Source: Hamiltosporidium tvaerminnensis FI-OER-3-3
Taxonomy: Eukaryota; Fungi; Microsporidia
DNA length: 64,000 nucleotides
Direction of reading: 5' to 3'
Assembly: GCA_022605425.2 (NCBI GenBank)
Contig: CM061248.1
Coordinates: forward strand, 372,001-436,000
A model generated the notes under the pieces. The model saw only the letters and a list, made by a program, of their open reading frames with translations, had not been told where the DNA came from and ran no database searches. Every line of letters starts with the position of its first letter. Within the stretch, counting starts at the first letter, position 1. Position numbers and translations under genes: made by a program. Below are positions 1 to 64,000 of the stretch, piece by piece.

Positions 1-12133: not shown

Positions 12134-13869
12134 ACACACGGGTTTCTCATAAATATTTTTTTAAAACAATTTATATCTATAAAAAATTTTAATTCGATTA
12201 AAAGATATTTTAATTAAAATTTAATTAATAACCGTTTTTTTATAATTAATTTTCAAATTAAATATTAAAAACACACGTTTAATTTATTCCATAAATTATC
12301 AAAGCAATTTAAATTCAATTATAATATAACAAATACCATCTTTTTAAACTAGTTTAAAGATATATTTCGATTTATTAATATTATTAATCGGATTATTACT
12401 ATATTAATGATTTAAATCTACTCTCATTGACATGTATCTCCATAAAATAAAAAGCATTAATAGGTTTCTGATGGGATACATGTCTTTGATTTTCATTTTT
12501 TATTTGAATAGAACAAATTAATTGGTAATATAATTTATCAAAAACTCGTATAAATTACCAAGTACATTAACAAAACTACACATTTCAAAATAAAATTTAG
12601 AATAAAGAAATTTAAAAACAATAATGTTAAAGACATCCAACACACCAAAGATTTTATTAAGAAAACAACATATAATTTAAGAAATTCTGATTTCTAAAAA
12701 CCCAATTCTATTTTAATCTATTTCATTTTTATCAGTTACCCACTCTCCTTAACTATACAATTCAATAGAAATTTATAGAAACGAATTCATGACAACTTCA
12801 ACATTATTTTTCGTTTTATTATACTAAGATGTATTTTATTCAGCTGATATCACATCTTTTTAGAACAGTGGCAAGTGTTATATTTGTTTTCATAACAGTA
12901 ACGCAGTTCTAGGTTCAACACAAATAAATAAATATTCTAAATTACCATTATCATACCTTACTATATTTATATCTGAAAACCTTTTGCTTAAAAGATGGAT
13001 AGAACTTATTTAATGAGCGAGGCAGTTGTACTGAGTTTGTTAATGTCCGTTGCATGGAATGTGATCATATTTGAAACCGAAATTTAGTTCTACCTTAAGA
13101 ATATATATCGTTCCCACTTACTATACACATTCAGAACCTATTAATCTTCTAACTAAGATATATATCATAGACTTACATAAGTTTGCTTAAAGCCTCTAAT
13201 ATAATATTGTAGTATTCTACTACATAATTATGAGTTATTGAATTCTCTTATAAAATATAAAATTATATTTTATTAAAACCCCAATGATGGAAGAAAAAAA
13301 TAGAAAAGCTGAAATAATAATTTAAATAAACCTTTCATTAATCAAAAAAATCTTTAGTTACACGGGTTAACAAACCCTTTTATTCAAATGATAGCGCCTG
13401 TCTCTATCAAAGATACCTTTTATCTGGGTTACTCGAAAGAGATTACGACACATACCAACAAGTATAACTTGCTACTTAGCTTTTGAAATTTTTTGACAAC
13501 TTTAATTTTTTATACCTCCCAAATACCAAGTCTTCTTACGCGAGTAATAAATACTAAGTTTCAATACTTTTACACCAATTACATACAAATTTAAATAACA
13601 GTTTCCATTCTAATTACATAAAAAACCAAAAAAAATAAATTTAAAGACCCAATTCAACTTTTCCATAACCTCCTTCACATACAAACTTTCATCAAAAAAA
13701 TCAAAAATTTAGTATTTCTTCATCCTACTAAAATTAAAAACATTAATCTTTACATACCAATATACTTATTCCTTCCCAATTAAGTAGTAGTTACCGTATT
13801 ATCCCACTCCACACTTAAATTTAAGATAATAAAATATATTTCCTTCTATAAACAATTTCACACTCGAAC

Positions 13870-13966
13870 CGTCTTTTACTTAACTCCTCTTAATTATCCA
13901 GTCTTATATCGGGTGCTTAACACCTCTTAACTAACCCTTTAAACCTTCTTTTACTTAACACCTTTT
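13870..13966. repeat. CTTTTACTTAACACCTCTTAA tandem array, left part, interrupted by the Tc1-like element
   Basis: The same units continue at 15928-16120 beyond the right TIR. Confidence 0.75.
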
Positions 13967-14032
13967 TATAGGGTTTTTCGATCAATATAATAATCCTTGC
14001 AATCAATATAATAATTATTTTTAAAAAATAAA

Positions 14033-14533
14033 TTAGCAAATGAGTTAGGTCTTATTTATAAATGCAATGTAGAGATAATTCCTTATGTGATGACCTGGGA
14101 TGGTATTGTGACAAAATACCATAAGACGTATGTTAAGAGACTGCAAATACCCATGAATGTAGAGGCATATATACAATCCATAGTACTCAAGAAGACAGTC
14201 GAAACAATTTCTTTTGATCGACGAAGAGGACTTGAGTCTGGTCCAAATGCCGAGGAGAGCTGGGAGAGAGCATCATTAAGTGTTATCTTAGGAGCTGAGA
14301 TGCATAAACAACCAATACCCCCTTTAAAGCAAGTAGACAACGAGGAAGATGATGTTAAAACGGAAAATACAAAAAATATTTTACCCCTTATTTTGGATGG
14401 CATAACCACAGCAAAGGAACCAACAACTAATACAAATGAAGAGTTGGAGTTGGAGGAAGAGATAGAAGTGGTTGAAATGGTGGAAAGAATTATTTAAAAA
14501 GAAAAATTTGTTAACCCAGAATTTTATTAAATA
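14033..14533 (+). mobile_element. 5'-truncated non-LTR retrotransposon (C-terminus of a restriction-endonuclease-like domain plus 3' UTR) nested in the Tc1 element
   Basis: Reads LANELGLIYKCNVEIIPYVMTWDGIVTKYHKTY...YIQSIVLKKT, which I recognise as the tail of an RLE-type LINE ORF. It starts abruptly mid-domain and ends TTAACCCAGAATTTTATTAAATAAA. Related remnants occur at 22101 and 34348. Confidence 0.8.
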
Positions 14534-14632
14534 AAAATTTAAAAAATAAAAATTTAAAAAAAAAATTTAAAAAATAGAAATTTAAAAAATAAAAATTTAA
14601 AAAATAATTCATTCATTATAAAATTAACTCCC

Positions 14633-15804
14633 ATGTCAAATTCTTTTTCAGGTAAAAATACCAACGAGAACAAATATGATTTTCGTTTAGGTGAAACACC
14701 GGAATGTTAGAGTGCGAAAATGACAATGTTTTGAAGTGTCTTGAAGAAACATCGGGATCAAATGATGAAAATCTCTCCATAACCACTATTCCAACTCTGA
14801 GGAAACAAAAAGTTTCTATTAATGATCGGGAACGCATAATTGAAAAGACATTAGAAGGCTATTCTATTTCCGCAATTGCCTCGATGTATCGAATAAATTA
14901 CCAGATGGTTAATAGTATCGTTAGACGATATTTAAAAACTGGCTTGGTATTTGTCGATAAAAGAGGTGGTGATAGGCGCTCAAAGTTAACCTTGGAAAAA
15001 AAAGAGAGCTTACAAGCCTATGTTGATTTGGAATGTACAAAAACCCTGTATGAGTTGGCAGAATGGGTCAAATGTACATTTAATATTGATGTGTCAACTA
15101 GTACAATTGATCGCGCACTAAGGGAGTTCCATTACACTCTAAAGCGTGTAACAGTAGTGCCTGAGCGTAGAAATACACTTTCGACAATTGAGCTAAGAAC
15201 CAATTACACAACTAGTTTTCGTGAGTTGAGGTTGATAACGATGACCAAAACTTCGTCTTTTTAGGTGAAGTTGGGTTTGCTGTAGTAACACGCCTCAGCA
15301 GAGGTCTTAATATGAGAGGTGAATCTGCATACCTATCTGTAACAGCAGCCCGAAGTAGAAATATTTTAGTAGTCGCAGCAATGAACAAATATGGTATGAT
15401 ATACCATAAGATTCATGAGAGGGCCGTAAATGGTGAGGATTTCAAATTATTTCTTAAGGAGATTCATGAAAGTTGTCAACGGCAAAGAATTTTGACTCCA
15501 ATATTTGTAATGGACAATGCGAGAATTCATCACTATCGGGGATTGAATGATGATGAGGAAATTGCTTCGTATCGAATAAAATATCTTCCACCTTACTGTT
15601 CATTTCTTTATCCAATTGAGAATGTATTCTCATGTCTGGAAAAATAAAGTAATTCGAGGTGGTGCTCGTACTGAGCCTCAGTTGAGAATATTAATTTGTA
15701 GAAAATTTAATGAGATCACGGGAGAACATTGTAGTTCTTTTTAGCGTAAAATGTTAGGATATTTGCAAAAGGCTGAAGTAGGGCAAGTGATTCTTGAATA
15801 TTAG
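14633..15804 (+). pseudogene. Tc1-like transposase pseudogene
   Basis: HTH region (GGDRRSKL, VSTSTIDRAL). First catalytic D appears mutated (FVFLGEVGF). VMDNARIHH and YLPPY..YPIE have 34 residues between D and E. Frameshifts near 14700, 15228 and 15633, plus a premature TAG near 15742. CCC-ATG at 14633. Confidence 0.9.
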
Positions 15805-15927
15805 TAATGAATCTCAAGTAATATTTATAATTTCTATTTTTTAAATTTTTATTTTTTCAATTTCTATTTTTAAAAATAAATATCATATTGATTGCAAGGA
15901 TTATTATATTGATCGAAAAACCCTATA

Positions 15928-16120
15928 TTATACCTTCTTATATCTAATGCTTTAAACCTCTTAATTAATCATTCTTTTACTTAACGCGTATTTATTATAC
16001 CTTCTTATATCTGATGCTTAACACCTCTTAATTAACCATTCTTTTACTTAACACCTCTTAATTAACCATTCTTTTACTTAACACCTCTTAATTATACCTC
16101 TAGCTATACCTTAACACTCC
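15928..16120. repeat. CTTTTACTTAACACCTCTTAATTAACCATT tandem array, right part
   Basis: 30-bp units are visible at 16021, 16051 and 16081. Confidence 0.85.
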
Positions 16121-16413
16121 TATATAACAAAGTAAAATACCTTCTTTAAACCTCATTTTACTTTATCTCTTATATATCTATAACCCTTTATAAATAAAAT
16201 ATTTATTTATTTTACTATTCTTTCCCTCCTTTAACCCTAACCCTTACTTAAACATTACCCTTCTACCATACACCTATAAACATTACCCTTACCCTACGAT
16301 CTTACCAAAATATTACCCTTTATTCCTACCCTCCCACTCTTACTAAAATATTACCCTTCCACCCTCTCACACCTTAAATATTAACCATCATTACACCCCT
16401 CAAAATAAAAAAA

Positions 16414-19400
16414 ATGTTCCTCTCAAAAAAATACACATGGACCCCACAAAACAACACACAATTCACATCCACACCACACTTCTACTTAGATAACCACCCA
16501 TGGAAATTAATATTATGTTATACATATAATAAGTATTATATATCTATACATTACGATGGTTCTTCTTTCTTTGACATACAGACATTCCTAACTCTACAAA
16601 TTAGTTTAAAAGAAGAGTTTGATAATAAGTTAGAGGCTAATAGTAGTAGTAGTAATACTAGTAGTAATATAAGTAGTAATAGTAACAACCCTACTACTAT
16701 AAGTAGTATTAATCCTACAAAACAACAAAATACCATTTCACTCTTCCATACTCACTCTTTTAATAGATTTGATACCGACTTTGGTTTATTTACCCCTACA
16801 TTTCCTATAAATATAACACTTACCATTTATTTACTTAAAACACCTTATAATTCCTTTAAATATACTTCATTTACAGGTATTAAAAACCTAGGAGGTACTT
16901 GTTATATTAACACCCTTTTACAAACACTATTCCATATACCAGAATACCGTAACATGATACTAAGCCTAGGATATAGCAATAGTGATAGTAGGGATAATAT
17001 GTTAGATGGTAGTAGTAGTAATAATAATAGTAATATGTTAGATGGTAGTAGTAGGTAATATGATAGATGGTAGTAGTAAGGATAAATCTATATAATAACA
17101 ATAATGATAAAATAAATAACAATAAAGATACAATAAATAACAATAATGATAAAATAAATAACACTACCACTACTACACCCACACCCCCCACTACCACACC
17201 ACTTCTTTACTTACAACACCTCTTCTACCAATTACTTACACATACTGATATACAAATAAAACCTTTTATAATTAAAAGTAATATATTTACAGATACTAAC
17301 ACACATCAAGACATACATGAATATTCTAAGATATTCTTTGATTTCCTAGAGAAAGAATACAAGGGTAGTGGGGGGTGTGGTAGTAATAGTAGTAGTAGTA
17401 ATAGTAGTAGTAGTAATAATATAAGAGATATAAGGGATATAAGAGATACTAATAATAACCCTAATACTACTACTGATAATAATAACCCTAATACTACTAA
17501 CAATACTACTACTGATAATAATAATAACCCTACTACTACTAACAACAATAACCCTTCTAATAATAACAATACTACTACTAACAACAATAACCCTAATACT
17601 ACTAACAATAATACTACTAACAATAATAATAACCCTCCCCCTAACACCACTATCACCCCTACTAATAATAATAACACCCCCTCCACTAACCCTAATAACA
17701 TTATAGATGGCCTTCTTCTTAACTACATACACTGTATAGATTGTAACTGTAAAAGTACAAATAAAGAACATTTTCAAGATTTACAAGTAGATATAAGAGA
17801 TTATAACAATAACAATATAAGTAATACATTAAATAATTCTTTAAAAATATTATTTAATAAAGAAATATTAGAAGGTAATAATATGTATAAATGTAATATA
17901 CATGGACATGTACGTGCTATTAAAGGTATGTGTTTATATAAAGGACCAAGTGTACTTTTTATATTAATTAAAAGGTTTAATATTGATTATGAGACAGGAG
18001 AAGGATATAAGATTAATGATTATTTTGAGTACCCCGAGGTATTAGAGATGGTAGAGGGTGAGGGGGGAGGTGTGGGGGGTGAGGGTGAGTTTGGATGGTT
18101 TGGATGGTGATGTGTTAAGTGGTAGTGTTAGTATGGATGGTAGTAATAAGGATATAAGAGATAATATAAGAGATACTAGAGATAATATAAGAGATACTAG
18201 AGATAATATAAGAGATACTAGAGATAATACAACAGATAATATAAGAGATAATAACACCACTACCCTTACTTATAATCTTCACTCGGTTGTTGTTCACTCT
18301 GGTACTGCACATGATGGTCATTATACTGCTATTATAAATATAAAAGGTAATTATTATAAATTTAATGATACTATAGTAACACCTGTATGTAAAGAAGAAG
18401 CATTAGAATGTAATTATGGTGGTGTACATCCTTATAAGAATAAAGTAAGAGTATCTAATGCATATATGTTAGTGTATAGGAGGGTGGGTGATAATGGTTT
18501 GGATAATTTTATAGATAATAGTAGTATTAGGGATATAGGTAGTAGTAATAGGGATATAAGAGATAAGGATATAGATACTAACCCTAACCCTAATAAATGC
18601 ATAAATACTAACCCTAACCCTAATAAATGCATAAATACCAACCCTAACCCTACTATTAATACTAACCCTACCACTATTACTTACCCTAATACTACCCCCA
18701 CTATCCCTTTACCTATAAAATACCCTATACCTACTACAACCCTTCACCCCTTACTTCTCTCTACCTTTAAAAAAGAATTTAAAGATAAAATAATTTATAT
18801 TTTCTTTAAACCTATAAATATAGGTATTAAAGGTAATATTATAATAATAAGACTTAAAATGGAAGATGATTATAGAGAGAAAGTAAGAGAGATATATGGA
18901 GTATATAGGAAGTACTTATATATGTTTGAAGTGAGTAACAGTGATAGTGTAGTAGGAGGTGTAGGGATGTATAATGATATAGATAATAATCTAGTAGGGA
19001 TGGATAATAATATAGGTAATATAGATAATAATATAGTTAATAGTAATACATTAGGTAATAGTAATATAGATAATATAAATATAGGTAATAATATAGGTAA
19101 TAGTAATATAGATAATAATATAGATAAGAGTAATATAAATAATATAGATAATATAAATATAGGTAATAATATAAATAATGTAAATAACAAACATACTAAT
19201 ATAAATAATATAGATAATACTACTACCTATCCTACTCTCTCTTATACTACTACTGTTAAAGATAAAGGTATTTATTTTGCTTATTTATCTGATAATGAAT
19301 ATAACTTTAATAATAATAAAGATTACCTTTTATTTACTAAGAAATATAAAGAAATACCTTTATGTAAATATAATAATAAAGGGGTATTAATAGATTGTGA

Positions 19401-21213
19401 GGTAAAGGTAATAAGAAGGGATATGATAGGGGGTGTTAATAACAGTAGTATATTAGAGGGTGTTAATAATAGGGATATATTAGAGGGTGTTAATAACAGT
19501 AGTAAAGAAGAGGGTGTTAAGGATAAGAGTAGTAGTTATAAGGGTGTTAGTAAGAGTAGTAAAGAAGAGGGTGTTAACAATGTATCTAATGTACAACAGG
19601 GTGTTAACAGCAGTAGTAATATACAACAGGGTGTTAACAATGTATCTAATGTACAACAGGGTGTTAACAACAGTAGTAATATACAACAGGGTGTTAACAA
19701 CAGTAGTAATATACAACAGGGTGTTAACAACAGTAGTAAAGAAGAGGGTGTTAACAACAGTAGTAAAGAAGAGGGTGTTAGTAACAGTAGTAAAGAAAAG
19801 GGTGTTAACAACAGTAGTAATATACAAGAGGGTGTTAACAATGTATCTAATGTACAACACCCTGTTAACAACAGTACTACTGTACAACACCCCTTTACTA
19901 ACACTAACATATTTATAGAACACCAGTCTATTTCATATGTTATTTATATATATGGAGATAAAGAAAAGATTAAAAAGTATTTAGAGTCTTATAGAAGAGG
20001 TAAAGAAGTAGAATTAGAATATATAGATAGTAACATAGATAGTAATGATAATAGTAATATGTATGATAGTATAGAGAAGTATATATGTTATGGTAGGAAA
20101 GGTAAAGCAAATATAAAAATAAAGTATTTTATAAGAGATAGGGATAGTAGTGTTAGGGATAGTGATAGGGATAGTGATAAGTATAGTAGTATTAGTGATA
20201 GGGATAACAGTAAATATATTAAGACTAAGGACAAAGAGACTAATGAGTATAATGAGTATAAGGACAAAGAGACTAATGAGTATAATAACATATATAACAA
20301 AGAGACTAATGAGTATAATAACATATATAACATATATAACACCCTTAATGATCTTAAAATGTATTTGTGTTGTGATAAGGTTAGGTTATTAGATGGTAAG
20401 GTTATTATACCTAAGGTTTATTGGTTAATAAAAGTATTTATTAATAATGAAGAGGGTTATAATATTAATAGGGTTAGACATAAACATATAATGTGTGTTA
20501 AGAGGGGTGTTAAGGTAAAGGAGTTTATAGAGAGTGTTAAGAGGGTAGGAATAGAGTGTGGTGTTATAAGGAGTATAATGGGTAGTGATAAGGGTAGTAA
20601 GGATATGTTAGAGGGTGTTAGTGATATTGGTAAAGAAGAGGGTGTTAGTAACAGTGGTACTAGTTATAAGGGTGTTAGTAATAGTGGTAGTAGTTATAAG
20701 GGTGTTAGTGATAGTAGTAAAGAAGAGGGTGTTAGTAACTGTGGTAGTAGTTATAAGGGTGTTATTAATAGTAGTAGTAGTTATAAGGGTGTTAGTAACA
20801 ATATAGATAAACAACACCCTGTTAACAATAATACTGATACACAACACCCTGTTATTAATAATACCTTATACCCCGTTAACAATAATACCTTACACCCTGT
20901 TAGAGTTTTAGGGGTTAGAAAGGGTTGTATGTATTTAAAGGTGTTAGATGGGGATGAGTATGTAGAAGAAGTAATGGTAATAGAAAGGTGTTATATGGGT
21001 AGGTATATAAAGGGGTGTTATTTAAGAGGGTGTAGTGTTATAGGTTATTGTTTTTTAATACCTTTTAAAGAAAGTGAAAGAATAATTGAATTTAAAAGAA
21101 GAATGGGTGTTGTTAGTAGGGTTATACGGTGTAATGGAGAGGGGTTTTATGTTATGGAGGATAATGAAGTAATGGAGGTTAGTAATGAGGAGTATGTAAT
21201 GATGGAGGTTTAG
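16414..21213 (+). CDS. UBP15: Ubiquitin C-terminal hydrolase, USP7/Ubp15 type (MATH + peptidase C19), split over three ORFs in this sequence
   Basis: MATH-like N-terminus (YTW..PWKL..HSFNRFDTDFG), Cys box GIKNLGGTCYINTLLQ, HQDIHE, FQDLQVDI, IKRF...KINDYFEYP, His box LHSVVVHSG...GHY...KFND, EEALECNYGG, NAYMLVY. Motifs are collinear across ORFs 16414, 17067 and 18058. The true stop may be 21292. Confidence 0.88.
19430..19905 (+). repeat. In-frame 30-bp coding tandem repeat (QQGVNNSSNI / EEGVNNSSK)
   Basis: GGGTGTTAACAAC recurs at 27-30-bp spacing. A second block lies at ~20610-20900. Confidence 0.95.
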
Positions 21214-21292
21214 TGGAGAGGGGTTTTATGTTATGGAGGATAATGAAGTAATGGAGGTTAGTAATGAGGAGTGTGTAATGATGGAGGTGTAA
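21136..21292 (+). repeat. Tandem duplication (79-bp period) of the last ~26 codons of the USP gene
   Basis: GGAGAGGGGTTTTATGTTATGGAGGATAATGAAG occurs at 21136 and 21215. Confidence 0.95.
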
Positions 21293-21319
21293 AGGGTATA
21301 AGAGATTATGGGATGTATA

Positions 21320-21945
21320 TAAAGGGGTGTTAGCTATAAAGAATATTAGTTGTGTTATAAAGGGGTGTTAGCTATTAAGAATACCATTTGTTTTATAAAG
21401 GGGTGTTAGTTATAAGTATTTTATATTGTTAATAAAGGGGTGTTAGTTATAAAGAATTTATTTGTTTTATAAAGGGTGTTAGTTATAAGTATTTTATATT
21501 ATTTATAAAGGGGTTTTAGTTATAAAGAATACTATTTGTTTTATAAAGGGGTGTTAGTTATTAGTATTTTATATTGTTAATAAAGGGGTTTTAGTTATAA
21601 AGAATACTATTTGTTTTTTAAAGGGGTGTTAGCTATTGAGAATACTATTTGTTTTATAAAGGGTTTTAGTTATAAGTATTTTATATTGTTAATAAAGGGG
21701 TGTTAGTTATAAAGAATTTATTTGTTTTATAAAGGGGTGTTATATAAGTATTTTATATTATATTAAAAGGGTGTTAGTTATAAGTATTAATTCTAATATA
21801 TTAAAAGGGTGTTAGTTATAAGTATTAATTCTACTATATTAAAAGGGTGTTAGTTATAAGTATTATGTCTATATATTAAAGGGTTTTAGTTATAAGTATT
21901 ATGTCTATTATATTAAAGGGTGTTAGTTATAAGTATTATGTCTAA
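21320..21945. repeat. ~37-bp minisatellite with core AAAGGGGTGTTAGTTATAA
   Basis: Roughly 17 degenerate copies downstream of the USP stop codon. Confidence 0.95.
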
Positions 21946-22100
21946 CATATGTTATTCTTTATACATCTATATTTTAACAATAATTTTATATTTAATTAAA
22001 ACAATACTTTACTATCTAATAAGTGTTACTTCTAATACTTTATATCTTTAAATATAACCATATATTTATTACAAATTATTATCTTACTAAGTATAAAGGT

Positions 22101-22515
22101 TATTATTTTATTAAAGAAATTCTGGGTTAAAATATTTTACCTTTTTTATATATATTCTTCTACCTCTTTTACCACAGTTGTTTCTTCTCTCAACTGTGAC
22201 TCTTCATATATTTTTATATATATTCTTCTACCTCTTTTACCACAGTTGGTTCTTCTTTCAACTATGACTCTTTATTTCTATTTTTATATATTTTCTTCTA
22301 CCTCTTTTACCACAGTTGTTTCTTCTTTCAACTATGAGTCTTTATTTCTATTTTTATATATATTCTTCTACCTCTTTTACCACTTTTGTTTCTTCTTTCA
22401 ACTATGACTCTTCATATATGTTTATTGTGGTTAATCTAAAGTGGTTCTATTTTGTGGAATAAGGGGTGTATTATTTTTTGGCTTTAAATTTTTATCACCA
22501 TTTTCCTCTCTACCG
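22101..22515 (-). mobile_element. 3' remnant of a related LINE, with its last ~69 coding bp amplified 4 times
   Basis: Minus strand reads EENGDKNLKPKNNTPLIPQ...EESQLREETTVVKEVEEYI* then TTAACCCAGAATTTCTTTAATAAA. This parallels EEDDVKTENTKNILPLILD...EELELEEEIEVVEMVERII* TTAACCCAGAATTTTATTAAATAAA at ~14340-14533. Confidence 0.75.
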
Positions 22516-22539
22516 TTATATATTGATATATGTATTAAA

Positions 22540-22740
22540 TAAATTAAATATTAGATTTATAGATTAGAATTAATTATTGTTAGTTATAGAATAATTATTG
22601 TTAGTTATAGAATTAAATATTAGATTTAAAGATTTTAATTTTAGATTTATAGATTAGAATAATTATTGTTAGTTATAGAATTAAACATTAGATTTAAAGA
22701 TTTTAATTTTAGATTTATAGATTAGAATTAATTATTGTTT
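22540..22740. repeat. Degenerate AT-rich tandem repeat (TTAGATTTATAGATTAGAAT / AATTATTGTTAGTTATAG)
   Basis: Three related blocks are visible. Confidence 0.8.
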
Positions 22741-23111
22741 CTTAAGTTTAATTGCACTTTTTTATAGAAAAAAAAGTTTATTAAAGTATGAATTAATGTT
22801 ATGACGTAGAGTATAAAGTATTATGAGTTTTAAGTGGATTAAAAAGGTTTTAAGTATTTTATACGGATTTATTTTATTTTAAAATTAATTTAATTAATAT
22901 AAAAATAGTAACTTTATGAAAATATAACTTTATAGAAGTAGTGGGTTTTCTAAGGAGAGTATAGTTGAGATTGTAAATAGACGATATGTGATTTTTATAA
23001 GAAATTAAACTTTATTAATTTGTATTTTAAAAAATGTATATTTTGTAGGATTGCAGTATTTGTGTATTTAATAGAATAATTGTACAATAGAGAATTTTTT
23101 TTAAAGAAGTT

Positions 23112-23325
23112 AAATGTATGAGTTTTAGGTAATAGAATAATCAATTGCGTATGTTGAACTTAAGAATGTATAATTTAAAAAAATGATGTTTGAGTTGTTA
23201 TAGTTTATAAAAAAATTGTGTGCACATCAGTTGAACTTAAGAATGTATAATTTAAAAAATGATGTATGAGTTTTATGTAATAGAATAATCAAGTGGTATA
23301 TTGAACTTAAGAATGTATAATTTAA
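23112..23325. repeat. 3 x ~75-bp degenerate repeat
   Basis: TTGAACTTAAGAATGTATAATTTAA occurs at ~23154, 23231 and 23301. Confidence 0.8.
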
Positions 23326-23625
23326 TAAAATTGTTTGAAAAGGGTCTTGTTTAATGGAATATTTTTTAATTGGTCTTATATGTTTAATATATATTTGAAT
23401 AAAATATTTTTTAAAGGCAAATTTATTAGTAAATAAAATATATATTAGTTCTGAAAGTAATAAAATTATGTTTTGTTTTATTTTTCTTTTATGATATATA
23501 TTCAGAAGAAATTAATTTATACTTAAAATATTTTTTAATTTATCAAATATATTTTTTAATTTTTTTTAATTTATTGTATGCAAGTATATAGTCTATTGAC
23601 TTAGTATTTTGATATTAAACATTTT

Positions 23626-24610
23626 CTATTTCATTTCAAGGATTCCTGTGTAATATGCTTGTTTTTGTATATCTTTTTCTTCTACATAATTATCAAAATG
23701 TCTAGAATGAAAGAATCTATTGAAAAGACCGGCAAAAAATATAAAAGCGTAGGCCATTGATGGTTGTTTACAGAGAATACAACAAATGAGATAAAGAAAT
23801 TCTTTACGTTTTGGGGAAATATGAAGTGTACCTCGTTTAGTAAGAATTGTAGGATGTAGAATTTCAAGAGTGTCTGAAGTAAAATATGAGAGAAATAGAT
23901 GTGCCATTGGTTGAGAAAGGGCAGCAAACGAAGTTAATCTTAGTATATCATTATCGGTAAATCTTTTTCTGGGATTTTCGTTATGTAAAAGAATCTTTAA
24001 AAGACTAAAATTATGAAATAAAAGTATATTACGGTGTCTTTCAATATCAAAGATAAAAAATATTTTGAATAACTTGTTTAGAAGCAAATAAAGTTCCCTC
24101 TTCTTTTCTAAAGTTTCTATTTTATTGCTTTTAAATACTTCGGTCATTAGTATTGATATATATCGATCGCTATCTTCATAGAAAGAAATTATTTCTTTCA
24201 TATAATCTACGGTATCTATCAAAGAAGATATAGATATCTTCTTCGGACTTTTATAGTTTTTTAGAGCCGAAATTGATATAAAAAATTTATCTTTGATTTT
24301 CTTGTACTGCGATCTTATTTCTTCTGAAAGAACATACGACTCGGCACTAAATTCAAAGTTTTTGGCTTTTTTTTGGAATTTTGTCTTGTAATATGTCATA
24401 TTGGAAATAAAACTTGGAATTAAAAATGATTTATGAAACACTTTGTTAGAAATTAAAGATAAGAAAAATATTTGGTAATTTTCTGTGCAAGGTTGATAAT
24501 ATTTTTGGAAATTCTGTAATTCGATTTGAAATATCAATATTGAGATGCAAGGCTCTGATTAAAATCAAGTTTATGAAATCATCTTCGTTAGAGTATCCTG
24601 GATAATACTG
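23626..24610 (-). CDS. Hypothetical protein with a broken 5' end (frameshift or pseudogene)
   Basis: 303-aa ORF that opens on TTG in the track. An overlapping upstream frame (FQYYPGYSNEDDFINLILIRALHL...KLPNIF) joins it by a +1 shift near 24460. The true start was not resolved. Confidence 0.6.
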
Positions 24611-25812
24611 AAATTTAGTTAGGATTTTGAAGATTTGCTATAGAAAAAATACTTTAGCCAAGCATAATTTACCTATGAAGAATATTCCAGTGTTCACATT
24701 AAAATTTATTTAATAAGTATAAATTGAGGTCTTCAAAGCCAATTAGGAGTCTGTTACATTAATTGTCGAAAATTATTATGGGGAAAAATTTTCAGGATTC
24801 AAATTAAAATCGAAACCAAAATTTGATTAAATTTGCCAAACAAGTATATTGAGTCGAGAATTAAATTAGAAATGGTTATAAAAATCCAAATTAGATCAAA
24901 TGACTTACAAATAGTTTCGAAACCGCAAAACCTGGAAAATTAGAGTTTTTATTAGCCAGAACAAACCTTGTTTATATAATCATGTTGAAACAAGCACGTA
25001 CGTCCTAATTAGAAATGAATTTTCTTCTATTTGGCTAATAATGCATCTTAGAAAGCTTCTTGTCTTAGAAATATTAAAGTCCTATATTTATATGAAACCA
25101 ACGAAGGAATGTTATATTTTTTATATGCAAATTTTTTATCATAAAGACTTATTGCTGATCAGAATTATGAAAGAGCTCATAGAAGTGTTTCTAAAAAAAA
25201 ACAAGAACCTATAAATTCATTCAATGTATCTTAATAGCAAAATAATTTTATAACCAACAGAAACTAAAAATATGAATTCATATTTATTTATATTATAATT
25301 AGACTCCAAATGTATCGATAAAAGATTGTAAAGAGAAATCGAACCTAAAAAATAAAACAACAAGAAAAGCTAAGATATTAACAGAAAGACAAATTTAAAT
25401 TGTAATTAAAGATAATTTTATCATTTTAAGTTAAATATTTTTCTATTAATAATTTGCTAAGAAATATAAAATACTTGATAACTTTCAATAACAATTTACA
25501 GTGAATTACGAATACTTCAATCAAATAATATACGGATCGTGGGGAATAAAACCAAATTGCATATAAATTCGAAAAAATTTTATATAACTTTGAAGCTTAA
25601 TATTTAAATTTCAATAAAAAAATCTTACTTCTATTAATTTATACACAGAGAAAAAAATGAGTAAAAATTTGTACAGAAATTCTAATGTAAACAAAAATAA
25701 ATTCGTTTATTTGATCTTTTAAATCAAAAAAATTAAAATATAAACTCACTTCCTGTTCCAATATATAAAATAAAAATATTTTTAAAATAATTAAAAATTA
25801 CAAATTAATTTA

Positions 25813-26388
25813 TTATTTACGTGAATATCTTCTGTATTGTCCTCTGTCGTTTTCTCCCCCTCCTCTTCTTCTCCTTTGTTCATCTCTATCGTAAGTACCG
25901 GGTCTCCTATATCGATTCGGTGTTCTATCATCATCATATCTCGAATCATTATTGTATCTATCGTTATATCTCTGTGAATATTCTTTAGAAAAATATTTTG
26001 AATCTTCTCTATAATCCCTTTCCTCCCTATCATAATATGAGTTTTGGTTATATTTTCTATCCACTGATTTGGTTTCAAAAGTACGACTAGGTGTGTATTC
26101 GGTACGAAGTCCTTTTTGTTTCTCACAATACATTCTCCATGTAGTCTCATCAAACCCATAATTGAAATAATCTGTTATATCCTCACCCGGCTTTTTCCAC
26201 GGTTTTTCTTCAAGTGTATCCAATTCAAATTCAAAAACACCCTGTCCCGTATAGTTTTGACTCTCCAGTGCCACTTTAAGTTCATCCTTTTTTTCTTGTT
26301 CCTCTGCTATAATTTCTAATTCTGAAGAAGTTTCGACATCTTCACATTTATATTCAAATGCAAGATCATTATTATCGATATCTGACAT
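25813..26388 (-). CDS. FIP1: Pre-mRNA polyadenylation factor Fip1
   Basis: Fip1 motif [37 protein letters not shown], acidic N-terminus and R/D/Y-rich C-terminus. The ATG at 26388 is preceded by GCCCTCATT. Confidence 0.95.
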
Positions 26389-28456
26389 AATGAGGGCATA
26401 TAATATTATGATGTCTTTAAGCACAATATGCTTGGTAAATTACAATTCTATATTTTTATAAAAGAAAATACATTTAAATGTCTTGAACAAGAGAACACCT
26501 TTAGTTAGACTTTTTAATTTTTAAAAAATATATAAAATATTTCTTTATATTTTTTTTTATAAAATTTTCATTTTATTTCTGGCTTTTTTTTTCTTTTCCT
26601 TTTCTTATAAAAACTTCGATCGAAGAATGCTACTCATGAAAATAAAAAATCTAAAAATGTATTTTATTTTGTAAAAAATATTTTTTTTTTAAAAGCAGAA
26701 ATCCTAGATTTTAAATATTTTAGAGACTATAATTATATTCTATCATTGAAATATTAAGAATTAGTATTTTTAGAACTGTATTTATTTAAGAGAGTATTGG
26801 GATACAGAAAATGTTTTATTTCACAAAAAATAGAATATCTTAATGAATATGGCATCTTTTTATAAAAGGAGTATGTTATATTGTTTTCATGATACGTACT
26901 TAGTTGTAGGGTTAAAATAGATATTTTTTCTCAACACTCCTCGGTATTCTTAGACACCTACATTGCAAAGCTTTATTTACTAAAAGACACTTATAACCTG
27001 TTTATTAGACAGAATAGTTCACGAAGTTCGTTAAAATTATTACCAGGAGTGTGGGCGTAGGCCAAAACATACCTCTGGCTCCCCCAAACCTGTTGTATTC
27101 TCCCATACTCGCCATATTCGAACCGAATAGAATTTTAGTTTTGAAATATCTCGGCTACTTACTTGGTTGGCACCTTGACTTTGTAACGCTATTTTAATAG
27201 GTATAATCTGCTGATACGTTTTATTCCTCTAAAAGAGGGTGTTTATATAGTCCAAAAACCAAGTCTTCTCACCCGACTGATCAGGTTAGCTTTCGATGTT
27301 TTTCATAGCAATTACCAGAAAATTAAACTGTAGTTTCAAATATTGTTACGCAAAAGACCAAAAATCAACTTTTTAGAAAACATTTCTCTTTTTTTAAATC
27401 TTATCCGCCTTTTAAGAATTCCAATGAAACAACCGAAAATGCGACGTGCTATTATTCCGGTTAAAAAAAAATATCTTGTACATTTATTTCATACAATTGT
27501 TGCCAAGTAAATGATTTTTATTAGAATAACATTTCTTCCAAATATTCTAATAGATAAGAATATTATGACATAAAACTTTCAAAAACAGAATTATTTATCT
27601 TATTTAAGAATTTATGTAAAAAACATCTGCTTCAATCTATAAAGCATGCTATGATATTTCGAAGAAGGTATTTAAATTTATTACTATAAGAATAGAGACA
27701 TGCACAATGTATTTATACGTAAACTATAATGCAAAAAAACAATAATAATGATTTATTGAATTTCAGTTTATATTCCATAGAGTCAATCATCCACTTAAAT
27801 TCATAACATAGACCTTATCATCAACCTACGTTAAAAACAGTTTTGTAAAGCATTTTAAAATTCTTTCATATATTCTAAAAATGAAAAAATCTTTCGCTGG
27901 CAAAAGTTTAATCATTCAATCATTTTGTATTAATTTTATGCTATGTTTTTGGTAAGAAATGTATTTAAATCCACATAACCTTGGATTTAGTCCTATCCTT
28001 CACAAGACACTGCAGTAAAATAATTGTTAAAGTAGAATATGTTATGTATTTCAACAGCTAAAATACACTCTCATATTTGATAATTTCTTCATTATCTAAT
28101 ATATACGTTTATAATTAAACTGGTCAAAAATTAGCGGAGTATTTAACTTTCCGAATAAATGAAAATATGAGAATAAAAATGAATTATTTTAGATGGTTCT
28201 ATAGTAAAAATAAATTTTTTAGGAGTTGATTTTATTTTAAACAAGAGTTTCTAATTTGGCACAAATTTGTTATCGTTTTATTTATTATAATACAATTGAA
28301 TACAAAAACTTTATTTTAAGTTGATAATTTGCCTCATAATGATTTCCATAAATAGATGATAGAATGTTATAGAAAGGCCTAAAAATACAAATTTTCCTAA
28401 TCCGGAAACAACTTTATTTTTAACAAAAGTATTTAAACAGCGAAAAACTAAATAAT

Positions 28457-29714
28457 ATGAACAATTCAAACACAATATTTTCCATAGATAGAGCAGAAAG
28501 CAAACAAGAACCAATGCCTTTTAGGAAAGCGATGAATCATCGGTATACTGCTTATCTTAAAACATTGGCATATGATAAACCGATAGCTTTTTTACATAAA
28601 GAGGTTTGTGATAATCGTGAAATACGAGAAAACACTGATTTATCTAACTATGCAAGTCTAGATAAGAACCAAATTTTGAGGAATGGTGCAGAGAATAAGA
28701 ATTCAGTACGGTGCACTGCATTAAAAGCCGATACAATGATCCAAAATTCCAAGGAGGTCAAAAATAATGTTTGGTATGGCAAAATGCTAGAGGTATTAAA
28801 AAAAATGAAAATCTCAAGTTAGAACCATGTGCTATACACCTATACGAAATTTTGTCGTTGAAAAAATTCTTAATAATAATATTTTTATGAAAGATAACGC
28901 TACCACGAATTTCGATGGGTATGCTTTTTTTAACATTGATGATTTAAAACTACCAAAAAAATATTTTATCGAAGATAATAATCTCATTAACGAGTCGGAA
29001 GCTTCTCGATATTCAAAATCAAACGAAATCGATTTAAAAAAAGAGCTACTCGAAAGACATGCAAAAATGATAGATAGTGAATTTATGGTATTGAACATAT
29101 TATACATCATCGGCTTTGATGAGTGGAAAAAAATACATTTGCGTTGTGATACTTGTTTGCTTCTATTAGGCTTTATAGAAAATTGGAAAAAACATTACGA
29201 TTTTAGCAGATGTTATTCTATATATGTAGGGGATCTTAAAACTTCATTATGTTTGGTGCATAGAACCGATGGATGTTTCAAAAAATTAAAAAGAAAATCA
29301 TATGAATACCCCTCAAAAAGAGTCAAAATCTATACCGATGAAATATCTGTTCGAAGAACACCAAAAAGAAAAGCGTCATTGCCCCAAACAAACCCAAATA
29401 TTAAAAATAAGAAGAAAAATATCGAATCAATTATGAAAAACGAATCAAATTCGAAAAGACAGATGCTAAATGATAAATTTCCTATTCGTGATAATTTTAA
29501 TAAAAGGGTAAAAACAAATAATTATTCAGTTGAAAAAAAAGAAGAAATTACAAAAGAATTTCCTATGATAGATACAGATGAATTCGAATACGATAACATC
29601 AACACAAGTAAAATATATTCTCCAAATGATGTGATCTTTGATACTGAATCAAATAATAAACAGATAAAAGAAATTATACCTAAATTTAGAAAATTCTTTC
29701 AAAATGGAGTATAA
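28457..29714 (+). CDS. Hypothetical coding region (two ORFs), probably the N-terminal part of the downstream Myb gene
   Basis: ORFs 28457-28822 and 28827-29714 join in frame if one A is removed from AAAA at 28808-28811. The second ORF overlaps the Myb ORF. Confidence 0.6.
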
Positions 29715-30453
29715 TAAAATAGAACCTAGTAACTCATTGTCTTCTTCAATTATAGTTGAAGAAAATACAGAATTAAAAGATTCAGAATATAAAGTCTTCA
29801 AAGATTTAAGTTTTTTTAAAAAAAACTTTTCGGATTCACATGACACATGTGATTTATGTACAAATTCATTTGTGAAACTTAAAATAAATAAAGAAATACT
29901 AGAGAAAGAAAAAGAAAGGTTATATGAACATGGCATTTTCAAATTAAGTATAGATGTAAAGAGAATAGAAAATACAGAGGACAATGATAAATACATTGGG
30001 AATTATCAAGCACGACACGAAAATATCGATGATAAGGTTATACAGACCAAAAATAGTCCCAATAAGCCATTATTTTCAAATAATCAAGAACAAAATGCAG
30101 AATCTAACACAGAATCGGAATCTAAGCATAAAACGGGTAAGTGGACAGCGGATGAAGACAAAAAATTGTTGGATTTAGTACAGGAATATTCGTACGAAAA
30201 CTGGGCTAAAATAGCTAAGTTGATCGAAACAAGATCTGGTAAACAATGTAGAGAAAGATGGAAAAACCATCTAAATCCAATGGTTACAAAAAAACCGATT
30301 TCCGAAGAAGAGGCTAGCATTATATTCGAGGCACAATCACGCATTGGAAACAAATGGTGCAAAATTTCAGAATTATTGCCCGGTAGATCTGAAAATACGG
30401 TAAAAAATTTTTATTTTTCTTATCAAAGAAAACATAAACAACAACATAGATAG
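29704..30453 (+). CDS. Myb-like DNA-binding protein, two repeats (R2R3 type)
   Basis: GKWTADEDKKL...NWAKIA...RSGKQCRERWKNHLNP followed by EEE..I..AQ..IGNKWCKISELLPGRSENTVKN. Confidence 0.95.
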   Translation: MEYNKIEPSNSLSSSIIVEENTELKDSEYKVFKDLSFFKKNFSDSHDTCDLCTNSFVKLKINKEILEKEKERLYEHGIFKLSIDVKRIENTEDNDKYIGNYQARHENIDDKVIQTKNSPNKPLFSNNQEQNAESNTESESKHKTGKWTADEDKKLLDLVQEYSYENWAKIAKLIETRSGKQCRERWKNHLNPMVTKKPISEEEASIIFEAQSRIGNKWCKISELLPGRSENTVKNFYFSYQRKHKQQHR

Positions 30454-33400
30454 TTGGCTGTAAATAAATTTTAAACTATTTTTTTGCCAAATTTTGTTTC
30501 TACTAATTTAAATAAATTATAAATTTTTCCAAAAAAGGTAGAAACATCTCATTCTAATAATTTTATTTGAAAAAAATTCTGTAGATAGTTAAATGAAAAT
30601 CTAGTTAAATATTAGAAACTAAATGCGATTCGGGTATAAAAATTTGAATTACAAATCTACATAATGATTTAGAAATTATATGTAGGTTGATATTCAGTTA
30701 TAGTAATTCTTATAATAAAAGTATTTAGACACATTATTTAATTTATGAGTTATACAAACCTAAAATTTTCTTAAAAATGTATTTTAACCAATTTAGTTAG
30801 AAAAATGCGTTGTCTGATTATAATATATGCGTAATATGAAGAAGAGAGTATTGAATAAGATAACTTTTGATATATTCCACGGCTAAACCTTTGATAATAT
30901 ATCTGGATTCATAATATACAAATCATTTGATATTTTATAGCATAATACCAGTATCTAAGAAAATGGTAACTTATGTAAAAATATGATAATAGTCATATGA
31001 AATACGTTTCTGAAGAATAATCACAGTATTTTCGCTCTATATGAAATCAATTGGGCTTAAATTTGTATAATCAAATCAGAAAATAAAAAGGATACATAAT
31101 AGATATGAATAAATATTTGAGCTTAGGTTCTTATGATTTTAAAACAAAAGATTGATTTGTTAATGCAGGGGAATACATCTATGCAAATTCTTGCTTAAAA
31201 TAATTATTAAAATATAATAGAACTTTTAAATGTAAATTTTCTGGATTTTTTTGTTCTATAGTTTTCGTATCTAATTGTTTCATCCATATTCTTATACATG
31301 AATTCTATGATTTAAAGAAATATTTAATAAAGGCAATAAGATCTAATGACACCATGATTGAGCTCATATGCATTAAAAAACATATAAAATCTCATAATAC
31401 GGTGCAAATCATTGCCAAAACATCGATTCAGTTACGTCATAAAACAAAATTTTATTTTAAGTATTTTGATCTGTCGTTTTCTTCCATCATCAGAAATATA
31501 CTAAACATTTGCATCTATGAAAATCAAAAAAACGTTAGATTTGATGTGCTAGTGTTAATACTCTTGATCGTTCATATTATCATACTCATTATGAAATAAA
31601 TAAAATTAATAATTTAGCTGATATAATTTATGGGGGAGAAAAATAGACGTATCCAGAAAAATGCGGTTGTATTATCTACCTGATTTCTTTGTGTAGTTTG
31701 TCAGATTTATAGAGATGAACATGTTCGCGGGAGAATTGGGCTTGAATTTTTATTTCAATCCGTACAGTTGACAAACCAACGCAAAGTTTTAGTTTTAAGA
31801 AAAAGAAACTAGTTCAACTGCAACTGTATTAAGCTTGAGTATAAAAAATCAAACATTTCGAAAGTATCTTTGAACTGTATTTTAAGACCATTGTTGTCTA
31901 TTTTGGTTTCATATTATGAGAATTTAAGTATTTTGCAGAGGATTTTGTAAGAATGGGCCCTATTTTAAAAGCAAAAAAATTATTGATTGAATGTAATATT
32001 ATACTTTCTGATTATTGAGTAAATTTATTCTAAATGTTTTTAAGTATTCAATTAGAACGTACATAAAGCATATAAAGCCACTAAAGCTTGAACTCATTCA
32101 TGTTTTTGATTCAAATTATGAGCAAAAAAGTAGATTTTAGCAGTTCAACATTCTATTTCAGAAGCCATACTTTAAAAATCAAATGATATCCTTTAGTCTA
32201 TAAGATGTTTCATACAAAACCTTCAAGCGAAAAAGAAAGAAAGTGATATTATTGAAGATGCACACGTATTTTATTTAATAGCATCCCAGGGTATTCTACT
32301 TTAGTACATATTAAAAAATGATTCTAAATGAAAAAATATTGCTTTTTTTAGTTAGAACAAACTAGATAAACAAACTAATAAATTACAAAACCTGCCTTTA
32401 ATATCAGTTATTCAAATTTAGATTGAATTTCATATCCATTTATCCCATCTCTCAACTTAATTTTAAACGCCTACTGTAATTACATTTCCTGAAACATGCT
32501 TATTCGCATATTTTCTATCTTTATTTCGCGTATACTGCAGATTTAATCTATCGCGTATATTCCTAAAGTTTTTCAAACAAGTTTTTTTTTTAAATTTATA
32601 ATCCGATTGAAGACTTTAATAATAAGAAATAAATCAAATTTTAAAAAGTTATAAGGGTGATATTAAACAAAGAATTTTCCAAAATCAAAAGTAAATAGCT
32701 ATCTCAACAGTATATACAATACAAATATAGTAGGCTAACATCACAGGAACAAATTCTTTTTAATTTCATACTGGGCAAAGGATTTATTGTATTTTAAAAA
32801 GAAAAAAATGTATACATGATGACTTCCTTGAAGTATAACACAATATTTCACTTTTCGAACATACGTCCTAGTTAAGTTAGATTTGTTTTATGCAAATAAT
32901 TGACCATTCGATTCTATATCCTTCTCCCATACAGATCTATAATATCAAGAGCTGTGGATAGTTAAAGTTTCGATTAAAATTCTAATCAATGTGTTCCCGA
33001 ATTAACATATAATATTTTCGATTTGCACCTTAAAAAAATCAAACTAAGCATATAGACTATTTTAATTTGCGTATTCAAGCAGAAATTTAAGGTGTATAAA
33101 AAACAAATGAAATAGATGAAAAGAATATCAAAGATATTCGTGAATTATGCTCTTTTTTATTTGTATTTTCATGAATTTTTTTAAAATTTCAGATATTTTT
33201 ATTCTGACATGATTTTTTTGCAAAGACAAGCCTGTTGTTTATAGAATAATAGTAAAAAGCCAAACAATTAAACAAAATCAAATTTCAAAGACTTTAATGG
33301 AAATTATTGAAGCAGAAAGATATATAAAGACAGTCATTTTACATCGTAAATTAAACGGAACCGTATTACAATAATTATACACGGAAATTATGAAAAACAC

Positions 33401-34347
33401 TCTTCGAATTTCTAAAATCAAATTCAATTTTCAAGTACGGCCTCTAAATAAACAAGAGATATATATAAAGCTTTAATTGTGTGTCTGATCAATCAGAGGT
33501 ATAAATTAACTGGATTTTATCATTCTTCAAAAAAACTAAAACGATAAAACATACATATGTTGCTTGAAAAACTATCAAAATAATTCAAATAAGTGTAAGT
33601 TCGAGGTTAAAATGGGGAAACCTGCTGTAAAAGATGAATCCTGTCAATAAAAAATCAAAGAAAAATTATATTTTGAATTTATGAGAAAACTGTTATTAAA
33701 AGTAAACAGATGAGAAAAATAATCTCATCTCATAAAAAACTGCAAAATAAAGCCATTTGTTAAAAAATTTCCATTTATGAAAACATATTTGCCCAAAAAA
33801 TTTTAGCCTTGAAATTTTACTGGCATTACAGCCTAGAAATAAAAATATATTTATAAGAACCTAAACCAATAATCCTAATAACAAAGCTTTCAATCTGAAT
33901 ATATAAAACTTTAGGTCATAAAAACAAAAAGATAATTAGCGAGTCAATAACCGTATTTCTAATTCGATATTAATCCAGTTTTTTTTTCTAATTCAGTGAT
34001 TAACTCTAAATTTTGACAGATTCCAAATATTTGTCTTTAATTTTAATAATCCCAAAAGAAAAATTCTTAGACTATTGTATGTGAATATTACATGTTTTTT
34101 AAGTGTTAAGAGAATTAAATGGTATTAATCTGCTACTTACAAAGCCTTAGAAGTATATAATTTGACACTAAACAAATTATAATGTTGTCTTCATTCTGAC
34201 ATACTGAACATACATTATCTTACAAAAGAATAGGTGAGAAGGAAAGGGATTCATTTTTGTGGAACATGTCTCAAAAATATCTTCTTTCTGAGAATTTTAG
34301 CAACTGAGAAACATAATTAAAACGATCCTCGTTATTGCTAAAATTAT

Positions 34348-34600
34348 TCACAGGATTTGTTATAAGCTGTTGAAATTTAAAAGTAAGAGTGTTAGGCTTC
34401 TATTGAAGGAATCAGGTTGTATTTTTAGATTTTTGCTTCAAATTGTCTCATAAGATGACCTACGATGGTATTGTAACTAAATCCAATAATTTTATCTTGA
34501 AACCCTGTAAATACTAGTGTCAATAAAGGTAATTGATCAACACGATAACAATACCAAAGAACCAGTCAAAGATTTTGATCTTGCCGAAGAAGAAATTTGA
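34348..34600 (+). mobile_element. Highly decayed relic of the same LINE C-terminus
   Basis: GATGACCTACGATGGTATTGTAACTAAATCCAATAA aligns with GATGACCTGGGATGGTATTGTGACAAAATACCATAA (~14090). Broken translation SQDLL*AVE...LLLKESGCIF...MTYDGIVTK. Confidence 0.6.
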
Positions 34601-37600
34601 AGTCAAGATCTCTGTCTATTAAAGCCAGAAAATAGCATATTAAGTGTATGCAAACATGCATTAAAAATGCGCCACTCATTGTCTACATACTTTTAAGAAA
34701 ATAATGACATGCAAACTAACATTAAAATGTTTCTACCCAGAATGCAGGAATAAATTGAGTAAATCAAGCCATGAACTCCAAATATAAAAAAAGTCAGTTA
34801 TAAAGAAATTTGAATTAATTACATAAAGTTGTAGCATAAGCAAAGAAAAGTCAAGAGAGAGAAATAAACCGTTCAAATTTATTTTTATAATTGAGCTATT
34901 TGGAAGATGGAGGCAAGAAAACCTATTTTATAGCTAACTGTTGACAATAAGTGTATTAAAATGGTTTCAAAATCATTGTTGCCATTTTGGTGGGATATAA
35001 ACCACACCGGATCTATAGGCCACTCTCCTATAATCCCGAGCTACAACAGATTAAAAGAAACAAATGGTAAACTTTCATTTGTTCATGCTCGAAACCGAAA
35101 AATAAAAGAGGATAGGAATAATTATGTATGTATTACAGTTTAAATTTTATTATTACAAACTGAGTTTTGATAAGCTTTTTTATCTATCAAGTAAATATTC
35201 GATGATAGACTTAATGCTGAAATTTTGCATATTTTCGAATGTAAACTAGCACATAATCGGTGCATTTAGTTAAATATTTTACTGACCCAGTCAGTTTCTT
35301 GTAAAAATCAATTTCTTTTTAAGGTAATATTAGATACAGATAGACGAATATAATTTTAAAAAATAAATCTGGTGACTGATGATAATTGGTCTTATGTAAT
35401 TTGTTTTTTTTGGATTCGGACTAATAAAATTTGTAATTTTTTTGTATTCTTTAAACACATTATTTTCCATCTCTTTTCTTTTGATTTAAATTTAAAAATC
35501 TTAGCTATGAATTTTATTGAATCTCATTTTTAAAAAATGTAGATATAATACTTAAAAATGTTCGAATAAATTTTGAAAAACATAATTATTGTAGATTTTC
35601 CTATAATTTAGTCCCAAAAATATATAAATCACAAATCCGGATTATTGAATAACCTTGCTCTATTATATATTTTACATGTTAGAGAATACGCTTGAAAAGT
35701 TTGAAAGTTTCACCTATTGGTTTTATGCTTTTGAAATATTCTAGTAAATGAAATAGTATACTGTATACACAGTCTATGATAAAGACTGCCTAAAGCTCAT
35801 TACATTTTTACATAAAACCATATTGAGCAATGTAGCCAGTGTCTTCATCAACAAAAAAAGTGTTTAGATTTTGCATGCCTCTCAATGTACTTTAGTCTTA
35901 TAACATTTTTTAAAATATTTTTTTGCAAAATATACAATAAATAATATAAAATATATGCCACCTTTGGATAGTCTTTACTCCTATTTATTTTTAAAGTCAT
36001 TGACTTTTTTAAGTCAAAGCATTACATCATTTAGTTATGATATAGACAATTCGTTACAAATATCTTGGTCAAAACTTTTCAGCCTGTTTCAAAAAATCTT
36101 ATCTTTATTTTCTTTCTCACATGATAGCAAAAAATCAAGCTTCGCTAGCCTAAAATTTATAATGCACAATTAGTTAGGAATTTTAAAATGTGTTCATATC
36201 TCTATATCGTATGATTAAACAATATCTTCGTATTATATAAAATTGCTTTTTACATAAAATCTACAGTTAACTACCACTTATAATGCCAGAAGTATACAAA
36301 TTGAGCTTTATATGAAGGATTATTTTTTTAATCCGAAATCATTCGACACGAATTCACGAAAATTTAATTTGGAAACAATCTTAGCCAAAAAGCACATTAA
36401 ATTCATTAAACCAGATGCTATAAATTCAATTAGATTCATTTCAGGCTTATTTGTTTTAATAAGCTAGACAATTGGTTGTCGTTTAATCTAGCTCTAGATT
36501 TGTTTTAGCTGCTGTTTTAGTAGTTTTGTAAAAATATATAACTATTATAAATATAATTTTAAACACGTCTGAAACCATAGGTTTTTCACAAACCAAATGT
36601 AACAGACATTGAGTAAATTTATCATTTTATAAAAAGTAAATTACAATAAGTTTACTTGTCTTAATTATATTTAATTAAGAGCTTATTTTTTACTAAGATA
36701 TAACTCAATATGCGAACGTCAAGAATCCGTATAAAAAGTCCGGAATAATGCAAAAATGTAGTTATTTTAAGATTACAAATACCATAATAATCTTCCGGCA
36801 TGAGAACCTTATTTGTTCATAAATATGTCAATAAAACATAACAAAAGGTTTATATCCGATTGTATATTCAGTGGGTTTTTATGTTCCCTTGTTATTCTCC
36901 ACCTAGAAACACTATTTTTAGGAATCACCATCGCAAAATTAATTCTGATTTTATTTTGAAATTTATTGAACAATTTTTTTATTTAAGAAACATATTTTTA
37001 GTATTCATATTATATAGGAATATAAGGAAAATACAGATTATAAATATAAAAATTACGGGATATAATTCACAGAGTAAAAAGTATTAAAAAGACTGCTTGT
37101 GTGAATTCGACCGAATTTTTTCTACAAATAAATAAATGATCTTTAAAATCTTAATCCATCTGAAATAAGCGTTGAATAAATAAATCGGCTTATAATCCCT
37201 TACTGAAATGGCAACGATAACATGATTAGCAGATTATAACTATTATATATTATGGTTTTTTTGAAAGTAAAATGCTAGAATCCATATGCTACTAAGTAAA
37301 AAAGCAATATTGCTAAAAGAAAAAGGTAAGTATAACAGTTAATATAAAATCAAAAGAAATATTTTAAATTATATAAGATTTCTGAATTGTGTGATAAATA
37401 AGCTTAAACATATCAATGAAAGCCACTGGTTTTTATTATATTCAAAGCTGTCATTCTGATAATTTTATGCTACTACAAAGGAATATTTATGTAAAACATA
37501 GTTTTTTTCAAAATGAAAGAGTTGAAGTTAAAAATACAAACCTGGGTTTATTTGTTGAACTGCAAAAAAGAACGATAAAGTTCTTTCAAATTTAGATATT

Positions 37601-40600
37601 TTTGCATATGCCACATTTCTTGAATATGCAAAAAAATATATTTTGCAGTTAAAGTCGAAAAGCACAATTTATTCAGATGTTAAGCCTCTTTGTTGAGTTT
37701 ATGCCCTGAAAACCTCAAAAAACCCCAAAAATATAATGACCGAAACAAGAAAATAATCGTTCAATAATTTGTACGCTGTTAAAAAAAAAAAATTCTTACT
37801 GATGCGTTAGGTTTCGATTTACGAAACAGAGCGAAAGGAAACACTTAAAATGGAGTATATGTCAAGTAAAATAGGAATATTGTCTTAATTTTTTTAAGAC
37901 ATATTTAGTGTATTTTCTTTATAATATATTATTTCGGGTCATGATACTTGTATCTAAATTTAATAATGGATATATCATAATAAATTTTAAATGCAATTTT
38001 AAAATACGAAAAGCTCACAAATTTTAATATGAGAATTCATTTAAACAGGCAATATCTAATAATTATATATTGTTTATAGAATTAGAGCCAAAGAACACTT
38101 TAAAATATCGGCTAGTCAACTTCATATTGTAAAATTGTATATAATTTAATTTCCAAGACAAGATAATCTTATTTTTTTTACTCTTTTATATTTACTATTT
38201 ATTTTATTGAATGTTTAAACTAATGATTTTTGTTCCTCATAGATTGTTTTTATAATTAAGCAGGAAATTAAACAGATTTTTAAGAGTAATGATGAATGAA
38301 AACATATAGAAAGCTAAATAGTTATAAAGCATACTAAAGTCAGATAAAACATAATATAAATTGGTTCGAATTCGAATCTCAATATTCAAGAGAGTTTTTA
38401 CGCATACATATTTGATAAAATATTCTACATATGTGTTTTGACAATTGCAATTGTTGTTTTATTGAATTATATAAAAGGAGTATGCACAAAGTCTTCAATG
38501 ACGAAAAACGTCACAAATTTATTATATTTCTCATAATATCACAGAAGTTAAAAGTATCTACAGATAAAGGAAATGTATTTAGCAATATATGTTAAAAAGC
38601 AATAAAAGATAACAAACAAATATTTGTTAAAATTCTAACAAAACCAAAGTCTCAACCTCAATCTTCAAAATACTTTTAACTTTTTCATCTAGAATTTTAA
38701 ATAAAATTGCAAAAAAAAAACAAACATAAAAATTATAGAAATTCTAGGTAGTCATCATGTCATACGAAATTCATAAAATAATACATAATAAAGAAAGATT
38801 CTGCTATGCTAACAGGAAAGTATTATATTGCCCCAATAAAGTCACTAATTTGTGACATATAACTCTATAAGGTTTTAGAAGCTAGAATAAACATTAAAAT
38901 TTTGCTTTTCTCAAAAACCAACACCGGATTTTCTAGAGTTTATATAGCTAAAAAATGAAATAAGATAGAAATTAAAACAGGGACTTATTGTTTTATGTAA
39001 ATTCTTTTCAATGTTTTTTAAATATTTTACTCCATTCAACAGTATCTGTTTTAAAGTTATTAGTTATATATAGGAAAACATCACGAGCATAAAAAAAAGT
39101 ATTTTTACTTAATAGATAATATTAACCTAAATATTTCAAAAAACAATTGGATAGTATAATAATTTATATATATTTCCCAATTATCCTTATTACCTATTAA
39201 AATATTAGATAAATAAATAGTTTTCAAAAAACTAGAAGATACAAAGCACAGAAAAGGTATTTCTAGATTACGACTAGTATATTTTCGAGCCTAAAAATTT
39301 ATCAAATATATAAAAATCAATAAAACCGACATTTACCTTTTTATTTTACAAAGGATGAGTATATGTATAAAATTATGCGAAATATAAATATTCAAAACAT
39401 GAATTTATGTTAAGGACAAATGTTGCAAAAGATTTTATTTGTTTTGGGTATAATCTGATTGTAGCTAAAGAATATAGACAAACAAATGGAGTGCAAAATT
39501 ACTCGAATAGATTTGCGCTTTTGTAAAGCACATCTACTTAATCTCAGATGTTTTGTGTTTGCGTAACCTATAAAATGCCCAGACCTCGTTCTTGATATAT
39601 CAAAAGCTATTCATAATCTTATTACATGATTTATCATAAAAAGATCATTTTTGCATCAAATTACTATTTTTTTAATACAATTTGGCTGCTTGTAGTCATT
39701 TTTTGATATTATGTAGTAATTTGAAAACTTATACTTTCTTCTAAATGCTTTTGCTCGGATGTTTTGTAGGCTTCATCAACACCGTTGCTTCAGTACTATA
39801 GCTCGAACGAATTTATTTGTATCGGTGTTGGCATGAAAATATAAAGACTTTGTTGTACATCACCACTTAAACAAATTAAGTAACTTTATATAACATTTTT
39901 TATGTTTTGCCGTACCAAATAATAATTTATCGAATAAAACTTTAGAAACTAAAAATGAACTTCGGAGAGAATATAATAATATCTTAGAAAGATCTATTTT
40001 AATATATAAATTCGCGGTTTAATTAGAGATTTGAATAGATTTAAAAGTTTGATTTATACATTCAAAACAAGAATCCATATTCTTTGTGAATAAAAAATCG
40101 AGTATCTAGGAATATAGCGTGGCCTTAAAACCGTTCACAAAGTACACTTTGAATTTTACTGTGTCTTTCATAAAAATTTTATTTCGAAAAAAATATTCGT
40201 TAAAATTATTTATTATGAAAGATTTTTCCGTAAAAAAAGCTCGCATTTGAATCTATGTAACAGAATTTTTCTGATATTTTACTGGTTAAGAATAATAATT
40301 AGTAAGTATATAAACCCGTACCATAAACACATCTCATATTACTTAACTATGTGGAATGTATCAGAAATATATATGGTTTTTCTTGTAAATTATCAATAAA
40401 ATGGTTAATTCCAAATATGCATTTCCGTTTTTTTTTTTTCATTATTTTGTTTACTTTGTATGACTCAAACAAGTCTTACTTTGGTTTAAAAAAAAAATCA
40501 TCTTACAATCAAACAAACTATATGCTAAAGTAAAGTTGGAAATCATTCCCGGTAAGAATTGAATATAAGCCATATTAATACATTTTATTTATATTTGAAT

Positions 40601-43600
40601 TGAATTTTACAGCTTAAAATGTTTAAAAAAATTTTGAAATAAAGAAAGCGATTTGAATTTGAATATACCGATACTCTTCACATAGAAGCAGGTTCTATAT
40701 TAGATATTTTTACAATGTTTTTATAAATATCAAACACCAGATACGTTATCACTTACATACTACAAATTTAATTGTGAAGATTTTCACAACTTTAAATAAA
40801 GACCAGTTTACATATAAAATCATAGAATTATATACAATTAAATTTACAGAATTTATATTTTTTGAAGAATATTCTTTTATTTTAAACATATCTTCTTTAT
40901 TAAACGGATGGAATACCAAATCATATTTTAATACATATTGTCTTTTAGAAATATTAATGATTGAGCGAAATATGTAAATCAATGCCCAATTAAATCTACT
41001 TTATTTAATGAGCCGGATTAAGTTTTAATAACAACATCTTTTTTATATAACGCAAATTAGTATTAGATCTTTGTGCCAAATAGTCGTATATCTATTTATA
41101 TTCCTAACCCGTAGATTTTATTCCTGAAATTCTAATAATTAAGAGCTCAAACTCCATGAAAAAAATTTAAGATTGTACATAAGTTTTTTACGATATGCAT
41201 TGCATTAAACAAAAAATTTTTGAAGATTTTGATTTTAATATATTTCAAAGAAAACTTATATAAGGATTCTAGAAATACAAGAAAGTGTTATGATATACGG
41301 TATATATTTTGGTGTAAAATTACGATTTTATTATAAAAATACTTTATATAGACTACATTTCAAACTTCATAGTGTTATAGGTTACTTTAAAATAATCGAG
41401 CCTTCCCATTTTTTATGTAATACAAAAGTATAGTGATATCAATCTTGAAGCTAAACTACACAAGCTAAATATTTAAATAAAGTGTTAAAAAAGAGCCATA
41501 TATATTATGCTACAATTCAAACTCATAAAATTGATTTTATTATAAAATTTTGTTATAGTGACTTCCAATAAGAAAGTTTGAGTTTTTATGCACGCATTTT
41601 TAATCCTAACTCAAAAATATTTTTAGTAACAAGCAATATTTATTTTATCTCAGCAATGTGTATATATAAAAAAGACATTTAATTCACGATATATATAAGA
41701 TTTTTATGCACACTGGCGAGTACATACGCTTGGGAATACGCATAGGCAGATTTTCGATTTTTTTTATAAAAACTTTAAATTATATGATGTTCTTTCATTT
41801 TAGACTTGGCAATATAAAACAATTGCAGTATATCTTTATATAAAGAATCTTAAAATTATAAAACATATTTTTATTGTCATTTTATTGTGAATAAATGTAA
41901 GTTACACATCACTTAAATGTAATTGTATGTGTAATGCTATTTGGAATCGACTAGGAAAATTTTGTAATAGAATATAACAAAAAATGCAATAATAACAATG
42001 AGAAATATGTAAGAAACATAAATCCAATTTTAATTGCAAATATAATTTTAAATATTACTGCATTTCTAATCGGATTTGCAATGACTTTTTTAAATCTTCT
42101 TTTTATAACATGATAATCTTGGATCCAAAGGTTCTTAAAAAGAATATTTAATACTTAAAAATTGTTTCAAACAAATTTAACTCATATATAAAAATTAATA
42201 ACTCTAGTTTAAAAGAAGAAGACAATAAATATCGCATTGAAAAAATAAAAGTCTTTCTAAAAACATATCAATTTACTATTATTTTTTTTTGGAATAGTCA
42301 CATTTATTAAAGTGATCTATAATTATTTCTGTGTTAAATTTAGAAATTCTAGATTTATCTATATTAAATTTTTTAGATACTTTTTTTTAGCATATTTTCG
42401 GCTATACGAATAAATCACAAATGAATTAAAAAAAATCAATTTATAATGTGCAATAAAAAACAAAATCTATTGATTTAAGATCTTTATAATATATCAAATT
42501 TAAATATATCTATTATAGAACGTATTACGAATAAATTTGTCAAATGAATTACCAACTGAATCATTACAATGTTAAGCATAAATAAAAAAGTCTGTATAGC
42601 GCATGGTTCAAATATATTTTGCGAAAATTCAAATTAAAACCAGTCAACTTTATAAAACCCAAGTAATTTAATGATACTCGATGCTGAATATTGAACCATC
42701 AACTCTGAGTAAAAAAAACTTATTTTAAGAATATTAGCATCATAGAAAGGTATTTTATCATTTGATGAGAAGCATAAATTAGGTTTTTGAAACTTTTGAT
42801 ACATGAAATTTATCATTTTTTATTCCGAGTTGACTAAATATATAATATTATCACATCTTAGGCGTAAAGATTATATTTTCATTTGATAAAATAAGCTAAT
42901 CTTGTATAAAAAGTAGTTATAAGTACAGCTAGAAGCAGAGAAAAGATACAATGCAATTAGAAATTGATTGATCTTAAATTTTTTCCTCACATATTTCTGT
43001 GGTAATGACAAGTGAATATAATATAGTAAATATTTGAAGACTTAGCATGAAATATTATTCAAAGGAATATTCCTGTTTGAAAACCAATTATTATGCGCCC
43101 TATTAAATTATTAGAATTTGTTTGTCAAACGTCTTAATATTCGAGATGTACTTTTTAATGCTCTTTTTGCTTTTTCAAATGAAATATCATGGGCTGATGA
43201 ATCTATTTTTTTAATAGGTAGCAAAACAAGAATTTTTTTAGATGATTTAGCCAAACTCTAGAGCGAAAATTTAATTATATTTAATACTAGAACTCCATAT
43301 ACCTTCAGTTAGCTCATATTTTTGGAATAATATTTTAATACATCTCTGTTGCAATGTCTCAAAGATTTAGTCAAAGTTACGGATTAAAACAACGAAAAAC
43401 ACATTATTTTATTAAGATTACTATATTTCAATAAAAAAAAATAAAATGATAAATGAAACCAGGAGTTAATATTAATGTAACTTAATAAACACATACAAAA
43501 AAATGAGCTAAATTTTAAACCCAAAACATTACAAGGATAATAGTCATTTTCTCATAAAATAAAATAATTTCAAAGGAATAGAAAGTTCATTTCCCATAAA

Positions 43601-46600
43601 AAAATAGAATAAAGTGTCATTATAGTATATTTAATATTTTATGTTACCTATCGAGATTATGGTATATATTGTAAAATATTTAACTTTTTGTTTATGAAGA
43701 AAAAACAGCGTTCATTTGTATAAATATACCAAGTAACTCTTGGAATATTATCTTCTATCGGGATCGAATCTTAATACGAGCGTTGTTCTTTGTTTTACTA
43801 GTTTAAAAAGTCAAAAACTTTGATCACTAATTATTCCTAGGAATCATGCAAATAGATCAGTAAATTGTATTAACCATACGAGTAATCTATAAATTAATGC
43901 TTATTTAATTTAAATTTATGTTTTTACAAAAAGTGGAATATATTTAGCCGCAATTTATGGTAAATTTTCTCGATTCTTAATTTTATTCTTTCATTAGTAA
44001 GACGCTCAAAATCAATGAAAGATTATTATGTGTTTTAAAAAAATTTCATAACCATATATTTATCATTTCGATTTTTCATTATATTTATAATTTGCTTTTT
44101 ATTGGCAAACCGATCTTTCAAAAATATCTAAACGATTCTTAAACGAATCTTTTTTTCGATACGAAATAAGTTCTTATACGAAAATTTTGATTAACGCAAT
44201 GTTTTAGATGTTTAAAAATATAGTTTTCTGATTCTTATTGTCTTTATACACTTTATATATATGTTTTATGTTTCTAAAAAGCTCTTCGTGTAAATAGATA
44301 TTTAGATTTTTTAAGATATAAGACATTTTTACCGTAAGGCCTGGTAAATATTCGAAATTTCATAACTTATCAAGACGGGCAAAAAATACTTGTACCAAAT
44401 ACTTTGAAAATTATATTCAGTTTAAAGATAATTTTTTCATCCATAGTCATATGCTACGAAAAACTTTTCAGATGCCATCGTTTCAACAAATTTTATTTTA
44501 TTAATGATTTGTTATATATGTCTTTAAATTTTATACTATTGGTAGATGAGATAAAAATCGTGGCTGCGAACTTAAGGCGACTAAAAAGTAAATTCATATA
44601 TAAAACCGAAAATAACTAAACTGCTTTTGATACAATAAAAACATATTGTAAAACTATTCACATTTATTTTAATCAATACTTTTAATATAAATTGTTTGAA
44701 CTTTCTGTGGTTTTAGCAAAAATGTATATCTATAAACAAAAACATATTTAGATTTTAAAATAATGCTTCAAGTATTGCTTAAATGTGTAAGAAAGAAATA
44801 ATTGTTTATCTCATACTTGCCTAAGACAAATTTGAGCATTTATAAATGAGAGAAAATCCATAAGAAAATGAAAAATGAATTTTGTATATTTTGTTCATAT
44901 TAATTTTTGGTTACAAATGACAATTACTATTTATAGCTCTTTAGACTTAGCAAATACTAATGATTATGGCATCCAAGTTAGCGTTTATTCTTTCATATTT
45001 TTCCATAAAATATATTTTCAATAGATTGAAGAAATTAAATAGTCAAACACTTGGGTGTAAATAAGAAATGTTTTGCTCTTGTTTTTCGAAATATTTTTAC
45101 CAGTTTAAATACAAAATACATCGACCAAAAACATATTATATTTTTTTAATTTGTTATTAAATTGATAGACCAGCATTCCGGTAAAACAATATATACATGT
45201 TTTATTTTATATAGAATGGTGCAGTATTCTAATTCATTGATAGTATAATGCGAAATTAGTTAAGATTGTGAGATTTTAATTATTCGTTTTGAAATCATAT
45301 TTAAGTCTATGCATTGAAAATAAACTCTTTAACAAACATACCAAAACGAATGGCTTTTTTAGATTGAATAATGTGAAAGTTGTATCTTTTGGCATATTTC
45401 TATACGTATACGTGTTGAATTACTTATTTTCAAATTCGATCTTTTTAAATATTTAATATTAAGCAGTTTCAAAGATTCTATTCTGTTTCTAGAGACAAAT
45501 CAAAATTTAAGAAAGGTAGTATTAAATTTTTCGAAAGAGATTATTTGATAGATATAATACGACGAGTATAGGGTACCTCTGACTATTTTTCATATATAGT
45601 ATAATTTGATGTGGTATTATTTATAATTCTAAGCAACTGCCATACAAAATTTCGTTATTTTAGAAATGAGATTCTTGATGACATTTCTGCTGATTTATTC
45701 TATTTACTAAGGCACATCGACATAAATAGTTAGCTTTAGGTCTTCATCAAGATATAAGGTGTTCTCAATAAGAAAGAATGATAGTAACATCCAAAATAAG
45801 CAATAACATAACTAATTAAACAATGAGACTCATGCATTTCTATTAAAACATTATTGCATACTATAGAATCTATCACCTTAACTTCTATTCTATACGTATA
45901 ACTCTAAAATTTTTCAAGAATATTATTTAAATATTTTAAAAGTTTTTAAATTGATGAGTTAAGCTATAAAAAAGCAATTTCCTTAATAGACTTAGATCGT
46001 TTTTCAAAGTTGACATTATTTGGGAAAACTTATATCAGATAAATTAAGTTTAAATCGCACTAAGAATGCATAGTAACACATTAAAACATTCTTCAATAAA
46101 GTAATTTAAAAAATTTCACTTTGTTTCATATTAGTTTTTCAAACTCTTAATTGTAAAATAGATAAAAAAATGGCTTAGCATTTAAATCTCTTATGATTGT
46201 TTCTATTTGGGCATTATATATATATTTTATACCATAGTTACAATGAATATAACATTCTTTTCCTAAAATATTTGTAATTGCGCTTATTTTAAAAATCTTG
46301 CGACCCTAAAACGTGCATTCAAAATATTTCTCGAAATTTTACCGACAAAATTAATGAATTTTGAGACAGTGTGATATTTTAAATTTGCTGAATTTCTAAA
46401 TTCGTCGTTTTTGGCATTAGCTACGAGTATATCTTTGCTTTTATTATAAAATTTCCATATATGTTACAATATCAATTTTATAGTTATATGTACAGTTTAT
46501 ATGGAAGTTAATATATCTGCGCATATTAGAACTTTGTAAACCACTGATAAATATACACTACAGAGCAAATAATAATTCCAAATGCTTCGATTTTCAAATT

Positions 46601-49600
46601 ATCAACCTTTATATAAGCATCTTTGAATATTGAATAGACGATATAAACTAGAAAAAACTATCTATTTTGCTAAATATTTTATAAGCCGTTAAGAAATATT
46701 AGGTATAAAATATTTTTTTTTTAGAATAATTAGCAGCAACTCCATTTCATCTTAAAATTCGATATAAAAAGCGCATAGAAATTCAATACACACTTAACAA
46801 ATATAGTTATTTTTTATGTTTAATTTTCCACATTCTTTGACTAAAAATTCATTGAAACAAATAAGTGTCACTTTTTTAAGATATTTACCTTGAGATCATA
46901 ATGTTTTTGACTTTTGTTGATTGCCGATGTTCCATTTTTTTTCGTTTTGTATGCAGTTCTTGATCTTGAAACATATTTTATTTGATTTTCTATACATATT
47001 TTGCATATGTAACTTTATGTGAAGACTTGGTAACATACTTCTATACGAGTTGCAATTATGTATGTTTCAGGCCAGTCTCAAATGTTTTAGTTTAGATAAT
47101 CTAATCCAAACCAGGTTGTTTTTTTTTGCTAAAATCACATCATACACATAAAAAATCTTCGCGTTTTATAATTTAGTAAAAAAGCCAAAACCTATAAAAC
47201 ATATATTAAAAATTAAAAAATAATCTAGTAAAAGATATCGCAAAACAAATTTATATAAAATACTTTGCAGATCTAATAAATATATTTAAATTTTTTTCGA
47301 ATAAGATTTTTTGGGTTTATATACAATGAAGTCTAAAACTTGCAGTATAATTGTATTTTAAATTTTTTTATTGCGCCAAATATAATTCATTGTTGTTTTC
47401 ATTACGAAATAAAATTTGGTTGCATAGCCACGAAAAAGTGACTATGATTTCATGCAATATTGTCGAAAGCATGATATTTTAAACACTCATGATATATCAA
47501 AACATATATATAATTGATTTTAAAATTGGTTTTCTAAACATATCTAATCATTTCTTTGGAAATAAATTAATAAAAAGAATATAGAATAGTAATACCAGCA
47601 TGAAAAATAAACATTTTTCGCTTTAAACAAAGAGAGCATTGTTTAAGACTGTATTTGCTGCTAAAGGCAAGGAAAGAAGTCTTTTATACTGTATTATGAA
47701 AAAAATCGTTTATTAAAATTATACAATTATATTTCGGCAAGCCTAAGTTGTTATTGTTATATATAGCCTGGCTTTTTTATATTGTAAAATTAAGAACTAA
47801 TAATTGGGCTGAATTATTTTGACAACTCTAGGTGGTAAAACAATAACGTTGAGCTCAAAAGTTCGACTTTTACTGCCTATTTTGGTTATATGTGTTTGTT
47901 TTAGATGTTTTTTTAACGAAAATATATAGAAAATATATTTAGTTTTAACTAAAAAACTAAAATCCAATCTGTAGGAACGTTTAATTTGCTATTTGGCATG
48001 AACCGAAAATAATATTTTGAGATTTCGTAAAAGATTGTGACAATTCATAACCGATCTTTTTGGCGTGTAGATTTTTTTATTACAAACACAAGCAATCTTT
48101 CTCAATAGATCTTATTCCAATTTTTGCTATTTTAATATGATTTTACCAGGAAATTTAATTTTTGTTTGACTGGATGTAAAATATTTTTATCGGTAATACA
48201 TTCTTTTAAAATTTTCCATTATTAGCTTATTACTGTATGTAAGTTTCAATTTTAATTTGTTTTTATCTTTGACATAGATATAAGTATTAAAGAGTGCCAG
48301 ATGTACAGATTTATTGTTAATAAAAAAAAGTTGTTACAAAAAAGCTCTAAGCTAACCCGAATATTTATCATAGTCGCAGACGTATGGTCTAAAATTAGCA
48401 AAAACTACCCAATTCGAAGCGGTAAATTCAGTGTAAACTGATATATGGTTAACATCCATAAAACATAAATTCTATGTATTTTATTAATCCCAATATATCT
48501 TTTTCTGCAATAAAAATCAAGGAAAATGCAATTTATGTATAAAAACTGGTAATCATTTCGATTGCCTTGTATATACTTTTTAAAAAATTGATTTAATATT
48601 GTAAGACATGCTATATTATTCGTATAAAATCGTTGGATTTTACATAGGCAAGGAATATAGTGTATTTAAAACATAAGCGAAGCATTTTTATAGAAACCTA
48701 TGTCATATGTGATATATTGCTTCAACAAAGAAAAATCAGATTAAATTTCTGTAAATTATTTTGTAATTATTATAGAAATATAATAGATTAAACTCATATC
48801 TTAAAAAATTTCGAGAGCGCACTATTTCTACAATCTAAACTATCATACAAGATTTTTTCATAAAATTATTAGTTGGTAGTGGCGTCATAACGCAAATGAA
48901 ATGAAATACAAAAACAAGGAAATCAAATTGTTCTTCTTTAGATAAAGTTGTGTAATTTTATATATGTAAAACCATACCAAACCTTTCGAACAATTTCAAG
49001 CGAAACCTCAGTATTCAATAAAAACGTTTTAAACTTCCACACCAAAACCAATCGGTTAGATTAATTTTTCTATTACGTCTATAAAGCAACAAAACAAGTA
49101 TAAATCAAATGAATTTTAGTTATTTCAGCTGCTAATAAACGAATTACCTTTCATTAAAACGTTGCTAAAGTTATATAAATATATGAAATTTGAATAAAGT
49201 AGATTTTCAATATAAACAATTTATGATATATAATATATGTGGAAAAACATATTTTATTGCTATTAATAATGAAATAAACATGATTCAACGAAAAAAATAT
49301 TTTGACTTTAAACTATTTTTTCGCCAAAAATAAATCTACATTTATTTGAACGGTATATTTTTCTTGTAAGAAAATCTTGATTCGTTTGTACTTTTAATTT
49401 TGTACTTATTACCTATATATAGAATTATTATGAGAAAAAAATACGAGAAATTATTGGCTAGCTTCTTAAAGTCAGAATTCCGATATATTTCATAAGATAT
49501 TATAAATTTTGTATAAAATTTTGTCGTTTTAATCAATTGCATTATATACACTATATTTATTATATTCTCTGATAAGATTATATCATGATGGTTTTATTTT

Positions 49601-52600
49601 ACGTTTTACATTTAAACTTTATATTGTTGCTTTTTAGTTTTGAATATTTAGCGTCATTTTTGCTGTGAAATTATACCCGAATGTTTGTCTTAACTAAAAG
49701 GTTTCACAGATTCAACCATCAGAGCAACTCTCCACCCGCCACGGTTTCTGTGGAATAGATAGTTTTTTAGGTATAATCTAAATAAAATATAAATGCAATA
49801 TCGAAAAAATGTAATTAATTATAAATAATTTTTAGTATGAATTTCTAATTTAAAGAAAATTCATTTGGTCTTTAAACCGTGGATAAACTATTTATCACAT
49901 GTTTTATCATTGTATTATAAAAACGAAAATAAAATTAAAAAATAATGAATTGTTGATTAGATTGATGTTGGTGAATTTTACTAATATTTCTTTAGACTAT
50001 AGATCTAATTCAATAGTAAAAATCATCATAAACAACTTTAAGTTTTTATCTGTTAATTACAATCTGAAATTTTTTTGTATTTCATTTATGAGGTTTTTTT
50101 ATATAACCAGGTAGTATCAAAATAAAAATTTATGTTTGTTGTTAAATTATGTGGTTAGTGGACTTTTATTGCATTCCTGTAATTTTTGACTATATTTTTC
50201 TATAACAGTATCGTTGAGCTACATTTTTATTTCTTTGAACATCTGATGAAACTTTTCAGATTTTATCAAAAAAATGAATTACTATGGATTATCTCACCAT
50301 TTTCAAAGTTGGAATAAAATCACAAAGTTCTTGGTCTTTAGAGCCTTTTCTAAAGTCAATGCACCCAGCGGCTAAAAGGTATGCCGACCTTTCTTGTATC
50401 TCCTACAAAAATTCTAATTTAAAAACAAGTCCCTTTTCTTCTGGTAGAATCAGTAGACAAATACAGATTTCAGGTTGGCTGTGTCCATAAATAACTCATT
50501 ATTTTTGAAATAGCTCCGAGCTAAATAAATGATAGTACAATGCTGAAAATTAAAAAAAAAATTACTACTAAAATTGGAATAAAATAAAACATAGCAGCAT
50601 TCTTACTTTTAACAATATAGTTTTGTTACAAAAAATCGTAGTTTACGATCGTGATTGCTTATAACACATATGAAAATATTTAGAAATATTTTCTCTTTGA
50701 ATAATTAAAGAAATAGCAATCTATTAATACATTTGTAGAAAAAAAAGTATGAAATAATTAAAAAAAGATTCTAAATACACAAGAAGATTTTCATACGACA
50801 TTTTACAATTTTATAATATGGTCATCAAATAAATTTTACCAGGAATTAGTATTTGTGAAAATCTTAAGGTTTACAGCAATAAAAGCGAATAATACGGGAA
50901 AGGCTTGTATAACAATATATTACACAAATCTTGTCTAATTAAAAAGATTCATCATCTCTTACGCGATATAAAAAATTAAAACCTTAGAAATTCATCTGAA
51001 GAGCAATCTGTACTACCTAGATAAGCTCCAATGCTTTCGAAATAAAAAAGAAAAAAAATTTCGGAACAATAATTCGCCACAACAATTAGGAGCTTAAAAT
51101 ATAATTATAAAATAAAATATTAAATTCATAAAAGGTAGAAATGTTTTTAAAAAAAAGAACTTAAGAACCGAATATAAAGGCAAAAACCTAAAGCTTCATT
51201 GGATGTTAAAGTAAAATATACCTAAATATTTTTTGCACAAAAATAATAAAATGTTTTAGTTAAATGTGTGTTCAAATGCAACCCTTCTTCAGAATCCAAA
51301 GTGGCAAAATAATTTTCATAAGACGCGTAAATTTAAATTTTATATACATAAAATTATATAAAATTTATAATGTTATTAAAATAAAAACTGCAACAATGTA
51401 AAATTATATGATTGTTTTTCTGATATTTTCCTAATAAATTCCGAGATCTAGCATAAAAAAACATAATTTTTATTACGTTTTAAAAAATCAATTGATCGTG
51501 ATAATGAAGAACCGTAATGCTTCATATGTAGTATTTACAACTAGATATTATCTTTCTTGGCTATATCCAAGTCGAGAAAGAAAAATTTAGAATATGTTTT
51601 TACTGAGTCATAGTGTCGGATAAATACCTCAAAGAAGGCTATGCTTTTATTAAAAACATTATAAAAAAGTATCTTTCATTCTTATAATTAAATAAATGCA
51701 TTTAATCTAGTTTAATAACGAATGAAATAGATGTTTACGCAAAATTGAATATGTAACATGTTCTCAAATTTTTGGCTGGTAAATATAACATTATATTTGC
51801 TAAATCGTCAAATTAATATTGATAAAAGCTGAATATGATTCGAAATTTACTCAGCACCTGATAAGTTTTTCTATGTATCTAGCTTTTTTTACTCGAAAGT
51901 ATTTTTAAGACTCTTTTTCATCAATTTAATCTTACAGCATTAAATAACTATATTTATAGCGAGATTTACTTTATATATAGTCATATAAGTCATGAAATAA
52001 ATTAGCACTTCGTATAATACTTTTTTTAGATTCAATTGCCATACTTTAAAATTTCGAGTTACAACAGAATAAACGAAACAAATAGAAGAATTCTTTTTGT
52101 TCATCCGCGAAACCGAATGGTAAAGAGGAAATAGATGAACTAAGTAAAAAGAGTTAGTTTTTACATTTTGCCAACGGTTTTTGTTTTTTATGTATTTCTT
52201 CTTTTTAATTAGTTCTTCGATGTATGTAACTATATTTGAAATTTATTTCAAGGTTTCCAAACATTTTTATTTTGCATAAGCATACTATATACTTATATCC
52301 GAACAAAGCAGAGACACCTTTCTTCTCAGTTTTTTCCATAGCCTTTTACATGCTATTTGAAACCTAAATGTTTGTTATAACTCTATTCTTTTCTTTTTTC
52401 GGACTCATATCTGGATCTGTTGGTTTTGTTGAGTTACCTTGGAAATAATTTTTTTTCTATTTCGATTGGTACTTAAATTATTTCAAATACGATTTGCTTT
52501 TCCTTAAAATAATATTTAAATATTCTATGAGTGATTCCCCCAATGCAACTAATGTCAGAGCACGTACATAAGCAAATCTTTTACTTCTTATATTTTTTAA

Positions 52601-54719
52601 TTCGAAAATATAGACCAAGCCCGGCGAAGCAATTATAGTTTATAAGTGTTAAAAGTCTTGTATTAATCTAAATAGCGTAATGACATAGATAAAATGCCTA
52701 AAATCACAAGGTATTGGTGTATTCATATTAATAAACAACAAAGTAGTTATTCTTAGGCAAGAACTCGATGTACTTATCTCACAAAATCAATACCCGTTCT
52801 GGATTTACTCTTTTCGGCATGTTATATTTATGTTTAAAGTTTTTATTAAGAGTAAAGTTGTTAAAGGTTTTGTACTTTAAGAACGATTAACAATTCTAGC
52901 ATAATTAGCTGCTCATGTAAATATTTTAATCTTTAAAAAACTGGCTTGAGGGGCTGTTTTGTATTTTTATAGGAAAAATGAGTAAAACTATCACTTACTT
53001 CTTATCCTCTACGGTCTTAACAATCTGTTATGTTTATAATCAAATTCTCATCTATATTATATATCCTAATAAAATATTTATGCTCATTTAAGCAAAAACT
53101 GTAAAAATATAGCCATAGACGTCTGTCCTGAGCCATATGGAATATTTTCTTTCATTATCTCTAGAATTACCATATATCTAGAGTCCATATATTATAAATT
53201 ATACAATCTAGACCAATGTAGCACAAGTTTGTCTCATACTGTAATCGTCTTGGTTTTTGTCGTTTTATCAACATCGGTTGAGTATTCACGTATTATGTTT
53301 TATCCATATTATATCCGATAAAAATAGCTTGTGGTTAATATAATTTTCAATGTGATTAGCCAGCTCTGATCAAACAGCATATATGAAAAAGCTTCTTAGC
53401 TATCTTAAGATAAATTACCGCAAAATATTTGCATAAATATATCTAGATGAATGAATGGTTTGCCTTTTTTAAACATATCTTTAACGTTTTTATTAAGCCT
53501 CGAGTAAAACATGATAAGATATCCTAATAATTTCTAGTATCTAAACCTAACACGTCCTTATGGTATTAATATCTTCACTCACCAAAATATTGTTTTGTTT
53601 TCTACATACATAAACTTTGGGTTATGAATTAGCTTAAAACTATAGTCTCGTATGGAAGAATTAAAGTATCTCCTATAAATATTTATTTCTTTCATTAAGA
53701 AAGAAAGATTGTTAAATTAAAATGTTTCTATATAATCATCTGTTTATGAATTCTTCGTTGGGCTTGAAATTTGTGATCAATGAAGCCGCTTATGAAATAC
53801 AGTAGCGATATCTATATAAAATTCTTCTTTCTTCGTCTTACTAATTATTATTACTGTAGTATATATATTTTAACTTGACACGATTTTATGTTTTCGAGTA
53901 TTCAAGCAAATATTTACCCTTTTCAGGCTCTATTATTTTTAACATACTACATGTACCGTTTAAAACTTTGGGAACTAATTGCATTTTAATCTATTCTAGC
54001 TGTCCTTGGATAGAAAAAATAAAATAAATACTTGCTTGGAAGCTCTTTTCTTAAATTTTTCAAATAGATATGTTCTTTGCCATAATTTTATCTTTTTACT
54101 CTTTTGGAACGTTTTTCGCTCATTGCGCTATAAAATAAACATTGGGAAATAGGTTGTATGTTTACCTTGATATACTTTACTCTCGGATTTGATTTCCTAA
54201 TACAATGAAAAAGCATGCCGCATGAAATGAAATATTTATGCTTTAAAATCCATACACATAATTTTAACCTATTTGCAAGTTTCTTGATTAAGAGTTTTAA
54301 ACATTATGGTTATAAAATTAACAATCAGAAATATTTTTTTTGTAGGTATTATTTACTTATTGTGGCAAATAAATATAGTTATGTTTCTCTATAGTAATAA
54401 AACATTGTGTTTTTTGTACCTTCTCTGTCTCCGATTCACATAGAACAAAACAAGTTTTAATATTTGCTATTTACCAAAAATTCTCTCTTTAAGATATTGC
54501 ATGCAAACATCTACTCTAGAATTATCTAGACAGTTTAAAATTTCGAGTCGCTTTCTGCAATCGAGATTTTTATACATAATGAATTAGAAATTTTTTACTA
54601 TTAAAAGTTGATGTTAGCATTTTGTTGGCTAGTGCTCTTAAAAGCCGGGTTTGTCTCATTTTTCACATCAATTTATTCGTGGTAAATATATTTACTATAA
54701 CACAACTTGGGTAGACACT

Positions 54720-54915
54720 CTACTACTACTATTTTGAGCTACAGCTCTTAAAGAGCCCTGGTCTTTTTATCGATTTTTTAATTTATATTATTGCGTTTTG
54801 ATTTCGTAACAATATGTTTTTGTGAAATGCGAGTGTTGTCATAGGGTCAACACTCCTCATTTATCCGGGCTTGTTACCGGCGGAAAAGAACTCATCGTAT
54901 CTTAGATGAAGTTAA
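54720..54915 (-). mobile_element. ~196-bp non-coding RTE-type retroelement headed by a twister ribozyme
   Basis: Order on the minus strand: twister motif, GAGTGTTG/CAACACTC hairpin, ATTGTTACGAAA, AGACCAGGGCTCTTTAAGAGCTGTAG, (TAG)4 tail. The 3' end matches those of the 8024 and 61761 elements. Confidence 0.75.
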
Positions 54916-54917
54916 AG
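54848..54917 (-). ncRNA. Twister ribozyme (P1 type), degenerate
   Basis: UAA-CUUC-[AU..P3 region]-GCCGG-U-AAC-AA-GC-CCGG-AUAAA-UGAG-GA-GUG-UUG follows the twister layout UAA-P2-GC..GCCGG-UCCC-AA-GC-CCGG-AUAAA-P2'-GA-GGG. There are mismatches in P2 and in both pseudoknots. Confidence 0.8.
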
Positions 54918-57900
54918 TAGATTCTTTGCCGTTTTTCACTGAACATTATTCTACGCCTCTCACAATAAAAAATGATATCAGCTTAATATGTTATAATATT
55001 AGTCCTTGCAATCATCGACACCTTGTATGATATTGCGAGGTGCATTCATTGATTTTAACGAAAATAGAGTGTTGCAGAGATTGCGAAGGAATCTATTACA
55101 TAAGTTTGCATTCGAATATAAGTTAGCTGTTGCATAATTCATGGTATCGTGCCTTAAAATTTTTAGATTTATTCCAACAATTTTCTTAAGTTTATCTATA
55201 AAGGATATCGGTATGTAAAAATAGTTTAGCGAATATATAACATTGGGATTACATTTTTTATTTTCAAGCTTTGGATTTATATTGTTTTGCTCAGGATTTT
55301 AAGATTTTTCTTGAATAAGATATAAACGTGAATCATAATATCCCAGATTATCTTTTGAGCATGAGCAGAGCTTTCATGGTTTGTCCTGCAATTTTTAACG
55401 CTTAAACCTAAATTTTAAAGCTTTGTTTACTTTTCGGGGTGAATTAGATATGGATTTTAGCACCATTTTTCGGTTTTCTGAAAAACCTAACTCGACTCGA
55501 AATTGTTAGTCTGTAAAATAAAAAAATAATGCTTTTTTAAGGAATGATAACTTGAAATAAAAGTGAAATATATTGTGTATTATATTTTGCATCTCTTTTC
55601 ATTTTTATTGGAATATTTTATTTGATTTATATTATTCTTATGATTCTAAATTATTACAATTTTTATTACTTACTTTTTTCTTATTTTGGCTCATAATCAC
55701 TTCTCAAAAGTATATTTTTAATAACTAATATATGTCGCTTTTATTGAAATAGCAATAAATATGTATTTTAATCAATCATCTTTTAGAACCTATAACACAT
55801 TGCTGTCAAAATTCTCACCATTATTATGGTTTTCTGTATAAAAAACGTTCTATTTATTTTCTATTTGATTTATAAGGTATTTCTTAGAATTTTTTTAATT
55901 GTTTTAACTTAGAGGCTCTTAGAATGTTAGGTTTAAAGAGTGCTGTTCCAAGATTCGCGCAATCAAAGAAATTTTTTTTCTTTTGAAAAAATATACTTTT
56001 GGCATATTAGATTTTTATACTCGGATTATTATTTGATTTTGAGCATCGCTATATCCGTAACCTGTTATAGAGACATGTATTTATTTTTTAAATGTTATAT
56101 ATGCACTTATATGTCTTAAATAAATAAATATTTCGCAAACATATATCAGTATCGCTTGTATTCCAAAATTACAAAGCCTTATATCTTAAAAATGTGCAAA
56201 GCTTATTAGATGTACACTCACATGCGTAAGCCTCATTAATTTTAGTTCCAAGGGACTATTACAGATTAAATCAATCTTGAGCTTACGAAAACGATTACCA
56301 TATTGACTTACTTACTCATCACTTGTTCGAAACGAATATACTTCTAGAAAATATATCTGAGCCACTATTTCGTATCTATCTAAACGTCATATCCTATATC
56401 AGTCGGTATAATCGGCTACTTTGCATTTCTAGCTTTTTAAAGTGGTCTTTTTTTGTATCTCCCGGATGCTATGCTTTCTAATTTAAGTCAGCAAAGCATG
56501 GTTTACATGCTTTTACCCGGCCTCACTTAACCTTTTATACGTGGTTTAAATTTAGTAACATCGAATCCTTAGAATTACTTTATTGAAAATTTTAGATATA
56601 TTCTAGAGTTTTTTTTCAATTTGAAAAACACATAGAACAACTGTAAGTGTAAAATAGAGATTGCCATCTATTGCTTCAAACAATGATTTTAATGTCAATT
56701 TCACATAAATATGGTCGATCAAAATTCTCTTTTACGTAATTATCGCTTTCATTATCTATTTTCAAAAAGTATTTTATTTTAATATCTAAATTTCATGATT
56801 CTATAAGTTCGTAGATCAATATTCATAGTTCAAATGCTATATTTAAAAAGCTTTAAGAAGATTTATTTATCAGAATATTAATATATGATTTTTCGCTATA
56901 AGTGATTTAATTTGTGAATTTTCTTCGATTTTAGGGAAGATAATTTAGACAAAACTCGAAGGGTATAGATTTTTTAGACAATCTGCTTGTAAGAAGCAAC
57001 TTCAAATTAGGTAAAATTTTTGATCTATAACTGTCTTGTATGAAAACACTACAGCAAACAAAAGAAAAATTTTTTGCAAAAAAATTTATAACAAGTACCC
57101 TGTTACAACTTCAATCTCATATTCTTTTCGAAATACAGAAAAGATATTATTTGGTCGTAAAACTTGTATTAATATATATTATTTATATTAAGTATAGTTT
57201 TTCATGAATATTACGGGCACCAGTATGAAATATTCGAATATTTTAATTTATAAACATAAAACATCATCGCAATGTCATCAATTTGGGCATTGTTTTCATA
57301 AAACTTTAAAAACAGTTTATATAACTTCGAAGTAAACTTAAAAATTTGTTAGATTCTAAAAAGGCATAATATATAGAATTTTCTGCCATATATTATTAAA
57401 TAATACCAATATTATCTATAAATTTTGAATAATTTATAATGCAATAAAAATTTCTAGATGTGTGATAACTCAATTAAATCAATACATGACATTTTTTAGC
57501 CCAATATCAGGTATTTATAATACAAGATGATATTCAGGTTGTAGGCTTTGTAGTAAATACATGTCTTTCTTAAATTTAGTTCGTTTAGAAATATTTGATG
57601 TATCATAAAAACATTTTAAAATTTATTGCAATCGTAACCTTATCCTATCTAAGAAATGTATTATATTTGATAAGACTTTTATATAAATTGTGGTATTTAC
57701 AAAAAATACAAATATTCTGATAGAATGAATACTTTTCTTTCTTAAACATTTCAAATATTTACTAAGTTCATTTTGGGCCAAAGCTAACGCTTGTACTTGA
57801 TAGTTTTATGTTTCTGGGTGATTTTCTGTGTAAATTTACCATATAATGTACAGTTGTAGAAAGTAGATGTATAATTCTGATTTACGCTATCTTTGTCAAA

Positions 57901-60900
57901 GATTTGTAGAAACTAGAACAAGTTTCAAAAAAGCCTGGCTTCGCTTTTTCTTGGTCAAGCAATTAGCCTAACATATTTACTAATATAATCTTCTAAAAAA
58001 GAAAATATGTTGTAGATTGAGTATGTATTTCAACTATATCTTTCTATTCAAATACTTTAAATTTAAAACCAAAATTTTGTAAAAAAGACAATGTAAAAGT
58101 TAAATTTAGATAGACTCTAAGGCTTTAAAAGAAAACTTATTTCTTTTTATATTGTTATGTTTATATACTAATAAATGTTTAATCTAGTTTACAAATATTT
58201 CTATAGAAAACTTGAAATTAACAAAGACGAAATATTACAATTAAATTTTTAACTGGGTATAAAATAATTTCAAGAGACTATTTTTTTGAGTGAAGTGCAT
58301 ATTAACGATTATAAAGAAGGTTTTTTTAAAACAAAGATTAATTTTATCAAAAGGAAACAATATTACCACAACTATGATAATAAACTATGAGTAATGAAAA
58401 GAAAGTACGAAATCAAAAGCTTTCTGTTTAAAAAAATCTTATAGCTTTTAGTGGATCGTTGTCGGATTTTCGCTGCGAGATAAATTAACTATTATTGGAT
58501 GTTTCGTGTGGATTTGCAAAGAAAAGAAATTTACAAGAAATGAAAAGAGTTTTTTGAAGTTAGCAAAATTTAATGTAGCTTGATTTGAAAACCACAATAG
58601 AATTTGTAAGTAATTTTCATAAATAACACAAATTTTATCTATTCACTCAAGTCTAGAGTTGAGTACTTCGCATAACAAAAAAATGTTGCAAAAGAACTGA
58701 AATTCTTTCCGTAAACCTTTTCTAGATTGTAATATTAGCATAAAATAATGTTTTTTGCCTATCGTCCGGATGCATTTAGTTAGATAATTTGTTTAGGTAG
58801 AAAATATAGATGCCTCTAGACAGCAGCAAGTTCTGGCGAGTCCATTGTAGGCTTGGTAGTCCAATAACATACGGAAACGGGATAGTTCGAACCTGAGAAC
58901 TTACCTCATATTTAATGGCTAAAAAACCCTTTTAAAGGGTAGCTATTCGGAAATTGGGTATGTAAGTGATACTTATGAGGAGTTCGACGCAACTATCTAT
59001 TAAAAATTTAGAAATTTCTAAGTGTCATGAAATAAATATTACATTTGCAATTTTTATGAATAGACATAATATTTATCGAAAAAACCAAAAAAAATATAAA
59101 TGGGAATGAATTATAAGAAATCAAAACTCATTTACTTTTTCTACGCATCTTAAGGGGGATTTTTATGATTTAAGAAAATTCAATTTGCTGATATTTCTAT
59201 TCTTAATGGTTCTAGGTAAATATAAATCTAATTTTATACAGAGAACAAAAAATCTTTTATTTCTATGTACATTCGAAAGATTCTTTCGCTGTACTTCTTC
59301 GCTTCTTCTTAACGCTGCCATCAAGTACTATTTCAAGCTGACAAAACATTGTTTGTTAAAACAATACCTTTTATTGTATACGAAATATTTTTTTGATCAA
59401 AAAATTAGAAAAATATAAACTACATAGAGAGTCTTATTTTAAAAAAATTTCAATTCTTTCAGAAGATACAATCTTTTATCTTCGATTTTTTTCATTTCTT
59501 CATATATATTTTTATTCGAAAAAACTCGATATTTTTGGTCAAAATATTCGAAATTTTCTCAGTTGTCTTCTTTTATTTATTAAGCTAACAAGAAAACACA
59601 TTAAAATTTATCGAGATCCTAAAAATACACGACTTTCGTTTCTATATGTAAATTGACAATTTTACTAAAATGCAATATTATATATTGAAATTTAAATATA
59701 TAAGACTGAATTTACATTATTGGATTTACTTTTAAAATATCTCATATAAAATATCTCTAGCGGGAACTTTTAAAGTTTTTTAAATTTAAAGTGTTAGACA
59801 ATTTAAACAACACTGCTTCTATGTCGTCATTTCCGTTATAAGTTGTATTGGTTTGAAAAATATCTGAAACTATAAAACGGTTTTGGTGCTAGCTTATAGA
59901 ACCGGAAAAAAAGCAGAAATTTGCGAAACCATAGTTTAAATGTCGTATATATATGAAAATCAAAAGTGGTTTTATTAACCAGTATGGTAGGCGCGACTTC
60001 AAAAACATTAACAAAGTATTTATCTTAAAAAAAGAATTTTTGCATAATATTTCTCATAAACATACTCCGGATATTTTTATCTCGCAATACTCAATAAATA
60101 TAACAAATTCAAAAGAATTTACAAATAAAAGTTCTTGATGCTTACATAAATGATGCATATGCTAAACTCGTATTATTGTTTTTATTATTTAAAATTGTAA
60201 TTCATAGATTGTTTGTTCAAATTAATATTGTAAATGAATTTTTTATAATAAAAAAATTCAAAATGAAAAAAACGTAACTTAAAAACATGATTGCCTATTA
60301 TAATATCTTATAAATTAAGACATAGATTTTGCTATCTTTAGAAAACTTTTATTTGAGAGAAACATTTTGTTGTCAATAAAGTTTTTTTAAATCAAATGTA
60401 AAATCTGATATTACGATCCAAAACCATAATATTTTGTTTAAGAACATAAGAAGTTTTACAAAATATGTATAAAAAAACACTTATAAATACTTTGTACGGA
60501 ACACTTATTTTATATACTTTGGATATTATCACATTACAGACAATTTTCGCGGTTTAATCGATATAAATCAAAAATCTAACCTATATTAATATGAATATTT
60601 TATGACTTAGAACCTTCTTTATTTTTCTTTTTCAAATATAAAATGTCTTACTTTCCTTACTTATACTTTGATTGTAAAAAGTTTAATGGATTATAGGTAC
60701 TAAATATTTTATCTTCGTTTTTTCTGATTAAGTTCTATTGAATTCGTAAAGTAAGACTTCAAATCATTAAGAGAATAAAGTTGGAAAAATATGTAGAAAA
60801 TTACATCACTGTGGGGAAAAACGGTGAACTTTCACTTAAAGTTACACACTTTGTATATTACATACTAGAAAGCACACGCATTTTTTTATTAATGAATATG

Positions 60901-61760
60901 CTGCCTTGTAAGTATGTTTTATTTAGTTTTTTCTTTCGAACGCATTAATAGCTATAATTTTGCTGTAAATCTATTTCCAATTATATTCCCATTTGCATCC
61001 AATATTCAAAACTATGCAATAGTATTGGATTTGTTCATTAAAATTTTATCATCAGTTTCGTTTAATAAACTTAAATCTCATAATAAGTCTATGTCGCCAT
61101 TTTAGGTATCTCTGCTGATTATTAAATTTTGTTAAAAAATATTTTCCTAGATAAACTTTGAAGTTTTGTTCAAGTAAAGTTTGGTTAACCTTGATCTTAC
61201 AAAAGTCGCAATTCTAAACAAGTATGGATCATAATGTCTAGAATATTTCAATTTTGAATTTAATATTTAATCTTCGACGTTAGTTTCTTATTCGGAAATG
61301 TAAGATGTATCTTATTTTCATGCTTTAGATTAGTCTAAAATTAAGCATAATTTCCATTAAAAATTGAATAAGCATTTTTTTGCATTTAGATGTAAAATTG
61401 TTATTCAAATAGTTTTACATCTTTATACACTAAATACAAGCTGTCAGTTAAATAAGCAAAAATACATTTTAATGACTATTTTTAATTTTCTAGAGATCAA
61501 TGAGCCTATTCTTAATTATATTTGCCAAATAAGTAATTTATTCGGCATACAAATATTTAAAATCGATAGCAAAAAATCAAAACCACGTACGATTCTCTAG
61601 TGGTGTAATTTTAAAAAAACCTGTGGAAGATCGCGTTTAATATTTAGGCAAGAATTTTTCTTATACTGTTTTCATATTAGTTTTTGCATAGTGTGGCAAA
61701 CTCAAACCCGATTAAAGTGCTTTTGTTTTTTTAAAATATTCTTAACTATATTTAAGAATT

Positions 61761-62034
61761 TCTCCCACCATGGAAGAGCAGAATTGGCTTGAAGTATTCT
61801 CTGCTTGTTGCAAGAGGCTATTAATCAGTTCCGGTATTGCTGTTTTGAGGGTGGGCGTAGTAGCAACAACACAACCTTTTTATCAATTTGTTAAGAAATT
61901 TAAAAAATTAATTCTAACTTACGAGAAATTTAAAAACTACCTACCGTAGCTAAACATTGGCTAGTGACTGATGAGCGGCATTACCGAGCGAGACCAGGGC
62001 TTAAGTAAGCTGTAGTGCCAAGAAAAAATAAATA
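61761..62034 (+). mobile_element. Short non-coding RTE-type retroelement (SINE-like), head type A
   Basis: Head GAGCAGAATTGGCTTGAAGTATTCTCTGCTTGTTGCAAGAGGC, middle GGGCGTAG..CAAC, tail GAGACCAGGGCTTAAGTAAGCTGTAGTGCCA plus an A-rich run. Possible TSD AAGAATT (61754-61760, 62035-62041). Confidence 0.75.
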
Positions 62035-64000
62035 AAGAATTGAGCATATTCATTCGTCTTAGTTTTCAAAAAATAAAAATAATCCCATTTTTTTGTAACG
62101 CTTTATTTGAATTATGATTCTATGTGTTTGCATGATATCTTTTAAACGTTTACTTTATTCTCGCTCATAACTTTTACGGGATTTGCTTTCTTCAGGCTTC
62201 AAAAATCTATAAACGGCATAATTGTGGCAGAATAATTATTTTTTAATTGAGAGGCAAACAAAATAGGCTTTGTATTTTGCAGTTTTATCTGATCTTTATA
62301 TACATAGAAAAGAATAATATGCTTTCTGGATATATTCAACTAAAAATCAAAGGAATCATACAGTATATATCAAGCCTTGTGATAGGGCAAAATATATTTC
62401 AAAAAAAATTTTAGCCTCCACGTTTCCAGGCTTTTACCATATCATAATTTAAAATCACATATAAAAACCATATTTATCTTCATATTTTGATCGTAGTTTA
62501 ACTAGTTTAACTTATGAATTGTATTCTTTATAAGTAGAAAAATATATTGGGATCGAATTATAAAAATTAAACATGTTTTGTTTACTATTTTGATTATACT
62601 CGGAAAATTTCACAACAGAAAGAGCTTTTAAACTATGTTTCACATTTTCCGTGGCTTTAGCATAAAAGATTTAAAAATATAGCTGCGTTTTTTACTTGTA
62701 ATCAATAGTTTCAGAGTCTGAGCAATGCAAAGAATCTTTATGGCGTCTCTGTTAAACTCCGCTAAGAATAATTCGAACTTATGCAATTTATCGTTATTTT
62801 GTATGCCATGCACAAAGAGTAGCTTTTTAAGTAATTACTTATTATTTTACTTTCTTTAAAAAACTCTTTCAAAAAATAGATCTTCTCAATAATACAATAC
62901 TTGTGCTTAATATCATAAAAATGTTTTAACGAGATAGTATCCAAATGGTACTTTTGAAATTTAATATCAAAATATTCTTTTTTCATTTTGATATCATATT
63001 ACCTTAAATATTGAAAAATTTTAATACGAGGCTAATTTTCAAATATATGATGTAATAAAACACATAATGACTGATTTGCCACCTGGTTTATCCTGAATTT
63101 TACAAGGTATTGTCTAATATATTTCTTTTTAAGAACTAGTCTTTATTGCAAATTTAAAGTGAAATCTTTCATCGTGAGATCATAATATTGAAATGTATGT
63201 CCAACTTTTTTGTGTAAAACGCTATACATTTTAGATTAGAAAATAAAAGTATTTTGTTGAAATAATACAAGCTTAATATCTTTATATTGCGAAATTACTC
63301 ATATAATTGGGACTTATTAAGAAAAAAAACATGATCCCTTTCTAGATCAAATTTAAAAAGTATAAAAATCTTTGATTTAGGCTTTGTGAAAAAAAAAACA
63401 AGGATTGCATGATTACCAGCAAGTTGACTTAATTATATGGAATTAATATTTTCCTGTCTATTTCAACGCCGTATGGCGCTAATTCCGGATTAGATTGCAA
63501 ATTTCATCTATTAAGAGGCATACACAAGAATTTTTGGACTTATTGTGGTTTCGCCGTTAGATTTTTCGCATTTTTTGTAATTACTTCCAAAAGTTATTTG
63601 AACAATACTTTAGCTATCTGGTCCTATGATGGAAAGAAAGATAACCGTGCAGTAAAATTTAAATTTCCTTTTGTGTTATAAATATTGTCATCATATATAA
63701 CACCAATACCATGGTAATCTTATAGAACGAAGAAATATATACCCTATTGTCAAAAAATCACTAAGATACTAGAATAAATCATAATTGACTCTTTGTTAGT
63801 GTAATTGGAGTAAGAAGAAAAGATTCGAGAAAATTAATATTTATAAGAGTTGTATAAAGTTTTTAGATTTTCAATGGTACGTCGATTATCAATCCACGAA
63901 AAAGAATCTTATTATTATTTTCAAGGTAAGTTATAAACTCGATACAATAAATATAGTTCGATCCTAGATTTATGCATATTCTATGATATTAAATTTAATT

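Follow-up and report, generated by a model that had tools for sequence, protein, structure and literature searches.

Hamiltosporidium tvaerminnensis is a parasite of Daphnia, and one short stretch of its genome raises the question of whether a self-cleaving ribozyme once set the 5' end of a microsporidian retroelement. The stretch lies on the minus strand of a 64-kb window (C3:372001-436000; the whole of this DNA is called the window below). A first-pass annotation had read it as a miniature retroelement headed by a twister ribozyme in a microsporidian-type genome, and the organism is indeed the microsporidian H. tvaerminnensis. Our data indicate that window 54913-54720 (-) is very probably a fossil copy of a short non-LTR element, which is an internal deletion of a 3.1-kb RTE-like LINE and belongs to an extinct family. 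The genome searched here comprises 21,638,905 bp in 17 contigs with about 26% G+C; the published values are 21.64 Mb, 17 contigs and 26.60% G+C (PMC10542269).

Architecture of the element in the window

All parts of the element lie on the minus strand, and they were placed by direct reading, by the Rfam alignment and by comparison with other copies.

54720-54913 (-): whole non-autonomous element, 194 nt, starting with base A1 of the 3' product of twister cleavage and closing with (TAG)4; delimited by BLAST and the family alignment
54847-54918 (-): match to Rfam twister-P1 (RF03160), model positions 1-68, 33.3 bits
54916-54911 (-): UUUAAC, with UAAC at the predicted cut; direct reading
54913-54914 (-): predicted scissile bond between U54914 (flank-derived, position -1) and A54913 (first element base); Rfam alignment
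54908-54911 (-): P2 5' strand CUUC, with its partner UGAG at 54859-54856 and three of four pairs standing; Rfam alignment and pair counts
54905-54907 (-): AUC replacing the conserved GCC (pseudoknot T2 5' strand), changes 15G>A and 16C>U
54865-54881 (-): P4 hairpin GCCGG / CCGG with loop UAACAAGC, in which the T1 loop CCC is mutated to AAC (48C>A, 50C>A); by direct reading GCCGG is 54881-54877, the loop 54876-54869 and CCGG 54868-54865
54864-54860 (-): AUAAA linker; direct reading
54859-54851 (-): UGAG-GAGUG; direct reading
54851-54855 (-): GAGUG, counterpart of the conserved GAGGG, with the middle G of the T1 3' strand changed to U (73G>U)
54775-54846 (-): body from the LINE 5' UTR; both the short and the long copies retain it, and it can be recognised in L074 and L076, two intact relatives
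54732-54774 (-): 3' module that the LINE also has at its 3' end; it contains the stem-loop GCUCUUUAAGAGC (54756-54744) and was placed by aligning the 3' ends of 12 short elements and 15 LINEs
54756-54744 (-): GCTCTTTAAGAGC within the 3' block; direct reading
54720-54731 (-): (TAG)4 / (GTA)n microsatellite tail; direct reading, with (GTA)n in most short copies

The twister signature, with P4, its loop and AUAAA, reads on the minus strand as the annotation had described it. Some 120 nt beyond it the 3' block GGGCTCTTTAAGAGCTGTAGC is found, followed by the (TAG)4 run that ends at 54720; both had been noticed earlier. The BLAST matches of other copies cover the window from 54720 up to 54910-54930, and the limits of conservation in the family alignment define the two ends of the element. 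The Rfam alignment puts the cut where it had been predicted, at 54914/54913, and it is at this point that the copies begin to resemble one another.

Some other features of the window were also observed. About 55 nt beyond the tail, at 54625-54668 (-), there is a second short stretch like the family 3' module (…CCCGGCTTTTAAGAGCACTAGCC…CAAAATG…), for which BLAST is not significant; it may be an orphan, extremely 5'-truncated insertion. A 61-nt match at 60880-60938 (-), with 77% identity to the 5' UTR of the LINE copy L057 (element positions 120-178), is probably another fragment of the twister-LINE family. At 54831-54855 (-), GAGUGUUG (GAGGG and the P1 3' strand, with the G>U of the window copy) is perfectly complementary to CAACACUC 9 nt downstream. 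The copy L012 has a near-perfect hairpin at the equivalent site, and the family majority pairs at eight of nine positions; once transcribed, this hairpin may compete with the twister as another way of folding. Far from the element, window 16001-22000 shows GC skew of -0.39, +0.32 and +0.73 in successive 2-kb bins, and these swings overlap a 1051-aa ORF (18058-21213) whose sole Pfam hit is a C-terminal piece of UCH ubiquitin hydrolase.

Identity of the twister head

At gathering thresholds, the Rfam scan of the whole 64-kb window reported nothing. A permissive scan of 54300-55300 gave a full-length match to twister-P1 RF03160 at 54918-54847 (-), with 33.3 bits and an E value of 3.7e-5 for 1 kb; in the scan of the whole genome (21.6 Mb) the same site has an E value of 1.9e-4. 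The genome scan with RF03160 found 31 sub-threshold heads, the best with 43.9 bits (E 1.7e-7 per genome), and no genomic copy reaches the curated gathering score of 67.2 bits. Thus the covariance search that the first-pass annotation had proposed bore it out as far as a full-length match at E 1.9e-4 per genome, and fell short of it at the gathering score. A family covariance model (R1), which was built from 33 aligned heads (alignment A2), finds at least 53 heads in the genome. Further heads in the genome include the following.

C3:519304-519376: twister head
C3:1089556-1089631: twister head
C10:118500-118577, C15:1071812-1071888 and C1:727332-727407: the least damaged heads of the genome

The match to twister is more than chance, and the motif is statistically unusual. 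The conserved core was taken as the 31 positions in capitals in the Rfam consensus, that is UAA, GCC, G-CCGG-UCCCAAGC-CCG, UAAA and GAGGG. It was found that the majority base of the 33 heads, over the 77-nt heads as aligned in A2, agrees with this core at 31 of 31 positions, including T1 CCC/GGG and T2 GCC/AAGC. The further copies which had been called for thus exist, 23-40 of them by BLAST, and the majority of the 33 heads restores both the core and the pseudoknots. When the canonical structure is laid on A2, 69.9% of the pair cells are standard, as against 40-44% with the 3' partners slid by 1-3 columns. The helices are present in canonical order with 69% of cells paired in P2, 74% in P3 and 75% in P4, and the two pseudoknots are paired at the family level in 72% (T1) and 86% (T2) of cells. 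In P1, 52% of cells are paired, which is near the slid-register background, and its 5' strand falls in columns that have no majority base.

Covariation among the 33 heads was also sought, as had been suggested: no compensatory signal was detected in A2, and column shuffles give 69.0% paired cells. The ribozyme structure therefore rests on conservation and register, because no covariation exceeds the shuffles. Absence of covariation is expected for neutrally decaying copies of one functional master. MFE folds of the decayed copies were uninformative.

Two relatives from public read sets bear on the meaning of the threshold.

L076 (SRR28250318, 3209 nt): twister at 58-133 with 57.9 bits, E 4.7e-11 and a perfect core; 962-aa APE+RT ORF; (GAA)n tail
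L074 (ERR13948497): starts mid-twister (3' half, 1-35); 954-aa ORF

Since L076 also stays below the threshold in spite of its perfect core, failing the gathering score is no argument against the twister identity of heads that have no conserved P1. The Rfam twister-P1 threshold systematically misses P1-less LINE heads, and associations between twister and LINE are thus probably under-counted.

The repeat family and its 5' junction

The annotation had taken the locus for a non-autonomous retroelement of about 200 nt, and this is borne out by a 194-nt unit that recurs at least 23-40 times. BLAST of window 54700-54930 (-) against the genome gives 23 places at 70-82% identity, and a more sensitive BLAST on the fetched loci gives about 40 copies of the unit with an overall identity of 66-82%. 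The copy numbers (23-40 units, at least 53 heads) are lower bounds.

The resemblance within the family begins exactly at the predicted cut U^AAC. In A2, column 9 (A1 of the cleavage product) is A in 31 of the 33 heads and column 8 (position -1) is T in 19 of 33, and columns 2-7, upstream of TAAC, show no majority base. Target-site duplications (TSDs) were looked for in 21 short copies with unshared flanks, in which the 25 nt before A1 were matched against what follows the tail. An ungapped match score of at least 8 was found in 14 of these 21 independent copies as compared to 24 of 420 mismatched-flank controls, and at a score of 7 or more there are 18 matches, 13 of which end between -2 and +1 of the predicted bond. 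Perfect duplications of 13-15 nt flank four copies (L011, L014, L015 and L017). The full-length LINE copy L056 has a 13-nt TSD that ends at -2 and reaches the cut with one mismatch. The duplication of the window copy itself is weak (TCTAC, 5 nt).

These junctions indicate that the reverse-transcribed RNA would have begun at the first A of the 3' cleavage product or 1-2 bases from it. As the TSDs abut the predicted cut, the ribozyme probably cut in vivo while the family was mobile, and the junctions can be regarded as strong though indirect evidence, at the level of sequence, of such cleavage in the active period.

The autonomous partner

Some of the heads run on into another, longer sequence, and five loci of this type align with one another over about 3.1 kb, starting at the ribozyme. 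Around 40 further LINE pieces exist in the genome, most of them 5'-truncated with a common 3' end, and this combination is the signature of target-primed reverse transcription. The hallmarks of that process are all present, namely 5' truncation, TSDs and (GTTA)n or (GTA)n tails. Thus an autonomous element sharing both ends, which the annotation had postulated, was recovered as a 3.1-kb APE+RT LINE with the same head and the same 3' 50 nt or so.

Stop-free pieces of the LINE show endonuclease motifs from about nt 200 (…NVRSL…QEVRW…) and RT motifs (…YADD…) further on; Pfam gives weak hits only, to Exo_endo_phos and RVT_1 in that order. Full-length proteins for tblastn were found with a 161-aa RT piece as the query, and this single piece was searched because the piecewise protein alignment was too patchy for a profile. 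In tblastn, the LINE runs collinear with a 989-aa single-ORF APE+RT protein (residues 27-944) and with the 954-aa protein P0081 (residues 2-849). From this collinearity the LINE is read as having a single ORF, with an N-terminal APE followed by RT and with no room for ORF1. The homologues of P0081 are about 960-1000 aa long and lie on 3.0-3.3-kb contigs. Several of them are labelled 'Craniofacial development protein 2', a label which we take to derive from a BovB/RTE remnant. The size, the single ORF, the simple-repeat tail and these labels suggest that the LINE is RTE-like.

Every copy of the LINE is broken by stops. The longest open frame is at most 184 aa, and a genome-wide look for a longer one of the twister-LINE family found none. 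A 178-aa endonuclease remnant of the family has 99% identity to an NCBI protein of H. tvaerminnensis, and a word-indexed protein search with this APE piece gave no clade name.

Two groups of elements with intact RT ORFs were considered as partners and rejected, as neither matches the twister-headed LINE: the two-ORF elements near contig ends, with RT ORFs of 914-939 aa, and an abundant family of about 1250 aa. The two-ORF LINEs (ORF1 361-393 aa, ORF2 914-939 aa) are intact, cluster near contig ends and are unrelated to the twister LINE by tblastn.

C4:7827-8510: intact two-ORF LINE
C9:2559-3242 and 6055-6732: intact two-ORF LINEs
C13:50903-51583 and 59462-60142: intact two-ORF LINEs (the loci of this set are L059 and L060)

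Intact RT-containing ORFs of about 1250 aa are found at more than 60 places (for example C12:292565-293284, locus L062), many of them with identical RVT_1 scores. This family is apparently young and is probably the main live retroelement of the H. tvaerminnensis genome.

Origin of the short element

The short element consists of about 150 nt of the LINE 5' end joined to about 55 nt of the LINE 3' end. LINE 5' ends match window 54884-54769 at 68-71%. Fifteen LINE 3' ends align with the last 50 nt or so of the short element, a stretch that contains the stem-loop and the …GCTGTAGCGCC… block, and the G-to-A and C-to-U differences between the stem-loops of the short element and the LINE keep the pairing. 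All short copies have one common internal junction together with flanks and duplications of their own, which means that the deletion derivative was itself mobilised. Segmental duplicates with common flanks also occur (L015/L016, L040/41/42/45, L023/24 and L028/29).

The exact parent lineage appears to be only partly identified, because the short element has a (GTA)n tail and the LINE lineage that was sampled a (GTTA)n tail. In its P3 sequence the short element agrees with the LINEs of lineage L020/L023 and not with those of L001/L004/L005. A classical pol III SINE was considered and rejected, as the head is the LINE's own twister and UTR and not one of tRNA, 7SL or 5S type. The tRNA scan of the element found none, and neither the permissive nor the gathering Rfam scans gave a family of 7SL/5S type.

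Decay of the family and state of the window copy

The core of the window copy matches at 25 of 31 positions, and 12 of its 17 pairs are intact. The six changes are C13U in P2, G15A and C16U in the T2 5' strand, C48A and C50A in the T1 loop and G73U in the T1 3' strand. In T1 two of three pairs are kept (A-U and C-G, with A x G broken), and in T2 one of two (U.G only). The annotation had proposed that AAC/GUG at T1 descends from an ancestral compensated CAC/GUG pseudoknot. This did not hold, as the family majority is CCC/GGG and AAC/GUG is a private decay of the window copy; the other copies have CCC, UCC, UUC and so on with GGG, GAG or GUG, in unlinked fashion.

The window copy has 83.6% identity to the family majority (K2P 0.185). 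The mean K2P of the family to the majority is 0.195, 43% of the changes are C>T and G>A, and every sampled copy has at least four mismatches among the 31 core positions. With six core mismatches and both pseudoknots damaged, the window copy is almost certainly inactive and would no longer cleave, as the annotation had suspected. It has no likely present function, and the family is now extinct in the H. tvaerminnensis genome. It was also observed that the majority sequence of the short-element family has about 45% G+C as compared to 26.6% G+C in the genome, and that its decay is mostly by C>T and G>A. This pattern would be expected if the master copy was under structural constraint, or if the family came from a genome richer in G+C.

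Proposed mechanism and alternative explanations

A plausible life cycle of the family can be put together from these data. The element, for which no promoter is shown, would have been transcribed inside a longer host transcript. The TSDs suggest that the twister then cut between the flank-derived base at -1 and A1, leaving an RNA that starts with AAC and carries a 5'-OH. The RT of the LINE could have recognised the common 3' stem-loop and the tail, and target-primed reverse transcription into a new site would have left TSDs of 10-16 nt; both the TSDs and the tails are seen in the copies. The 5' strand of P1 would be supplied by each new flank and not by the element, as in Perere-3.

It could be argued that the window copy is still a working ribozyme, which cuts read-through transcripts at 54914/54913 as a mobile element or as a host RNA-processing signal. 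P4, the AAGC loop, the AUAAA linker and three of four P2 pairs are intact in it, its middle T1 pair is A-U, and some activity has been reported for twisters without P1 (PMC8501958). We nevertheless consider this very improbable, as the changed core positions include both 5' bases of T2 and three of the six T1 bases, and the copy is about 16% diverged from the family majority. Moreover, the genome has no intact partner RT of the twister-LINE family (open frames at most 184 aa), and the family decays neutrally with no compensatory signal. Equally, the 194-nt units might be LINE insertions that lost their middles after insertion, or products of segmental duplication only, and some copies clearly are segmental duplicates with common flanks. 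This reading is less probable still: with the duplicates removed, 21 copies with the same internal junction and different flanks are left, 14 of them with their own TSDs, and repeated hits on the same junction are not expected from independent deletions.

The most sceptical view is that chance or convergence in an AT-rich repeat produced the likeness to twister and that the head of this retroelement had never been a ribozyme. Every genomic hit is below the Rfam gathering score and there is no covariation beyond shuffles, as such a view would have it, and yet we regard it as the least probable of all. A chance motif sits badly with a family majority that has the complete core and both pseudoknots, with a best hit at E 1.7e-7 per genome, and with the intact relative L076, which has a homologous UTR and ORF and a perfect core at 57.9 bits and is sub-threshold only because its P1 is flank-derived. 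The 5' ends and the TSDs of the elements also coincide with the known twister cut site, and catalysis by a head of the same architecture has been proven for Schistosoma (PMC8501958). A fossil deletion derivative of a twister-headed LINE is thus the reading that we retain.

Comparison with known systems

Among known systems the nearest is found in Schistosoma mansoni, where Perere-3, an element of the RTE clade, carries a T-variant twister at its 5' end (Liu et al. 2021, NAR, PMC8501958). This twister cleaves in vitro and in reporter assays, the TSDs of Perere-3 abut the AA of the cut site, the P1 strand is flank-derived and the tail is GTAA (PMC8501958). Perere-3 and the Hamiltosporidium LINE both have the twister at the extreme 5' end of a single-ORF APE+RT LINE, and in neither is insertion site-specific. 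Because both rely on the flank for the 5' strand of P1, they escape the usual twister searches and the Rfam thresholds. Both end in a tandem repeat, GTAA in Perere-3 and GTA or GTTA in Hamiltosporidium, and the argument from TSDs at the cut site to cleavage in vivo is the same for the two (PMC8501958). The differences lie in the host, which is a flatworm in one case and a microsporidian, a relative of fungi, in the other, and in the state of the family, which in Hamiltosporidium is extinct and decayed, with cleavage inferred from sequence. Copies number in the tens in Hamiltosporidium, whereas Perere-3 has hundreds to thousands, and an amplified 194-nt deletion derivative like that of Hamiltosporidium is not described for Perere-3 in PMC8501958. 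The Hamiltosporidium family carries 5' processing of an RTE LINE, the one biological role documented for twister ribozymes, from a flatworm to a microsporidian.

The two relatives from read sets resemble the Hamiltosporidium LINE in having a twister, a UTR of about 140 nt, an ORF that starts at ...GTWNVR... and a trinucleotide-repeat tail. The roughly 140 nt between ribozyme and ORF are recognisably homologous to the Hamiltosporidium UTR in both. They differ from it in their intact ORFs (954 and 962 aa) and perfect twister core, with 25-36% protein identity to the decayed Hamiltosporidium copies. No ribozyme was found in the top full-length relatives of the 161-aa RT piece, namely the two-ORF elements L068-L071 and the insect locus L072, or in the P0081 relatives L077 and L078; the relatives without a ribozyme comprise two-ORF elements, an aphid locus and a dolichopodid fly locus. 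L074 and L076 extend the partnership of twister and LINE to further organisms, which suggests that it is old and broad rather than a one-off.

It is possible to go further and to propose that twister, conserved UTR and single-ORF APE/RT make up an old, widespread RTE sub-lineage which is not peculiar to Schistosoma, that an animal, possibly an arthropod host, passed it on to the microsporidian by horizontal transfer, and that the short non-autonomous element to which it gave rise there is the first known one with a twister head. We hold this tentatively and consider it unlikely in its full form. Hints in its favour are that the nearest full-length protein relatives come from insects and public read sets, that the family majority has about 45% G+C in a 26.6% G+C genome, and that intact twister-headed relatives with a homologous UTR exist elsewhere.

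Self-cleaving ribozymes of other classes head retroelements as well. HDV-like ribozymes are found at the 5' ends of non-LTR elements of the R2, RTE and L1Tc/NARTc types. There too a 5' self-cleaving ribozyme frees the element RNA from its co-transcript and sets the 5' end, and NARTc, like the short element of Hamiltosporidium, is a non-autonomous partner with the ribozyme head of its LINE. HDV-like ribozymes belong to a different class and cut upstream of themselves without upstream pairing, whereas twister-P1 normally uses an upstream P1 strand. The Sm-alpha SINE, with its hammerhead, and the retrozymes are also short non-autonomous retroelements with a small self-cleaving ribozyme. Both have the hammerhead; the former is a pol III SINE related to tRNA, and the latter possess LTRs and form RNA circles. 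In the Hamiltosporidium element, by comparison, each unit has a single ribozyme, the tail is of LINE type, TSDs are present and there is no tRNA head.

A literature search for twister ribozymes together with microsporidia found no paper, and neither RTE elements nor ribozymes are mentioned in two papers that survey transposable elements of microsporidia. The mechanism itself is already known; what is new here is the microsporidian host lineage and the amplified 194-nt derivative. A mechanism is thereby assigned to one repeat family among those that make the Hamiltosporidium genome large.
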